From NCBI GenBank assembly GCA_004210915.1, contig SEGS01000026.1:4703-68702 (forward strand): DNA of 64,000 nt, given 5' to 3'. Numbering within the stretch: the stretch's first letter is position 1; each line of letters begins with the position of its first letter. Positions 1 to 64,000 of the stretch are shown piece after piece. This stretch comes from Variovorax sp. (GTDB lineage: Bacteria; Pseudomonadota; Gammaproteobacteria; Burkholderiales; Burkholderiaceae_C). Under the pieces are notes generated by a model. The model made no database searches. It was not told the origin of the DNA and saw only the letters and a list, made by a program, of their open reading frames with translations. The position numbers were made by a program, and so were the translations under genes.

Positions 1-133
1 GCAAGGTGGTGGCGAACTGTTCACGCAAACCGTTGCGAACCTGCTTCTCCACGAGCTGGGTGCAGGTCAGCAGCCGCAGCCACAGCCGCAGCTCTTCCGG
101 ATGTTCGCTGTGGGCGCGGGCTTCGAGGTCCAT
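1..133 (-). CDS. MarR-family transcriptional regulator, N-terminal part (truncated by window edge)
   Basis: Not in the ORF track. ATG at 133 reads MDLEARAHSEHPEELRLWLRLLTCTQLVEKQVRNGLREQFATTL, a MarR-type N-terminus, starting 2 nt after the stop of the upstream monooxygenase. Confidence 0.75.
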   Translation of the reverse strand, partial: MDLEARAHSEHPEELRLWLRLLTCTQLVEKQVRNGLREQFATTL

Positions 134-135
134 GG

Positions 136-2514
136 TCACTCGATCGTGGGCACTTTGACGGCAGCAGTGGCTGTCGCGGCAGGCGCTGCGATGGCTTGCT
201 GCTTGGCAATCTCGCGGTACATCTGGTCGCGACCGCTGAGGTACTGCTTCGGCCAATCGACCGCGCGGCTCTGCAACTTGGCCGCTTCGTGCAGCGTCCA
301 GGCTGGGTCGGCCAGGTGCGGGCGTGCCACGGCGCACAGGTCGGCGCGGCCGGCCGCGATGATGCTGTTGGCCTGGTCGGCGTCGGTGATCGCGCCGACA
401 GCGATGGTCGCGATGCCGACCTCATTGCGGATGCGGTCGGAAAACGGCGTCTGGTACATGCGTCCGTAGACCGGTTGCGCCGCGCGCGTGGTCTGGCCCG
501 ACGAAACGTCGATCACGTCGGCGCCCGCGGCCTTGAAGGCTCGGGCCATCGCGATCGCATCGTCGGCCGTGTTGCCGCCCGGCGCCCAGTCGTGCGCGGA
601 GATGCGCACGCTCATCGGGCGCTCGGCGGGCCATGCGGCGCGCATCGCGGCAAACACTTCGAGCGGGTAGCGCAAGCGGTTGGCGAGTGCGCCGCCGTAG
701 TCGTCGTCGCGCTGGTTCGTGAGCGGGCTCAGGAAGGCCGAGAGAAGGTAGCCGTGTGCGCAGTGCAGCTCCAGCCAGTCGAAGCCGGCTTTGGAAGCGC
801 GTACCGTCGCGGCGACGAAGGCGTCGCGCATCGCATCCATGTCGACGCGCGTCATTGCGGCCGGCAGCTGGTTTTGCTCGCCGTAGGCGAGGGCGCTGGC
901 GGCGAGCAGCGGCCAGTTGCCGCTCGGCAGCGGTTCGTCCGTGCCTTCCCAGCCCACTTGCGTCGAGCCCTTCGGCCCGCTGTGGCCGGTCTGAATGCCG
1001 ATCTTCGCGCTGCTTTGCGCATGCACGAAGTCGACGATGCGCTTGAACGCCGCGGCCTGCGCGTCGGTGTAGAGGCCGGTGCAGGCGGGCGTGATGCGAC
1101 CCTCGGGCGTCGGGCTCGTCATTTCGACCATCACCAGCGCGGCGCCGCCGAGCGCGCGTGCGCCCAGGTGCACCAGCAGGAAGTCTTGCGGCACGCCATC
1201 GACCGCGCTGTAGGTTGCCATCGGCGAGACGACGATGCGGTTCTTCAGCGTGAGCTCGCGCACCGTGAAGGGCATCAGCATCGGCGGGATCGCCTTTTTG
1301 CCACCGGCCAGCCATTGCTCGTAGCCGTCGAGCCAAGCCGCGTCGCGCAGGCGCAGGTTCTCGTGGCTGATGCGCTGCGAGCGCGTGAGCATCGAATAGG
1401 CGAACTGTTCGACGGGCATGCCGGCGTAGCGCTTCACGTTCTCGAACCACTCGGTCGAGTTGCGTGCCGCGTTCTGGATCTTGAGCACCTCGACACTGCG
1501 CGTCGCTTCGTAGTGCGTCAGCACGTCGTCGACGCTGCCGGGTTGCGCGAAGGAATTCGCCAGGTCGATCGCGTCTTCGAGCGCGAGCTTGGTGCCCGAG
1601 CCGATCGAGAAATGCGCGGTGTGCGCGGCGTCGCCCATCAGGACCACCGGCACGGTCTTGCCGGCGATGTCCACCCGGTGCACCCAGCGTTTGCAGATCA
1701 CGCGCGGAAAGCGGATCCAGTTGGCCGAGCCGCGCAGGTGCGTCGCGTTGCTGATGAGCGAATGGCCGCCGAGGTATTTGGCGAAGAGCTTTTCGCAGAA
1801 GGCGATGGCTTCGGGCTGCTCCATCGCGTCGAGCCCGTGCGCCTTCCACGTTTCCTCGAGCGTCTCCACGATGAAGGTCGAGGTGTCGTCGTCGAACTGG
1901 TAGGCGTGCGCCTGGAACCAGCCGTGCTCGGTCTCTTCGAAAGCGAAGGTGAAGGCGTCGAAGGTCTGGTGCGTGCCCAGCCACACGAAGCGGCATTTGC
2001 GCAGGTCGATGTCGGGTTCGAACACCTCGGCATAGCGCTGGCGGATGCGGCTGTTCAGGCCATCGCTCGCGATCACCAGGTCTGCGTTGTACTGCGCGGC
2101 GAGCGCCTGGTCGTCGGTGGCATCGCACTCGAAGACCAGGTTCACGCCCAGTGCGAGGCAACGCTCCTGCAGGATGTTGAGCAGGCGCTTGCGCCCCACA
2201 CCGCAAAAGCCATGGCCGCCCGAACGCACCTGGCCGCCCTTGACGAAAACCTGGATGTCGTCCCAGTGGTGGAAGGCATCGCCGATGAGCTGGGCGCTCT
2301 CGGCATCGGCCGCAGCCAGGTTGGCCAGCGTCTGGTCGCTGAGCACCACGCCCCACCCGAAGGTATCGAACGGGCGATTGCGTTCGACCACGGTGATTTC
2401 CAGTGCGGGCTGGCGCGCCTTCATCAACAGTGCGAAGTAGAGGCCCGCAGGGCCCCCGCCGATGCACAGGATGCGCTGGAGCCCGGGTCCTTCGACGGTC
2501 GTGAGGCTATTCAT
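136..2514 (-). CDS. Bifunctional salicylyl-CoA 5-hydroxylase / 2-aminobenzoyl-CoA monooxygenase-reductase family (FAD monooxygenase + OYE-like NADH:flavin oxidoreductase)
   Basis: N-terminal GGGPAG FAD motif and [22 protein letters not shown]; C-terminal OYE barrel with NRIVVSPM and [21 protein letters not shown]; start re-picked at MNSLTT (2514). Confidence 0.9.
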
Positions 2515-2523
2515 GATTGAATA

Positions 2524-2537
2524 GTTTAAGCATAAAC
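2524..2537. promoter_or_regulatory. Palindrome GTTTA-AGCA-TAAAC, candidate MarR operator
   Basis: AT-rich inverted repeat 9 nt upstream of the monooxygenase start, in a divergent intergenic region. Confidence 0.5.
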
Positions 2538-2647
2538 ATTTGGCTGTCAACGTGAATTCCCTGTAGCTTCCGGCAGTGATCGCGGGTATGCGGCGCCGTC
2601 TGACGGGTTCGCGCACGGCGGTTCGCAAGAATGACGCTGGAGTTGTC

Positions 2648-3913
2648 ATGCAGAGCTTGATACCGAAAATCGAGTCCCAACTGGCCGCGCTGCCTGTGCC
2701 TGTCGCCCTGGAGCTGCCCGACGGGCGCCGCGTGGCCCAACCCGGCTCGCGCGTCACCCTCGCGTTCAAGGAATGGTCGGCGCTGGCCCAGCTCGCCGGC
2801 CGGCAGATCGGTGCGCTCGGCGAGGCGTACGTCGAAGGACGCGTGCAGATCGAAGGCGCCATGCGCGATCTCATCGACATCGCAGCAGGCCTCTTGCCCG
2901 GCCATCCAGTGGAAACCGACACGGGCTGGTGGAGCCGGCTGCAGCGGCGCGCCAAGTCGCGCGGCTCCCACACCCTGGGCAGGGACGCGGCGCAGATCGA
3001 ATTCCACTACGACGTGTCCGACGATTTCTACGCGCTCTGGCTTGATCCGCGCCGCGTTTATTCCTGTGCCTACTACCGCGGCGCGGACCTGTCGCTGGCA
3101 GAGGCACAGGAGGCCAAGCTCGACCACATCTGTCGCAAGCTGATGCTGAAGCGCGGCGAGCGTTTCCTCGACATCGGTTGTGGATGGGGCGCATTGCTGC
3201 TCTGGGCCGCCGAGCACTATGGCGTCGACGCCACCGGCATCACCTTGTCGAAAAACCAGCATGCCCACGTGCAGCGGCTGATCGACGACAAGGGGCTGGG
3301 CGGCCGGGTGCGTGTGGAGCTGCGCGACTACCGCGAGCTCGATACCGCGCGGCCCTTCGACAAGGTGGCATCGGTCGGCATGTTCGAGCATGTCGGCACA
3401 GCCAACATGGCGACCTACTTTCGCACGCTGCACGACTTGCTGGCACCGGGCGGCCTGGCCATGAACCACGGCATCACCTCGGGCCGCATCGATCAGCAAC
3501 AGCTGGGCGCCGGCATGGGCGACTTCATCGAGAAGTACATTTTTCCGGGCGGCGAACTGCTGCACGTCTCGCAGGTGATGCGCGACATGGCGGGCGCGGG
3601 CCTGGAGCTGGTCGATGCAGAGAACCTGCGCCCGCACTACGCGCGCACGCTGTGGGCCTGGTCGGATGCGCTCGAGGCGCGGCTTGACGAAGCGCGCGGT
3701 GTGCTGCAGGCGAGCACGGGCGATGGCGATCGCGCAGGCCGGATCCTTCGGGCCTATCGCCTTTATCTGGCGGGATCGGCAATGAGTTTCGAGCAAGGCT
3801 GGATTTCCCTGCATCAGCTGCTGGCCACGCGGCCGGACGGCAATGTTCAGACCGGGTCGATGCGCGGCGCGCAATCGGTGTACCCTTTTGTCCGAGACTT
3901 CATCTACAAGTGA
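2648..3913 (+). CDS. Cyclopropane-fatty-acyl-phospholipid synthase family SAM methyltransferase
   Basis: [62 protein letters not shown] motifs. Confidence 0.9.
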
Positions 3914-3921
3914 CCACCACC

Positions 3922-4248
3922 ATGCTCTATCGCTTCAAATCACAAGCCACCGGCGACGTCGTCATGCTCGAGGCCAATGCCCGTCAATTGCTCGACATCA
4001 TCGGCAAGGCCGCCGGTCCCACGGGTATCGTGACGGTCGACCAGATCCCGGCTGCCGTGACCGCGCTCGAAACGGCCGTGCGCAACGATGCGGCGCAGAA
4101 CAAGCACAACCACGATGCGCTCAACGTCGAAGACCACGACGAGAAGGCAGTGCGCGAACACGTCGGCCTGCACCAGCGCGCCGCACCGCTGATCGAGATG
4201 CTCAAGCGCTCCGGCGCCGAAGGCAAAGACGTGGTCTGGGGCGTCTAG
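3922..4248 (+). CDS. DUF1840-like small protein
   Basis: MLYRFKSQATGDVVML...LLDIIGK and V.LHQRAAPLIEML pattern; directly downstream of the methyltransferase. Confidence 0.7.
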   Translation: MLYRFKSQATGDVVMLEANARQLLDIIGKAAGPTGIVTVDQIPAAVTALETAVRNDAAQNKHNHDALNVEDHDEKAVREHVGLHQRAAPLIEMLKRSGAEGKDVVWGV

Positions 4249-4266
4249 CCCCAAGAGCCCGCAGCG

Positions 4267-5283
4267 TCAGTCGACCTTCGCGCCCGACGCCTTCACTACC
4301 CTGGCCCACTTGACGTGCTCACGCGCGATCAGCTGGGTGAACTCGGCCGGCGTGTTGCCGCTGGGAATCGCGCCTTGTGCCAGCAGCTTCTCCTGCATGG
4401 CCGGCGTGCCGAGTGACTTCGCCACTTCCTGCTGGATGCGGTTGACGATGTCCGGCGGCGTGCCCGTGGGCGCGAGCAGGCCGAACCAGGAACTGGCCTC
4501 GTAGCCCTTGAGCGCCGGGCCACCGGCTTCTTCCACGGTCGGTACATCGGGGAGGGCCGGCGAACGCTTGGCGCTCGTCACGGCCAGCGGCTTGAGCTTG
4601 CCGGCCTTGATCTGCGCCATCGACGACGGCAGGTTGTCGAACATCAGGTCGGCCGTGCCGCCCACCAGATCGAGCAGCGCCGGCCCCGAGCCGCGGTAGG
4701 GGATGTGCGTCATGAAGGTGCCGGTCATGCTCTTGTACAGCTCGCCTGCCAGGTGGATCGAGGTGCCGCTGCCGCTCGATGCCATGTTGAGCTTGCCGGG
4801 ATTGGACTTCAGGTATTTCGTCAGGTCCGCCACGGTATTGATGTTGAGCTCGCGCGCGCGGTTGACGTTGAGTTCCAGCACGTTGGGCACGGCCGCCACC
4901 AGCGTCACCGGCACAAAATCCTTGATGGGGTCGAAGGGCAGCGAGGGATAGAGCGCGCGGTTGATGCCGTGCGTGCCGACCGTGCCCATCAGCAGCGTGT
5001 AGCCGTCGTTCGGCGCCTTCGCCACGATGTCCGTGCCGACATTGCCGCCGGCGCCGCCGCGGTTGTCGACGATGAATTGCTGGCCGAAGGCTTTCGACAA
5101 CTCGGGCGCGAGCGCACGCGCCAGGATGTCCGTGGTGCCGCCCGCGGCGAACGGCACCACGATCCGCACCGGCTTGGTGGGCCAGGCGCCTTGCGCCGCG
5201 GCCGGACCGGCGATCGCGACAAGTGCGGCGGCTGCGCATGCGGCGAGCGCGGTGCGCCGGTTGGGCATGAGGGATGGGGTCAT
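4267..5283 (-). CDS. Bug/TctC tripartite tricarboxylate transporter substrate-binding protein
   Basis: Signal peptide; [46 protein letters not shown]. Confidence 0.95.
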
Positions 5284-5411
5284 GAGGAAGTCTCCAGAAA
5301 AGCAGGGAAGGCATGGCCGCGAGCGCGCGACCTCGGCGTGACGATGTTTGTACAGGCGATGAATCGGTGCGTCGCGGGTAATAACCCCTTGGAACCCACT
5401 GACCAGCGGCT

Positions 5412-5840
5412 TCAGGCGCTCGTTCCCTCGGCGGCCGATGCGATGAGCTTGTCGAGCATGACTTCGAGCCGCGCACGCTCGCCCGCGTCGACCGCGGCGA
5501 AGAGTTCGGCTTCACGCAACGCCGCTTCGGCACCCACGATGGCGACCAGTGCCTTGCCGGCGGCGGTCAGGTAGAGGCGCTGGCAGCGCTGATCGGTCGG
5601 GTCGCCGTGGCCTTGCACGCGCCTGTGGCGCTTCAGGCCGGCGAACGCGCGGCTGACCGACATCTTGTCGAGACCGGTCAGCTCAGTCACCTGCGTGGCC
5701 GTGCTGCCCGGGTGCGCGGCCAGGACCGCCATCGCGCGCCATTCGTTGAGGGTGAGCTGGTGCGCGCGGCCCACCCGCTGCTGGAACGGGCGGGCGGTGA
5801 GGTTGACAACGCGCACGAGCTTGAAGAAGAGCGAATCCAT
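5412..5840 (-). CDS. MarR-family transcriptional regulator
   Basis: [37 protein letters not shown] winged-helix pattern. Confidence 0.85.
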
Positions 5841-5864
5841 CGACGCGCCAAAGCTCCTCGAGAT

Positions 5865-6827
5865 TCAGGCGACGAGCTTGCGCGCGGCCGCGACGATCTG
5901 GTCGGTGCTGACGCGCGATTGCGCTTCGAGTACCGCCGCATAGCCCACGGGGATGCGCGGTGCGCCGAGCCGTGCGACCTTGCAGCCCGTCGCCTCGGCG
6001 GCGGTGGCCGCGATCTCGGCGCCGAAGCCCGCGGCCTGCACGGCCTCGTGCACCACCAAGAGACGCTGCGTGCGGGCGCACGATGCCAGCACCGCGTCGC
6101 GATCCCAGGGCCAGAGCGTGCGCAGGTCGAGCAGGTCGACGGCGATGCCGTCGGCCGCGAGCGCCTCGCATGCGGCAGCGCACGCCTGCAGCTGCTTGCC
6201 CCAGCTCACCAGCGTCAAGGCATCGCCGTTGCGCAGCGGCGCGGCCTGGCCGAGCGTGACCGTCAGCGCCGTGTCGACCGGCCCGCGTACGCCCCACAGC
6301 GCCTTGTGCTCGATGTAGACCACCGGGTCGCCGCACGCGAGTGATGCGCGCAGCAGGCTGTAGTTGTCTTGCGGCGTCGAGGGGCTCACCACCACCACGC
6401 CCGGCAGGTGCGCGAACCAGGCTTCGAGCGATTGCGAATGCTGCGCTGCCGACGCGTCCCAGATGCCGCCGGGCATGCGCGCCACCAGCGGCACGCGCCC
6501 CTGGCCGCCGAACATGAAACGGTTCTTGGCCGCCTGGTTGACCAGCTCGTCCATGCCGCACAGCGCGAAGTCGACGACCCGCATCTCGACCACCGGCCGA
6601 AGTCCTGCGAGCGCCATGCCGACGCCCGCGCCCATGATCGCGGCCTCGCTGATCGGCGTGTCGATTACGCGGTCGGCACCGAAGCGTTGCTGCAGGCCTT
6701 TGTACTGGCCGAAGATGCCCCCGCGGCCGACGTCTTCGCCGAGCACGACCACGTTGGCGTCGGCTTCCATCGCGTGCTGCACCGCAAGCGCTGCGGCTTC
6801 GGCATAACTCAATTCGATCAACGCCAT
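5865..6827 (-). CDS. 2-oxoacid/acetoin dehydrogenase E1 beta subunit (transketolase-like)
   Basis: GEDVG, RVIDTPISEAAIMG, LRPVVE, AAQHSQSLEAWF, DLRTLWPWD; start re-picked at MALIELSY. Confidence 0.9.
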   Translation of the reverse strand: MALIELSYAEAAALAVQHAMEADANVVVLGEDVGRGGIFGQYKGLQQRFGADRVIDTPISEAAIMGAGVGMALAGLRPVVEMRVVDFALCGMDELVNQAAKNRFMFGGQGRVPLVARMPGGIWDASAAQHSQSLEAWFAHLPGVVVVSPSTPQDNYSLLRASLACGDPVVYIEHKALWGVRGPVDTALTVTLGQAAPLRNGDALTLVSWGKQLQACAAACEALAADGIAVDLLDLRTLWPWDRDAVLASCARTQRLLVVHEAVQAAGFGAEIAATAAEATGCKVARLGAPRIPVGYAAVLEAQSRVSTDQIVAAARKLVA

Positions 6828-7849
6828 TGGCCGGCTCCGGTGGTCTGCACGTCGGTGAAGGCGGCGCTGGCGTCGGGCCAGGGCGCTGCGTTGGCGGCTT
6901 TCAGTGCGGCCTCGACTTCGGTTTGTGCTTCGGCGTCGATCGTGTCGAGTTCCGCCGCGCTCACACCGGCCGCGAGGCACTGCGCACGCGCGTTGGCAAT
7001 CGGGTCGGTCTCGAGCGCCGCTGCCAATTCGGCCGGGTCGCGATAGGCCGCGGGGTCGACCGACACATGGCCCTTCACGCGATACGTCAGGGCGTGCAGC
7101 AGCCGCGGCCCGCCGCCACTGCGCACCTCGGCCACCAGTCGGCCCGCGGCGGCGTGCACCGCGAACACGTCGTTGCCATCGACCTGCGTGGCGGCGATGT
7201 CGAGGGCCTCGGCGCGCGCCGAGGCGCCGTCACCAGCCGTCATCGGGCCGCTCGCGGTGGTCGCGCTCCAGCGGTTGTCTTCGCAGACGAAGAGCACGGG
7301 AAGTTCGTAGACGCGTGCCCAATTCAGTGCTTCGAGGAACGGCCCGCGATTGATCGCGCCGTCGCCGAAGAAGCAGACGGTGATCGCATCCCGCTTCTGA
7401 ATTTTTTGCGCATGGGCCGCGCCCACCGCGATTGGCAACCCCGCCGCCACGACGCCATTCGCGCCCAGCATGCCGACCGAGAAGTCCGCGATGTGCATCG
7501 AGCCGCCCTTGCCGCCGTTGAAGCCGGTCGCCTTGCCGAAGAGCTCGGCCATCATTCGTGAGAGGTCGGCGCCCTTGGCCAGCGTGTGGCCGTGACCGCG
7601 GTGCGTGGAGGTCAGGTAGTCGGCAGGCCTGAGATGCGCGCAGACGCCGGCGGGCACCGCCTCCTGCCCCGTGGACAGGTGCAGCGGGCCGCGCACCATG
7701 GCCACGGCGGCGCCCGCGGCGGCCTGCTGGCCATAGGCGCTCACGCCGCCCTGGCTGGCCGTTTCGGCGGCATTTTCGAAAGCGCGTATCCGCACCATCG
7801 TGCGGTAGAGCGCCAAGGCGGCAGGGCGATCGGGAGGTGAATAGTGCAT
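6818..7849 (-). CDS. ThDP-dependent dehydrogenase E1 alpha subunit
   Basis: HLSTGQEA, STHRGHGH, GKGGSMH, GDGA...EALN...FVCEDN ThDP motif, TYRVKGH. Confidence 0.92.
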   Translation of the reverse strand: MHYSPPDRPAALALYRTMVRIRAFENAAETASQGGVSAYGQQAAAGAAVAMVRGPLHLSTGQEAVPAGVCAHLRPADYLTSTHRGHGHTLAKGADLSRMMAELFGKATGFNGGKGGSMHIADFSVGMLGANGVVAAGLPIAVGAAHAQKIQKRDAITVCFFGDGAINRGPFLEALNWARVYELPVLFVCEDNRWSATTASGPMTAGDGASARAEALDIAATQVDGNDVFAVHAAAGRLVAEVRSGGGPRLLHALTYRVKGHVSVDPAAYRDPAELAAALETDPIANARAQCLAAGVSAAELDTIDAEAQTEVEAALKAANAAPWPDASAAFTDVQTTGAGQWR

Positions 7850-7966
7850 GTCGACTCCGGCGCCCGTACAGCGGGCGCCAAGCCGAAAATCGTATCGTCG
7901 GTGACCATTGCGTGGCAGCGGGCTTACCCGGCCTCGGCGCCCGCGCGAATGCGCGGGGGGGCGGCC

Positions 7967-10690
7967 TCAGCGCGTCTTCAGGTCGATCTGCTGGCGCTGG
8001 TCGCGCAACGAGCTGCCCGAGCGGCTGAACATCCGCAACGGCTCGCGGGCCGTGTCGCGGTCGCGCGGCGTCGTGGCGGGCTGCGCCGTGCGGCTGCGTG
8101 CGGCGGCGCTTCGCGCGGTGCCGGTCGCGCCTGCAGCGGCGATGCGGCCGAAGGTGGCCAGCACGGTGCGCTCGTCGTCGTCGAAATCACCGTGGCGGCG
8201 TGCGGTCGATGCGTCGAGCGATCCGGCGGGCTCGGAGTTCGGCGCCATCACCAGATCGACGCCGAGCCTGGCCAGGCGGGCGCGCAGCGCCGCGTCGTGC
8301 CAATGCACCATGCCCAGCAGCGGCGTCCCCCGGTGTGCGTGGCTGAAGGGAATTCGGATGTGTTCCTCGAACGCGTGCGACACCAGGTACAGCAGCGACT
8401 TGTTGTAGATGTGCGCGCAGTGGTCTTCCTGCTCGGCCTCGTCGTTCAGCACGAAGGCGGCCATCTTGCCGATCTGCTTTTTCTCGAGCGCCGGCTGGTA
8501 GTACTGGTCGAACAGCGCGACCGTGCAGGCAGGCGCCCACAGCGTGCAGGTGACGATCTTCAGGCCGCGTTCGGCCAGGAGCTGGACCAACGGCGCGCAG
8601 AAGATGGCGCCGGCGCTGTGGCCAACCAGATGGATCTCGAGGCCCGGCGTCTTCGCGGCCAGCGCCTGCAGGTGATCGGCCACCCGCACGGCCGCACCGT
8701 GGCCGGCGCTGGCGGCCATGGCGTTCTCCTTCATCTTGTCCCACGCGACCTTGCCCGTGAAGCTGCGCGCCAGCGGTTCGAGCGCATCGTCGAAGCGGTC
8801 GAGCATGAAGTCCTTGGCGGCATCGAGCGCACCTTCGGGCCGCCGGCGGCGCACGGCGTCCTGCAGGATGTTGGTCAGCGTGGTCCAGTAATCGGTGCGC
8901 CAGATGAAGGCCAGCGGGTAGACCTCGCCGTCGAGCAGGCGCGGCCGGTATTCCGCCAGGCGCTGCACCGCCGCCTGTTCGCTCACGAGTCCGCCGTGCG
9001 CGTACAGCAGCACACGCGGCCGCGCCCAGCCGGCGGTGACGCGCGGGATGTCGTCCTCGAAGACCTGCGCCAGTTCGGCCGGCGTGCTGCCGTAGTCGCC
9101 ACCGGCTTTCAATTCGCCACCGTTGCCCACGCTCACGATGTGCGGGCGCAGGTCGGCGAAGGCGTAGGCCATCGACTGCGCGGCAGTCGGTGCGTGCGCG
9201 GTGGCCGCCGATTCGGCCCGGCGCAACTGCACCGGCGCGCCCAGCCGCGCCACCCAGGCGTCCGTGCCGTTGCGCAGCCAGTCGTCGTAGCTCACGCGCG
9301 CGAAGCCGGCGCGGCCCCAGCCCGGGCCCCAGGAGTTCTGGAGCCAGAAGCCCTCTTCGTCGTAGGCGACGATGGCGAAGGCGTGGCCGCCCTTGATGGC
9401 ATCCGACGGCATGATGACGCCGTCCGGCCCCACCTCCATCCAGCCCTGGTGCACGGTGCAGGTGGTGTACAGGATGCCGACCTCGGCGATGGCCGAATGC
9501 ATCGCGACCAGATCCTTGTGGTTGACGCGGAAATAGGCACCCAGCGGACGCCGGAGTGCATCGAGCGTGCGCGCTTCGGTCAGGCCGGTCGGGTCGGACT
9601 TGCGCGCCTTGTAGGGGTGCTTCTTCTCCGTGCACACGCCGTGCTTGTGCCACCCTTTCATGGCGCCGCGCGCGCTGGAGCCGGCGTAGTCCTCGCCCGG
9701 CCATTCGTCGTAGCGGCGCGCCAGTTCATACAGCATGCGCGGGCTGACCGGCGCCGCGTCGGGCACCACGCGGCGCCGCAACAGCAGGTAGTTGGCAACG
9801 GTCGCCAGCCCGAAGCCGGTGCACGCGCCTTCGGTGCCCTGATCGAGCACCGGTACGCCATGTTCGAGGTAATCGCCCAGCGGGATGTGCGTCGGCACCT
9901 CGATCAGCGTGGGCGTGTACATGCGGTCGCGGAAGTCGAGGGTGTCCGGGCGCGCGTTCAACACGCGTTCCGGCGTCGTGGGCACCTTGGCGGCCTTTGC
10001 GGTGGCCTTGCCCTTGCGGACGACAGGGCGTGCAGCGGATGCGTCGGCCACCGCATCGGTGTGTTCGGCGCCTCGCGCAAACCCCGGGCGCGACCGGGTG
10101 CGCCCGGCCGCTGGCGCCGGTACGGCGGTCTGTGCGGGAAAGGCATCGGCCAGCACCTCCAGCGCACGCCGATAGAAGCGCTCGCGGTCGGCCGCGCCGT
10201 TCTGGCCGCCATTGATGCGCCGCGTGATGCCCTTGAAATCGCCGGCATCGGCCAGCGCGTTGAGCGCGTTCTTCGTCCAGTACAGGCCGGCCGTTTCGAA
10301 GCCGACCTCGGGCGTCGCGGCGAGCTCCGGCTGGGCGACCAGATCGATGCCCAGCAGGTCGCCGTAGATTTTGTAGTTGTGGCGGCCCGTCACCTGGATC
10401 GGGCCGCGCCCCTTGTAGCGCTTGCCGTCGCCGGGCTGCGTGTTGCCCAGCCGGCGCGCCAGGTCGGCCGGTGGCTCGTAGCGCCGCTGCGCGTCGGTCG
10501 GCCCCCAGATTTCTTCCATGAACTGGAACTCGCCCGACTCGTGCGCGAGCTGCGCGATGAACGCGGCGGTACGCAGCAAACCGTCGATCTGGTGGCGCGC
10601 CATGGCCGCATTGAGCGGCGCAAGGAACAGGGCGCGCTTGCGCTGGGAGGCGTTGCGCAGAATCTGCGCGAGTTGCAGGTCGGTCAGCAT
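7967..10690 (-). CDS. Three-domain fusion: GH19 (lysozyme/chitinase-like) + papain-like C1 cysteine peptidase + alpha/beta hydrolase
   Basis: GH19: FIAQLAHESG, LGNTQPGDGKRYKGRGPIQVTGRHNY, ITRRINGGQNG..DR. C1: DQG.EGACTGF, GGHAF, QNSWG. Hydrolase: HGG, GHSAG, HGDF. Start could also be 10723 or further upstream. Confidence 0.85.
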   Translation of the reverse strand: MLTDLQLAQILRNASQRKRALFLAPLNAAMARHQIDGLLRTAAFIAQLAHESGEFQFMEEIWGPTDAQRRYEPPADLARRLGNTQPGDGKRYKGRGPIQVTGRHNYKIYGDLLGIDLVAQPELAATPEVGFETAGLYWTKNALNALADAGDFKGITRRINGGQNGAADRERFYRRALEVLADAFPAQTAVPAPAAGRTRSRPGFARGAEHTDAVADASAARPVVRKGKATAKAAKVPTTPERVLNARPDTLDFRDRMYTPTLIEVPTHIPLGDYLEHGVPVLDQGTEGACTGFGLATVANYLLLRRRVVPDAAPVSPRMLYELARRYDEWPGEDYAGSSARGAMKGWHKHGVCTEKKHPYKARKSDPTGLTEARTLDALRRPLGAYFRVNHKDLVAMHSAIAEVGILYTTCTVHQGWMEVGPDGVIMPSDAIKGGHAFAIVAYDEEGFWLQNSWGPGWGRAGFARVSYDDWLRNGTDAWVARLGAPVQLRRAESAATAHAPTAAQSMAYAFADLRPHIVSVGNGGELKAGGDYGSTPAELAQVFEDDIPRVTAGWARPRVLLYAHGGLVSEQAAVQRLAEYRPRLLDGEVYPLAFIWRTDYWTTLTNILQDAVRRRRPEGALDAAKDFMLDRFDDALEPLARSFTGKVAWDKMKENAMAASAGHGAAVRVADHLQALAAKTPGLEIHLVGHSAGAIFCAPLVQLLAERGLKIVTCTLWAPACTVALFDQYYQPALEKKQIGKMAAFVLNDEAEQEDHCAHIYNKSLLYLVSHAFEEHIRIPFSHAHRGTPLLGMVHWHDAALRARLARLGVDLVMAPNSEPAGSLDASTARRHGDFDDDERTVLATFGRIAAAGATGTARSAAARSRTAQPATTPRDRDTAREPLRMFSRSGSSLRDQRQQIDLKTR

Positions 10691-10802
10691 GGCAGTGGCT
10701 CCTCTCCGGGCGACACCTGCCATCTTGGGCGCGTCAGTCCTACGGGCGAAGTCCTCGAAGGCCATAGGCCGAAAGCGAAAGCGCGTACTCGCATCCGCCC
10801 AC

Positions 10803-10835
10803 AAAAAAGCCGCCCGGCCCCGAGGGGCGAGCGGC
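10803..10835 (-). terminator. Rho-independent terminator after the Bug gene
   Basis: Minus strand GCCGCTCGCCCCTCGGGGCCGGGCGGC followed by TTTTTT. Confidence 0.75.
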
Positions 10836-10884
10836 CTTCACATGCACAGCCACCGGCGCGGGCGCCGGGGCCTTGTGCGCAGGG

Positions 10885-11859
10885 TCAGTCGGCGTAGACG
10901 CCAGCGGCCTTGATGACAGGGCCGAAGCGCGCGACTTCTGCCTGCACGAACTTCTTGTGTTCTGCGGGCTCGACGCGCTTGTCGTTCACCACCACGGCGC
11001 CCAGGCCCTCCTGCTTCTTGATGAAGTTCGGGTCTTTCAATGCGACCTTGAGGGCGTCGTTGATCTTCTTGAGAACCGGTGCCGGCGTGCCCTTGGGCGC
11101 GTACAGGCCGTGCCAGATCGTGACCTGGAAGTTCTTCAGGCCCGACTCGTCCAGGGTCGGGATGTCCTTGAGCGCGGGGGTGCTCAGGCGCTTGAGCGTG
11201 GTCACAGCGTAAGGCTTGACCTTTTTCGCTTCGATCTGGCCCGTGGTGTTGGTGGTCTGGTCGCACAGGAGGTCGATCTGGCCGCCCAGCAGGTCGGCGA
11301 TGGCCGGTGCGGTGCCCTTGTAGGGCACGGTGGTCATTTCAACCTTGAGTTCGCTCTGGAACAGCAGGCCGCACAGGTGCGAAGCCGAGCCGATGCCGGC
11401 GTTGCCCAGGTTCACCTTGCCGCTGTTCTTGCCGATCCAGTCGCGCAGGTCCTTGAAGTTGTTGGCTTCGAGTTGCGGCTTGCCGATCAGGGTCATGGGC
11501 ACGTCGTTGACCATGCCCAGGTATTCGAAGTCGGTTTCGTAGTTGTACGAGAGCTTGCGGTAGAGCACGGGCGTGGTCGCCATGCCCACGTGCGTCAGCA
11601 ACAGGGTGTAGCCATCGTTCTTGGCACGCGCCACCTTGGCGTTGCCGATGGTGCTGCCGGCACCCGCGGTGTTGTCGACCACGATCGTCGCGCCCAGTTC
11701 CTTTTGCATGGCTTCGGCCAGGTCGCGTGCCACGCGATCGGTCGGGCCGCCGGCCGCGAAGGGCACGACCATGGTGATGGGCTTGCCGCCCGGGAAGTCC
11801 TGAGCGTGGGCGCCGGTGACAACAGCGGCGATGGCCGCAAGGGCGAGCAATTTCTTCAT
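10885..11859 (-). CDS. Bug/TctC substrate-binding protein
   Basis: Signal peptide; [42 protein letters not shown]. Confidence 0.95.
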   Translation of the reverse strand: MKKLLALAAIAAVVTGAHAQDFPGGKPITMVVPFAAGGPTDRVARDLAEAMQKELGATIVVDNTAGAGSTIGNAKVARAKNDGYTLLLTHVGMATTPVLYRKLSYNYETDFEYLGMVNDVPMTLIGKPQLEANNFKDLRDWIGKNSGKVNLGNAGIGSASHLCGLLFQSELKVEMTTVPYKGTAPAIADLLGGQIDLLCDQTTNTTGQIEAKKVKPYAVTTLKRLSTPALKDIPTLDESGLKNFQVTIWHGLYAPKGTPAPVLKKINDALKVALKDPNFIKKQEGLGAVVVNDKRVEPAEHKKFVQAEVARFGPVIKAAGVYAD

Positions 11860-12043
11860 GGTCGGTCTGTTTCCGGGTGATACAAAAGTCCGCGATCATA
11901 TCGACAGCCGTCCCTCTCAAAAATCCCTGTTTGCCCTTAAGGGCTTACCAAGATCGCGGGCGTGACCGCCGCGCCAGTGCGGCGCGCGCCGACACGAACG
12001 ACGCACGCACGTCGCTACGGTGAGCCATTTTGCGGAGGTGCAC

Positions 12044-13021
12044 ATGGCGACCCGTTCTCTCGTCAAGACCCATCAGAAGATTCAGCGGCAGCAGGATGCG
12101 CGCGACGGTGCGGCGCCTGCCACGCCTGCTGCCACGCCGCGCAAGCGTGCGGTGCAGGCCGGCACGCGCCGGCAGCCCACGAACCTGCCCGATCAAAAAT
12201 TGAAGAAGCCGGGACGCGAAGCCGACATGGCCCTGCGCCCCCGCTACCAGGCGCCGGACTATGCGGGCAGCGGCAAGTTGGAGGGCATGGCCGCCATCGT
12301 GACGGGCGGAGATTCCGGCATCGGCCGTGCCGTGGCGGTGCTGTTCGCGCGCGAAGGCGCCGATGTGGCCGTGCTCTACCTCAGCGAGGACGTCGACGCG
12401 CAGGAAACGAAGGCAGCCATCGAAGCCGAAGGGCGGCGCTGCCTCCTCATCAAGGGCGATGTGCGGCGCGCCGCTTTCTGCGACAGGGCCGTGGCGCGCA
12501 CGGTCAAGGCATTCGGGCGGCTGGACGTGCTGGTCAATAACGCGGCTTTCCAGATGCACGCGGACCGCCTCGAAGACCTGACCGACGAGCGCATCGACCT
12601 GACCTTGCAGACCAACGTGGCGGGCTACCTGCGCATGGCGCGGGCCGCGCTGCCGCACATGAAAGAGGGCGCTTCCATCATCAACACGGGGTCCCGCACC
12701 GGCCTGTCCGGCAGCAAGAACCTGATCGACTATTCAGCGACCAAGGGCGCGATCCACGCCCTGACCAAAGCGCTGGCGCTCAACGTGCTGGACCGCGGCA
12801 TCCGCGTGAATGCAGTGGCGCCCGGACCGGTCTGGACGCCGCTGAACCCGGCAGACAAGAAAGCCGAGGACGTGCGCCAGTTCGGGCGTGAAACCGCGTT
12901 CGGCCGCGTGGCCCAGCCCGAAGAGTTGTCGCCGGCCTACGTGTTCCTGGCGTCGCCGGTGTGCGCCAGCTACATCACCGGCATCGTGCTGCCGATCACG
13001 GGCGACGTCGGCGCCATCTGA
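12044..13021 (+). CDS. SDR oxidoreductase (YghA/YhdF general-stress type)
   Basis: TGGDSGIGRA, NNAAFQ, YSATKG catalytic YxxxK, PGPVWTPL; SD GGAGGT upstream of 12044. Confidence 0.9.
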   Translation: MATRSLVKTHQKIQRQQDARDGAAPATPAATPRKRAVQAGTRRQPTNLPDQKLKKPGREADMALRPRYQAPDYAGSGKLEGMAAIVTGGDSGIGRAVAVLFAREGADVAVLYLSEDVDAQETKAAIEAEGRRCLLIKGDVRRAAFCDRAVARTVKAFGRLDVLVNNAAFQMHADRLEDLTDERIDLTLQTNVAGYLRMARAALPHMKEGASIINTGSRTGLSGSKNLIDYSATKGAIHALTKALALNVLDRGIRVNAVAPGPVWTPLNPADKKAEDVRQFGRETAFGRVAQPEELSPAYVFLASPVCASYITGIVLPITGDVGAI

Positions 13022-13041
13022 GCGCGCGCGGCGCCGTGCTG

Positions 13042-14289
13042 CTACTTGTAGCTGCGCGCGTCCTCGATCACCTTGCCGTCGTTGGGCAGGCTGCCCGGTG
13101 CGTTCAGTTCGACGTTGCCGCGCAGCTTGGTGACATCGCGGATGGCTTCCGCCACACGCTCGGCCAGGGCGTCGGGCGCGCCGTTGCATTCGAGCTTCAA
13201 GGTCATGCGGTCGTCGCCCATTTCGCCTTCGACCACCAGTCGGGCGCGCTCCACTTCCGGGAAGCGACGCGCGATTTCGGCCACTTGCGACGGATGCACG
13301 AACATGCCGCGTACCTTGGTCGTCTGGTCGGCGCGGCCCATCCAGCCCTTGATGCGCTGGTTGGTGCGGCCGGTCGGGCAGGGGCCTGCGAGCACGGCCG
13401 ACAGGTCGCCGGTGCCAAAGCGGATCAACGGGTAGTCCGGGTTGAGGGTCGTGACGACGATTTCGCCGACTTCGCCCTCGGGTACGGGATCGCCGGTGCC
13501 GGGGCGCACGATCTCGACCAGCACGCCTTCGTCCAGCACCAGTCCAGCGCGCGCGCTCGTCTCGTACGCGATCAGGCCCAGGTCGGCGGTGGCATAGCAC
13601 TGTGTGCCCGCGACGCCGCGTGCGGCGATCCAGTCGTGCAGGCTCGGCGGGAACGCTTCGCCCGACACCAGCGCCTTGGTGAGCGACGGCAGCGGCGTGC
13701 CTTTCTCTTCGGCCTTCTCCAGCAGGATCTTCAGGAAGCTCGGCGTGCCCGCATAACCTTCGGGCTTGAGTTCGGCGATGGCATCGAGTTGCTGCTCGGT
13801 CTGTCCGGTACCGCCCGCGAACACGGTGCAACCGAGCGCGTGTGCGCCGGTCTCCATGATCGAGCCGGCCGGCGTCATGTGGTAGCTGAAGCTGTTGTGG
13901 ATGAGCTCGCCGCCGCGAAAGCCTGCCGCAAACAGGGCGCGCGCGGTGCGCCAGTAGTCGCGCGCTTCGCCTTCGGGTTCGTAGATGGTGCCGGGGCTCG
14001 CGAACACGCGCCGCATGCGCGCACCGCGGGCGATGGCGCTGAACCCGCCAAAGGGGTCGCTCGCGCGCCGCTCCTTCTGCAGCGCCAACAGTTCCGATTT
14101 GCGCGTCACCGGCAGCCTGGCGAGCGCGCCGCGGCTGGTGATGTCGGCGGGCCTCACGCCCTCCAGGATCTGCGCGAAAGCGGGTGCGGCCGTCTGCGCC
14201 TGCGCGATCTGCTTCGGCAGCGCGGCCAGCAGATCGCGCTCGCGCTCGGCCGGGTCGCGGATTTCAAGTTGATCGTAGTAGTCGCTCAT
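13042..14289 (-). CDS. Phenylacetate-CoA ligase family AMP-binding protein
   Basis: ASPGTIYEP, SFSYH.TPAG, YATADLGLIAYE, YPLIRFGTGD, KVRGMFVHP; start re-picked at MSDYYD. Confidence 0.85.
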   Translation of the reverse strand: MSDYYDQLEIRDPAERERDLLAALPKQIAQAQTAAPAFAQILEGVRPADITSRGALARLPVTRKSELLALQKERRASDPFGGFSAIARGARMRRVFASPGTIYEPEGEARDYWRTARALFAAGFRGGELIHNSFSYHMTPAGSIMETGAHALGCTVFAGGTGQTEQQLDAIAELKPEGYAGTPSFLKILLEKAEEKGTPLPSLTKALVSGEAFPPSLHDWIAARGVAGTQCYATADLGLIAYETSARAGLVLDEGVLVEIVRPGTGDPVPEGEVGEIVVTTLNPDYPLIRFGTGDLSAVLAGPCPTGRTNQRIKGWMGRADQTTKVRGMFVHPSQVAEIARRFPEVERARLVVEGEMGDDRMTLKLECNGAPDALAERVAEAIRDVTKLRGNVELNAPGSLPNDGKVIEDARSYK

Positions 14290-15098
14290 GCCAACCACCG
14301 CTTTCTGCGCTTGTAGCTCTTCACATCCTTGAAGCTCTTGCGATCGGCGCCGCCGACGCCCAGGTAGAACTCCTTGACGTCCTCGTTGTTCGCCAGGTCG
14401 GTGGCCTTGCCATCCATCACGATGCGGCCGCTCTCCAGGATGTAGCCGTAGTCGGCGTAGCGCAGCGCCATGTTGGTGTTCTGCTCGGCCAGAAGGAAGG
14501 TCACGCCTTCTTTCTGGTTGAGGTCCTTCACGATCTCGAACACCTCTTCGACGATCTGCGGCGCCAGGCCCATCGAGGGCTCGTCGAGCAGCACCATGGT
14601 CGGGTTCGCCATCAGCGCGCGCCCGATGGCGCACATCTGCTGCTCGCCGCCCGAGGTGTAGGCCGCCTGCGAAGTGCGCCGCGTTTTCAGCCGCGGGAAG
14701 TAGGTGTAGACCTTCTCGAGCGTGGCGTCGACCGCCGCCTTGCCGTCCTTGCGCGTGTATGCGCCGGTCATCAGGTTCTCTTCGATGGTCAGGTGGGCGA
14801 AGCAGTGGCGGCCTTCCATCACCTGGATCAGCCCGCGCTGCACCAGCGCGGCGGGCGACAGCGCTTCAATGCGTTCGCCGCGCAATTCAATCGTTCCCTT
14901 GGTGACCGCGCCGCGCTCGCCGGCCAGCAGGTTCGACACCGCGCGCAGCGTGGTCGTCTTGCCCGCACCGTTGCCGCCCAGCAGCGCGACGATGCCGCGC
15001 TCCGGCACCACGAGCGAGACGCCCTTGAGCACCAGGATCACGTGGTTGTAGATGACCTCGATGCCGTTGACGTTGAGTAAGTGGTTGGGTTCGCTCAT
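14286..15098 (-). CDS. Liv-type ABC transporter ATP-binding protein (LivF-like)
   Basis: Walker A GGNGAGKT, signature TSGGEQQM, LLDEPSMGLAP. Confidence 0.92.
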   Translation of the reverse strand: MSEPNHLLNVNGIEVIYNHVILVLKGVSLVVPERGIVALLGGNGAGKTTTLRAVSNLLAGERGAVTKGTIELRGERIEALSPAALVQRGLIQVMEGRHCFAHLTIEENLMTGAYTRKDGKAAVDATLEKVYTYFPRLKTRRTSQAAYTSGGEQQMCAIGRALMANPTMVLLDEPSMGLAPQIVEEVFEIVKDLNQKEGVTFLLAEQNTNMALRYADYGYILESGRIVMDGKATDLANNEDVKEFYLGVGGADRKSFKDVKSYKRRKRWLA

Positions 15099-15111
15099 GG
15101 TGGTGTCCGAA

Positions 15112-15194
15112 GCATGTGAAAGGCAGCGTTACCGCCTTTCACATGCCGGCTCCGGGGAGCCGGCGAAGAGGGCAGCGCCGCGCGCACGCCCTCT
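15112..15194. other. Three tandem intergenic stem-loops between the binding-protein and ATPase genes
   Basis: GCATGTGAAAGGC-9nt-GCCTTTCACATGC (13 bp perfect), GCCGGCTCC-GG-GGAGCCGGC, AGAGGGC...GCCCTCT. Confidence 0.7.
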
Positions 15195-15201
15195 GTGGCG
15201 A

Positions 15202-16518
15202 TCAGCAAGCGCGTGGCTTCACGTTCTTGTCCTTGGCGTACTTGGCCGCGTATTCCTTGATCAGCGGATCGATGTAGGTCTTCTCGGACTGGTACCAGCC
15301 CGACTTGATCTCCCACTTGCCACCGTCCCACTGGATGATGCGAGCCCAGTCGTCACCCATGTGGTTGCTGCACGAGGTCTTGACCGGTCGCATGATCTCG
15401 CCGAAGCCCAGCGCCTTGAGCTTCTCGGCCGTGAGATTCAGGTTCTCGAAGCCCCAGCGCACCTGCTCGGGCGTCATCGCCTTGCCCTTGCCGTACTTCT
15501 CTTGTGCAGCGCGAATCGCTTCGACTTGCAGCATCGAAATCATCATGCCGCGGGTGTGTGCGATGGAGCCGATGCCCGAGGCCGGACCGGTGCCCTGGCC
15601 CTTGTCATGCACCAGTTTCTTCAGATCGTCCTGGACCTTGTCCTTGGCCGCGCTGTTGTGCAGCGTGATCGCGTTGTAGCCCTTGGCACCGGCGCCGATG
15701 TCCTTCACGTCGTGGTCCGATCCGGCCCACCAGATCGCGTAGATCTTGTCGCGCGGATAGCCGCTGGCTTGCGCCTCGCGGATGCCCGCAGGCGTCATCA
15801 CGCCGGCAGACCAGAACAGCACGTAGTCGGGCTTTTGCTGGCGGATCTGCAGCCAGGTCGACTTTTGCTCGACGCCGGGTGGCGTAACAGGAAACAGCGA
15901 GAGCTCGAAGCCCTGCGCTTCAGCACGTTTTTGCAGCAGCGGAATCGGTTCCTTGCCGTAGGGCGAGTCGTGATAGACCAGCGCAATCTTCTTGCCCTTC
16001 AGGTTGCCCTTTTCCTTCTTCGCGATGTCCTGCATCATCACGTCGGCGGCGGTCCAATAGGTGCCCAGCAGCGGGAAGTTCCATTCGAACACCGAGCCGT
16101 CAGCCGACTGCGAGAGGCCATAGCCCGGGGTCTCGACGACCATCTTGTCGACGAAGGCCTTGTCGGTCACGGCAAAGGTGATGCCGGTCGATTGCGTGTC
16201 GAAGCCCGAGGCGCCCGAGCCCTTGTTCTTCAGGCGCTCGTAGCACTCCACACCCTTGGCCGCGTCGTACGCGGTTTCGCATTCTTCATACGTGAGCTTG
16301 ACGCCGTTGACGCCGCCATCGCGCGCGTTCACCAGCTTCAGGTAGTCCTGCTTGCCGTCGGCCCACGGAATGCCCAGGGGCGCGAACTGCCCGGTGCGGT
16401 AGACCAGCAGAGGCACGAACTGTTCTGCTGTCTGGGCCTGCGCGAGCGCGGCCCCGGCGACCATCGAAAGCCCCGCAGCGGCAAGTGCCGCGGTGCGTGC
16501 GAGTTTCCTGAATTGCAT
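15202..16518 (-). CDS. ABC transporter substrate-binding protein (Liv/PBP1 type)
   Basis: Signal peptide MQFRKLARTAAL...AQA; YRTGQFAP, NARDGGVNGVKL, ECETAYD, YHDSPYGKE. Confidence 0.9.
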   Translation of the reverse strand: MQFRKLARTAALAAAGLSMVAGAALAQAQTAEQFVPLLVYRTGQFAPLGIPWADGKQDYLKLVNARDGGVNGVKLTYEECETAYDAAKGVECYERLKNKGSGASGFDTQSTGITFAVTDKAFVDKMVVETPGYGLSQSADGSVFEWNFPLLGTYWTAADVMMQDIAKKEKGNLKGKKIALVYHDSPYGKEPIPLLQKRAEAQGFELSLFPVTPPGVEQKSTWLQIRQQKPDYVLFWSAGVMTPAGIREAQASGYPRDKIYAIWWAGSDHDVKDIGAGAKGYNAITLHNSAAKDKVQDDLKKLVHDKGQGTGPASGIGSIAHTRGMMISMLQVEAIRAAQEKYGKGKAMTPEQVRWGFENLNLTAEKLKALGFGEIMRPVKTSCSNHMGDDWARIIQWDGGKWEIKSGWYQSEKTYIDPLIKEYAAKYAKDKNVKPRAC

Positions 16519-16565
16519 GGCATGTCTCCTTTTATTGAGCACGTGAGTGCGTGGTGAAACGAAAG

Positions 16566-17630
16566 TCAGTGAGGGAAGGGCCACAGCCGCAGTTTTTGCC
16601 GCGCGGTGGCCCACAGGCGCGCCAGGCCGTGCGGCTCGACGATCAGAAAAAAGACGATCAGCGCGCCGAAGATCATGTGTTCCAGGTGCGATGCGGTGGC
16701 CGTGGAGATCGAGAGCCCCAACCAGTGCGGCGCGTAGTTCAGCAGCAGGGGCAGCAGAACGATGAAAGCCGCGCCGAAGAAGCTGCCGGCGATCGAGCCC
16801 AGCCCGCCGATGATGATCATGAACAGCAGTTGCAGCGACTTGTCGATGCCGAAGGCCGCGGGCTCCCAGGCTCCCAGGTGCACGAAGCCCCAGAGCGCGC
16901 CGGCCACGCCGACGATGAAGCTGCTCACCGCGAAGGCGGTCAGCTTGGCGTACACCGGTCGGATACCGATCACCGACGCGGCCACGTCCATGTCGCGCAT
17001 GGCCATCCATTCGCGTCCGATCGCGCCACGCACCAGGTTCCGGGCCAGCAGCGCGAACACCACCACCAGGCTCAGGCACAGCAGGTACTTCTGCACCGGC
17101 GTGCTGAATTCGTAGCCCAGCATCTGCAGCGAGTTGACGCTGACCGAGCCGGAGGATGAATCGTTGGTCACCCATTTCACGCGGTTGGTGAACCAGTCCA
17201 TGAAGAACTGCGCGGCCAGCGTGGCCACCGCCAGATAGAGCCCGCGGATGCGCAGGCTGGGAATGCCGAACAGCACGCCCACCACGGTGGCCGCCAGGCC
17301 ACCGCCGATCAGCGCCACCAGCAGCGGCATGCCCTCGATGCGAACCTGCAGGTTGTAGGCGGCATAGGCCCCCACGGCCATGAAGGCTCCGGTGCCCAGC
17401 GAGATCTGGCCGCAGTAGCCCACCAGGATGTTCAGTCCGATCGCGGCCAGCGAGAGGATCAGGAATGGAATCAACACCGCCCGGAAGGTGTAGTCGCTCG
17501 CCAGCAGAGGCAGGGCGATGAAAGCGACGGCCGCGAAAACCAGCATGGCCCAGCGGTCCTGCGCGACCGGGAACAGCGCCAGGTCCGCGCGGTAGCTGCT
17601 CTTGAATTGACCGTTTTCTCTGTAAAACAT
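16566..17630 (-). CDS. Branched-chain amino acid-type ABC permease (LivM-like)
   Basis: GLNILVGYCGQISLG, LRIRGLYLAVATLA, GREWMAMRD, IIGGLGSIAG; start MFYRENGQF. Confidence 0.92.
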   Translation of the reverse strand: MFYRENGQFKSSYRADLALFPVAQDRWAMLVFAAVAFIALPLLASDYTFRAVLIPFLILSLAAIGLNILVGYCGQISLGTGAFMAVGAYAAYNLQVRIEGMPLLVALIGGGLAATVVGVLFGIPSLRIRGLYLAVATLAAQFFMDWFTNRVKWVTNDSSSGSVSVNSLQMLGYEFSTPVQKYLLCLSLVVVFALLARNLVRGAIGREWMAMRDMDVAASVIGIRPVYAKLTAFAVSSFIVGVAGALWGFVHLGAWEPAAFGIDKSLQLLFMIIIGGLGSIAGSFFGAAFIVLLPLLLNYAPHWLGLSISTATASHLEHMIFGALIVFFLIVEPHGLARLWATARQKLRLWPFPH

Positions 17631-17641
17631 CTGTGTGCCTT

Positions 17642-18571
17642 CTAGACGCGGTCGATGATCTTGTCGCCAAACAGCCCTTGCGGCCGGATGAGCAGCACCG
17701 CCAGCGCCAGGACGTACGCGAACCAGTTCTCGATACCGCCGCCGAGGAAGGGCCCGAGGTAGATCTCGGACAGCTTCTCGCCCATGCCGATGATCAGGCC
17801 GCCGATGATCGCGCCGGGCACCGATGTGAGTCCGCCGAGGATCACCACCGGAAAGGCCTTGAGGGCCACCAGCGAGATCGAAAACTGCACGCCGAGCTTG
17901 CTGCCCCAGATCATCCCGGCGACCAGCGCGACGATGCCGCCGATCGACCAGACGATGACCCAGATGCGCGACAACGGGATGCCGATCGACTGCGCGGCCT
18001 GGTGGTCGTCGGCCACCGCGCGCAGCGCACGGCCCGTGCCGGTCTTCTGGAAGAACAGCGTCAGCACCACCACCAGCACGGCGGCGATCACGGCGGCGTA
18101 AAGGTCTTCCTTGCTCAGCAGCAGGCCGCCCTCGAACACGCTCTCGAGCACCAGCAGCGGGTCCTTGGGCATGCCGATGTCGATCTTGTAGGTGGCACTG
18201 CCGAAGATCAGTTGCCCGGCGCCATCGAGCACGTACGAAATGCCCAGGGTGGCCATCAGCAGCGTGATGCCCTCCTGGTTGACCAGCCGGCGCAACGCCA
18301 GGCGCTCGATCAGCCAGGCCACCGCGACCATGCAAAGCGCCGCGGCGAAGAAGGCGAGCGCAGCGGCGAGCACCATGCTCTCGAAGCCGAACCAGAGCGG
18401 AAACCATTCGGCAAAGCGCGCCATCGCGAGTGCTGCAAACAGCACCATGGCGCCCTGCGCAAAGTTGAAGACCCCGGAGGCCTTGAAGATCAGCACGAAA
18501 CCCAGTGCCACCAGCGCGTACAGCATGCCGGCCATCAAGCCGCCGAAGACCGTCTCGAGAAAGAAACCCAT
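17642..18571 (-). CDS. Branched-chain amino acid-type ABC permease (LivH-like)
   Basis: YALVALGFVLIFKASGVFNFAQG, GRALRAVADD, ILGGLTSVPGAIIGG, RPQGLFG. Confidence 0.92.
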   Translation of the reverse strand: MGFFLETVFGGLMAGMLYALVALGFVLIFKASGVFNFAQGAMVLFAALAMARFAEWFPLWFGFESMVLAAALAFFAAALCMVAVAWLIERLALRRLVNQEGITLLMATLGISYVLDGAGQLIFGSATYKIDIGMPKDPLLVLESVFEGGLLLSKEDLYAAVIAAVLVVVLTLFFQKTGTGRALRAVADDHQAAQSIGIPLSRIWVIVWSIGGIVALVAGMIWGSKLGVQFSISLVALKAFPVVILGGLTSVPGAIIGGLIIGMGEKLSEIYLGPFLGGGIENWFAYVLALAVLLIRPQGLFGDKIIDRV

Positions 18572-18585
18572 GGGGCCCGCCGTTC

Positions 18586-19371
18586 CTAGTGTTCCGCGCC
18601 GAGGTAAGCCCGGATCACGTCTTCGTTGTTGCGTACTTCATCGGGCGTGCCATCACCGATCTTCTTGCCGTAGTCGAGCACCACCACGCGGTCGGAGATG
18701 TCCATCACCACGCTCATGTCGTGCTCGATCAGCACGATGGTGGTGCCCAGTTCGTCGTTGACGTCGAGGATGAAGCGGCTCATGTCCTGCTTCTCCTCCA
18801 CGTTCATGCCCGCCATCGGCTCATCGAGCAGCAGTACCTGCGGTTCCATCGCTAGCGCACGGCCGAGGTCGACGCGCTTTTGCAGGCCATAGGGCAGGCG
18901 GCCCACTGGCGTCTTGCGGTGCGCCTGGATCTCGAGGAAGTCGATGATGTGCTCGACGAACTCGCGGTGCCGGATTTCTTCGCGCTCCGCCGGGCCCCAG
19001 CGCAGCGCCTGCGCGAGCAGGCCGCTCTTCATCTTGAGGTTGCGGCCCGTCATGATGTTGTCGAGCACGCTCATGCCCTTGAACAGTGCGAGATTCTGGA
19101 AGGTGCGCGCCACGCCCATCTCGGCCACCTGCCGCGAGTTCATGTGCTTGAAGGTCTGGCCGCGGAAGGTGATGCTGCCTTGCTGCGGCTGGTAGACGCC
19201 GTTGATGCAGTTGAGCATCGAGCTCTTGCCCGCGCCGTTGGGGCCGATGATGGCGCGCACCTCGTGCTCGCGCACGTTGAAGCTGATGTCCGTCAACGCT
19301 TTCACGCCGCCGAAGCTCAAGCTGATGTTCTGCACGTCGAGGATGACCTCCCCGGTTTTCCGAGTGCTCAT
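18586..19371 (-). CDS. Liv-type ABC transporter ATP-binding protein (LivG-like)
   Basis: GPNGAGKS, RTFQNLALF, LPYGLQKRVDLGRAL, LLDEP, IEHDM. Confidence 0.92.
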   Translation of the reverse strand: MSTRKTGEVILDVQNISLSFGGVKALTDISFNVREHEVRAIIGPNGAGKSSMLNCINGVYQPQQGSITFRGQTFKHMNSRQVAEMGVARTFQNLALFKGMSVLDNIMTGRNLKMKSGLLAQALRWGPAEREEIRHREFVEHIIDFLEIQAHRKTPVGRLPYGLQKRVDLGRALAMEPQVLLLDEPMAGMNVEEKQDMSRFILDVNDELGTTIVLIEHDMSVVMDISDRVVVLDYGKKIGDGTPDEVRNNEDVIRAYLGAEH

Positions 19372-21353
19372 GCGGCGGCCTTCACGGCGGGGAAGCGCTG
19401 GGCTTCCGTGATCTTCAGGTTGGCGCTCACGACGCCGGTGCGGCCGTCCTCGAACTTGACCTGCGTCTCAATGAATTGCTCGGCCTTGCCGCCGTAGAGC
19501 GCGTCCACCAGCACGCTGTATTTCTGCGCGATGAAGCCGCGGCGCACCTTGCGCGTGCGGGTGAGCTCGTCGTCGTCGGGGTCCAGTTCCTTGTGCAACA
19601 CCAGGAAGCGGGCGATCTGCGTGTCGGCCATGCCGTCTTCGGCCGCGAGGTCGGCGTTGACCTTGCCGATGCACTCGGCCACCAGCGCCAGCACTTCCGG
19701 CTTACCGGCCAGGTCGACATAGCCGCCATAGGCCAGCCCGCGCCGCTCGGCCCAGTTGCCCACCGCGTCGAAGTCGATGTTGATGAAGGCGCAGACTTCA
19801 TCGCGCGCATCGCCGAAGCACACCGCTTCCTTGATCTGCGGGAAGAACTTGAGCTTGTTCTCGATGTAGTTGGGCGCGAACATCGCGCCGTGGCCACCGC
19901 CTTGCGAGCTGTTCATGCGGCCCACATCCTTGGCGCGGTCGATGATGCGCAGATGCCCTTCGCTGTCGAGCACGCCGGCATCGCCGGTGTGGAAGTAGCC
20001 CTCGGCATCGAGCACCTCGGCCGTCGCGTCCGGTCGCTTGTAGTACTCCTTGAGCACCGACACGCCGCGCACCAGCACCTCGCCATCGGCCGCGATCTTC
20101 AGCTCGATGCCCGGCGCCGCGGTGCCGACGGTCGACAGCTTGACCTTGCCGTCTTCCTGCAGGCAAACGTAGGCACAGGTTTCGGTCTGGCCATAGAACT
20201 GCTTGAGGTTGACGCCGATCGAGCGATAGAACCGGAACAGGTCCGGCCCGATCGCCGCGCCCGCCGTGTAGGCCACGCGGATGCGGCTCATGCCCAGCAC
20301 GTTGCGCAGCGGTCCGTAGACCAGCGCATTGCCGATCGCGTACATGAAGCGGTCGCCCGCGCCGACCGGCGCACCGTTCAGGATGTCGGCGCCCACGCGC
20401 TGCGCCAGCGCCATGAACTTGCCATAGAGCCAGCGCTTCGGCGCAGCCGCGTCTTCCATGCGGATCGACACGGCCGTCAGCAGCCCTTCGAAGGTGCGCG
20501 GCGGGCCAAAGTAGTAGCTGGGCCCGATCTCGCGCATGTCGTTCATCACCGTCTCGGCCGACTCCGGGCAATTGAGCGTGAAGCCGCCGACCAGCCACTG
20601 CGCCACCGAGAAAAGGTGGTCGCCGACCCAGGCCATCGGGAGGTAACTCATGATGTTGTCGCCGGGGCCGAGCTTGTCGGTGGCGACGCCGCCGTGGCCC
20701 GACGCGATGAAGCTCGCGTGCGTCTGGCACACGCCCTTGGGCCGACCGGTGGTGCCCGAGGTGTAGAGGATCACGCCGACGTCCGTGGTCTCGCCGCTGG
20801 CCACCGCGGCGTCGAAGAAGCCGGGGTTCGCCTGGTCGAACGCGCGACCGCGCTCGCGCAGCTGGTCGTAGCTCAGCAGCCCTGGCTGCTCGTAATGGCG
20901 CAGGCCCTTCGGGTCGTCGTAGATGATGTGGCGGATGCCCGAGGCCTTGCCCGCTTGCAGCTCGCGGCACTCGAGGAGCTTGTCGACCTGCTCCTGGTCT
21001 TCGACCACCACGAACTCGATGCTGGCGTCGTCCAGCATGAAGACCATCTCGCCCGCCACCGCGTCCTGGTACAGCGGCACCGGCACGCCGCGCAGGCTCT
21101 GCGCCGCGATCACCGCCATGTACAGGTGCGGCCGGTTGGCACCGACGATCGCGAGGTTGTCGAAGGCCTTGAAGCCGAGGCTCGCCAGCCCGCAGGCCAG
21201 CTCGCGGACTTCGCGGGCGGTCGCTTCCCAGGTCCAGGTTTGCCAGATGCCGAGGTCTTTCTCGCGCACGGCCGGCGCGGTGGGCTGGCGTTGCGCATGC
21301 GCCGCGAGCAGGCGCGGGAAGGTGTCGGCGGGAAGGGGAGGAAGGGTGGTCAC
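19368..21353 (-). CDS. Long-chain-fatty-acid-CoA ligase family AMP-binding protein
   Basis: YTSGTTGRPKG, FYGQTE, FHTGDAG, IIDRAKD; GTG start estimated. Confidence 0.88.
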   Translation of the reverse strand: MTTLPPLPADTFPRLLAAHAQRQPTAPAVREKDLGIWQTWTWEATAREVRELACGLASLGFKAFDNLAIVGANRPHLYMAVIAAQSLRGVPVPLYQDAVAGEMVFMLDDASIEFVVVEDQEQVDKLLECRELQAGKASGIRHIIYDDPKGLRHYEQPGLLSYDQLRERGRAFDQANPGFFDAAVASGETTDVGVILYTSGTTGRPKGVCQTHASFIASGHGGVATDKLGPGDNIMSYLPMAWVGDHLFSVAQWLVGGFTLNCPESAETVMNDMREIGPSYYFGPPRTFEGLLTAVSIRMEDAAAPKRWLYGKFMALAQRVGADILNGAPVGAGDRFMYAIGNALVYGPLRNVLGMSRIRVAYTAGAAIGPDLFRFYRSIGVNLKQFYGQTETCAYVCLQEDGKVKLSTVGTAAPGIELKIAADGEVLVRGVSVLKEYYKRPDATAEVLDAEGYFHTGDAGVLDSEGHLRIIDRAKDVGRMNSSQGGGHGAMFAPNYIENKLKFFPQIKEAVCFGDARDEVCAFINIDFDAVGNWAERRGLAYGGYVDLAGKPEVLALVAECIGKVNADLAAEDGMADTQIARFLVLHKELDPDDDELTRTRKVRRGFIAQKYSVLVDALYGGKAEQFIETQVKFEDGRTGVVSANLKITEAQRFPAVKAAA

Positions 21354-21388
21354 AGTGGGCGGATCGTAGGCTCGACTTTGACGCCATG

Positions 21389-21406
21389 TTGTCGTTACGA
21401 CGACAA
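21389..21406. promoter_or_regulatory. Perfect inverted repeat TTGTCGT-TACG-ACGACAA, candidate operator of the adjacent Crp/Fnr regulator
   Basis: 7-4-7 palindrome in the divergent intergenic region between the ligase/ABC operon and the Crp-family gene. Confidence 0.6.
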
Positions 21407-21460
21407 TCCTAGGGACACTACCCCCCGGAGTTTCCCGATGAAAAAAGAGGCATTGCGCGC

Positions 21461-22228
21461 ATGACGATCGGCAATCCCAGCGGCAACTCAATCCGTGATC
21501 GGGTGCGGCCCGCGCGCGATGACGAACTCGACAGCATCCCGTGGCTGCGCACGCTCACGCCGCCCGAGCGGCGCCGCGCCGAGGCCGCCGTGGTGGTGGG
21601 CGAGGCCGAGCCCGGGGATCTGGTCTGCCGCATCGGCCGTGCGCCGACCTATTGGTTCGGCGTGGTCGAAGGCCTGCTCAAGATGAGCAACGACAACGCC
21701 GACGGTACGTCGATGACCTACAGCGGCTTGCCGCCCGGCGGCTGGTTCGGCGAAGGCACGGCCATGAAGCGCGAGCCCTACCGCTACAACATCCAGGCGT
21801 TGCGGCGCAGTGTGGTCGCAGGCCTACCGATCGACGAATTCCACTGGCTGCTCGACCATTCGATCGGCTTCAACCGCTTTGTGATGAACCAGCTCAACGA
21901 GCGGCTGGCCCAGTTCATCGCGGCGCGCGAAGCCGACCGCTTGAACAACCCCGATGTGCGGGTGGCGCGCAATCTGGCGGCGCTGTTCAACCCGGTCCTG
22001 TTCCCCGGCGTCGGTCAGGTGCTGCGCATCACGCAGCAGGAGTTGGCGTACCTGGTGGGTCTGTCGCGCCAGCGCGTGAACGAGGCGCTCAACACACTGG
22101 CTGCGCAGGGGTTGATCCGTGTCGACTACGGCGGGGTGCGCGTGCTCGATCTGGCGGGCCTGCGCGCTTCGGCGATTCCGCCGGGGAAGATACCGGCCGA
22201 AACAACCGGCGCTTCACCAGCGCGGTAG
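21461..22228 (+). CDS. Crp/Fnr-family transcriptional regulator
   Basis: cNMP-binding-like PGGWFGEG and C-terminal HTH ITQQELAYLVGLSRQRVNEAL. Confidence 0.92.
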   Translation: MTIGNPSGNSIRDRVRPARDDELDSIPWLRTLTPPERRRAEAAVVVGEAEPGDLVCRIGRAPTYWFGVVEGLLKMSNDNADGTSMTYSGLPPGGWFGEGTAMKREPYRYNIQALRRSVVAGLPIDEFHWLLDHSIGFNRFVMNQLNERLAQFIAAREADRLNNPDVRVARNLAALFNPVLFPGVGQVLRITQQELAYLVGLSRQRVNEALNTLAAQGLIRVDYGGVRVLDLAGLRASAIPPGKIPAETTGASPAR

Positions 22229-22284
22229 CCTTTGCCGCCGAGCGCGCGACCCGACGCCGGATTTTCATTTTCAGGAGACTTCCC

Positions 22285-22764
22285 ATGACCAGCAAGAACA
22301 CGATTTGCCTGTGGTTCGACGGCGACGCGCTCGACGCCGCGCAGTTCTACGCGCGAACCTTCCCCGACAGCGCGGTGGGGGCCGTCTTCCACGCGCCAAG
22401 TGACTACCCGGCCGGCAAGAAGGGCGACGTGCTCACGGTGCTGTTCACCGTGGCGGGCATTCCCTGCATGGGCCTGAACGGCGGCGCGGAGTTCAAGCAC
22501 AGCGAGGCTTTCTCGTTCCAGATCGCCACGGAAGACCAGGCCGAAACCGATCGGCTGTGGAACGCGATCGTCGGCCATGGCGGGCAGGAGAGCGCTTGCG
22601 GATGGTGCAAGGACCGCTGGGGCCTGTCGTGGCAGATCACGCCGCGCGTGCTGACCGAGGCCATTGCCGACCCGGACCCCGAAGTCGCGCGGCGTGCTTT
22701 CGAGGCGATGATGACCATGCGAAAGATCGACGTCGCTGCGATCGAGGCCGCACGGGCGGGTTGA
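22285..22764 (+). CDS. VOC family protein (PhnB / 3-demethylubiquinone-9 methyltransferase-like)
   Basis: CLWFDGDALDAAQFY, LNGG.EFK.SEAFSF, CGWCKDRWGLSWQI, MMTMRKIDVA; SD CAGGAG. Confidence 0.9.
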   Translation: MTSKNTICLWFDGDALDAAQFYARTFPDSAVGAVFHAPSDYPAGKKGDVLTVLFTVAGIPCMGLNGGAEFKHSEAFSFQIATEDQAETDRLWNAIVGHGGQESACGWCKDRWGLSWQITPRVLTEAIADPDPEVARRAFEAMMTMRKIDVAAIEAARAG

Positions 22765-22768
22765 AGCC

Positions 22769-23182
22769 ATGCCACCGATCGACAACCTCCTTGCGCCGGA
22801 CGCCGCCGCCGACGATGCCCTGCAAGCGGCCCGCGCGCAGGTAGAAGCGCTGTCCGCGCAGCTGGAAACGCTCAATGCCGTGCTGGCCCGCCCGCTTGAA
22901 GACATCCTGGCGGACGCCGACAAGGCCCGCGAGGCCGCCGCCGCATGGGATGCCTTCGGCGCCATGTGGGTGCTGTCCCAGCGCGCGATGAAGCGCGTTG
23001 CGGTCGACCTCGCGGCGGCGCAGGGGGTGAGCGAAGAGACCGTCGTCGCGCGCGCCATGGCGCATGCCAACGAGGTGCTGAACGGCGACGGCGTCGATCT
23101 GGGAGGCCTGGTGGCGGAGGCGCAGTTGGCCCACATCGACCGGCATCGCCCCTGGCTGCGCAAGCAGTTCCGCACTGCTTGA
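22769..23182 (+). CDS. Hypothetical alpha-helical protein (137 aa)
   Basis: ORF fills the gap 4 nt after the VOC gene, with GC3-biased codons. Confidence 0.65.
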   Translation: MPPIDNLLAPDAAADDALQAARAQVEALSAQLETLNAVLARPLEDILADADKAREAAAAWDAFGAMWVLSQRAMKRVAVDLAAAQGVSEETVVARAMAHANEVLNGDGVDLGGLVAEAQLAHIDRHRPWLRKQFRTA

Positions 23183-23275
23183 ACCGCGAGGTAAAAGGCC
23201 GGCTGACGGCGCCCCTGCTTGCCTTCGCGTACGCTCCCGATTCCGTTCGCTGAACCCCGACCTCGAAGACCGCGC

Positions 23276-24037
23276 ATGACTGCTTCCCACCTCACCGTTC
23301 TCACTGGCGCCTCGCGCGGCCTTGGCCGCGCCATGGCGCAGCAACTGCTGCAACCCGGCCGCGTGCTGCTGTGCCTTTCGCGCCGCTCCGACCCTTCATT
23401 GGCCGAGGCTGCGCAGGCCGCCGGCGTCGAACTCGTGCAATGGGAGCAGGACCTGGCGCACCCGGTGATTGCTGCGGCCCGGCTGAGCGAGTGGCTCGCC
23501 GCGTTCGATGCGCAACGCTTCGACAGCGCCACGCTGATCAACAACGCCGGCACCATCGGCCGGCCGCGGCCGCTCGCCGAAGCGCTGCCCGATGAGTTGG
23601 CGCAGGCGCTGCGGGTCGGGCTCGAGGCGCCGATGCTGCTGACCGCCGCGTTCCTGGGCGCGACGCGCGATTGGCGCGGCGCGCGCAAGGTGCTCAACAT
23701 CTCGTCGGGCCTCGGGCGCAATGCCATGGGCAGCCAGGCGCCGTACTGCGCGGCCAAGGCGGGCATGGACCATTTCTCGCGCGCCGTGGCGCTGGAAGAG
23801 GCATCGGCGGCCAACGGCGCGCGCATCGTGTCGCTGGCGCCGGGCGTGATCGACACCGACATGCAGGTGGAACTGCGCAGCGTCGATGCCGCGCTGTTCC
23901 CGGACCGCGGCCGCTTCGAACGGCTCAAGGCCGATGGCCAACTCGACAGCCCGGAATCGGCTGCGGCCAAGGTGCTCGGCTATCTGGCGCGTGCCGATTT
24001 CGGCAGCAAGCCCGTGGCCGACGTGCGCGACGTTTGA
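23276..24037 (+). CDS. SDR oxidoreductase (benzil/sepiapterin reductase-like)
   Basis: TGASRGLG, INNAG, NISSG, YCAAKAG, APGVIDTDMQ. Confidence 0.9.
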   Translation: MTASHLTVLTGASRGLGRAMAQQLLQPGRVLLCLSRRSDPSLAEAAQAAGVELVQWEQDLAHPVIAAARLSEWLAAFDAQRFDSATLINNAGTIGRPRPLAEALPDELAQALRVGLEAPMLLTAAFLGATRDWRGARKVLNISSGLGRNAMGSQAPYCAAKAGMDHFSRAVALEEASAANGARIVSLAPGVIDTDMQVELRSVDAALFPDRGRFERLKADGQLDSPESAAAKVLGYLARADFGSKPVADVRDV

Positions 24038-24048
24038 GCGGACCTGCC

Positions 24049-24306
24049 ATGGCCACCGCCCAATCGATCGACACCGGCGAATACAAGCTCTTTCCGTCGC
24101 CGCGCAATGTGCACCGGGTCGTCTTCGAACACCAGGTGTTCCTGCCCTACCCATACATGCTCATCGAGATGGAGAGCTACTACCTCAAGGGCCGCTACAG
24201 CCTGTTCGCGGCCTGCCGCATGGCGGACGGCAAGATGGGCCAGCTCGCGACCTTCGAGCAGGCCGACGACGAGACGAAGTTCAAGTCGAAGTTCGTGCCG
24301 GACTGA
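24049..24306 (+). CDS. Hypothetical protein (85 aa)
   Basis: MATAQSIDTGEYKLFPSPRNVHRVVFEHQ...KFVPD with strong GC3 codon bias, 11 nt after the SDR stop. Confidence 0.7.
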   Translation: MATAQSIDTGEYKLFPSPRNVHRVVFEHQVFLPYPYMLIEMESYYLKGRYSLFAACRMADGKMGQLATFEQADDETKFKSKFVPD

Positions 24307-24339
24307 AGCCGCCGGCCTCTGAGGCGCGGCGGCCCGCGG

Positions 24340-25305
24340 TCATTCGATCGTGGCGCCGGACGCTTTCACGATGTCTTTCCAGAGGTCGTAGTCGGTCTTC
24401 AGCAAGGTGCCGAACTGCTCCGGCGTCATGGCCTGCGGCTCGGCGCCCTGGGCGACGATCGCGGCCTTCATCTCGGGCGTGGCGAGCAGCTTGTTCACCT
24501 CGGCGTTGACGGTCGTGATGATGTCCTTCGGGGTACCGGCGGGCATGAAGAGACCGTACCAGGTCGCCACATCGAAACCCTTGTAGCCCAGTTCGGCCAC
24601 GGTCGGGATGTCGGGTGCCGCGGTGCTGCGCTGGGCCGAAGTCACGGCCAGCGGTCGCAACTTGCCGGCCTTGATCTGGCCCATGGCCGATGGCAGCGAC
24701 GACACCATCAGGTCGACGTTGCCGGCCAGCACGTCCATCATCGCGGGGTTCGAGCCCTTGTAAGGCACGTGGCGCATCTTGATCCTGGCAGCGCTGTTGA
24801 AGATCTCGCCGGCCAGGTGGATTGTGGTGCCGTTGCCGGGTGAGCCGTAGGTCACGCTGTCAGGCGCGGCCTGCGCAGCCTTCACGACATCGGCCAGCGT
24901 CTTGAACTTCGATTCGGTGCGCGTGACGATCACGACGGGCGTGTACGCCACATGCGCGACCGCCGAGAAGTCCTTCGTCGGGTTGTAGCTCAGGTTCTTG
25001 TAGAGCCAAGGCGCCACGACCATGTTGTCTTTCTGACCCATGACCATCTCGTAGCCGGTCGGGGCGGCGCGCGCGGCCTCGGCGATGCCGATCGTGCCGC
25101 CGGCGCCGGCCCGGTTGTCGGGCACCACGGTCCACTTGGTGACTTCGGTGAGCTTGGTGGCCACCAGGCGCGACAGGATGTCGGTGCCGCCGCCAGGCGG
25201 GAAGGGCACGATCAGCCGCACGGACTTGGTCGGGTACGTCTGGGCCTGGGCTCCCGCGGTCACGGCAACCGCAAGCACGGCGAAGGAAAGAAGTTTTCGG
25301 ATCAT
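24340..25305 (-). CDS. Bug/TctC substrate-binding protein
   Basis: Signal peptide; YPTKSVRLIVPFPPGGGTDILSR, GSPGNGTTIHLAGE, HVPYKG. Confidence 0.93.
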   Translation of the reverse strand: MIRKLLSFAVLAVAVTAGAQAQTYPTKSVRLIVPFPPGGGTDILSRLVATKLTEVTKWTVVPDNRAGAGGTIGIAEAARAAPTGYEMVMGQKDNMVVAPWLYKNLSYNPTKDFSAVAHVAYTPVVIVTRTESKFKTLADVVKAAQAAPDSVTYGSPGNGTTIHLAGEIFNSAARIKMRHVPYKGSNPAMMDVLAGNVDLMVSSLPSAMGQIKAGKLRPLAVTSAQRSTAAPDIPTVAELGYKGFDVATWYGLFMPAGTPKDIITTVNAEVNKLLATPEMKAAIVAQGAEPQAMTPEQFGTLLKTDYDLWKDIVKASGATIE

Positions 25306-25405
25306 TGAATGTCTCTGTTGGGCGCGGCCGGAGGCCGCGTTGGATTGCGCGGACCGGCAGTGTGCCGCAAGCCGGAGCTGCCCGTCTTCATTTGCCCCGT
25401 CGACC

Positions 25406-25423
25406 TTTACGACTTTTTGATAC
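25406..25423 (+). promoter_or_regulatory. Candidate KdpE binding site
   Basis: T-rich TTTACGACTTTTTGATAC about 80 nt upstream of the kdp operon, resembling the T-rich E. coli KdpE box as recalled. Confidence 0.45.
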
Positions 25424-25501
25424 GGCGCCCCGCAACCTCTACCCCGTTTTGACGCGCCCGTGTCGAGACTGCCTGCATCGTTTGCATTGCAGGAGAAACG
25501 C

Positions 25502-25606
25502 ATGGATATCGTCTGGATCGCCGCCCTCGCGCTGCTGTGGGTGGCTGTGGCGGAGCTGGTCGTCGGGCTGAACAAGCTCGGGCGGCCGCAAGGAGAGCGG
25601 TCGTGA
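25502..25606 (+). CDS. 34-aa single-TM micro-protein upstream of kdpF
   Basis: SD CAGGAG; [34 protein letters not shown]; stop overlaps the kdpF GTG (GTGA). Confidence 0.7.
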   Translation: MDIVWIAALALLWVAVAELVVGLNKLGRPQGERS

Positions 25607-25701
25607 TCGCGCTTGAAGCCCTCTATGGCGTGGGCGCGCTGATCGCGGTGCTGCTGCTGGCCTATCTCGTCTTCGCGCTGATCTGCGCCGAGGAGTTTTG
25701 A
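25603..25701 (+). CDS. kdpF: K+-transporting ATPase subunit F
   Basis: [32 protein letters not shown], with the YL..AL..AE.F KdpF signature; SD AAGGAG; TGATG overlap with kdpA. Confidence 0.9.
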
Positions 25702-27437
25702 TGAACAGCGCTTCCTGGGTCTTGCTGGCCTTGTTCCTCGCGCTGCTCGGCCTGTTCGCCTGGCCGCTGGGCCGCTGGATCGCGGCGCTGTGCGACGGCC
25801 GCCTGCCACGCTGGATGCTGCGTGTCGAGACACCGCTGTTCCGCCTGGCCGGCGTGCAACCCGACGCCTCGATGGGCTGGCGCGGCTATGCGATGGCGCT
25901 GCTGGCGTTCAACGCACTCGGAGCCCTGGTGCTGTACGGCCTGCAGCGGCTGCAGGGCGCGTTGCCGCTCAACCCGACGGGCATGGGCGCGGTCTCGCCC
26001 GACTCTGCCTTCAACACCGCCGTGAGCTTCGTGGCCAACACCAATTGGCAGGGCTATGCCGGCGAAAGCACCATGAGCCATCTCACCCAGATGCTGGGCC
26101 TCTCGGTGCAGAACTTTCTTTCTGCGGCCACCGGCATCGCGGTGGCCTTTGCCCTGGCACGCGGCTTCGCGCCCCGCGGCCGGCGTACGCCGGACGAGCC
26201 TGCCGGGCGCATCGGCAACCTGTGGTCCGATCTGGTTCGCATCACTTTGTGGCTCCTGCTGCCACTGGCCTTCGTGATCGCCCTGCTGCTGGCAGGTCAG
26301 GGTGTGGTGCAGAGCTTCGCGCCCTCGATCACCGTCGCGCCGCTCGAAACACTGAACGCCGCCACCCAGACCATCACCACCGGACCGGTCGCGTCGCAGG
26401 AGGCGATCAAGATGCTGGGCACCAACGGTGGTGGCTTCTTCAACGCAAATTCCGCGCACCCGTTCGAGAATCCCACGGCGCTGAGCAACCTGGTGCAAAT
26501 GCTGGCGATCTTCCTGATCCCCGCCGCGCTGTGCTTCGCATTCGGCCGCGTGGTTGGCGACACCCGCCAGGGCTGGGCGCTGCTGGCCGCGATGACGGTG
26601 ATGTTCGTGGTCGCCGTCGTGGCGCTGACCGGCGCCGAGGCAGCGGGCAACCCGATCCTCGCGGCGCTGGGTGTGGATCAGGCGGCCAGCGCATGGCAGG
26701 CGGGCGGCAACATGGAAGGCAAGGAGCTGCGTTTCGGCATCGGCGCCTCGTCGCTGTTCGCCGTCATCACGACCGCGGCCTCGTGCGGTGCGGTCAACGC
26801 GATGCACGACGCCTTCACACCGCTGGGCGGCATGGTGCCGATGGTGCTGATGCAACTGGGCGAAGTGGTGTTCGGCGGCGTCGGCGCGGGGCTCTACGGC
26901 ATGCTGGTGTTCGCCATCCTCGCGGTGTTCATCGCGGGTCTGATGATCGGCCGCACGCCCGAGTACCTCGGCAAGAAGATCGAAGTGCAGGAGATGAAGC
27001 TGGTCTCCATCGCGATCCTGGTCACGCCGCTGCTGGTGCTGCTGGGCACGGCCGTGGCGGTCAGCACCGGTGCAGGTCGCGCCGGCATCGCGAATCCCGG
27101 CGCCCATGGCTTCTCGGAAGTGCTCTATGCGCTCAGTTCGGCTGCCAACAACAACGGCAGTGCCTTCGCCGGCCTTTCGGCCAACACACCGTTCTACAAC
27201 GCGCTGCTGGCGGTGGCGATGTGGCTGGGCCGCTTCGGCGTGATCGTGCCGGTGCTGGCCATCGCCGGCGCGCTGGCCGCCAAGAAGCGGCTGCCCGTGA
27301 CCGCCGGCACGCTGCCCACGCACGGCCCGCTGTTCGTCGGCCTGCTGATCGGCACGGTGTTGCTGGTCGGCTTGCTCAACTACGTGCCGGCGCTCGCGCT
27401 CGGCCCCGTGGTCGAGCACCTGATTCTCTGGAAGTGA
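25701..27437 (+). CDS. kdpA: K+-transporting ATPase subunit A
   Basis: [61 protein letters not shown]. Confidence 0.97.
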
Positions 27438-27445
27438 GGTCCACC

Positions 27446-29542
27446 ATGACCGACAGGAAGCAAACCTTTTCCCTCCTCGACGGCGCGCTGGTGCGGCCCG
27501 CGCTGGCCGGCGCATTCGCCAAGCTGAGCCCGCGCGTGCAATGGCGCAACCCGGTGATGTTCGTGGTCTACATCGGCAGCGTGGTCACCACGCTGCTGTG
27601 GGTGCACACGCTGAGCTATCCGGGTGACACCGACATGGCTCCGGCCTTCGTGTTCTCGGTGGCGATCTGGCTCTGGTTCACCGTGCTGTTCGCGAACTTC
27701 GCCGAGGCGCTGGCCGAAGGCCGCAGCAAGGCGCAGGCGGCCTCGCTGCGTGGCCTGCGCAAGGACACCTGGGCCAAGAAGCTGAAGGAGCCGCGCCATG
27801 GTTCCGCCTTCCTCCCCGAGCAGGCGCCGAACCTGCGCAAGGGCGACGTCGTGCTGGTCGAAGCCGGCGACGTGATCCCGCTCGATGGCGAGGTGATCGA
27901 AGGCGTGGCATCGGTCGACGAAAGCGCCATCACCGGCGAATCGGCGCCCGTGGTGCGCGAGTCCGGCGGCGACTTCTCGGCCGTGACCGGCGGCACCCGC
28001 GTGCTGTCCGACTGGCTGGTGGTGCGCATCAGTGTGAACCCGGGCGAGTCCTTCCTCGACCGCATGATCGGCATGGTCGAAGCGGCCCGGCGCAGCAAGA
28101 CGCCCAACGAGGTCGCGCTCACCATCCTGCTGGTGGCGCTGACCATCGTGTTCCTCATCGTCACCGTCACGCTGCTGCCGTTCTCGCTGTTCAGCGTGCA
28201 GGCGGCGGGCGCGGGCACCGTGGTGTCGCTGACCGCGCTCGTGGCGCTGCTGGTCTGCCTCATTCCCACCACCATCGGCGGCCTGCTGTCGGCCGTCGGC
28301 GTCGCCGGCATGAGCCGGATGATGCAGGCCAACGTGATCGCCACCTCGGGCCGCGCGGTCGAGGCAGCGGGCGACGTCGACGTGCTGCTGCTCGACAAGA
28401 CCGGCACCATCACGCATGGCAACCGCCAGGCCTCGGCCTTCCTGCCGGCGCCGGGTGTCGACAAGGCCCGTCTCGCGCAGGCCGCACAACTTGCGTCGCT
28501 GGCCGATGAAACGCCCGAAGGCCGCAGCATCGTTGCGCTGGCGCGGCGCGATGGCGTTGCGTCGACGGCGGCGGAGGGCACCGTCTTCGTGCCCTTCACC
28601 GCCCAGACCCGCATGAGTGGCGTCGATTTGCCTGCTGCCGCATCCGATCGGGGCGGCGAGCCCGCCGCGCTGCGCAAGGGCGCGGTCGAAGCCGTCCGTC
28701 GCCACGTCGAGGCGCTGGGCGGCCACCTGCCGGCCGAGCTGGTGCGCACCGCCGACGATGTGGCGCGGCGCGGCAGCACGCCGCTGGCGGTGGCTGAAGG
28801 CGCGCGCGTGCTGGGCATCGTCGAACTGAAAGACATCGTCAAGACCGGCATCAAGGAGCGCTTCGCCGAGCTGCGTCGCATGGGCATCCGCACCGTGATG
28901 ATCACGGGCGACAACAAGCTCACCGCCGCCGCCATCGCCGCCGAAGCCGGCGTCGATGACTTCCTCGCCGAAGCCACGCCCGAAGACAAGCTGGCGCTGA
29001 TCCGCCAGTACCAGGCCGATGGCCGCCTCGTCGCGATGACCGGCGACGGCACGAACGACGCGCCCGCGCTGGCCCAGGCCGACGTGGCGGTGGCGATGGG
29101 CAGCGGCACGCAGGCTGCCAAGGAGGCCGGCAACATGGTCGACCTCGACTCCAACCCGACCAAGCTGCTCGAAGTGGTCGAGACCGGCAAGGCGCTGTTG
29201 ATGACGCGCGGCTCGCTCACCACCTTCAGCATCGCGAACGACGTGGCGAAGTACTTCGCGATCATTCCGGCGATCTTCGTGAGCACCTACCCGCAGCTGG
29301 GGGCGCTGAACGTGATGCGGCTGGAGAGCCCGCAGTCGGCGATCCTGAGCGCGGTCATCTTCAACGCGCTCGTCATCGTGTGCCTGATTCCGCTGGCGCT
29401 TAAGGGTGTGCGCTACCGCCCGGTCGGTGCCGCCGCGCTGCTGCGCCGCAACCTGGCCGTCTTTGGCCTCGGCGGCCTCGTGGTGCCCTTCGTCGGCATC
29501 AAGCTCATCGACCTGCTGCTCGCCGCGGTGGGCCTCGTCTGA
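27446..29542 (+). CDS. kdpB: K+-transporting P-type ATPase subunit B
   Basis: [23 protein letters not shown] phosphorylation site, [22 protein letters not shown]. Confidence 0.97.
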
Positions 29543-29553
29543 AAGGAATCGTC

Positions 29554-30159
29554 ATGACAAACATCGTCTCCCGCATCGTGCGCCCTGCGCTCGTCATCTT
29601 CGTGCTGCTGAGCGCGATCACCGGCATCGCCTACCCCCTGGCCGTCACGGGGGTGGCGCAGGCGGTCTTTCCGCAGCAGGCCGGAGGCAGTCTCGTGATG
29701 AAGGACGGCAAGGCGCTCGGCTCGTCGCTTATCGGCCAGAACTTCAGCGACCCGCGCCACTTCTGGGGCCGGCCATCCGCCACCGCGCCGATGCCCTACA
29801 ACGCAGCGGCATCCGGCGGCGCCAACCAGGGACCTACGAATCCGGCGCTGGCGGACGCGGTGAAGGCGCGCATCGAGGCTTTGCGCGCCGCCGACCCCGG
29901 CAACAGCGCGCCGGTGCCGGTCGATCTGGTGACCACGTCGGCCAGCGGGCTCGACCCGCACATCAGCCCTGCGGCGGCGCGCTACCAACTCGAGCGCGTG
30001 GCGAAGGCGCGTGGGCTGCCGAAGGCGCACGTCGAAGCGCTGCTCGACCACCACACCGAAGCGCCGCTGCTAGGCCTGCTCGGCGAAGCGCGCGTCAACG
30101 TGCTGGCACTGAACCTCGCGCTGGATCAGGGCGATCGATCCCGGTCGCCCTTGCGCTAA
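29554..30159 (+). CDS. kdpC: K+-transporting ATPase subunit C
   Basis: [61 protein letters not shown]. Confidence 0.96.
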
Positions 30160-30171
30160 CCTGCCGCACCG

Positions 30172-32928
30172 ATGGCCGACGCCCCCCGCCCCGATCCCGA
30201 TGCGCTGCTGGCGCAGATGCGTGCCGACGAGGCCCGCACGGCACGCGGCCGGCTGCGCATCTATTTCGGCGCCAACGCCGGCGTCGGCAAGACCTGGTCG
30301 ATGCTCACCGCCGCGCAGCGGGAGCGGGCCACGGGCCGCGACGTGCTGATCGGCGTCGTCGAAACCCATGGCCGCAGCGAAACCGCAGCCCTCGTCGCGG
30401 GGCTCGATGCCGTGCCGCTGCGCGAGCTGCCGTACCGCGACCGGACGCTGAAAGAGTTCGACCTGGACGCTGCCCTGGCGCGACGGCCCGAGGTGCTGCT
30501 GGTCGACGAACTGGCGCACAGCAACGCGGCCGGCTCGCGCCACGCCAAGCGATGGCAGGACGTGCAGGAGCTGTTGGCCGCCGGCATTGACGTGTGGTCC
30601 GCGCTGAACGTGCAGCACCTTGAAAGCCTCAACGGCACGGTCGGCGCGATCACGGGCATCCGCGTGCACGAAACGGTGCCCGACAGCGTGCTCGACGAGG
30701 CCGACGAGGTGGTGCTGGTCGATGCCACGCCTGACGAACTCACGGCACGGCTGGCCGCGGGCAAGGTCTACCTGCCACAGCAGGCGGAGCGCGCGGCGCA
30801 GAACTTTTTTCGCAAGGGCAACCTGATCGCGCTGCGCGAGATCGCCCTGCGGCGCACGGCCGACCATGTGGAAGACGATGTGCGCGGGTGGCGCGTGGAG
30901 CAGTCGGGTGGCACGCCGGCGTGGAACACGTCGGGCGCGATTCTGGCGGCGGTGGGACCCGGCGATGGCACCGACCGCACCGAAGGCGCAGCAGCGCAAA
31001 CGGTGCGCACGGCGGCCCGGCTGGCCGGCCAGCTCAACGTGCGATGGCATGCGGCCTACGTCGAGACGCCACGGCTGGCGCGCCTTCCCGCTGCGCGGCG
31101 AGACCGCATCCTGGCCGTCCTGCGCCTGGCCGAAGAACTGGGCGCCGACACGGCGGTGTTGACCGGCGAGCAGCCGGCCGCCGAACTGGCCGCGCATGCC
31201 AGGCGGCTGAACTGCGCAACGCTGGTGGTTGGCCGCAGTGCCACGGAAGACGCCGGCTTGTGGCGCGTATGGCGGCCAGTGCTGGCCCGGCAGATCGCAC
31301 AACAGGCGCCGGGCCTGGATGTAATCACTGCCGCGCGCAGCGACAGCGCACGTCGCCTGCCGCGCGCGCGTTGGAGCGGGTCCGCTGCGGACCACGCGCT
31401 GACCGATGGCGCCGAACGCGCTCCTGCGCGCTGGCCCGGCTTCGCCTGGGCCGCGGCCGCCAGCGTGGCCGTTACGTTGCTGGCCACGCCGCTGACCGGC
31501 GTGCTCGAGCTCAGCAACATCGTCATGCTCTTTCTGCTCGGCGTCGTGGGCATCGCCTGGCGCTTCGGACGCGGCCCGGCGGCCGTCAGTGCGACGCTCA
31601 ATGTGCTGGCCTTCGATTTTTTCTTCGTGCAGCCGCAGTTCTCGTTCGCCGTAAGCGACGTGCAGTACCTGTTGACCTTCGCTGTGATGCTCGGCGTTGG
31701 GCTGCTGGTGGGCCAACTGACGGCCGGACTGCGTTTTTCGGCCAGCGTGTCGGCCAGTCGGGAGCGTCGAACGCAGTCGCTCTTCGAGCTCACGCGCGAG
31801 TTGTCGGCCGCGCTGCAGAGCGAACAGGTCGCCGCGCTCGGCGCTGCGGCGGTGCAACGCCATTTCGGCGGGCAGGCCCTGGTGCTGGTGGCCGACGCGT
31901 CCGACCGCCTGCCGTCGCCCGCGCAGGCCGCCGAGGGGTTCGACGCCAACGTGGCCGACTGGGCGTTCCGGCAGGCGCAATCGGCCGGCCTGGCGACCGC
32001 CACGCTGGCTGCGCAGACCTGGCATTACGTGCCGTTGCAGGCGCCGATGCGCGTGCGCGGCGTGCTCGCGCTGTGCCCGGCGCAGCCGCGCTGGCTGTTC
32101 ATTCCCGAGCAGGTGCAGCAGCTCGACACGCTGGCCCGGCAGATCGCCATCGCCGTCGAACGCGTTCACTACGTGGAGGTGGCGCAGCAGGCCGTGGTCG
32201 ACATCGAATCCGAACGGCTGCGCAACGCCTTGCTCAACGCCATTTCGCACGACGTGCGCACGCCGTTGACAGCGTTGATCGGGCTGGCCGAATCGCTGCA
32301 GGGGCTGCCGGCCGATACGCGGGCCGACGCCACACGCGCCATCGTGGCCCAGGCCCACGCGCTGCATGCGCTGGTCAGCAACCTGCTCGACATGGCGCGG
32401 CTCGAAAGCGGCGTGGCGGGTGGCGCCGTGAATCTGCGGCGCGACTGGCAATCGGTCGAGGAGGTGGTGGGTGCCGCCATTCGCGCGGCGCGTCCGGCGC
32501 TGGGCGATCAGCCGGTGCGCACCGATTTGCCGGCCGACCTGCCGCTGGTCGAATTCGATGCGGTGCTGATCGAGCGCGTGCTGGTCAACCTGCTGGAGAA
32601 CGCCGTGCGCTACGGTGCGCCGCCCTTCGTGCTGACCGCACGGGCCTTGCCCACATCGCTGCAGATCGGCGTGCGCGACCACGGGCCCGGCCTGCCGGCA
32701 CAGTGGCGCGGACGCGAAGCGGCGCTGTTCGAGAAGTTCACCCGGGGCGACAACGAATCGGCCACGCCCGGCGTGGGCCTGGGCCTGGCGATCTGCAAGG
32801 CCATCGTGCAGGCGCACGGCGGCAGCATCTCGGCGTCGAACGCGGCGCCCGATGGCAGCGGCGGCGGCGCAGAATTCACCGTCACGCTGCCGCGCCGACC
32901 GGCGCCGGCGCTGTCTGAGCCTGCCTGA
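30172..32928 (+). CDS. kdpD: Osmosensitive K+ sensor histidine kinase
   Basis: GANAGVGKT, ETHGR, LVDELAH, NVQHLESLN, FRKGNLIALRE, USP domain, 4 TM, AISHDVRTPL, HATPase. Confidence 0.96.
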   Translation: MADAPRPDPDALLAQMRADEARTARGRLRIYFGANAGVGKTWSMLTAAQRERATGRDVLIGVVETHGRSETAALVAGLDAVPLRELPYRDRTLKEFDLDAALARRPEVLLVDELAHSNAAGSRHAKRWQDVQELLAAGIDVWSALNVQHLESLNGTVGAITGIRVHETVPDSVLDEADEVVLVDATPDELTARLAAGKVYLPQQAERAAQNFFRKGNLIALREIALRRTADHVEDDVRGWRVEQSGGTPAWNTSGAILAAVGPGDGTDRTEGAAAQTVRTAARLAGQLNVRWHAAYVETPRLARLPAARRDRILAVLRLAEELGADTAVLTGEQPAAELAAHARRLNCATLVVGRSATEDAGLWRVWRPVLARQIAQQAPGLDVITAARSDSARRLPRARWSGSAADHALTDGAERAPARWPGFAWAAAASVAVTLLATPLTGVLELSNIVMLFLLGVVGIAWRFGRGPAAVSATLNVLAFDFFFVQPQFSFAVSDVQYLLTFAVMLGVGLLVGQLTAGLRFSASVSASRERRTQSLFELTRELSAALQSEQVAALGAAAVQRHFGGQALVLVADASDRLPSPAQAAEGFDANVADWAFRQAQSAGLATATLAAQTWHYVPLQAPMRVRGVLALCPAQPRWLFIPEQVQQLDTLARQIAIAVERVHYVEVAQQAVVDIESERLRNALLNAISHDVRTPLTALIGLAESLQGLPADTRADATRAIVAQAHALHALVSNLLDMARLESGVAGGAVNLRRDWQSVEEVVGAAIRAARPALGDQPVRTDLPADLPLVEFDAVLIERVLVNLLENAVRYGAPPFVLTARALPTSLQIGVRDHGPGLPAQWRGREAALFEKFTRGDNESATPGVGLGLAICKAIVQAHGGSISASNAAPDGSGGGAEFTVTLPRRPAPALSEPA

Positions 32929-32941
32929 CCCGCCTGAACCC

Positions 32942-33652
32942 ATGTCCCTGACCCCCGTCGCTATCGTGATCGAGGACGAGCCGCAAATCCGCCGCTTCGT
33001 CCGCAGTGCGCTCGAGGCCGAAGGCTGGCAGGTCCACGAGGCCGCCACCCGTCGAGAAGGGCTGGCGGCAGCCGGCACGCGCCAGCCCGACCTGCTGGTG
33101 CTCGACCTGGGCCTGCCCGATGGCGACGGCCTGGCGCTGATCCGCGACGTGCGCGACTGGTCGGCCGTGCCGATCATCGTGCTGTCGGCGCGCGTCGACG
33201 AGGTCGACAAGATCGCCGCCCTGGACGCCGGCGCCGACGACTACCTGACCAAGCCCTTCGGCACAGGTGAACTGCTGGCCCGCGTGCGTGCCAATCTGCG
33301 GCGGCAGCGCGGCGCCCAGGGATCTGACGACGCGGCGGCCCGGGTGTTTCGCTTCGGTGAAGGTGCGGGCGCCGTCGAGATCGACCGCCATGCCCGTCTC
33401 GTGCGCCGCGCGGGAAGCGAAGTCCACCTCACCCCCACGGAATACCGCCTGTTGTCCGTGCTGGCTGCCAACGCGGGCCGCGTGCTCACGCAGCGTCAGC
33501 TGCTGCGGGAAGTCTGGGGGCCGGCCCACGCCGGGCAGACCCACTACCTGCGGGTGTACATGGGGCATCTGCGGCAAAAGCTGGAAATCGATCCTGCCCA
33601 GCCGCGGCACCTGCTGACCGAGACCGCGGTGGGGTACCGGCTCGGGCTGTAG
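32942..33652 (+). CDS. kdpE: OmpR-family response regulator
   Basis: IEDEPQIRRF, DLGLPDGDG, GADDYLTKPFG, HLTPTEY, YLRVYMGHLRQKLE. Confidence 0.95.
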   Translation: MSLTPVAIVIEDEPQIRRFVRSALEAEGWQVHEAATRREGLAAAGTRQPDLLVLDLGLPDGDGLALIRDVRDWSAVPIIVLSARVDEVDKIAALDAGADDYLTKPFGTGELLARVRANLRRQRGAQGSDDAAARVFRFGEGAGAVEIDRHARLVRRAGSEVHLTPTEYRLLSVLAANAGRVLTQRQLLREVWGPAHAGQTHYLRVYMGHLRQKLEIDPAQPRHLLTETAVGYRLGL

Positions 33653-33679
33653 CCGCGTGCTAGCAGCGCGCGTTGCGCC

Positions 33680-33898
33680 TCAGTAGTGCGGCGGCAGCTC
33701 GTGCCGCGCATCGTGCGCACCGCCGGCGGCGCCCTCGGGGCGCTGCTGCCGCAGTTGCGCCACCTGCTGCACCAGCCCGTCGATCGCCTCCTGCTGGCGG
33801 TAGATCGTCAGGTTGAGCTCGTCCAGCAGGTCGTCGGTGAAGCTGGCCTTGATCTCCAGTTCGTTCAGCCGGCGTTCGATGTCGTGTGTCGGGTCCAT
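33680..33898 (-). CDS. slyX: SlyX family protein
   Basis: RLNELEIKASFTDDLLDELN...QQ...ELPPHY C-terminal signature. Confidence 0.9.
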   Translation of the reverse strand: MDPTHDIERRLNELEIKASFTDDLLDELNLTIYRQQEAIDGLVQQVAQLRQQRPEGAAGGAHDARHELPPHY

Positions 33899-33921
33899 CC
33901 CGCGATTGTCGGGCGCGACGG

Positions 33922-35223
33922 TCAACCCGTGTAGCCGGCCAGCCGCGGCAGCCAGAGCACCATGTCCGGCCAGACAGTCACCAGGGCGAGCGCGCCGAGC
34001 ATGACCAGCAGAAAAGGCATCACCTCGCGCACGAGCACCATGAGCGACACGTTGGCGATCTTCATCATCATGAACAGCAGCAGGCCGTAGGGCGGCGTCA
34101 CCAGGCCGATCATGATGTTGAGCACCGCCATGACGCCGAAATGCACCGGGTCGATCCCCAGCGCAACCGCCGTCGGCAGCAACACGGGCAGGATGATCAG
34201 GATGATGGTGGAGCCTTCCAGCAGCGCGCCGAGCACCAGGAGGATCAGGTTGACCAGCAGCAGAAACTGCAGCGGTGAAAGATCCAGGCCTTTCATCGCC
34301 ACGCTGAGCGTCGCGGGGATGTTCTCCGAGGTGATGACGTAATTGAAGACCAGCGCACCCGCAATCAGCATGCCGATGGAAATGCTCATGCGGGCACTGG
34401 AGAGCAGCGCGTCGTACATGTCGCGCCAACCGAGGCTGCGGTACAGGACGATCGAAATCAGCAGCGCGTAGGCCGCTGCCACGCCGGCGGCTTCGGTCGG
34501 CGTGGTGATGCCGGTGTACAGGCAGCCGAGCAGGATGACCGGCAACATCAACGCGGGGAAGGCGTCCCGCGTGATGCGCGGCATCTCGCGCAGCGGCACG
34601 CGGGGCTCCAGCGGGAAGCCGCGCCGCTTCGCCATCACGTAGATCAGCACCATCTGCACGACGCCCAGCAGCAGGCCGGGCAGGACGCCCGCGATGAACA
34701 GGTAGCCGATCGACGTGCCGGACACCAGGGCGTACAGCACCAGCGGAATCGACGGGGGCAGGATCGGCCCGATCACCGACGACACGGCACTCAGCGCCGC
34801 GGCGAACGCGGGCGTGTACTTGCCGTCGCGCGTCATCATGGCCTGCATCAGCTTGCCGGAACCGGCGGCATCCGCCAGCGCGGAGCCCGACATGCTGGCG
34901 AACACCACGCTCTGCAGCACGTTGACCTGCGCCAACCCACCCGGGAAGCGGCCCACGATGGCGTTGCAAAAGCGCAGCAGGCGTTCGAGGATGCTGCCCG
35001 AACTCATGATGGTCGCGGCGAGGATGAACAGCGGAATGGCCAGCAGCAGGAAGCTGGAGTACGTGCCGTTGAGCAGCTGTTCGGCCGCCGCGCCCATGTC
35101 CATGCCCTTGAGGTACAGGTACAGGACGGAGCCGCCGATCATGGCCTGACCCACAGGCACGCCCAGCAGACTGAGCGCCACGATGGCCGCAAGCGCCAGC
35201 GAAAAGGGACTGGTGAGATTCAC
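33922..35223 (-). CDS. TRAP transporter large permease (DctM)
   Basis: LLAIPLFILA, GRFPGGLAQVNV, SGSALADAA, GPILPPSIP, GITTPTEAA, IGLVTPPYG. Confidence 0.93.
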   Translation of the reverse strand: MNLTSPFSLALAAIVALSLLGVPVGQAMIGGSVLYLYLKGMDMGAAAEQLLNGTYSSFLLLAIPLFILAATIMSSGSILERLLRFCNAIVGRFPGGLAQVNVLQSVVFASMSGSALADAAGSGKLMQAMMTRDGKYTPAFAAALSAVSSVIGPILPPSIPLVLYALVSGTSIGYLFIAGVLPGLLLGVVQMVLIYVMAKRRGFPLEPRVPLREMPRITRDAFPALMLPVILLGCLYTGITTPTEAAGVAAAYALLISIVLYRSLGWRDMYDALLSSARMSISIGMLIAGALVFNYVITSENIPATLSVAMKGLDLSPLQFLLLVNLILLVLGALLEGSTIILIILPVLLPTAVALGIDPVHFGVMAVLNIMIGLVTPPYGLLLFMMMKIANVSLMVLVREVMPFLLVMLGALALVTVWPDMVLWLPRLAGYTG

Positions 35224-35732
35224 AGGGCAGAGGAGGTGATCGACGAATCGCCGGCAGGCGCCGGGCCGCGCACCAGATGGCGCAGGGCGCGGGCGATCAC
35301 CGCCACGACGAAGACGATGTAGATGGAATACATGACATCCAGGCGGATGCCGAGGGTGGCGCTCTTCTCGACCTTCATGAAGGTCACGTAAGACCAGGAG
35401 GCCGGCAGCGACATGCCGAACAGCACGATCACCGAGAGCGCGCCGATGGCGCCGACGATCCGGCGGGTTCGCCAGCCCGCTCGCGCCGGGAGCAGCTCGA
35501 TCCGGATTTCCTCGTCGTCTTTCAACACGAAGGCCGCGCCCCACAGCACCAGCCAGAGCCATGCTGCGAGCGAGACTTCCGTCGTCCAGCCGACCGGCCA
35601 GTTGAACAGGTAGCGCAGCGTGATCTGGACGATGAAGGCGACGAAGATCAACGCGAGCAGGAGCGCGGCCACCCCTTCCGCGAAGCGGTGCAGCGCGGCC
35701 GTCACGCGGTGGAGGGTGGCCCGAACGCTCAT
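35220..35732 (-). CDS. TRAP transporter small permease (DctQ)
   Basis: QITLRY, WTTEVS...WLVLWGAAFVL...EEIRIE; four TM segments. Confidence 0.9.
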   Translation of the reverse strand: MSVRATLHRVTAALHRFAEGVAALLLALIFVAFIVQITLRYLFNWPVGWTTEVSLAAWLWLVLWGAAFVLKDDEEIRIELLPARAGWRTRRIVGAIGALSVIVLFGMSLPASWSYVTFMKVEKSATLGIRLDVMYSIYIVFVVAVIARALRHLVRGPAPAGDSSITSSAL

Positions 35733-36700
35733 TTCAGCGCGTTGATCTTGTCGAGCATGCCGGCCGGCCAGGTCTTGGCTTCATCGGAGGCCTGGTCACG
35801 AAAGGCCGCGATGTTGGGCACGTACACATCGAGCCCCTGCTTGCGGAAGGTCTCAGCCAGTTCGGCCTCGCGCTTCTGGTGCTCGGCGGTGCTCCAGGCG
35901 ATGGCCTTGTCGGCGGCAGCCTGGAAGCTGCGCTGTTTGGCGGGAGACATCGCCTGCCAGGTCTTCATGTTGACAGTCAGCAGATCGAAGGCCACCAGAT
36001 GCGACGTCAGGACGATCTGCGACATCACCTCGTAGAACTTCATGTTCTGGACGTTGGGCAGGGGGTTGTCCTGGCCGTCGATCGCCCCGGTTTGCAGGCC
36101 GGTGTACGTCTCGGCATAGGCCATGGGCGTGGGGTTCGCGCCAATCGAGCGGCCCAGCATCTGCCAGGTGTCTCCGGGCGGCATGCGCAGCTTCACGCCG
36201 GCCAGATCGGCGGGCACGTTGATCTTCTTCTTGGTCTTCAGGCCCACGTGGCGGGTACCGAAGAAGGTCGGCCCGAGGATCTTCACCTTGAGCTGATCTT
36301 CGACCATCTTCTTCATCTGCGTGCCCAGGTCGCTGGCGAAGAAGCGGGTGAGGTGTTCCGGGTCCCGGAACAGATAGGCCGACGTGAGCAGTGACCAGGC
36401 GGGTACCTGCTTGGAGATGTCCTGCGGCGCGATGTTGCCCATCTCCAGGTTGTCGCGCTGCAGTGCCACCAGCTCGGTGCCCTGGCGAAAGAGCGTGGAG
36501 TTCAGGTGCGGCTCGACCTTGAAGTCGGCCTCGATGTCCTTGGCGAACATCTTCATCATGTCGGCGCGGATGTCCTTGTCGGAGAACACGGCAGCAAAGC
36601 GCAGCGTGGCGGGTGCCTGCGCCCAGGTCGGGAAGGCCGCGGTGGCGGCCAGCGTGGCGCCGGCGCCAAGCAGCGTGCGGCGAGCGATCGAATGGTTCAT
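35729..36700 (-). CDS. TRAP substrate-binding protein (DctP)
   Basis: Tat-like signal RRTLL; DLAGVKLRMP, PTPMAYAETYTGLQTGAIDGQDNPL, FYEV. Confidence 0.92.
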   Translation of the reverse strand: MNHSIARRTLLGAGATLAATAAFPTWAQAPATLRFAAVFSDKDIRADMMKMFAKDIEADFKVEPHLNSTLFRQGTELVALQRDNLEMGNIAPQDISKQVPAWSLLTSAYLFRDPEHLTRFFASDLGTQMKKMVEDQLKVKILGPTFFGTRHVGLKTKKKINVPADLAGVKLRMPPGDTWQMLGRSIGANPTPMAYAETYTGLQTGAIDGQDNPLPNVQNMKFYEVMSQIVLTSHLVAFDLLTVNMKTWQAMSPAKQRSFQAAADKAIAWSTAEHQKREAELAETFRKQGLDVYVPNIAAFRDQASDEAKTWPAGMLDKINALK

Positions 36701-36738
36701 GAAGTCTCCTGTTTGTTGTGTGAAAAGCGTGCGAGGAA

Positions 36739-37254
36739 CTAGGTGGACCTGGCGGCGGTCACGCGTTGTGCAACGGCACGCAGCGCCAACTCGTAGCCGA
36801 AGGGGCCGAAGCCGCAGATGACGCCGGTGGCGACCAGCGACACCAGGGACTTCTGGTACAGCGGGTCGCGCTGGTGGATGTTGGTCACATGGACTTCCGC
36901 AATGGGCTGGTCGACCGTCTTGAGGGCGTCCAGCAGCGGAATGGAACGGAAGGACAGGCCCGCCGGGTTGATGACGATCGCTGCGGCGCTTTCCCGCGCC
37001 TCCTGCACCCAGTCGACCATCACGCCTTCGTGATTGGTCTGGCGGAACTCGCATCCGAATCCCAGTTCGGCCGCGACGCGCTGGCAAAGCTGTTCGACCT
37101 GCGCCAGCGTCGTGCTTCCATACAGGTGCGGCTCCCGCACGCCGAGCAGGTTGAGGTTGGGGCCATTCAGGATGTAGATGGCGCGGCCAGCAGGGTCCGT
37201 GCGCGCGGTCCCGGCTGCGTTGGCTGTGCCGGAGGAAGTCTCTGTCAGTTGCAT
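36739..37254 (-). CDS. aroQ: Type II 3-dehydroquinate dehydratase-like protein (divergent)
   Basis: LNGPNLNLLGVREPHLYG, FRQTNHEG, INPAG, EVHVTN, GVICGFG.GYELAL. Confidence 0.85.
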   Translation of the reverse strand: MQLTETSSGTANAAGTARTDPAGRAIYILNGPNLNLLGVREPHLYGSTTLAQVEQLCQRVAAELGFGCEFRQTNHEGVMVDWVQEARESAAAIVINPAGLSFRSIPLLDALKTVDQPIAEVHVTNIHQRDPLYQKSLVSLVATGVICGFGPFGYELALRAVAQRVTAARST

Positions 37255-37316
37255 TTGTTGTCCCGGGACGGCTCGAATCTGGCCGCTGCGCGATTGTTTG
37301 ACCACCCATGCCACAA

Positions 37317-37335
37317 TCTTTCCAAACTGGAAAGA
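37317..37335. promoter_or_regulatory. Palindrome TCTTTCCA-AAC-TGGAAAGA, candidate IclR operator
   Basis: Perfect 8-3-8 inverted repeat between the divergent aroQ-like and IclR genes. Confidence 0.65.
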
Positions 37336-37351
37336 CATTCCACATCTCAAG

Positions 37352-38146
37352 ATGAGCAACGCACTCGACCGCGGCTTGGCCCTGCTGGAACACCTTGCGC
37401 GCTATCCGCACGGCGCGCCACTTTCCCTTCTGGCAACCGAGCTGGACATTCCTTTCAGCGCCTGCCACCGGGTGCTTGCGGACCTTCGACGGCTCGGCTA
37501 CGTGCGGCAAGTCGAAGCGCAAGGGGACTACCTGCTGACCACCAAGGTCGTTTCCCTGGGCCTGGGTTTCCTGAGCAGCGCCGGGATCGTGAATGTTGCA
37601 GAGCCGCTGCTCGACCGGCTGGCAGAGAGCTCGGGCGAACTGGTGCGCCTTTCCATCGTCGACGAAGACCGCCTCATCTGGGTCGCCAAATCGCAAGGCG
37701 TGCGGCAGTCCGGGTTGCGTTACGACCCCGACATGGGCATGGAGGCACGCCTGTCCTGCACCTCCTCCGGGCATGCGTGGTTGATGACGCTGAGCGACGA
37801 GCGCGCCCTCGAGCTGGTCTTGCGGCAAGGGTTCGGCGCGCCAGGCGACTACGGCCCGAAGGCGCCGACCACGCTCAAGGCGCTGCTCGGCTTCCTGCAT
37901 GCAGCCCGGGTGCGTGGCTACGCCATGATCGAAGAGGTGTTTGCGCCCGGCATGGCGGCCCTCGCCGTGCCGGTGTTCCGCCGCAACGTTGCCGTGGGCG
38001 TCATCAGCATTGCCGGGCCCCGATCGCGCCTGTCGGCAGACTACATGCATCAGCTGGCACCAGCACTGCAGGCCGCTTCTGCGGAACTCGGCCCCATCAG
38101 CAATGCGTCCACGCTGTTCGGGCGGCCCGCGCTCGGAAAAGGCTGA
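37352..38146 (+). CDS. IclR-family transcriptional regulator
   Basis: NALDRGLALLE HTH, L..LAESSGELVRLS, LSCTSSG.AWL, RVRGYAM.EE...G..ALAVPV. Confidence 0.92.
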   Translation: MSNALDRGLALLEHLARYPHGAPLSLLATELDIPFSACHRVLADLRRLGYVRQVEAQGDYLLTTKVVSLGLGFLSSAGIVNVAEPLLDRLAESSGELVRLSIVDEDRLIWVAKSQGVRQSGLRYDPDMGMEARLSCTSSGHAWLMTLSDERALELVLRQGFGAPGDYGPKAPTTLKALLGFLHAARVRGYAMIEEVFAPGMAALAVPVFRRNVAVGVISIAGPRSRLSADYMHQLAPALQAASAELGPISNASTLFGRPALGKG

Positions 38147-38162
38147 ACGGCTCTCCCGACCC

Positions 38163-39281
38163 TCACTTGCTCGGGTTGATCAGGTACTTCTCGCCCGTCG
38201 CGGCCTTGCCGTAGACGCCGATGGCATCGAGCGTCAGCGCGCCGGCCAGAGAGACCACCTGCGTGTACTGGCTTGCGAAGGTGGTCTTGAGTTCCGACAC
38301 CACGCGCTGCTTGAGCCGCTCAACATCGGCCGCGCCGATCTTCTGCAGGAACGGGAACAGCAGCCAGCCACCGATGCCCCAGGCCATGCCGACGTTGCGC
38401 GCCACCTCGATCGGACTGCGGTCGAGGCCACCGTAGACATACACCTGCTTGTGCACGGCCGAGCCGTAGCGGCTGTACTCGGTGGCAGTGCGGTTGATGG
38501 CCGTTTCCATCGCGCCGAGGATCTGGCCCGCGAGCTTGCCCCCGCCGATGGCGTCGAAGGCCAGCGTGGCGCCGGTCTCGACCAGCGCGGCGGTCAGGTC
38601 CTCCATGAAGGTGGGCGTGCTGGAATCGACCACATGCTTCGCGCCGATGCCGCGCAGCAGCGCCGCCTGCTCGGGCTTGCGCACGATGTTGACGAGCGCG
38701 ATGCCGTCCTTCAGGCAGATCTTGTTGAGCATCTGGCCCAGGTTCGATGCGGCCGCGGTGTGCACCAGCGCCTTGTGGCCTTCGCGCTTCATGGTCTCGG
38801 TCATGGCCAGCGCGGTCATCGGGTTGACAAACCACGAGGCGCCCTCGGCGGCCGTCACATCGTCGGGCAGCACCATGCACTGGTCGGCGCGGATCACGCG
38901 CTCCTGCGTGTACATCGCGCCGCCGATCATCGACACCGTCTTGCCGAGCAGCGCCTGCGCAGCCGGCGACGTGCCGGCCTTGATCACCACACCCGCACCT
39001 TCGTTGCCGACGGGCAGCGATTCGCCCAGGCGCGCCTTCATCGCGGGCAGCACGCGCTCGTGCACGGCGGCGGTGACCACGGGGCGATCGGCGCTGCCCG
39101 AAGCCTTGAAGCTCGCCGGGTCGGCCGCGGCCAGCAGCAGCCCCAGGTCCGATGGATTGATCGGCGCGGCCTCCACGCGCACGACGACCTCGTCGGCCGT
39201 GGGCGCGGGCGTTGGCACATCGACCAGCGAGATTTCGAGTTCGCCCGTGGGCTGGAGGAGGGAGCGCAGTTCGAGTGCCAT
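38163..39281 (-). CDS. MDR-family (zinc-binding/quinone) oxidoreductase
   Basis: VEAAPINPSD, VGNEGAGVV, FVNPMTAL, HTAAASNLGQML, AFDAIGGG, TGEKYLINP. Confidence 0.85.
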   Translation of the reverse strand: MALELRSLLQPTGELEISLVDVPTPAPTADEVVVRVEAAPINPSDLGLLLAAADPASFKASGSADRPVVTAAVHERVLPAMKARLGESLPVGNEGAGVVIKAGTSPAAQALLGKTVSMIGGAMYTQERVIRADQCMVLPDDVTAAEGASWFVNPMTALAMTETMKREGHKALVHTAAASNLGQMLNKICLKDGIALVNIVRKPEQAALLRGIGAKHVVDSSTPTFMEDLTAALVETGATLAFDAIGGGKLAGQILGAMETAINRTATEYSRYGSAVHKQVYVYGGLDRSPIEVARNVGMAWGIGGWLLFPFLQKIGAADVERLKQRVVSELKTTFASQYTQVVSLAGALTLDAIGVYGKAATGEKYLINPSK

Positions 39282-39333
39282 GGTTGTCGCCTTCGGTGTG
39301 AGTTGCAATTCGCCAATGCTAGCCTTCGGGGTC

Positions 39334-40491
39334 ATGACCCAACTTCTGATCCTCAGCGTGAGCGCCGGCAACGGCCACGTGCGCGCGGCACAGGCCCTGG
39401 CCGCCACCGCCGAATCGCTGGCGCCGCCGTGCCACGCCACCCATGTGGACGCGATGGCGCATGTGGCCGGCGGCTTCCGCAAGGTCTACACCGACTGGTA
39501 CCTCCAGCTCGTCAACCGCGCGCCCGAGGTCTGGTCGTACCTGCACCAGAAGGCCGACAGCACACCGCACAGCGCGACCTCTCAGCGCCTGCGTCGCGGC
39601 ATCGAGCGCGTGAGCGCGGGCGCACTGTTGCGTGAGATCCATCGCGCCAGGCCCGACGCCATCGTCTGCACCCATTTCCTTCCGGCCGAACTGCTGATGC
39701 GCGAGCAGGCGAAGGGTCGCATCGACTGTCCCGTGTGGCTGCAGGTGACCGATTACGACCTGCACAACATGTGGATCGTGCCGGGCATGGCGGGCTACCT
39801 CGCCGCGACCGACGAGGTCGCTTTCCGCATGCGGGCACGCGGGCTGCCGGCCGAGCGCATCCACGTCACCGGTATTCCCCTGATGCCCGCCTTCGCGCAG
39901 CCCGCGGCGCCCGGGCTGGCACGCGACGCCAACGTCGCGCGGCTCGGGCTCGATCCGTTGCGCAAGGTCGTGCTGATGGCCTCGGGTGGTGCCGGCGTCG
40001 GCGATCTGCCGAGCATGGTCGAGCGCGTGCTGGCGTTGCACGGCGCGGACTTCCAGGTGATCGCGGTCGCTGGTCGCAACGCGAGCGCCCACGCATCCCT
40101 GAAGGCGCTGGCGCAGCGCTTCCCGCAGCGGCTGATTGCCATCGGCTTCACCAACGAAATGGAAAAGCTGATGGCGGCGGCCGACCTCGTCGTCACCAAG
40201 CCCGGCGGGCTCACGATCTCCGAATGCCTCGCGCTCGGCAAGCCCATGCTGCTGGTCTCGCCGATCCCGGGGCAGGAAGAACACAACGCCGGCTTCCTGA
40301 TGGAAGAGGGCGCTGCCTGGCTGGCCTACGACGCGATCGGGCTCGAATACAAGATCGCGCGCCTCATGGCCCGGACTGGCGAATCCAGCGACAAGCTCGC
40401 GCTGATGGCCGGGCGCAGCCGCGCGCTGGGCAAGCCGGGCGCCGCGCGTGCGGTGCTCGATTGCGTGCTCGCAAAAAAGGTGAGCGCGTGA
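39334..40491 (+). CDS. MGDG synthase / UgtP-like GT28 glycosyltransferase
   Basis: SVSAGNGHVRAAQAL, IVCTHFLP, VTDYDLHNMW, VTGIP, AGRN, VTKPGGLTISE, PIPGQEEHNA. Confidence 0.88.
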   Translation: MTQLLILSVSAGNGHVRAAQALAATAESLAPPCHATHVDAMAHVAGGFRKVYTDWYLQLVNRAPEVWSYLHQKADSTPHSATSQRLRRGIERVSAGALLREIHRARPDAIVCTHFLPAELLMREQAKGRIDCPVWLQVTDYDLHNMWIVPGMAGYLAATDEVAFRMRARGLPAERIHVTGIPLMPAFAQPAAPGLARDANVARLGLDPLRKVVLMASGGAGVGDLPSMVERVLALHGADFQVIAVAGRNASAHASLKALAQRFPQRLIAIGFTNEMEKLMAAADLVVTKPGGLTISECLALGKPMLLVSPIPGQEEHNAGFLMEEGAAWLAYDAIGLEYKIARLMARTGESSDKLALMAGRSRALGKPGAARAVLDCVLAKKVSA

Positions 40492-41006
40492 ACGCCGCCG
40501 AGCGCGACGAGCGGCGCGTCGGCCGCACCCTCGTCTACCTGGCGTGGGTGGTCGTGATGGCCTACTTCTTCGCCAACGCCGAGATCCAGATCGAAGGCGG
40601 TGCCGGCTGGGCCACCTCGCTGCCGACCTGGCGCATCGAACAGCACTGGCTGCTCGACATCTTCTGGGGCGGCCGCGCGATGACGGGGTATCACGCGTGG
40701 GTCTTCTCTTTCATGGCGCTGGTGTTCTTCGCACCGCTCGCCTTCAACGGCCGCTTCAGCTGGCGCGATGCGGGCCTGGCGCTGGTCGGCCTCATCGTGT
40801 TCTGGGTCGTCGAGGACTTCCTCTGGTTCATCATCAACCCCGAGTTCGGGTGGGCGCGCTTCAACCCGGCCGACGTGCCGTGGCACAAGCGCTGGCTGTT
40901 CGGCGCGCCGATCGACTACTGGGGCGGCCTCGCTGTCGCGGCGCTCATCCTCTTCGTGCGGCACCGCCGCCCGGCGCGACGCGACGCGCAGGAGACCCCG
41001 CAATGA
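40488..41006 (+). CDS. Uncharacterised multi-pass membrane protein (172 aa)
   Basis: GTG overlaps the GT stop (GTGA); hydrophobic segments with EIQIEG..GWA..LPTW, TGYH, EDFLWF..NP, PWH. Confidence 0.8.
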   Translation: MNAAERDERRVGRTLVYLAWVVVMAYFFANAEIQIEGGAGWATSLPTWRIEQHWLLDIFWGGRAMTGYHAWVFSFMALVFFAPLAFNGRFSWRDAGLALVGLIVFWVVEDFLWFIINPEFGWARFNPADVPWHKRWLFGAPIDYWGGLAVAALILFVRHRRPARRDAQETPQ

Positions 41007-41569
41007 AGCGCCGTTCCAGACGCCACTACGCCGAAGTCGCGGTACGCCCCGACGACTGGGCGCATCCGCTCCATGGCCCGCAGGCCGATGCGAGCCATCG
41101 CGTGGAAAACTTGCACCGCATCACGCCCACGCTGTATCGCAGTGCGCAGCCCAGGCGCGAAGACGTACCGGCGCTGCAGGCGCTGGGCATCAAGACCGTC
41201 ATCAGCTTTCGCTCCTTCAACAGCGACGAGCGTGCCTTGCGTAACAGCGGCATCGACCTGGTGCGCGTGCCCATCGACACCTGGTCCATCAACGACGACG
41301 AGGTGCGCCGCGCGCTCATCGCGATCCGCGAAGCCGAGAAGAAGGGCCCTGTCCTCATCCACTGCTGGCATGGCGCCGACCGCACCGGCGTGGTCGCCGC
41401 GGTCTACCGCATGGCCCTGCAAGGCTGGAGCAAGGACGCCGCGCGGCACGAGATGTTTCGCGGCGGCTTCGGATACCACACGCTGTGGCGGAATATTCCG
41501 AGCTATCTGGCGCGGGTGAATCCGGAGTCGATGCGGGCGGCGCTCGACGAACCCCTGCCTGCTTCCTGA
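41003..41569 (+). CDS. Dual-specificity / tyrosine phosphatase family protein
   Basis: LYRSAQP, GIKTVISFR, catalytic loop IHCWHGADRTG (HCxxGxDRTG); ATGA overlap with the upstream gene. Confidence 0.9.
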   Translation: MKRRSRRHYAEVAVRPDDWAHPLHGPQADASHRVENLHRITPTLYRSAQPRREDVPALQALGIKTVISFRSFNSDERALRNSGIDLVRVPIDTWSINDDEVRRALIAIREAEKKGPVLIHCWHGADRTGVVAAVYRMALQGWSKDAARHEMFRGGFGYHTLWRNIPSYLARVNPESMRAALDEPLPAS

Positions 41570-41576
41570 GCCACCG

Positions 41577-42011
41577 ATGGATGCCGATCCGTTCCAGCTG
41601 CAACGCTTCGTCGACGCGCAGGCCGGCGTCTACGCGACCGTGTGCGCCGAGCTGGCGCGAGGTCGCAAGACCAGCCACTGGATGTGGTTCGTCTTTCCCC
41701 AGCTCGCCGCGCTCGGACGCAGCGGCACGGCAAAGTTCTACGGCCTGGCCGACGCAGTGCACGCGCGCGCTTATTGGGCACGCCCGACACTCGGCACGCG
41801 GCTTCGCGAGTGCAGCCAACTTGTGCTCTCAACGCAAGGCCGAAGCGCGCACGACATCTTCGGCTCAGCCGACGATCTGAAGCTCTGTTCGTGCATGACC
41901 CTGTTCGAGGCCGCCGTGCCCGAGGAACCGCTCTTCGGCCGGGTGCTGGACCGTTTCCATGCGGGATCGCGCGATGCGCAGACCCTGGGCCTGCTCAGGC
42001 CGGTGCCGTGA
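41577..42011 (+). CDS. DUF1810 family protein
   Basis: LQRFVDAQ...EL.RGRK.SHWMWFVFPQL, IFG..DDLKL.S.MTLF. Confidence 0.88.
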   Translation: MDADPFQLQRFVDAQAGVYATVCAELARGRKTSHWMWFVFPQLAALGRSGTAKFYGLADAVHARAYWARPTLGTRLRECSQLVLSTQGRSAHDIFGSADDLKLCSCMTLFEAAVPEEPLFGRVLDRFHAGSRDAQTLGLLRPVP

Positions 42012-42036
42012 GCGCGCCACGGCACGCGCGCCACCA

Positions 42037-42822
42037 TCACCCGGCCGTGCCCTTGGCGCGCCGCGACAGCATGTTCAGCACCTCCACCAGGGTCGAGAAC
42101 GCCATTGCCGCATAGATGTAGCCCTTGGGCACATGCACGCCGAAACCGTCGGCGATCAGCACCGCGCCGATCATCAGCAGGAAGCCCAGCGCCAGCATCA
42201 CGACCGTCGGGTTGCGGTTGATGAAGTTGGCCAGCGGCTCGGCGGCCAGCAACATCACCGTCACGGCCGCGACCACGGCGATCACCATCACGGCCAGGTT
42301 GTCGGTCATGCCGACGGCGGTGAGGATCGAGTCGACCGAGAAGACCATGTCGAGCAGCACGATCTGCACCAGCACCGACGAGAACGCGACGGTGGCGACC
42401 TTGCCCGCCTGGCCCGTCAGCGTCGCGGTGGCCGGCGCCGGATCGACGTGGTGGTGGATCTCCTTGGTGGCCTTCCAGATCAGGAACAGGCCGCCGGCGA
42501 TGAGGATCAGGTCGCGCCACGAGAACTGCGTCTCGAAGCTGGGCTTGCTGGCGGCGTCGAGCGGGCCCGTCCAGCCCAGGTCGAAGACCGGCGCCGTGAG
42601 TCCGACCAGCCAAGCGATCATCGACAGCAGGCCCAGGCGCATCACCAGCGCGAGCGAGATCCCGATGCGCCGCGCTCTTGCGCGTTGGTGCTCCGGCAGC
42701 TTGTTCGAGAGGATCGAGATGAAGATCAGGTTGTCGATGCCGAGCACGACTTCCATGATCACGAGGGCGACGAGAGCCGCCCAGGCGGTCGGGTCGGAAA
42801 AAAGGGCTTGGAGACTTTGCAC
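42037..42822 (-). CDS. TerC family membrane protein
   Basis: [57 protein letters not shown]. Confidence 0.93.
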
Positions 42823-42921
42823 AAGGGGCCTTGGCTGAAATAAGGGCCACGATGATCGCGGTTGCGCACCCCGCCTGGTGCGATTCCCGGCCGCGCGATA
42901 GGCCCTTTGGCCAAGCTTCGC

Positions 42922-42984
42922 TTCAAGCCAAAAGTGCCGGAAGCCGTTGCCTGGCGGGCGTATATTGCTATTAAAAAAATAGCA
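42922..42984. repeat. Short palindromic intergenic element ending in TGCTATT-AAAAA-AATAGCA; resembles a dispersed Comamonadaceae repeat
   Basis: Perfect 7-bp AT-rich inverted repeat preceded by TTCAAGCCAAAAGTGCC; only one copy in this window; family assignment is from memory. Confidence 0.45.
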
Positions 42985-43008
42985 CTACAGTGCCTGCAGG
43001 GCGCCGCG

Positions 43009-44112
43009 TCAGCCCAGCGGCGGCGCAAATCCCCAACCCTCGGCCAACAACGCGTCAATGGCGCGCAGCGCCGCGTCGAGGCGTTGCGCGCGGTCGCCGT
43101 GCAGCACCACGCTGCGGCGGCCGGTGTCCGCGAGGCGGTCGGCGAAGCGCTTGGTCATCCATTCGCGGATCGCTTCGCCGTCACGCAGGCCGTCGTCTTC
43201 GAACGGCACACCATCGTGGTGGGTCAGGAGGTAGAGCCGGCCGCGGTCCTGTTCGGCGATGGCTTCGACAGCAGCGCTGCGGTGGCCCACATAGCGCTCG
43301 TGCCAGATCGCGGTGGCGAAGGCGTCGGTGTCGCACACCAGCAGCGGGCCGCCGACCGCGGCCTCGTCGCGGGCCATCGCGTTCTGCGTGGCGGCGATGT
43401 GCGTGAACTCGTCGCTGGGCCAAAGCAGGTCTTCGGGACCGGGTCGGCGCGCGCCCCGCAGTTGCGCCTGCGCGATGGCGGAGGCCAACTTCTCCACGCT
43501 GAGCGCGCGGCCGTACTCGGGCACCCAGCGCGTGAGGCCATGCGCGCCGCCGCGCGCGCGCAGCGCCTGCGCCAGCGCGATCGACAGGGTGGTGGTGCCG
43601 GTCGATTCCGCGCCGACGACCACGATGCGCCACGCAATGTCGGCGCGCACCGGTGCGCCGATGAAGTCCCAGTACGCGGAGGGATCGTTGCGAAAGCGCG
43701 TGGCCGAGATCGGCGCGAGCAGGCGCGCGGTATCGAGCGTGACCGGCATCGCGTCGAAATGCCGCGCCAGTTCTTCGCCGTAGGGCTCGGAGGTGAAGAC
43801 CGCGCTGACCGGCGGTGCATCGATGCCCGCCAGCGCCTCGCGCATCAGCGCGACATGCGCAAGCCAGATCGCATCGTTGCCGTAGTCGACCGGGATGTCG
43901 TCGACGATGCCGGTCACCACCACGTTCGGCAGCGCCGCATGCAACTCGCGCAGCCAGCGCATGCGCACTGCGAGCGGAATCGATTCGTGCGAAGCCGCCA
44001 TCGCGATCACCGTGACGCGCGCGCATTGCGACGCCGCCGCGCCGATGAGCAACTGGTGCCCTGCGTGCGGCGGGTAGAACTTGCCGATGACGAGGCCGTG
44101 CGGGTTGCTCAT
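43009..44112 (-). CDS. nadR: NadR-type protein without HTH: cytidylyltransferase-like NMN adenylyltransferase + ribosylnicotinamide kinase-like P-loop domain
   Basis: IGKFYPPHAGH (HxGH), VFTSEPYG, ISAT, GAESTGTTTL, VPEYGR, LVCDTD, VPFEDDGLR. Confidence 0.85.
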   Translation of the reverse strand: MSNPHGLVIGKFYPPHAGHQLLIGAAASQCARVTVIAMAASHESIPLAVRMRWLRELHAALPNVVVTGIVDDIPVDYGNDAIWLAHVALMREALAGIDAPPVSAVFTSEPYGEELARHFDAMPVTLDTARLLAPISATRFRNDPSAYWDFIGAPVRADIAWRIVVVGAESTGTTTLSIALAQALRARGGAHGLTRWVPEYGRALSVEKLASAIAQAQLRGARRPGPEDLLWPSDEFTHIAATQNAMARDEAAVGGPLLVCDTDAFATAIWHERYVGHRSAAVEAIAEQDRGRLYLLTHHDGVPFEDDGLRDGEAIREWMTKRFADRLADTGRRSVVLHGDRAQRLDAALRAIDALLAEGWGFAPPLG

Positions 44113-44729
44113 GCGTTGGCCAGGATCGGTTGCGGTGTGGCCTGTTGCCGCTGCCAGGCGCGCCGCCATTCCACATAGCCCGCGAGGCAGATCAGCAGGA
44201 AGATGACGTAGAGCACCGCGGTCAGCGGCAGGCTGCGCTGCCAGTAGAGCGGCACCGAGATGATGTCGACCGTGATCCACATCAGCCAGCATTCGAGCCG
44301 ACGTCGCACCTGCCACCAGGTCGCGAGCAGGCTCAGCACCAGCAGCGTGGTGTCGGCGATGGGCACGGGGCTGTCGGTCCATCGGCGCAGCGCCCAGGCG
44401 CCTGCGGCGATCGCCACGGCGCACAGCGCCAGCGACAGCGCGGCTTCGCGCAGCGGGGTGCGCGTCACCGGCACGTCGTGCGCAGCGTCGCCGTTGGCAG
44501 CGCGAGTCCATTGCCACCAGCCGACGATGCCGAGCACCGCAAAGGCAATCTGCAGCAGCGCATCGGCATACAACTTGGCGCCATAGAACAGCACCATGAA
44601 GCAGGCCACGTTGAGAAGGCTCACCGGCCAGTTCCAGATGTGGCGGATCTTGGTGAGCCACACCGTGGCGAGCCCGGTGACGAAGGCCGCGATTTCGAGC
44701 GCGGTGACGGGTTGGCCGAGCAGGTTCAC
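44109..44729 (-). CDS. pnuC: Nicotinamide riboside transporter PnuC
   Basis: IWNWPV, LYADALLQ, GWWQW, ADTT..VLSL.ATWWQ.RRRLECWL.WI.VD..SVPLY. Confidence 0.93.
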   Translation of the reverse strand: MNLLGQPVTALEIAAFVTGLATVWLTKIRHIWNWPVSLLNVACFMVLFYGAKLYADALLQIAFAVLGIVGWWQWTRAANGDAAHDVPVTRTPLREAALSLALCAVAIAAGAWALRRWTDSPVPIADTTLLVLSLLATWWQVRRRLECWLMWITVDIISVPLYWQRSLPLTAVLYVIFLLICLAGYVEWRRAWQRQQATPQPILANA

Positions 44730-46165
44730 AGCGGCGCGCGCGACGTGACGAGGGCGCGTGCGCCCGCCGCGGCCCGTTCGCGCACCGCGTCGAAGGTGGT
44801 CTGCCGCACGATGCGGCCGTCTTCGAACACGGTCTCGAGCAGGTCGGTTTGCGTGGCGTCCAGGGTCTCGATGCGCTGCGTCTGCATGGCGCCCTTCGCA
44901 TCCCGCGTGAGCGTCAGGCGCCCCTTCTTCGATGCCTTGCTCATGTCGCCGACGGGCGCCTTGTACACATCGCGCCATTCGCCGTTGACCTGCATCGCCG
45001 AGCACTTCATCGCCCACTGCATGGTGTCGCGGTTGACCTGTTGCAAAAGTCCGCCGCCCATGCCGAAGGCGACGTTCTCGGCCGAGAAGCCGTTGTGAAA
45101 GAGGTTCGAGAGGACGAGCCGCAGCGAGTCCAGGTTGATGCCGTCGCCCTGGATCACGCGCACGTTGTTCAGCACCAGGTAACCCTTGGTGTTGCGCGTG
45201 GTGCCGAAGCGCGCGGCCAGGATGCGCACCACCTTCAGCACGGTTTCGGCGGGGTCGCCCGAGTCGGGCCGCACCACCAGCGTGGCGCCCGATTGCACGA
45301 CCAGGTCCTTCAATTCGGTGCCCCAGATCTGGTCGCAGGCATTGAAGATGTCGTAGCTGTCGCTCACCACGGCGAAGATCGCGCCGGGCTTGCCGAACTG
45401 CTCGACCATGTTGCGGTAGGCGCTCGATTCCTTGTCGCGCCCCCAGCCGGTGATGGTGCTGTGTTCGGCTGCTGGAATGGAGAAGCCGGCCACGTCGCAG
45501 TCGTAGTAGCGGCGCGCCGCGACCAGTGCGGCAATCGTGTCGGTGCCCAGGAAGTTGACCAGGTGCGCCATGCCGCCGAGCGCGGCGGATTCGAGGCTCG
45601 ACACGCCGCGCGCGCCGAAGTCGTGCAGCTTGAAGCCGATTTGCGCGGCCGGGTCTTCGCAGGTCGCGTCGAGGTAGCGCATCAGCGTGGCCTTGGCAGC
45701 GCCGGAGAGCGTGGCGACCGTGGTCGGGTACCAGATGGCGCGCAACAGTTCGGTTTCGAGAAAGCTCGTGACCCAGAAGAACTCGGGGTCGGTGTTCTCG
45801 ATCGTCGCGAGCACGTTGTGCACCGGCACCACGCTGCCTTCGGGCATCGCGCGGATGCGCACGGGCATCAGGCCGCCGTGCTTTTCGATCAGGCGCAGCC
45901 AGCCTTCACGATTGAAGGGCTCCCCGTGCAAAGCCATGAGGGCGGCGGCTTCGTCGACGTCTTCGACCGTCACAGGCGTCGAGAGGTATTCGCGCAGGTA
46001 GGCCTGCAGGCCGAAGAACACCGAATGGCTGAAGGCGCCGCCGCGCGATTCGATGTAGCTGAACACCGTCTGCGTGCCGGGCGGGTACTGCATCCAGTGC
46101 GACACCTTGTAGGAGTCGGTGCGCAGCAGGAGATTGCCGCCGAGGGAGGTGGGATTGCGAGTCAT
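44726..46165 (-). CDS. nadV: Nicotinamide phosphoribosyltransferase
   Basis: TDSYKVSHW.QYP, FFGLQ, LHDFGARG, AAEHST, VVSDSYD, VRPDSGDP, IQGDG, FGMGGGLLQ, SKKGRL. Confidence 0.93.
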   Translation of the reverse strand: MTRNPTSLGGNLLLRTDSYKVSHWMQYPPGTQTVFSYIESRGGAFSHSVFFGLQAYLREYLSTPVTVEDVDEAAALMALHGEPFNREGWLRLIEKHGGLMPVRIRAMPEGSVVPVHNVLATIENTDPEFFWVTSFLETELLRAIWYPTTVATLSGAAKATLMRYLDATCEDPAAQIGFKLHDFGARGVSSLESAALGGMAHLVNFLGTDTIAALVAARRYYDCDVAGFSIPAAEHSTITGWGRDKESSAYRNMVEQFGKPGAIFAVVSDSYDIFNACDQIWGTELKDLVVQSGATLVVRPDSGDPAETVLKVVRILAARFGTTRNTKGYLVLNNVRVIQGDGINLDSLRLVLSNLFHNGFSAENVAFGMGGGLLQQVNRDTMQWAMKCSAMQVNGEWRDVYKAPVGDMSKASKKGRLTLTRDAKGAMQTQRIETLDATQTDLLETVFEDGRIVRQTTFDAVRERAAAGARALVTSRAPL

Positions 46166-46185
46166 GTGAAAGCTCCTTTCACGGT

Positions 46186-46204
46186 GGCGCCGTCAACCGG
46201 CGCC
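46186..46204 (-). promoter_or_regulatory. GUUGA-loop hairpin 20 nt upstream of the nadV start
   Basis: Minus strand GGCGCCG-GTTGA-CGGCGCC. Confidence 0.7.
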
Positions 46205-46215
46205 GTTGCTGAAAT

Positions 46216-46245
46216 GGCCTGGAAATATCAACTCTTTCCGAGGCC
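46216..46245 (-). promoter_or_regulatory. GUUGA-loop hairpin carrying the nadM stop codon in its loop
   Basis: Minus strand GGCCT-C-GGAAAGA-GTTGA-TATTTCC-AGGCC (11 bp, one bulge, one mismatch). Confidence 0.6.
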
Positions 46246-47316
46246 TCCTAGAAAGTGATTGGCGATGAAATAGTGGTCTTCGTACATGCGCTCCTGCATG
46301 TCGAGGAACTCGGCGATCGGCACCCACCGCACATCGGCCGCGTCGTCGTCGGCGCGCACGTCGGAGAGGCCCGTCCACTGGTTGTGCGCGAGCTCGAAGA
46401 AGAAGCCGTGCGTGATGGTGCGGCCGCGCTGCGATCGGTCGGGTGCGTCGAACACGTGGCTGGCCTTCATGCTGCCGTTGAGCACGGGCACGGGCACCTT
46501 CAGGCGCGTCTCTTCCTTCAGCTCACGGATCGCTGCTTCCTGCAAGCGCTCTTGCTGACCGACGAAGCCGCCGGGCAGCGCCCAGGTGCCCTTGCCGGGG
46601 TGGAACTTGCGCTGCACCAAGAGGATGTGGCCGGCCTCGACCACCACGGCATCGACGGTCGTGTAGATCGGCGGGAACTCGCTGCCGGCGTAGCGGTACT
46701 TGTCCTTGTAGTCGACGAGGAACGCGCGCTCTTCACAGAGGTCCGCGTAGTCCGTTGTACTGGTGAAGCGGTCGAGGAAGGCGGCAGTGCCGTCGGGCAA
46801 ATCGGCCGGGTTCAACTGGCCGCGCATCTCGGGGTTGAAGTAGAGCGCGCGCACGTCGGTCGCGTTGATGCTCTCGACCACGTGGTGCGCGACGAACTCC
46901 CAGCTCGGGAAGAGCTTGAGGTAGTAGCTCGATGCGTCCTTGAGGTGCCCGACCAGCGCGACCTTCGCCGCGGCCGGCTTCACGCCGTCCTGCGCGATCA
47001 GCCGGTCGACCGCCGACTGGATCGACGCGATCCAGATCTGGTCGTTGTAGGGCGAGTCGCCGACGCCGATCACGGAGACGCGCATCTGCTCGGCACCGCG
47101 CAACGACGCGCGGACCATGCGTTCACGTTCATCGAAGGTGAACGGGTTCTTGACGCTGCGGGGCTTGCGGTCGGAGCCCACGACGACGATCACGCGTTCG
47201 GCCGCACGAAGACCTTCTTCGATGAGTCGCTGGTGACCGAAATGGACGGGCTGGAAACGCCCGATGACGATGGCGTATTGAAACTTGCGTGTGCTGTGAC
47301 TGTGCTGGCTGTTCAT
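46228..47316 (-). CDS. nadM: Bifunctional NMN adenylyltransferase / ADP-ribose Nudix hydrolase
   Basis: IGRFQPVHFGH, KNPFTFDER, GH.KD.SS.YL..FP.W, INAT.VR; Nudix box PGGFV...E....AAIRELKEET; RS.RGRTITH. Confidence 0.93.
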   Translation of the reverse strand: MNSQHSHSTRKFQYAIVIGRFQPVHFGHQRLIEEGLRAAERVIVVVGSDRKPRSVKNPFTFDERERMVRASLRGAEQMRVSVIGVGDSPYNDQIWIASIQSAVDRLIAQDGVKPAAAKVALVGHLKDASSYYLKLFPSWEFVAHHVVESINATDVRALYFNPEMRGQLNPADLPDGTAAFLDRFTSTTDYADLCEERAFLVDYKDKYRYAGSEFPPIYTTVDAVVVEAGHILLVQRKFHPGKGTWALPGGFVGQQERLQEAAIRELKEETRLKVPVPVLNGSMKASHVFDAPDRSQRGRTITHGFFFELAHNQWTGLSDVRADDDAADVRWVPIAEFLDMQERMYEDHYFIANHFLGGLGKS

Positions 47317-47334
47317 TGGGAATCCCCCAAAAAG

Positions 47335-47353
47335 GACGCGATCAACTCGCGTC
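47335..47353 (-). promoter_or_regulatory. GUUGA-loop hairpin 18 nt upstream of the nadM start
   Basis: Minus strand GACGCGA-GTTGA-TCGCGTC. Confidence 0.7.
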
Positions 47354-47361
47354 TGGGATCA

Positions 47362-47390
47362 ACAATAGCACCGCTCGCGCATTCGTTCAA
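47362..47390 (-). promoter_or_regulatory. Candidate sigma70 promoter of the NAD salvage operon
   Basis: Minus strand TTGAAC-17 nt-TATTGT with TG extended -10. Confidence 0.55.
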
Positions 47391-47416
47391 TGCCCATGTG
47401 AAGAAGGAGCCACACC

Positions 47417-47797
47417 ATGCCGACCCCTGAAACGCTCGAACGTTTCATTGCGCGCGTCGAAGCCAACGCGCACGCCGAAGCTGTCGAGGAGTTCTACGCG
47501 CCCAACGTTTCGATGCAGGAGAACCAGGCGCCACCGCGCATCGGCCGCGATGAAGCGATCGCACGCGAGCGCGCCGTGATGGCGAAGGCGCGCAGCGTCA
47601 CATCGCAATGCGTGCGGCCCGTGTTCGTCAACGGCGACCACGTGGTCATCCGCTGGATCTTCCATTTTGAATGGCCGGACGGCACCGCCACGCACATGGA
47701 AGAAGTGGCCTGGCAGCGCTGGGAGGGCGAGCGTCTGGCCGAGGAAACCTTCTTCTACGACCCCGCACAGCGCGTTCCGCGAAAATCGCACCCATGA
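47417..47797 (+). CDS. NTF2/SnoaL-like protein
   Basis: EEFYAPNVSMQEN..PPRIGR, V.GDHVVIRW.F.F, EEVAWQRWEG.R..EE.FFYDP; SD AAGGAG. Confidence 0.85.
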   Translation: MPTPETLERFIARVEANAHAEAVEEFYAPNVSMQENQAPPRIGRDEAIARERAVMAKARSVTSQCVRPVFVNGDHVVIRWIFHFEWPDGTATHMEEVAWQRWEGERLAEETFFYDPAQRVPRKSHP

Positions 47798-48636
47798 CCG
47801 ATCCGACTTCCTCGTCCTCCAGCGCGCCCGGCGCCGTGCGCCTGAACAAACGCATGGCCGAACTCGGCCTGTGCTCGCGCCGTGAGGCCGACGACTGGAT
47901 CGCGCAAGGTTGGGTCAAGGTCAACGGCAAACCGGCCGAGATGGGCGTGAAGGTCACGCCGGCCGATCGTGTGGAGGTCGACCGCAAGGCCGAGCAACAG
48001 CAGCAGCAGCAGGTCACGATCCTGCTGCACAAGCCCATGGGCTACGTGAGCGGGCAGCCCGAAGACGGGCACGAGGCGGCGGTGGTTCTGGTCAACCCGC
48101 GCACGCACTGGCGCGAGGACCCGAGCCGCAACCGCTTCTCGCCGCCGCAGTTGCGCGGGCTCGCGCCTTGCGGGCGGCTGGACATCGATTCGGTCGGCCT
48201 GCTCGTACTCACGCAGGACGGCCGCATCGCGCGCCAGCTGATCGGCGAAGACTCCGGCATGGAGAAGGAATATCTGGTGCGCGTGGCGTACCACGGGCTG
48301 GACCAGCCGGCGCCGCCGCGCCAGCTCGTCCGCATGGACGACGACGACCCGATCACGAACAACGTGCGGGCCGTGTTTCCGCCGGCCTTGCTGGCGCGGC
48401 TGCGCCACGGACTGAGCCTCGATGGCCAGCCGCTCAAGCCCGCGCAGGTCGAGTGGCAGAACCCCGAGCAGTTGCGCTTCGTGCTGACCGAAGGCAAGAA
48501 GCGCCAGATCCGCCGCATGTGCGAGCAGGTGGGCCTCAAGGTGGTGGGCTTGAAGCGCATCCGCATCGGGCGGGTCTTGCTGGGCAACCTGCCCGCGGGG
48601 CAGTGGCGCTACCTCGGGCAGAACGAGCGCTTTTGA
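47794..48636 (+). CDS. rRNA pseudouridine synthase with S4 domain (RsuA/RluB/RluF family)
   Basis: RLNKRMAELGLCSRREAD, HKPMGYVS, GRLDIDSVGLL (catalytic Asp), EKEYLV, EGKKRQIRRM. Confidence 0.92.
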   Translation: MTDPTSSSSSAPGAVRLNKRMAELGLCSRREADDWIAQGWVKVNGKPAEMGVKVTPADRVEVDRKAEQQQQQQVTILLHKPMGYVSGQPEDGHEAAVVLVNPRTHWREDPSRNRFSPPQLRGLAPCGRLDIDSVGLLVLTQDGRIARQLIGEDSGMEKEYLVRVAYHGLDQPAPPRQLVRMDDDDPITNNVRAVFPPALLARLRHGLSLDGQPLKPAQVEWQNPEQLRFVLTEGKKRQIRRMCEQVGLKVVGLKRIRIGRVLLGNLPAGQWRYLGQNERF

Positions 48637-48646
48637 CGAGTACCGT

Positions 48647-49387
48647 TCAGACGGCGGCGTCGCGTGCCAGCGTCGGATGCGGCTCGTCGGCCGGGCTGGT
48701 CAGCAGCAGCTTGTAGATCAGCGCGCCGAGGATGGCGCCCACGATCGGGGCGACCCAGAACAACCACAGTTCATTCAGGGCGTACTGCGGTGCAAACAGC
48801 GCCGGGCCCGTGCTGCGCGCCGGGTTGACGGAGGTGTTGGTCACCGGGATCGACACGAGGTGAATCAGCGTCAAGCACAGGCCGATCGCGAGCCCGCCGA
48901 AGCCAGCCGGATTGCGTTTGGACGTGGCGCCCAGGATGACGATGAGGAAGATCGCCGTCAGCACCACCTCGCACAGCAGCGCCGCCGTCAGGCTGTAGCC
49001 GCCGGGCGAATGGGCGCCGAAGCCGTTGGTCGCAAAGCCGCCGATGTCGACGCCCGCCTTGCCGGTCGCGATCAGGTACAGGACCCCTGCACCCGCAATG
49101 GCGCCCAGCACCTGCGAGACCACGTAGCCGGGCAGCTCGGATGCCCGGAAGCGGCCGGCCACCACAAGGCCCACCGACACCGCCGGGTTGAAGTGCCCGC
49201 CTGAAATGCCGCCGAGCGCGTACGCGCCCGTCAACACGGTGAGGCCGAAGGCCAGCGACACGCCCGCAAAGCCGATACCGAAGCCCGGAAAGCCCGCAGC
49301 GAGCACCGCGCTGCCGCAACCACCGAAGACGAGCCAGAAAGTGCCGACGAACTCGGCCGCCCACTTCTTGAATGTGCTGTGTTCCAT
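48647..49387 (-). CDS. aqpZ: Aquaporin Z
   Basis: [42 protein letters not shown] (two NPA motifs). Confidence 0.96.
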
Positions 49388-49583
49388 ATCCCTGAATCCT
49401 GTTGTGATGAAAAAGCAAACGCGTGCCGAGGGGCACGCGCGGCAGGATTGTGGGACGGGTTTGCTCGTTTCCTTGTGCAACAGCCAGTGTGGCACCGCAT
49501 CTGTTCACGGATTACCCGCATTTCGCTCGTTCCTGCCGGGGCTTAGATTCCGTGGGTTCACTTTTCAAACCACACGCCCCCAC

Positions 49584-50621
49584 ATGACCTCTTCTGTCTT
49601 CCTGAAAAAAGCCGCACCGGGCCTCTTGGCGCTTGCATCCCTTGTGTCGTTCAACGCCGGCGCGCAGGGCGTGGTCAATGCGCTGTGCAGCACCGATGCG
49701 CCCTGGTGCGAGGCGGCGGCCGCCGAGTTCACGCGCCAGACCGGCATCAAGGTCAACCAGGCCCACAAGGGCACCGGCGAGATCGGCGCCCAGCTGCGCG
49801 CCGAGGCGCAGAACCCCAAGACCGACATCTGGTGGGGCGGCACCGGCGATCCGTTCCTGCAGGCGGCCGAAGTCGGGCTGTTGGAGGCCTACCGCCCGGC
49901 CTACATCAACGACCTGCACGAGTGGGCGGTGCGCCAGTACGCGATGAGCGGCAACCAGGTCGGCGGCTTCTACACCAGCACGATCGGCTTCGGCTTCAAC
50001 ACCGATGTGCTCAAGAAGAAAAAGCTGGCCGAGCCCCGTTGCTGGGCCGATCTGATCAAGCCGGAATACAAGGGCGAGATCGAGATTTCGCATCCGGCGT
50101 CGAGCGGCACGGCCTACACGGCCATCGCCGGCCTCGTCCAGCAGATGGGCGAAGAGCAGGCCTTCGACTACCTCAAGAAGCTGCACCGGAACGTGACAAC
50201 CTACACGCGCAGCGGACAGGCCCAGGCGCCCAACGTGGCCAAGGGCGAGGTGGCCATCGGCATCACCTTCGCGTTCAACTTCGAGAAGTGGAAGCTGGAC
50301 AAGTTTCCGGTCAAGACAGCCGCGCCCTGCGAGGGCACGAGCTACGAGATCGGCGGCATCGCACTCGTGAAGGGCGCGCGCAACAAGGCCAACGCGCAGA
50401 AGTACTACGACTGGCTCATGAGCCCGGCCGGCCAGGCGGTCGGCGCGAAGGTCGGCAGTTACCAGACGCCGGCCAACAAGACCTTCAAGGCCGATCCGCG
50501 CATCCCCTCGATCGACAGCGTCAAGCTGATCAAGTACGACTTCGAGAAATACGGCAAGTCGGCCGAGCGGCGCCGGCTGATTGATCGGTGGACGAAGGAA
50601 GTGGAGGCGTTGCCGCGGTGA
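49584..50621 (+). CDS. ABC substrate-binding protein (AfuA/FbpA-like: iron or sugar-phosphate)
   Basis: Signal peptide; AEAQNPKTDIWWGGT, WADLIKPEYKGEI, HPASSGTAY, CEGTSYEIGGIALVKG; no permease nearby. Confidence 0.85.
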   Translation: MTSSVFLKKAAPGLLALASLVSFNAGAQGVVNALCSTDAPWCEAAAAEFTRQTGIKVNQAHKGTGEIGAQLRAEAQNPKTDIWWGGTGDPFLQAAEVGLLEAYRPAYINDLHEWAVRQYAMSGNQVGGFYTSTIGFGFNTDVLKKKKLAEPRCWADLIKPEYKGEIEISHPASSGTAYTAIAGLVQQMGEEQAFDYLKKLHRNVTTYTRSGQAQAPNVAKGEVAIGITFAFNFEKWKLDKFPVKTAAPCEGTSYEIGGIALVKGARNKANAQKYYDWLMSPAGQAVGAKVGSYQTPANKTFKADPRIPSIDSVKLIKYDFEKYGKSAERRRLIDRWTKEVEALPR

Positions 50622-50724
50622 GCGGCACAGCCGCCTGTCATTGATTCGCCACCTCGCGACGGGCTAAAGGTCGCCCAGAGGGCTTTCATCAGCGCCGCCG
50701 GGAGCGTCTGCGGCGCCTGGATAT

Positions 50725-52806
50725 CTATCGCTCGCGATGCACTGCGAAGTCAGCTTTTGCGGTGCCGCGCACGTAGACCTCCACCGGTCTCGCCTCGCGC
50801 GCAGAGGGTATCCACGGCAGCGGCAGGTTGTCGGGCACGACTTCCACCTGGTAGCTGCCGGCGGCGACAGTTGGAAAGCTGTAGTAGCCCTGTGCATCGG
50901 TGCGGGCAACGAAGCGGCGGTTCAGCATCACGGTCACGTTGGGTACGCCGCCCTCACTGGCTTCGCGTTGGCCGTTGTGGTCCTGGTCGAAGAACACATG
51001 CCCTTCGAGCCGGCCCGAGCCGCCGCCCGCACTTCCACCGATCGGTGCCGTCGCGCGCCCCGCGCTGGCCTCCCAGCGCAGGGCCACCTGCATGGTGTGG
51101 ATCGACGGCAGCGTGAGGATCGGCGCCTGCGTGGCGGTGGTCAGTGCAGACACCACGGCCGGGTTGAGCGACTCCTGGCCGCGGGCCGCCGTGTACTGCC
51201 CGATCACCGACCAGCCGCCGCCGAGTGGCCAGCTCACGCGGGCATTCGCGTTGAGGAAGCGGCCCCTGCTGGCGCCCAGTCCGTTGCTGCCGCGCAGGCT
51301 CAGGTCGATGCGAGCGTTGGCAAGAAAGGGCGTGCTGCCGAGCACCCCCCAGATCACCGAACGCGTCTGCAGGCCGGCCTGCTCGTTCTGCTCGAACGCG
51401 AGCGTGGTCGAGAGGGTCCGTGTCTCGCCGATCGCCCAGGCGTGGTCGATACCGACACGCGCGACGCTCTGGGCGCGCCCGTGTGCGAAGTCGGCGCGCC
51501 ACTGGCTCTGGCCCCACTGCGGCGAGATGTGCTCCCAGGTGAGCTGCAGCGACTGTGCGGCCAGCGTGCCGGTGCGCGCCGCGACGGTGACCGACAGCGC
51601 GTCGCGCGAATCGATTCGGTAGCGACCGAACAGGTTGCCGAACAGCGAGCGGCCCTGAAGCCCGCTCACGCTCTCGCTGAGTTCGACGTTGCCGCCGAGT
51701 TGCCACTGGCGCGTCGACACGTCGGCGCGCCAGCTCGCGCCACGCAGGTCGCCGGCGATCGGGTTGCTGCCCCAGCGCAGGGCCGGGTCGAAATGGAACA
51801 CGCTCGCGCCCTGCTGGGCCCAGTCGCTGCGCCAGGTGGCGTCGACCCAGTAGCCCGTTGCCGAGTCGCTTGGAGCGAGGGAGCCCGCATGCGAGGGCCT
51901 GCCGGTGCTGCGCGCGAGGTTAGCCTGCACGCGCAGGCCGCCGGGCCGCTCCTGCAGCGGGCCGACGCCCGGGCCGATCGCTTCGGCCCAGGGCGCGGCG
52001 CCTTGCCAGGACACCGCGCCCCAGAAAGATTGGGTGTCTTGGGCGAACCCGGGCAGGCCGTTGAGGTTGAAGTCGCGCGTGTCCACCCACTGGAACGCGG
52101 CATCGGTGCGTCCGATGCCGAGCGCGCTCTGGTCGCCGGTGAGTTGCTGCTGCACGCCGAGGCTTGCGGCGCGGCCGCGACCCACCGCGAAGCCTTGCGA
52201 ATCCAGTCCGTCAAAGAACCCGAGCCGGCCGGCCGACACGTTGAGCAGCGTGCTGCCGCCCCGCTCGAGCGTGGTGGAGACGCCTTCGATCGGCAGCGAC
52301 GGCAGCACCACCCGCCCGAGCCCGCGCGACAGCGGCGTGGCGGCGGTGTTGATGTTGCCGAGGCTGTTGTTCATGAACCAGCCGTTGGCCAGCGGCATCG
52401 CACGCTGGTCGAGACGGCCGGTGTTGCCATTGCGATAGGCCAGGCTGTAGAGATTGCCGGTCTGGCCCGAAAGGTCGTAGGCCGTCGCCGGATTGCGGTA
52501 GCGGTTGATGTTCAGGCTGGCCGAGAACGCGCCGTAATTCGGCGTGTCGAGGTAGCCGTCGAGCTTGAGCGTTTCGTTGCGCGTGTCGGTCACGCCGCGC
52601 TGGCGCAGCGACTGCAGCTCGACGCTGCCGCCGCGCGGCCAGCCGGTGTCGACGCGCTGTTCTTCCGGCGCGTCAACCGCAGCCTGCGGCGCGGAATCCA
52701 GCACGCGGTCCTCGTACGCGGCCGGCGCCGGCTCGGCGGCACGGCCGTCCAGCGCGCTGCCCGCGCCAAGCATGCCGAGCGCGAGGCCGGCCAGCCTGCG
52801 CTTCAT
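50725..52806 (-). CDS. Exported beta-rich usher-like outer-membrane protein with C-terminal SdrD-B/Cna-B-like domain
   Basis: Signal peptide; alternating beta-strand pattern; C-terminal G.VFFD.D.NG.R...EGGVPNVTV.L...TDAQGYYSF...G.Y.VEV. Usher role inferred from context. Confidence 0.65.
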   Translation of the reverse strand: MKRRLAGLALGMLGAGSALDGRAAEPAPAAYEDRVLDSAPQAAVDAPEEQRVDTGWPRGGSVELQSLRQRGVTDTRNETLKLDGYLDTPNYGAFSASLNINRYRNPATAYDLSGQTGNLYSLAYRNGNTGRLDQRAMPLANGWFMNNSLGNINTAATPLSRGLGRVVLPSLPIEGVSTTLERGGSTLLNVSAGRLGFFDGLDSQGFAVGRGRAASLGVQQQLTGDQSALGIGRTDAAFQWVDTRDFNLNGLPGFAQDTQSFWGAVSWQGAAPWAEAIGPGVGPLQERPGGLRVQANLARSTGRPSHAGSLAPSDSATGYWVDATWRSDWAQQGASVFHFDPALRWGSNPIAGDLRGASWRADVSTRQWQLGGNVELSESVSGLQGRSLFGNLFGRYRIDSRDALSVTVAARTGTLAAQSLQLTWEHISPQWGQSQWRADFAHGRAQSVARVGIDHAWAIGETRTLSTTLAFEQNEQAGLQTRSVIWGVLGSTPFLANARIDLSLRGSNGLGASRGRFLNANARVSWPLGGGWSVIGQYTAARGQESLNPAVVSALTTATQAPILTLPSIHTMQVALRWEASAGRATAPIGGSAGGGSGRLEGHVFFDQDHNGQREASEGGVPNVTVMLNRRFVARTDAQGYYSFPTVAAGSYQVEVVPDNLPLPWIPSAREARPVEVYVRGTAKADFAVHRER

Positions 52807-53618
52807 GGAACGAAGCGCAGGTCGACCGGAGTCGATCCAGACTCACCCCATTCGAGCCTGCCGCGCACCGTGACCGGAAAGCGCATCTGCACCTGCGCGT
52901 CGATGTTGCCTGGGCGGGTGGCGCTGAGTGCGATGTCGCGCGTCTCGCCGGGCAGGATTGGCGAGGTAGCGGCAGTGAACTCGAGCGAGGTGCCGCCGAC
53001 GTCGGTGCCGTTCAGGAACCCGCTCAGCCGGCCGTGTGCCGTGCCGTCGTTGCGCACCTTCAGCACCGGCACCGGCTGGCCGTTGACCTGCTGCACCGCG
53101 CTGCCGACCACGCTCAACGCGGGCTTCACGCCGCCGATCGCCACGTAGACGATCACGCCGACGCGCGCCGACAGGCCGATCGGCACGCCCGGCCCGGCCG
53201 ACTGCTCTTTGCCCTCGATCAGGATCGCGAAGCGGCACTCCATCGGCGCTGTCCCGGCCGGCGGCGTTATCTCGAAGCGGTAGCGGTAGGGCCGGCCGGG
53301 CGCGACGGTCAGCTCCTTGCGCTCGATCGCCACCCAGGGCCGGCAACTGTCGGGCGCCAGCGGCTCGGCGAACTCCACCGAACCGTCGGGCTTGAAAGTC
53401 CAGTCGGCGGTGCGCACCGTGTAGTTGCCGGGTCGCACATCGACCTGTGACAGCTCGATCACGTTGCGCAGCGGCGTGCCGGGCGTGCCGGTCAGCTCGA
53501 AGCGCGGGGGCGAGACCGCCAGCGCAAACTGCGCGACAGCGGCCGGGCAGGCCAGCACCAGGCCGAGCGCCAGCAGCGCCGCGTGGCGCCCGGGCAGGCG
53601 GGCGAAGAATGAATTCAA
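52803..53618 (-). CDS. Exported PapD/DUF916-like chaperone-type protein
   Basis: TTG start overlapping the previous stop; signal peptide; AVSPPRFEL, DW...G, SCRPWV, ARVGVIVYV, KVRNDGTAHGRL, PILPGETR two-Ig-domain pattern. Confidence 0.7.
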   Translation of the reverse strand: MNSFFARLPGRHAALLALGLVLACPAAVAQFALAVSPPRFELTGTPGTPLRNVIELSQVDVRPGNYTVRTADWTFKPDGSVEFAEPLAPDSCRPWVAIERKELTVAPGRPYRYRFEITPPAGTAPMECRFAILIEGKEQSAGPGVPIGLSARVGVIVYVAIGGVKPALSVVGSAVQQVNGQPVPVLKVRNDGTAHGRLSGFLNGTDVGGTSLEFTAATSPILPGETRDIALSATRPGNIDAQVQMRFPVTVRGRLEWGESGSTPVDLRFVP

Positions 53619-54079
53619 GGCAGCACCTCGATTTCGAAATGGAACTGGAGCGACTGCGTGCGTGTGAGCAGCCTACCGTCGGCTGCGAGGCTGAGCTGGA
53701 TCGTCTCGGTCAGGAACGGGTCGCGCACCAGCCCGTCGTACACCAGCGTGCGGCCGCCGCTGCGCAAAGCGCCCGGCAGCAGCCGGCCTTGGGTGCGCCA
53801 GCTGGCCTGCAACTGCTCGCCTTCGGTCGGCGCCAGCACCATGTAGATGCGGGCCGGTCGGTTCACCCAGCTCGCCAGGTTGAGCCGCAGCGCCACATTG
53901 ACCTGGCCCTCCACCGTGTTGTCACCAGCGCGCGAGGGTACCAGCTGGCGCCACTTCATCGCCGTCACCGGCTGGTTCACCACGGTACCGGTGTCGTCGA
54001 CGCGGTAGGTGGCGGCGCTGGTGTGGCCCGCCAGCGTTGCGGCTTGCAGCAGCGCCGTTAGCAGTGCGGCTCGCCTCAT
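53615..54079 (-). CDS. Exported hypothetical protein (154 aa), possible minor fibre subunit
   Basis: Signal peptide ending HTSA; beta-rich; ends QFHFEIEVLP; translationally coupled on both sides. Confidence 0.7.
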   Translation of the reverse strand: MRRAALLTALLQAATLAGHTSAATYRVDDTGTVVNQPVTAMKWRQLVPSRAGDNTVEGQVNVALRLNLASWVNRPARIYMVLAPTEGEQLQASWRTQGRLLPGALRSGGRTLVYDGLVRDPFLTETIQLSLAADGRLLTRTQSLQFHFEIEVLP

Positions 54080-54711
54080 GGCGCCGCCAGCTGGAAGGTG
54101 GCGCGGCCGGTGAAGGTGCCGGCCGGCGCCAGTTGCGTGTTGGCGTAGCGGAAGGTGAGGCAGCTTTCGAACCAGTTGTTGCGCGCGAGGGACATCAGCG
54201 TCTGCGTTGTGCCGCCGGCGAAGCTGCCGCTGGGCACCGTGCCCGACGTGTCCCCGTTGCCGCCCGAGACCCAGGAGATGGTGCTGAACGGAATCGTGTC
54301 GCTGGTGGTGTTGACCAGGTTCGGCGGGGTTTGTACGGTGAGCGTGGCGTTTCCGGCGGTGAGGAGCGTGCGGTAGAAGCCACCCACATACACCTGGCCG
54401 GTGCCGGGCGTGCAGAACGCGAAGTTGTCGTACGGGCTGTTGGCCGTGGTGCTGTTGGTCGCCATGGGCTGTGGGCCGGTGCCAAGTGCCGCGGCCGGCA
54501 CGGTAACGGATGCGGTGTTCACGGTCGGGTTATCGCCCGGCGTGCCGCCGCCCGAATAGGTGCCGGTGAAGCTCCCGGTGCCCACCTGCAGGTATAGCGC
54601 ACGCGCGCCCGGTGAGATGGTGATCAGAAACGCCTGCGCCGCACCGCAGCCCAGCGCGCCCGCCAGTGCGAGCACGGGGCCGAGGGATTGGGGGCGCGGG
54701 AAGGATTTCAC
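54076..54711 (-). CDS. Exported pilin-like subunit (minor/tip)
   Basis: GTG start; signal peptide ending AAQA; LYLQVGTG and VTVPAAALG shared with upstream paralogues; ends AGTFTGRATFQLAAP; Cys pair in mature region. Confidence 0.7.
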   Translation of the reverse strand: MKSFPRPQSLGPVLALAGALGCGAAQAFLITISPGARALYLQVGTGSFTGTYSGGGTPGDNPTVNTASVTVPAAALGTGPQPMATNSTTANSPYDNFAFCTPGTGQVYVGGFYRTLLTAGNATLTVQTPPNLVNTTSDTIPFSTISWVSGGNGDTSGTVPSGSFAGGTTQTLMSLARNNWFESCLTFRYANTQLAPAGTFTGRATFQLAAP

Positions 54712-54737
54712 AGTTGGCAATTGTCCCCCGGCGCCAG

Positions 54738-55382
54738 TCAGGGCATCGAAGCCGTGTAAGTGACCCGGCCGTTGTTGACGCCGACACCGCCGTAGGTGCC
54801 CGCCGCCACCACGTCGGCGTTGGCATAGCTGAAGGTCCACTGGCCTTCCCGCTGCACCATCTTGTTGCTGGCCGTGAGCAGCACCGCCGTGCCGGCCCCC
54901 CCCGTGGCATTGAACACGGGGTGGGGAATTGCGCCGTTGTTGAAGCCAGCGGTGGTCGCGGGCAGCGCGGCGCTCGCCACGCCGATGCGGTTCCAGCCGA
55001 TCTGCTGGCCTGCCACGCCGTTGGTCAGTGGGCCGGTGGTGGTCGAATTGAGCGTGATGTTGCCGCCGTTGCCCATCACCCGCACTGTGACCGCGCCGGC
55101 GCCGAGGTCGCCGCCGGTGCCCGCCACAGCGGTGCTGTTGCCGATCGCGGCGGCCGGCACGGTGAAATCAATCCGGTCGACGCTGGCGAGGTTGCTGAAG
55201 TCGGTGCCGGCGCCGACCCGCAGGTACAGCACGCGCGGGATCGTGACGATGAAGTCCAGGCGCGCGGTGGCCGACAGGTCTCCGAGGCCGAGCAGCGGCG
55301 CGTCGAAATCTGATTCGGCGTGGGTCGGGGCAAGCGCGGCGGCCAGCCCGGCCAGCAGCGCCAACCGCACCCCGATCCACAT
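54738..55382 (-). CDS. Exported pilin-like subunit (paralogue 2)
   Basis: MWIGVRL... signal peptide; ARLDFIVTIPRVLYLRVG; ends AAGTYGG...GRVTYTASMP. Confidence 0.75.
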   Translation of the reverse strand: MWIGVRLALLAGLAAALAPTHAESDFDAPLLGLGDLSATARLDFIVTIPRVLYLRVGAGTDFSNLASVDRIDFTVPAAAIGNSTAVAGTGGDLGAGAVTVRVMGNGGNITLNSTTTGPLTNGVAGQQIGWNRIGVASAALPATTAGFNNGAIPHPVFNATGGAGTAVLLTASNKMVQREGQWTFSYANADVVAAGTYGGVGVNNGRVTYTASMP

Positions 55383-55402
55383 GGTGCTCAATCCGTGGAT
55401 GC

Positions 55403-56050
55403 TCAGGGCATCGTGGCGGTGTACGTCACGCGGCCGGCGTTGGTGTCCACGCCGCCATAGGTGCCTGCTGCTAGCACGTCCTGATTCAGGTACGAGAAGG
55501 TCCAGCGGCCTTCTTCGCGGACCACGCCGTTGGTTGCGTTGAGCGTGGTGGCGGTGCCGTTGCCGGTGTTCGAGGCAGCAAACGTCGGGTGGGTGATGCC
55601 GGTGTTGTTGAAGCCGGGCGTGGTGCCGGCTGTCAAGGGCGCCGCGACAACGGCGATGCGGTTCCAGCCGACCGTCGAGCCGGCACCGTTGGTCATCGGG
55701 CCGGTGGTGGACGAGTTCAGTGAAATGGTGCTGGCGCCGTTGCCCATGACGCGGACGGTGACTGCACCGTTCGTCAGATTTCCGCTGACGGCAGTGGCGG
55801 CCACGGCAGTGCCATTGCCCACGGTGGCGGCCGGCACGGTGAAATCGATCAGGTCGACGCTGGCGTTGCTGGTGAAGCTGGTGCCGGTACCGACCTGGAG
55901 GAACAGCACGCGCGGGATGGTGATGCGGAAGTCCAGGCGTGCAGCGGCCTGGGCATTCGCGAGTGCAGGGGCCACCAGGACGGACTCGGCCTGCGCTGCG
56001 AACGGTGCGGCGAGGGCTGTCAAAATAGACATCAGAAGTAATTTTTTCAT
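55403..56050 (-). CDS. Exported pilin-like subunit (paralogue 1, probable major subunit)
   Basis: MKKLLL...AAQA signal peptide; T/G/A/N-rich; ARLDFRITIPRVLFLQVG; ends AAGTYGG...GRVTYTATMP; first gene of the cluster. Confidence 0.78.
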   Translation of the reverse strand: MKKLLLMSILTALAAPFAAQAESVLVAPALANAQAAARLDFRITIPRVLFLQVGTGTSFTSNASVDLIDFTVPAATVGNGTAVAATAVSGNLTNGAVTVRVMGNGASTISLNSSTTGPMTNGAGSTVGWNRIAVVAAPLTAGTTPGFNNTGITHPTFAASNTGNGTATTLNATNGVVREEGRWTFSYLNQDVLAAGTYGGVDTNAGRVTYTATMP

Positions 56051-56120
56051 GACAATTGAGTGGTGAAGTTGATGTGAACGGGGCGACAGCCCTCTGTCTG
56101 TGATGGCGAATGTAAGACAA

Positions 56121-56138
56121 CGACTACATCTGTAGTTG
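56121..56138. promoter_or_regulatory. Inverted repeat CGACTACA-TC-TGTAGTTG upstream of the fibre cluster
   Basis: ACTACA-NN-TGTAGT perfect core about 70 nt upstream of the 56050 start, in an AT-richer region. Confidence 0.5.
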
Positions 56139-56253
56139 ACGTTTGTTAGCGTATTTGACGGAACTGTTAAAAAAACACGCGCGATCGTGGCCGCGATGCA
56201 TCAAGCCGGCGAGAGCGGCGACATGGCGCACACGCGCACCCGCGGGGCTGTCG

Positions 56254-56280
56254 TTGAAAATGCCGCCCCGATGCCCAACT
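56254..56280 (+). promoter_or_regulatory. Candidate sigma32 (RpoH) promoter of htpG
   Basis: TTGAAA-14 nt-CCCAACT versus consensus TTGAAA-N13-14-CCCCATNT. Confidence 0.55.
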
Positions 56281-56310
56281 GCATCCCGTTCCATTTTTCT
56301 TTTGTTTCCC

Positions 56311-58353
56311 ATGACCAGCGCCAGCACCAAACTCCCCTTCCAGGCCGAAGTCGCCCAGCTTCTGCATCTCGTCACCCACGCGCTCTACTCCAACAAGGAA
56401 ATCTTCCTGCGCGAGCTCATCTCGAACGCGTCGGATGCCTGTGACAAGTTGCGCTTCGAAGCGCTCGACCAGCCTGACCTGTACGAAGACCAGCCCGATC
56501 TGGATGTGCGTATTTCGTTCGACAAGGCGGCGAAGACGCTGACCATCACCGACAAGGGCATCGGGCTGTCACGCCAGGAGGCGATCGACAACCTCGGCAC
56601 GATCGCCAAGAGCGGCACCAAGGACTTCATGAGCAAGCTCTCAGGTGACCAGAAGGCCGACGCACAACTCATCGGCCAGTTCGGCGTGGGCTTTTATTCG
56701 GGTTTCATCGTGGCCGACAGGATCACGGTCGAGTCGCGGCGCGCGGGCAAGCCGGCCGAAGAGGGCGTGCGCTGGGCCAGCGGCGGGGCGGGTGACTTCG
56801 AGGTCGACCAGATTACGCGCCCGCAGCGCGGCACCAGCGTTACGCTGCACCTGCGCGACGATGCCGAGGAGTACCTCAACGCCTGGAAGATCAAGTCCAT
56901 CGTCGGCAAGTACTCCGACCACATCTCATTGCCGATCCTCATGGAGAAAGAGGAGTGGAAGGAGGGCGAGAACGACCAGCCGGGCGATATGGTCAAGACC
57001 GGCGAATGGGAAACGGTTAACAAGGCCAACGCGCTGTGGGCCCGTCCGAAAAAGGACATCACACCCGAGCAGTACGAAGATTTCTACAAGGCCGTGAGCC
57101 ATGACTTCGAAGCGCCGCTGGCCTGGAGCCACAACCGCGTCGAAGGCAGCACCGAGTACACGCAACTGCTCTACATCCCGGCCAAGGCGCCCTTCGATCT
57201 GTGGAACCGCGACAAGAGCGCGGGCGTCAAGCTTTACGTGCGGCGCGTGTTCATCATGGACGATGCCGAGGCGCTGATGCCCAGCTACCTGCGCTTCGTC
57301 AAGGGCGTGATCGACTCGGCCGATCTGCCGCTGAATGTGAGCCGCGAACTGCTGCAGGAAAGCCGCGATGTGAAGGCGATCCGCGAAGGCAGCACGAAGC
57401 GCGTGCTCGGCATGCTGGAGGACCTGGCGAAGAAGCAGACGACCGCCGCCACCGAAAGCGCCGAAGGCAAGATCGACGTCGGCTCCGGCGAATCGGTGCC
57501 GGCGCCCGAGCCGACCGATAGCATCACCGACGTGGTCGACAAGAACGCCGACGTGCAGCCGGCCGCCGAAACCGCCGCCGCCTTCGCGGCCGATGCCGGC
57601 AAGTACGCGACCTTCTATGCCGAGTTCGGCGCGGTGCTCAAGGAGGGCCTGGGCGAAGACCACGCCAACCGGGAGCGCATCGCGAAACTGCTGCGCTTCG
57701 CTTCCTCCACCACCGACACCGTGACCGTCGGCTTTGCCGACTACAAGGCGCGCATGAAGGACGGCCAGGAGGCCATCTACTACATCACCGCCGATTCGCT
57801 GGCCGCTGCCAAGCACAGCCCGCAACTCGAAGTCTTCAAGAAGAAGGGCATCGAAGTGCTGCTGATGACCGATCGGGTCGACGAGTGGGCGCTCAACTAC
57901 CTGAACGACTTCGACGGTACGCCGTTGCAGAGCGTGGCCAAGGGCGCAGTCGACCTCGGCAAGCTGCAGGACGAGGACGAGAAGAAGGCCGCGGAAGAAG
58001 CCGCCGAAGCCTTCAAGCCGCTGCTCGAGAAGCTGAAGGAGGCGCTCAAGGACAAGGCCGAAGACGTGCGGGTGACCACGCGCCTGGTCGACTCACCGGC
58101 CTGCCTGGTGGTGTCCGACGGCGGCATGAGCACGCAGCTCGCGCGCATGCTCAAGCAGGCCGGCCAGCCCGCGCCCGACCTGAAGCCGGTGCTGGAAGTG
58201 AATGCCGACCATCCGCTGGTGAAGAAGCTCGACGGTTCGGCGCATTTCGACGACCTGGCGAACATCCTGTTCGACCAGGCGCTGCTGGCCGAAGGCGGCA
58301 TGCCGGCCGACCCGGCGGCGTATGTGCGCCGCGTGAACGGCCTGCTGGTCTGA
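56311..58353 (+). CDS. htpG: Molecular chaperone HtpG (Hsp90)
   Basis: [54 protein letters not shown]-type segment, [11 protein letters not shown]. Confidence 0.97.
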
Positions 58354-58400
58354 GGATCGGGACGAGGTGCCGCAATTGCCGCGGCACATTCGCACGGAAC

Positions 58401-58426
58401 AGGGGCGCATCGAGCGCCCCTTTTTT
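58401..58426 (+). terminator. Rho-independent terminator after htpG
   Basis: GGGGCGC-ATCGA-GCGCCCC-TTTTTT. Confidence 0.85.
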
Positions 58427-58492
58427 GTTGCTCACGCATTTGGCAGCGATGCCCTGGGCGATGATGTCGCCTCGCGATCAAGGGAGCCACCG

Positions 58493-58972
58493 ATGACACC
58501 GTTTCGTCTTTCTGCCATGCCCGGCACCGTCCTGACAGCGGCGCGCGTCGCACGCGGAGGTTCGCGTTGGCTTCGGCTTCCGGCGCTGGCACTCGCCGCC
58601 TCCGCGACGCTGCTGCTCACGGGCTGCGCATCCATCGGCGCCGGCGTGGGCATCGGCATTCCGTTGGTGCCGGGTTTGTCGCTCAGCATCGGCGTTGGCA
58701 CGGGTGGGCCCTCCATCGGCCTGAGCACTGGCTGGGGTCCGCTGGGCGCGGGCGTAGGCATCGATGGCGGCGGGCGGGTGGTCGGCTCGGCCGGCATCGG
58801 CGCCTCGGCCGGACCGGTGGGCGTCGGGGTGGGCCGTAGCGCGGTGCTGTACGACCCGCTGTTGCCGCCGCCACCCGGCAGCCCGTCGGTGATGGGCGCC
58901 GTTCAGCCGGGCGCGGTGGTGCCGGGCCCCGGCTACGGGCGGCGCCTGCCCGGTGATGTCGAAGCGCCTTAA
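58493..58972 (+). CDS. Glycine-rich putative lipoprotein
   Basis: SD AAGGGAG; lipobox LLTGC followed by GAGVGIG/GVGVG-type repeats and a Pro-rich tail; start uncertain. Confidence 0.6.
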   Translation: MTPFRLSAMPGTVLTAARVARGGSRWLRLPALALAASATLLLTGCASIGAGVGIGIPLVPGLSLSIGVGTGGPSIGLSTGWGPLGAGVGIDGGGRVVGSAGIGASAGPVGVGVGRSAVLYDPLLPPPPGSPSVMGAVQPGAVVPGPGYGRRLPGDVEAP

Positions 58973-59015
58973 GACACGGTGCGCGCTTGCTCAGAGCGGG
59001 TAGCGTGTCGCCACC

Positions 59016-60074
59016 TCAGGCGTACAGCGGCTCTTCCGCCATCTGTTCGCACTGCTCCTGCAGCATCAGGATCTGGCTCTTCCAGTAATCGCTTGTGCCG
59101 AACCACGGGAAATTGATCGGGAAGATCGGGTCTTCGAAGCGGCGCGCGAGCCAGGCGCTGTAGTGAATCAGGCGCAGCGTGCGCAGCGGCTCGATCAGCG
59201 CGAGCTCGCGGCGGTCGAAGCTGCGGAACTGTTCGTAGCCCTCGAGCAGGCCGCTCAGCTGGCCGGTGCGTTGGGCACGGTCGCCCGAGAGCAGCATCCA
59301 CAGATCCTGCACGGCAAAGCCGGTGCGCGCATCGTCGAGGTCGACAAAGTGCGGCCCGCCGCCGGGGCGGTCGGTCGGTGTCCAGAGGATGTTGCCGGGG
59401 TGGCAGTCGCCGTGGAGGCGCAGGCTTTTGAACTCGGTGCCGAAGTGGCCCTGTGCATCGGCGGCCAGCGCCGTCTTCGCGATCATGTCGAGGGCTTCGT
59501 TGCAGTGCTTCTCCCACAACGTTTGCACATCGAGCGGGATTTTGTCGTGGCCGAGCAGCCAGTCGCGCGAGGCGATGCCGAAACTCTGCAGGTCGAGCGC
59601 AGGGCGCGTCTGGAATGGCTGCCGTGCACCGACCGCGTGAATGCGCGCGAGGAAGCGGCCGATCCACTCGAGCACTTCGAAGTCGTCCAGCTCGGGCGGG
59701 CGCCCCCCGCGGTAGGGGCTCACGCTGAAGGCGAAGCCCGCATGGTCGTGCAGCGTGGCGCCGTTCAGCGCCAGCGGCGCGACCGCAGGCACTTCAGCCG
59801 CAGTGAGTTCGGCAGAGAAGGCGTGTTCTTCAAGGATCTGCGCCTCGCTCCAGCGGCCCGGCCGGTAGAACTTGGCGACCACCACGCTTCGGTCTTCCAG
59901 GTGGATCTGGTAGACGCGGTTTTCGTAGGAACTCAGTGCTTGCAGGCGGCCGTCGCCGTGGAGGCCGAGCGTGGCGAGCGCATCGAGCACCACGTCGGGC
60001 GTGAGCGATTCGTACGGGTGGAGGGCGGACGGCGCGGCCGGCGGGGGCGCGGCGTCGGGGTGGTCTGGATGCAT
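59016..60074 (-). CDS. srkA: Stress response Ser/Thr kinase SrkA (RdoA/YihE)
   Basis: LSSYENRVY, VAKFYRPGRW, LEEH, RLHGDCHPGNILW, FVDLDD, QDLWMLL, DPIFPINFPWF. Confidence 0.93.
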   Translation of the reverse strand: MHPDHPDAAPPPAAPSALHPYESLTPDVVLDALATLGLHGDGRLQALSSYENRVYQIHLEDRSVVVAKFYRPGRWSEAQILEEHAFSAELTAAEVPAVAPLALNGATLHDHAGFAFSVSPYRGGRPPELDDFEVLEWIGRFLARIHAVGARQPFQTRPALDLQSFGIASRDWLLGHDKIPLDVQTLWEKHCNEALDMIAKTALAADAQGHFGTEFKSLRLHGDCHPGNILWTPTDRPGGGPHFVDLDDARTGFAVQDLWMLLSGDRAQRTGQLSGLLEGYEQFRSFDRRELALIEPLRTLRLIHYSAWLARRFEDPIFPINFPWFGTSDYWKSQILMLQEQCEQMAEEPLYA

Positions 60075-60114
60075 GGGTGATTGTCGCGCGCCGCGCCCCG
60101 CGCCCTGTGCACAC

Positions 60115-61209
60115 CTAGGCCGGATGCATTGACAACATGTGCCCCACGCGCGGGTGACCGCGACCACCGAGCACTTCAAGGTAGGCGGCCTGCACCGCGT
60201 CCGGTCCGCGGAAGTGATCGGGCACCAGCCATGGCGCGGCCGGCGCCGTGACCTGTGCCGTGAAGGCTGTCCAGGCGGCCAGCAAGCGCTCGTTGAGCAC
60301 CGCGCCGCCCCACTCGTCGCTGCGCTTCTTGATCTGCGCCGGTGCAAAGAACAGCGTGGGCCGCGGGCCGGGCAGATCCTTCGCGCCGCCCAGCTGCTCG
60401 ACGTGGGTGCCGCCGATCGCGCTGCTGTAGCGCAGGTTGACGAAGCGGGTGTGGATGGCCAAGCGCAGCGCCGCATTGCCGGCGAAATCCACATACACGC
60501 ATTCGGTGTCGGACGGCACCTGCTCCAGCTCGTCGTAGCCGATCACGCGCGTGTAGCAGCCCAGGCTTTCGCAGAAGAGCTTGTTGCCGGGCGAGGTGAG
60601 GCCGATCACTTCGATCCCGGCCCGCTGCGCGAGCTGGAACGCGGTGCCGTAGGCCGTCTTGCTCGACGCGCTCGACAACAGCACCGTGGTCGCGCCGAAG
60701 AAATTGTTGTCGAGCAGGAAGTCGTCGATCAGCCAGGACGTGATGAAGAGCGGGCGCAACAGGGCCTGGATGGCCTCGGTGTCCGCGGTGTAGAACGGGT
60801 CGGCGTTGCAGCGCGTGTAGCGGTTGTAGACCGCGTGCAGGCCGGCGCGGTGGGGCGCCGCGTCAGCGAAGCCATCGGGCTTCAATCGGTCGGGCTGCAA
60901 CACTGCGTGCCCGGCCATCGGGAAGTAGCCGTACAGGCGCTCGCCGACGGCCACGCCGGGGTGCAGCGACTGCACCACCGTGCCGAAACCCCAGACAGGG
61001 ATCACGCCCCAATCGTCCTCGCCGCTCGGAAAGAAATCCCAGTAACTCATCGCTGCGCCGAAAGCGGCGTAAGTGATGTTGTTGGATGTGAGAGCGAAAT
61101 CATCGACCCGCACGCGCACCTGGCCCTCGGCCAAGGCGGTGTCTTCGCGCGTTTGCAGGCGCGTCGTGGCGAGGTGGTCCTTGCGTACCAGGAGTTGGGT
61201 GGTGCTCAT
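60115..61209 (-). CDS. DUF2855 family protein
   Basis: FALTSNNITYAAFG...YWDFFP, IPVWGF, LLRPLFITSWL, SSASSKTA, YVDFAGN, FFAP. Confidence 0.85.
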   Translation of the reverse strand: MSTTQLLVRKDHLATTRLQTREDTALAEGQVRVRVDDFALTSNNITYAAFGAAMSYWDFFPSGEDDWGVIPVWGFGTVVQSLHPGVAVGERLYGYFPMAGHAVLQPDRLKPDGFADAAPHRAGLHAVYNRYTRCNADPFYTADTEAIQALLRPLFITSWLIDDFLLDNNFFGATTVLLSSASSKTAYGTAFQLAQRAGIEVIGLTSPGNKLFCESLGCYTRVIGYDELEQVPSDTECVYVDFAGNAALRLAIHTRFVNLRYSSAIGGTHVEQLGGAKDLPGPRPTLFFAPAQIKKRSDEWGGAVLNERLLAAWTAFTAQVTAPAAPWLVPDHFRGPDAVQAAYLEVLGGRGHPRVGHMLSMHPA

Positions 61210-61233
61210 GCCATCGACCTTAGCCCAGACGTG

Positions 61234-61272
61234 AAAAAGCCGCCAGCTCGGGTGTGCCCGAGGCGACGGCTT
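61234..61272 (-). terminator. Rho-independent terminator after the ohrR-ohr-DUF1304 genes
   Basis: Minus strand GCCGTCGCCTCGGG-CACA-CCCGAGCTGGCGGC-TTTTT. Confidence 0.7.
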
Positions 61273-61315
61273 GGGATGGGCGCTGACGCACCTTGCCTGG
61301 CTCTTCAGGCGTGTT

Positions 61316-61690
61316 TCAGCCTTGCGCGCTCTTCCTGCCGAACCAGAGCACCAGCGCGAGCGCGATGGCGGCAGGCAATGCCTGCGTCAGCATGATCTTC
61401 GGCGCGGCGGTGAGGCCACCGAATACGCCGGCCACGATGACGCAGGCCAGGAAGAAGATCTTGAACGTGCGGTTGTTCGTGAACAGCCCCCAGAACAGCC
61501 CGGCTGCCAGAAAGCCGTTGTAGAGCCCCTGGTTCGCGGCGAGCGATGCGCTGGCGTCGGCGAAGGCCTGCGTGGTGTTGAAGGTCTTCATGCCGAGCGG
61601 CTTGTTCCAGAAGAACATCTCGAGCACGAGGATGTACACGTGCTCGATCGCCACCAGCGCGACCGCGATCCGCGGAATCATTCGGGACAT
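61316..61690 (-). CDS. DUF1304 membrane protein
   Basis: VAIEHVYILVLEMFFW, LAANQGLYNGFLAAGLFWG, AGVFGGLT, QALPA. Confidence 0.88.
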   Translation of the reverse strand: MSRMIPRIAVALVAIEHVYILVLEMFFWNKPLGMKTFNTTQAFADASASLAANQGLYNGFLAAGLFWGLFTNNRTFKIFFLACVIVAGVFGGLTAAPKIMLTQALPAAIALALVLWFGRKSAQG

Positions 61691-61703
61691 GGCCGCTGCA
61701 GGA

Positions 61704-62129
61704 TCAGACGATTTCGAGATCGACGTCGATGTTGCCGCGCGTGGCGTTCGAGTACGGGCACACCTGGTGCGCCGTGTCGACCAGCAGCTTCTTCTGCGCG
61801 TCGTCCAGACCCGGCAGCGTGATCGCCAGCTTGACCGAGATGCCATACGCGGCGCCGCCGTTCGTCGGGCCGAGGGAAACCTTCGAGTCGATGGCGACGT
61901 CGTCGGGCACCTTCACGCTGATCTTCGGGCCGACGGCCTTCATGGCGCCGATGAAGCAGGCGGCGTAGCCGACCGCGAACAGCTGCTCGGGGTTGGTGCC
62001 CGGCTTGCCCGAACCTGGCGAGCTCAGCTTGACGTCGATGGCGCCATCGCTGGACTTGCCGGCGCCGTCGCGGCCACCCGTGGTGTGCGCTTCGGCGGTG
62101 TAGAGAACTTTGTCGAGCTTGGTCGTCAT
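61704..62129 (-). CDS. ohr: Organic hydroperoxide resistance protein
   Basis: LYTAEAHTTGGRDG, GTNPEQLFAVGYAACF, AHQVCPYSNATRGNI. Confidence 0.95.
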   Translation of the reverse strand: MTTKLDKVLYTAEAHTTGGRDGAGKSSDGAIDVKLSSPGSGKPGTNPEQLFAVGYAACFIGAMKAVGPKISVKVPDDVAIDSKVSLGPTNGGAAYGISVKLAITLPGLDDAQKKLLVDTAHQVCPYSNATRGNIDVDLEIV

Positions 62130-62179
62130 GGTGATTTCCTTTGGGTTGAGTGAAGGGAACAGGGAACGGGGAAAACAGT

Positions 62180-62632
62180 TCAGGCGGCCGCCTTGACGCG
62201 GTCGCGCAGGGTTTGCAGCTGTTTCGTCAGGCCGACGAGTTCGGCAATCGAGCATTGGCTCGCGCTGAGCAGGCAGTTCGGCACGTGGGCGGCTTTGGTC
62301 TTGAGCTTGCGGCCCGCGGCAGTGAGCGTGATGTGCACGCGCCGCTCGTCTGCCACATCGCGCACGCGCGACACCAGGCCGTTGGCTTCGAGGCGCTTGA
62401 GCAGCGGCGTGAGCGTGCCGGAATCGAGCGACAGGCGCGCGCCGAGCTCGGACACCATGGCGCCGTCCTGCTCCCACAGCGCCAGCATGACCAGGTACTG
62501 CGGGTAGGTGAGATTGAGTTTGTCGAGCAGGGGCTTGTACAGGCGCGTCATCGCCAGCGAGGCGGAATACACCGCAAAGCACAGCTGGTTGTCCAGTTTG
62601 AGCAGTTCGTCGGTGGTGGGTGCGGAGCGCAT
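62180..62632 (-). CDS. ohrR: Organic hydroperoxide-sensing MarR regulator
   Basis: LDNQLCFAVYSAS, LTYPQYLVMLALWE, LDSGTLTPLLKRLE, DERRV; adjacent to ohr. Confidence 0.93.
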   Translation of the reverse strand: MRSAPTTDELLKLDNQLCFAVYSASLAMTRLYKPLLDKLNLTYPQYLVMLALWEQDGAMVSELGARLSLDSGTLTPLLKRLEANGLVSRVRDVADERRVHITLTAAGRKLKTKAAHVPNCLLSASQCSIAELVGLTKQLQTLRDRVKAAA

Positions 62633-62646
62633 GCAGCGATTGTATG

Positions 62647-62675
62647 CGCGCAATTAGATTGTGCGCAATATAAAT
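62647..62675. promoter_or_regulatory. Candidate OhrR operator
   Basis: GCGCAATTAGATTGTGCGCAATATAAAT, an AT-rich CAATT-N-ATTG inverted repeat just upstream of ohrR. Confidence 0.6.
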
Positions 62676-62720
62676 GTCAGGAAGCGTAAGCGGCGATAGC
62701 CCTCATGCTGCCGGACGCCT

Positions 62721-63059
62721 TCAGTACTTGATCTCGATGCCGGCCTTCACGCCCTTGCGCTCGGCGCCGTCGGATTCGACTCCGGCCGAGAAAGAGACGT
62801 TGCCACCCGTGTTGCCGCCCACCGAATAGGTGGGGCGCTCTCCTGATTTGTCCACGCCGGTGTAAGCGCCGCTGCCGTCGGGCCGTTTCACGCCCACCGT
62901 GGCGCCTTTCGATTCCATCGAGGTCTCGGTCGGCGACAGGTTCGGCTCGACATACAGCGTCCCCTTCTCCCCGCTCTGAAGCGGCACCTTGGGGGCCTGC
63001 GCGAATGCGCCGGCGCAACAGAGCGCCAGGCCGCACAAGGTGACGAGGGAACGGTGCAT
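62721..63059 (-). CDS. Small exported hypothetical protein (112 aa)
   Basis: Signal peptide ending AFA; Gly/Ser/Thr beta-rich; ends GVKAGIEIKY. Confidence 0.65.
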   Translation of the reverse strand: MHRSLVTLCGLALCCAGAFAQAPKVPLQSGEKGTLYVEPNLSPTETSMESKGATVGVKRPDGSGAYTGVDKSGERPTYSVGGNTGGNVSFSAGVESDGAERKGVKAGIEIKY

Positions 63060-63070
63060 GGATTTGCCTT

Positions 63071-63892
63071 TCATCTTCCTGTGAAGCGCGCGGGCCGCCG
63101 CTCGATGAACGAGCGCACGCCCTCTGCGGCATCTTCGCTGGCGATCAGGCGCTGTCGCACCGGATCGAAATCCTCGATGGCGGCCAGCGGGCCTTGTTCG
63201 ATCGCCTTGAGCACGTTGAGCCGCGTGGCGACGACGGCCTGCGGCGCCTGCGCGGCGATCCTCTGCGCAATGACCAGTGCCTCGTCCAGTTCCTGCCCCG
63301 CCGCCACCACCTTCTGCACAAAGTTCAGCCGATAGGCCTCGGTGCTGTCGAACTCGTCGGCCGTCAGCAGGTGCAGCATCGCGTTGCCCATGCCGGCGCG
63401 CTCGGCCATGCGCAGCGTGGCGCCGCCCGAGGCCATGATGCAACGCTGCACCTCCAGTTGCGAGAAGCGGCAGTTGTCAGCCGCCACCACGATGTCGGCG
63501 GCCAGCATGAGCTCGATGCCGACCGTGAAGCAGATGCCCTTGACCGCCGCGACCATCGGTTTGGTGCGCCGGCGGTAGCCGGGCTGGCCCATGTTGTGCG
63601 GCTCGACCAGCGTGCCGTCGTCCGGGATCGCCTTGCCGCCATTCTTCACGAACTCCGCGATCAGCGGCAGGTCGAGACCGGCCGTGAAGTGGTCGCCGAA
63701 CGCATGCAGCACGCCCACGCGCAAGGCCGGGTCGTCGTCGAGTCGCGTGTAGGCCTCGGCCAGCTGCCGGAACATCTGCGGCGTCCAGCCGTTGCGCTTG
63801 GCCGGGCGGTTGATGCCGATCAGCAGCACATGGTCGAGCACCTGCGTGTCGATGCAGCCTTCGGGCGGTGGCGTGGTGGCGATGACGGTCAT
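63071..63892 (-). CDS. Crotonase / enoyl-CoA hydratase family protein
   Basis: INRPAKRN, FTAGLDL, KPMVAAVKG.CFTVGIELMLAADI, LEVQR. Confidence 0.9.
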   Translation of the reverse strand: MTVIATTPPPEGCIDTQVLDHVLLIGINRPAKRNGWTPQMFRQLAEAYTRLDDDPALRVGVLHAFGDHFTAGLDLPLIAEFVKNGGKAIPDDGTLVEPHNMGQPGYRRRTKPMVAAVKGICFTVGIELMLAADIVVAADNCRFSQLEVQRCIMASGGATLRMAERAGMGNAMLHLLTADEFDSTEAYRLNFVQKVVAAGQELDEALVIAQRIAAQAPQAVVATRLNVLKAIEQGPLAAIEDFDPVRQRLIASEDAAEGVRSFIERRPARFTGR

Positions 63893-64000
63893 GGGTTGTC
63901 TCCTGTAACGCAAGCGGGAACACCGCAACCCCGATTTGCCAGGCCGCTGGTGCTGCCCCGTGGAAGGGGTCTGGAAGGGACACGCAGTGCGCGATGACGG

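Follow-up and report, generated by a model that had tools for sequence, protein, structure and literature searches.

The nadM and nadV genes of the Variovorax window are each preceded by two small hairpins, an upstream hairpin A with a conserved pentaloop and a hairpin B that occludes the Shine-Dalgarno (SD) sequence. Comparative sequence evidence indicates that the two copies of hairpin A, H1 before nadM and H2 before nadV, are part of a conserved, uncatalogued two-hairpin leader of these genes that occurs in some bacteria and phages. The window is a 64,000-nucleotide stretch of Variovorax sp. contig SEGS01000026.1 (assembly GCA_004210915.1), and the coordinates of its features are collected in Table 1. 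The leader most likely controls the translation of nadM and nadV; it may be read by an enzyme encoded in the module or by a metabolite, or it may have no reader.

Table 1. Features of the nadM-nadV locus, in window coordinates
Feature	Position	Strand	Description	Basis or folding energy
Predicted nadM promoter	47362..47390	−	TTGAAC (47390-47385), 17-nt spacer, TGc-TATTGT (−10 at 47367-47362)	Position and homology
H1 (hairpin A, nadM leader)	47353-47335	−	GACGCGA-GTTGA-TCGCGTC, 7-bp stem, pentaloop GUUGA	Sequence and folding
U-tract CUUUUU and hairpin B of nadM	47316..47334 (hairpin 47330-47316)	−	UUGGG-GGAUU-CCCAA	−5.7 kcal/mol
nadM	46228..47316	−	Bifunctional NMN adenylyltransferase/Nudix ADP-ribose pyrophosphatase, 362 aa	Pfam CTP_transf_like and NUDIX
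H3	46245-46216	−	Imperfect, with one G/A mismatch and a bulged C; spans the nadM stop codon	Sequence and folding
H2 (hairpin A, nadV leader)	46204-46186	−	GGCGCCG-GTTGA-CGGCGCC, 7-bp stem, pentaloop GUUGA	Sequence and folding
Hairpin B of nadV	46166..46182	−	GUGAAAG-GAG-CUUUCAC	−6.7 kcal/mol
nadV	44726..46165	−	Nicotinamide phosphoribosyltransferase, 479 aa	Pfam NAMPT_N and NAPRTase
pnuC	44729-44109	−	GTGA overlap with the nadV stop codon, read from the sequence	Pfam NMN_transporter
nadR-like gene	44112-43009	−	ATGA overlap, read from the sequence	AAA_28 and weak CTP_transf_like match

Two hairpins precede nadM and nadV

Pfam matches bore out the gene identities given earlier (NadM-Nudix, NadV/NAMPT, PnuC, and NadR-like). 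The NadR-like product has an AAA_28 domain and an NMNAT-like N terminus and lacks a helix-turn-helix (HTH) domain in Pfam; together with pnuC, its gene makes up the rest of the operon (43009..44729, minus strand), and neither gene has a leader hairpin of its own. Counterparts of the predicted nadM promoter are kept in Variovorax loci (TTGATC-N18-TGcTATCCT) and, as TATAAT, in the Gemmatales contig L041; a consensus promoter scan returned no promoter-like sites, the predicted nadM promoter falling below the scan threshold. This placement predicts a nadM transcript start at about 47356-47354, and H1 would thus begin at +1 to +3. A second GTTGATC (47364-47358) overlaps the −10/discriminator region and is missing in relatives, and we rejected it as a direct repeat.

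The original prediction grouped three hairpins with a GUUGA loop, and all three sequences are present on the minus strand. H1 folds with an energy of −11.7 kcal/mol (z −3.5) and H2 with −16.5 kcal/mol. Of the perfect hairpins in the 4.16-Mb genome that combine a 5-nt loop with a stem of 7 bp or more, 834 in all, only two carry a GTTGA loop, namely, H1 and H2. We put the chance of finding two same-loop hairpins in two given 60-nt leaders at about 4 × 10−7, which is a rough estimate. As both copies lie in the nadM-nadV operon and no other gene is preceded by one, the hairpins are not common elsewhere in the genome, and a genome-wide REP-like repeat was rejected.

Between each copy of hairpin A and its start codon lies hairpin B. 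In the nadM leader, it contains the SD (GGGGGA) and its last base is the A of the start codon; in the nadV leader, it sequesters the SD AAGGAG and abuts the AUG (46165). The whole nadV leader folds with −23.2 kcal/mol (z −3.7). The matched spacing noted before is real, with 18 nt from the 3′ end of H1 to the nadM ATG (47316) and 20 nt from that of H2 to the nadV ATG; its cause, which had gone unseen, is that the conserved SD hairpin intervenes. Across loci, the gap between hairpins A and B is 3 to 12 nt and variable in both length and sequence, the SD lies in the loop and 3′ arm of hairpin B, and hairpin B of some lineages takes in the start codon as well.

H3 turned out to be a different element, so that the proposed set of three stands for H1 and H2 only. 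The nadM stop codon TGA (46230-46228) sits in its loop, its 5′ arm consists of the last nadM codons, and its 3′ arm lies directly past the stop; in RNAfold, the hairpin opens to a 9-nt loop. H3 is conserved as a hairpin in relatives, where the 3′ arm follows the changes of the coding 5′ arm. In each relative the loop is a different one (AACUGAA, among others), and the GUUGA version, which derives from the codon pair AGT-TGA, is found only in this window. We therefore ruled out H3 as a third member of the motif.

Conservation and distribution of the leader

Inspection of orthologous nadM and nadV leaders revealed that H1 and H2 are kept in about 45 nadM-nadV loci, with stems that change by compensatory substitutions and a loop of the form G-N-N-G-A (type I). 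For H1 (22 sequences), 91% of cells were paired versus 25 to 52% when slid, with double-sided changes at 6 of 7 pairs; for H2 (26 sequences), the corresponding values were 88%, 33 to 51%, and 4 of 8 pairs, with up to five pair types at one position of the stem. The covariation score of both A helices was reached by none of 500 shuffles. Over the whole nadV leader, 93% of cells were paired, with compensatory changes at 6 pairs. Loop positions 1, 4, and 5 are unchanged in about 50 distinct type-I hairpins (GUUGA, GCUGA, GAUGA, GUGGA, and GCCGA), while the stems vary at most positions. In the Xenophilus/Xylophilus clade, the H1 stem is kept with the loop ACGAA or ACGGA, and the loop is thus not indispensable to the nadM hairpin.

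Hairpin B is likewise conserved. In the nadM leader, UUUGGGGGAUUCCCA is invariant in every type-I locus, L041 and L042 among them, and the hairpin of L038 keeps its pairing through changes from U-A to U-G. Hairpin B of nadV is 100% paired (31 sequences); its variant AUGAGAG/CUCUCAU is compensatory, and GUGAAG/CUUCAC is trimmed on both sides.

A model of the leader, R1, gave four matches at an E value of ≤1e−5 among 301 genomes of the family, all directly upstream of nadV, and the four genomes are exactly those with a NadV of 69% identity or more. Another 400 genomes from the order yielded no R1 match. We discarded weak matches before glucokinase-like, lipoprotein, and dehydrogenase genes (L054 to L056), in which the full architecture is missing.

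Using NadV homology, we found the same two-hairpin layout on AT-rich bacterial and phage contigs, where the loop of hairpin A, G-AUAGA-C, is invariant (type II). Compensatory changes occur in 7 of 8 pairs of type-II hairpin A and in 5 of 7 pairs of hairpin B (xxxAAA-GGAUU-UUUxxx-UG). The type-II module precedes both nadM and nadV and is specific to NAD-salvage operons; two copies (L113 and L114) are intergenic between nadM and nadV. On viral contigs, it lies before nadM, nadV, or small open reading frames (ORFs) with nadM at +385 to +740 nt. The viral scan used a pattern in which both loops were fixed, so its counts favor well-formed modules; of the well-formed copies, nearly all stand at the head of nadM, nadV, or small-ORF-nadM operons, and we rejected the reading of type II as a general phage promoter-stem-loop cassette. 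The module is present in phage-like contigs and, with L041, in a distant phylum. In some nadM/nadV leaders of other lineages, both hairpins carry ANGGA-type loops (ACGGA/ACGGA in L097, AGGGA/AGGGA in L136, and GGAGU/GGAGA in L120 to L133). The loop sequence is lineage dependent (GNNGA, AUAGA, or ANGGA).

H1 is followed by CUUUUU, was scored as terminator-like, and agrees with the intrinsic terminator consensus. The U-tract is kept in most type-I nadM leaders and is missing after Variovorax H2, after L041 H1, and in type-II nadM leaders; because it is not conserved after H2 or in the type-II nadM leaders, termination is probably not a shared feature of the leader. A transcript start that places H1 at +1 to +3 would leave no room for an upstream antiterminator.

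Comparison with known leader RNAs

Neither Rfam nor the literature searched contained anything resembling the two-hairpin leader, and cmscan of window positions 43000 to 49500 against Rfam at an E value of ≤10 returned no NAD family; the element is neither the NAD+-I nor the NAD+-II riboswitch, in agreement with the earlier reading, which did not recognize it as either. Both riboswitches share with the leader that they are cis-acting leader RNAs of NAD metabolism genes with an occluded ribosome-binding site. NAD+-I (the nadA motif) is described as tandem bulged stem-loops with a ACANCCCC bulge (PMC7297122); this riboswitch lies upstream of nadA, and H1 and H2, in contrast, have no bulge. NAD+-II (the pnuC motif), found only in Streptococcus, has a P1-P1a architecture in which the internal loop is conserved and the terminal loop variable, and it forms a pseudoknot (PMC7749635). 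Whereas that pseudoknot goes to the ribosome-binding site, the nadM/nadV leader has a conserved terminal loop, an uninterrupted stem, and no pseudoknot.

Three other systems were compared with the leader. Operators of CsrA/RsmA consist of two hairpin loops containing GGA, one upstream and one at the SD. Like them, the leader has two short, close hairpins with variable stems and a conserved pentaloop, the second of which presents the SD, and the ANGGA-type loops of some other lineages add to the likeness; however, its hairpin-A loop is GNNGA (AUAGA in type II) without a GGA core, and GGA occurs only in hairpin B as the SD. CsrA was rejected as the reader because its gene is absent: PF02599 had no match in the genome of the window and was detected in the controls Escherichia coli, Bacillus subtilis, and Thermotoga maritima. 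The guanidine-II riboswitch (mini-ykkC) is built from two hairpins with identical ACGR tetraloops that are closed by C-G and pair with each other. It resembles the leader in its two small hairpins with covarying stems, the variable linker, the conservation in loops and closing pairs, and a second hairpin that abuts the SD. The loops of the leader (GNNGA versus GGAUU or GAG) are, in contrast, unlike and noncomplementary, with 5 nt in hairpin A, and the leader belongs to NAD salvage rather than guanidine detoxification and has no Rfam match.

The boxB hairpins of phages lambda and P22, with the loops GAAAA, GAAGA, or GACAA, are bound by N and act in transcription antitermination with boxA and Nus factors. 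They are also short stems with a pentaloop in which G1, purine 4, and A5 are fixed and the middle is free, so that a GNRA-like fold with one extruded base is possible, and they are protein-read hairpins near the 5′ end of the transcript. All type-I variants fit this G-N-N-G-A pattern, and type-II AUAGA does not. The nadM/nadV leaders differ in having no consistent boxA, with CGCUCUUU-like sequences in only some of them (L023, L085, and the Xenophilus clade), and in having an SD hairpin as the partner element.

Candidate readers and competing explanations

We tentatively favor, at somewhat less than an even chance, a posttranscriptional operator of nadM and nadV that would be read by a protein encoded in the module itself, NadM or NadV. 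Under this proposal, the freely covarying G+C-rich stem of hairpin A and its conserved pentaloop would form a sequence-specific recognition site for a trans-acting reader, and hairpin B would restrict ribosome access to the SD. The reader would set the extent of translation, and probably mRNA stability too, with twin modules controlling nadM and nadV in parallel; as NadM and NadV both bind NAD-related nucleotides, the outcome could be NAD-responsive feedback. Because the module travels with its genes into phages and a distant phylum and its loop is lineage specific, NadM or NadV would be the most likely reader, and NadR is an unlikely one, since phage versions of the module come without it. 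The A and B stems vary independently and have no mutual complementarity, and preformed hairpins read from outside therefore fit better than a switch of alternative pairings. Three points count against the proposal: to our knowledge, neither NadM nor NadV has RNA-binding activity; H1 of the Xenophilus/Xylophilus clade has another loop; and H1 with its U-tract resembles an intrinsic terminator, so the effect on nadM could be partly transcriptional.

Conserved unpaired nucleotides on covarying stems, an occluded SD, an exclusive tie to NAD-salvage genes in bacteria and phages, portability without a host factor, and a layout parallel to that of guanidine-II would also suit a riboswitch, in which the two hairpins, or hairpin A alone, bind NAD+, nicotinamide mononucleotide (NMN), nicotinamide, or ADP-ribose and the bound state stabilizes hairpin B and turns translation off. 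No known class matches, and such a riboswitch would be new. We consider it unlikely, given that just 5 to 7 unpaired nucleotides per hairpin are conserved, that the junction and linker, which in an aptamer are normally conserved more than any other part, vary freely, and that the loop differs by lineage even though the presumed ligand is the same. Nor did we find loop-loop or loop-flank complementarity: base pairing between the loop and either the 5′ flank (UCAGC or CAAC) or the early coding region is not conserved across clades, a pseudoknot using all five loop bases would leave no linker and seems sterically implausible, and the loops of A and B are noncomplementary in every type, which excludes kissing. 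Alternative A/B pairing was likewise dismissed, as A stems vary freely and B is fixed. It is similarly improbable, in our view, that the hairpins matter as structure only. Hairpin A would then act either as a weak attenuator or as a stabilizer, 5′-terminal (H1) or postprocessing (H2), that keeps out RNase E and exonucleases; H3 would shield the nadM segment at its 3′ end, hairpin B would set a low constitutive translation, and a GNRA-like pentaloop would favorably cap the stem. The predicted start of H1 at the 5′ end, its terminator-like score, its retention with another loop in the Xenophilus clade, and the order of H3, A-rich spacer, and H2, which resembles intercistronic processing modules, are all consistent with this. 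A stabilizer, however, needs no specific loop, yet three loop positions are invariant in type I and AUAGA is likewise invariant in type II; the loop length of 5 is retained although a GNRA tetraloop would cap equally well; one loop sits on two unrelated stems in one operon; and the U-tract is not conserved.

Palindromes bound by a dimeric transcription factor of the NrtR, NadQ, NiaR, NadR, or another type would be most improbable here. In favor of such an operator, the sites are palindromes, the predicted transcription start falls at H1, where repressors classically bind, and such repressors commonly control NAD genes (PMC2330246). NrtR operators, which lie upstream of nadM-nadV or of prs-nadV, are 21-bp palindromes that combine a GT-N7-AC core with conserved arms (PMC2330246); they resemble H1 and H2 in target genes and palindromic look. 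The arms of H1 and H2, in contrast, change by compensatory pairs around a fixed asymmetric center, which is the opposite of an operator, and show neither the NrtR arms nor GT-N7-AC; the original prediction of an RNA structure is upheld on this point. NrtR was rejected as the regulator because its gene is absent, as proposed before: its winged helix (PF21906) had no match in the genome, which is 96% complete, and was detected in control genomes. In addition, H2, L113, and L114 lie in intercistronic spacers of 40 to 60 nt in which no promoter-like sequence was seen. Two further readings of the loop were rejected. Taken as a −35 box (TTGAC/TTGAT), it has no −10 element 16 to 18 nt downstream, and the hexamer is lost in the GCUGA and GAUGA variants. 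An upstream ORF starting at the NUG of the loop would stand in a different frame relative to nadM in the window, in Variovorax, and in L041, and it would have no SD before it.

The paper that defined NrtR called the regulation of NAD metabolism in Betaproteobacteria unknown (PMC2330246). With its strong covariation, exclusive gene association, two independent sequence types, and phage copies, this compact element of about 50 nt has the profile of an orphan regulatory RNA candidate, and it opens to direct testing the question of how NAD status is sensed for nicotinamide salvage where NrtR, NiaR, HTH-NadR, and CsrA are missing. That it represents a new NAD-responsive RNA sensor class of bacteria and phages, be it a minimal third NAD riboswitch made of two loops or an autoregulatory operator to which NadM or NadV binds according to its nucleotide-bound state, is a rather doubtful extension. 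A metabolite as the reader would make the leader a new minimal riboswitch. With NadM or NadV as the reader, the leader would add a new instance in which a metabolic enzyme represses the mRNA that encodes it, an example of enzyme-RNA feedback from both bacteria and phages, and would explain how phages come to carry a self-contained, self-limiting NAD-salvage cassette.

Two preformed hairpins in the leaders of nadM and nadV

The original prediction placed three hairpins, and the window sequence matches all of them exactly: H1 before nadM, H2 before nadV and H3 at the nadM stop codon (see the table). H1 and H2, hereafter hairpin A, have perfect 7-bp stems and a GUUGA loop, with 18 nt separating H1 from the nadM start codon and 20 nt separating H2 from that of nadV. 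Between each of them and the start codon lies an overlooked second hairpin, hairpin B, in which the Shine-Dalgarno sequence (SD) and, in some lineages, the start codon are buried; the matched spacing arises because hairpin B occupies this interval. The nadV hairpin B is 100% paired (n = 31 sequences), its variants including a doubly compensated AUGAGAG/CUCUCAU and another shortened on both sides. The 15-nt block containing the nadM hairpin B is invariant even among the most distant loci. The predicted fold was obtained for the 53-nt nadV leader (z = −3.7). Hairpins A and B are two independent, preformed structures, together termed the leader module.

Coordinates of operon genes, leader elements and features of compared loci (L, locus number; L-coordinates are those of the locus)
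Feature	Position	Strand	Remark
nadM-Nudix	47316-46228	minus	first gene of operon
nadV	46165-44726	minus	second gene of operon
pnuC	44729-44109	minus	start overlaps nadV stop codon by GTGA
nadR-like gene without HTH	44112-43009	minus	start overlaps pnuC stop codon by ATGA
H1	47353-47335	minus
nadM hairpin B	47330-47316	minus	UUGGG-GGAUU-CCCAA
H3	46245-46216	minus
H2	46204-46186	minus
nadV hairpin B	46182-46166	minus	GUGAAAG-GAG-CUUUCAC, −6.7 kcal/mol
SnoaL-like gene	47417-47797	plus	between nadM and synthase gene
S4/pseudouridine-synthase gene	47671-48636		divergent
Palindrome TTAAGT-N11-ACTTAA	L034:2883-2905, L035:2907-2929, L036:2910-2932, L037:2910-2932, L039:465-487, L084:335-357
Phage orf105-108 family	L108:5152-5478, L183, L175, L199, L218, L227		phrog_12218
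Phage orf116-119	L158, L202, L233, L245
Phage orf155	L214, L224, L239

Upstream of H1, and ending 8 to 10 nt from it, lies a promoter-like sequence that is conserved as TTGATC-N18-TGcTATCCT and reads TTGAAC-N17-TGcTATTGT in the window. If the predicted promoter position holds, the mRNA would begin with H1; a consensus promoter scan did not call the nadM promoter. H1 with its U-tract has a terminator-like score, and the U-tract is not common to all copies. The pseudouridine-synthase gene is immediately next to the nadM promoter region in most Variovorax loci. In the window the SnoaL-like gene lies between them, and its listed frame overlaps that of the synthase gene, which leaves the true start of the latter in doubt.

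H3 had been counted as a third GUUGA hairpin, an assignment that we withdraw. It is imperfect, with a 9-nt loop in the RNAfold prediction; the loop varies among relatives, and its GUUGA in the window derives from the codon pair AGT-TGA. H3 is an element separate from the GNNGA hairpins. In all relatives it straddles the nadM stop codon, and across genera changes in its coding 5′ arm are matched by changes in the intergenic 3′ arm. Termination at nadM would require the ribosome to unfold H3, which may be a 3′-end protector or may form a processing module together with H2 and the A-rich spacer (in Variovorax, UCAGCAAGAAC).

Covariation around a fixed loop

Hairpins at both positions are kept in nearly all of 46 bacterial loci of NadM relatives, covering Variovorax, Xenophilus, Xylophilus, a Rhodoferax MAG, unclassified Burkholderiales and one Gemmatales contig. 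In loop-anchored alignments, with a slid partner as the control, 91% of H1 cells were paired (25 to 52% when slid), with compensatory changes in 6/7 pairs, and 88% of H2 cells were paired (33 to 51% when slid), with double-sided changes in 4/8 pairs and at most five pair types per position. Outside H1 of the Xenophilus/Xylophilus clade, the loop of these type I hairpins is always GNNGA, mostly GUUGA but also GCUGA, GAUGA, GUGGA or GCCGA. The hairpin A loop is under sequence selection. Compensatory drift of the arms about an unchanging, asymmetric center is the signature of an RNA helix whose loop is read, as originally proposed, rather than of a protein-DNA operator.

In the 4.16-Mb genome, 834 perfect hairpins combine a 5-nt loop with a stem of 7 bp or more. 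H1 and H2 alone among them have a GTTGA loop, so that GTTGA hairpins are not a dispersed repeat. We roughly estimate the chance of two such same-loop hairpins in two given 60-nt leaders at ~4e-7. When the search was relaxed to a GNTGA loop, with G-U pairs and one mismatch allowed, it returned 218 sites, nearly all of them intragenic and none similar to the H1/H2 leaders.

Nothing in Rfam 15 matched the window at E ≤ 10 or six other loci at E ≤ 1, and full-text literature searches turned up no description of an RNA element for nadV or nadM. The NAD+-I and NAD+-II riboswitches, which the original prediction did not recognize in the leader, have architectures unlike that of the leader module.

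Distribution of the module and its relation to other regulators

A covariance model built from the nadV leader matched four times (E ≤ 1e-5) in 301 family genomes, always directly before nadV, with no additional match in 400 genomes of the order. Any NadV is present in only 7/301 family genomes; the leader occurs in all four with a close orthologue (≥69% identity) and is absent from two with 57 to 59% identical NadV in other operon contexts. On a 2.37-Mb Gemmatales MAG contig (Planctomycetota-labelled), a nadM-nadV pair (NadM 70% identical) sits behind an AT-rich TATAAT promoter and has both type I leader hairpins; taking the label as given, the genes were probably transferred horizontally along with their leaders.

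Because 80 metagenomic loci were retrieved by NadV homology, they are unbiased as to RNA. Close relatives were all type I. AT-rich contigs, some phage-like and one bacterial, with NadV 55 to 59% identical, carried a type II module, in which an invariant G-AUAGA-C loop caps the freely covarying stem of hairpin A (87% of cells paired, compensatory changes in 7/8 pairs). An A/U-rich linker leads to hairpin B, xxxAAA-GGAUU-UUUxxx-UG (95% paired, compensatory in 5/7 pairs), which shares its GGAUU loop with the nadM hairpin B of the window. Type II modules stand before nadV at 12 loci and before nadM at 5, in every case behind a consensus promoter or within the nadM-nadV spacer.

A pattern scan of viral contigs, with both loops fixed, found the module in 120 contigs, with ~29 copies before nadM and 5 before nadV. 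Of 15 well-formed copies examined before small ORFs, 11 were followed by nadM (+385 to +740 nt) and a further one by nadV (+2857). As nearly all well-formed viral copies head nadM, nadV or small-ORF-nadM units, the specificity of the module for NAD-salvage operons extends to phages. The small ORFs, which lie between the module and nadM and would be co-transcribed with nadM, may encode accessory or regulatory proteins of the NAD cassette; members of the orf108 family combine a coiled-coil N-terminus with a C-terminus rich in Cys and His (LCTHNHTDGCGWH).

Other metagenomic lineages (L097, L098, L136, L100, L120-L133) have ANGGA or GGAGN loops in both hairpins of their nadM and nadV leaders (ACGGA/ACGGA, AGGGA/AGGGA, GGAGA/GGAGU). 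Such double loops are the signature of paired CsrA/RsmA sites, which suggests CsrA control of nicotinamide salvage there; CsrA was not found in the window's genome.

Nor was an NrtR winged helix found in that genome, in keeping with the presumed absence of NrtR; 4/5 GNNGA-type genomes tested lack a true NrtR, and one Variovorax has it. In the Xenophilus/Xylophilus clade the H1 loop is ACGAA or ACGGA, and eight loci, all of this clade among 263 compared, have a 23-bp palindrome at the nadM −35 region. Two clade genomes (G268, G695) have a gene for a true NrtR, in which a Nudix-like domain is combined with a winged helix. This small sample hints that an NrtR-type operator, the candidate palindrome, may have replaced loop reading at nadM where the motif was lost. 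Variovorax sp. W6 encodes an NrtR winged-helix protein (G694:C1:2760707-2760883, 247-aa open frame) far from the salvage operon, and its nadM leader has a GNNGA loop and no palindrome; the protein may control other NAD genes and could be NadQ-like.

Possible readers of the module

We rank the possible readings on the following features: length and sequence of the linker and junction vary freely, hairpins A and B lack alternative pairings, and lineages differ in their loop. A direct metabolite sensor, guanidine-II style, seems unlikely, and we give the same low weight to a stabilizer without a reader combined with an occluded SD. A DNA operator is effectively excluded by the stem covariation; NrtR operators have conserved arms (PMC2330246). 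The reading that we tentatively place first, at somewhat under an even chance, is that NadM or NadV, moving together with the module, acts as its protein reader. The module would act at the mRNA level, hairpin B limiting initiation and hairpin A serving as the recognition site. It is associated exclusively with nadM and nadV and is portable into phages and a distant phylum.
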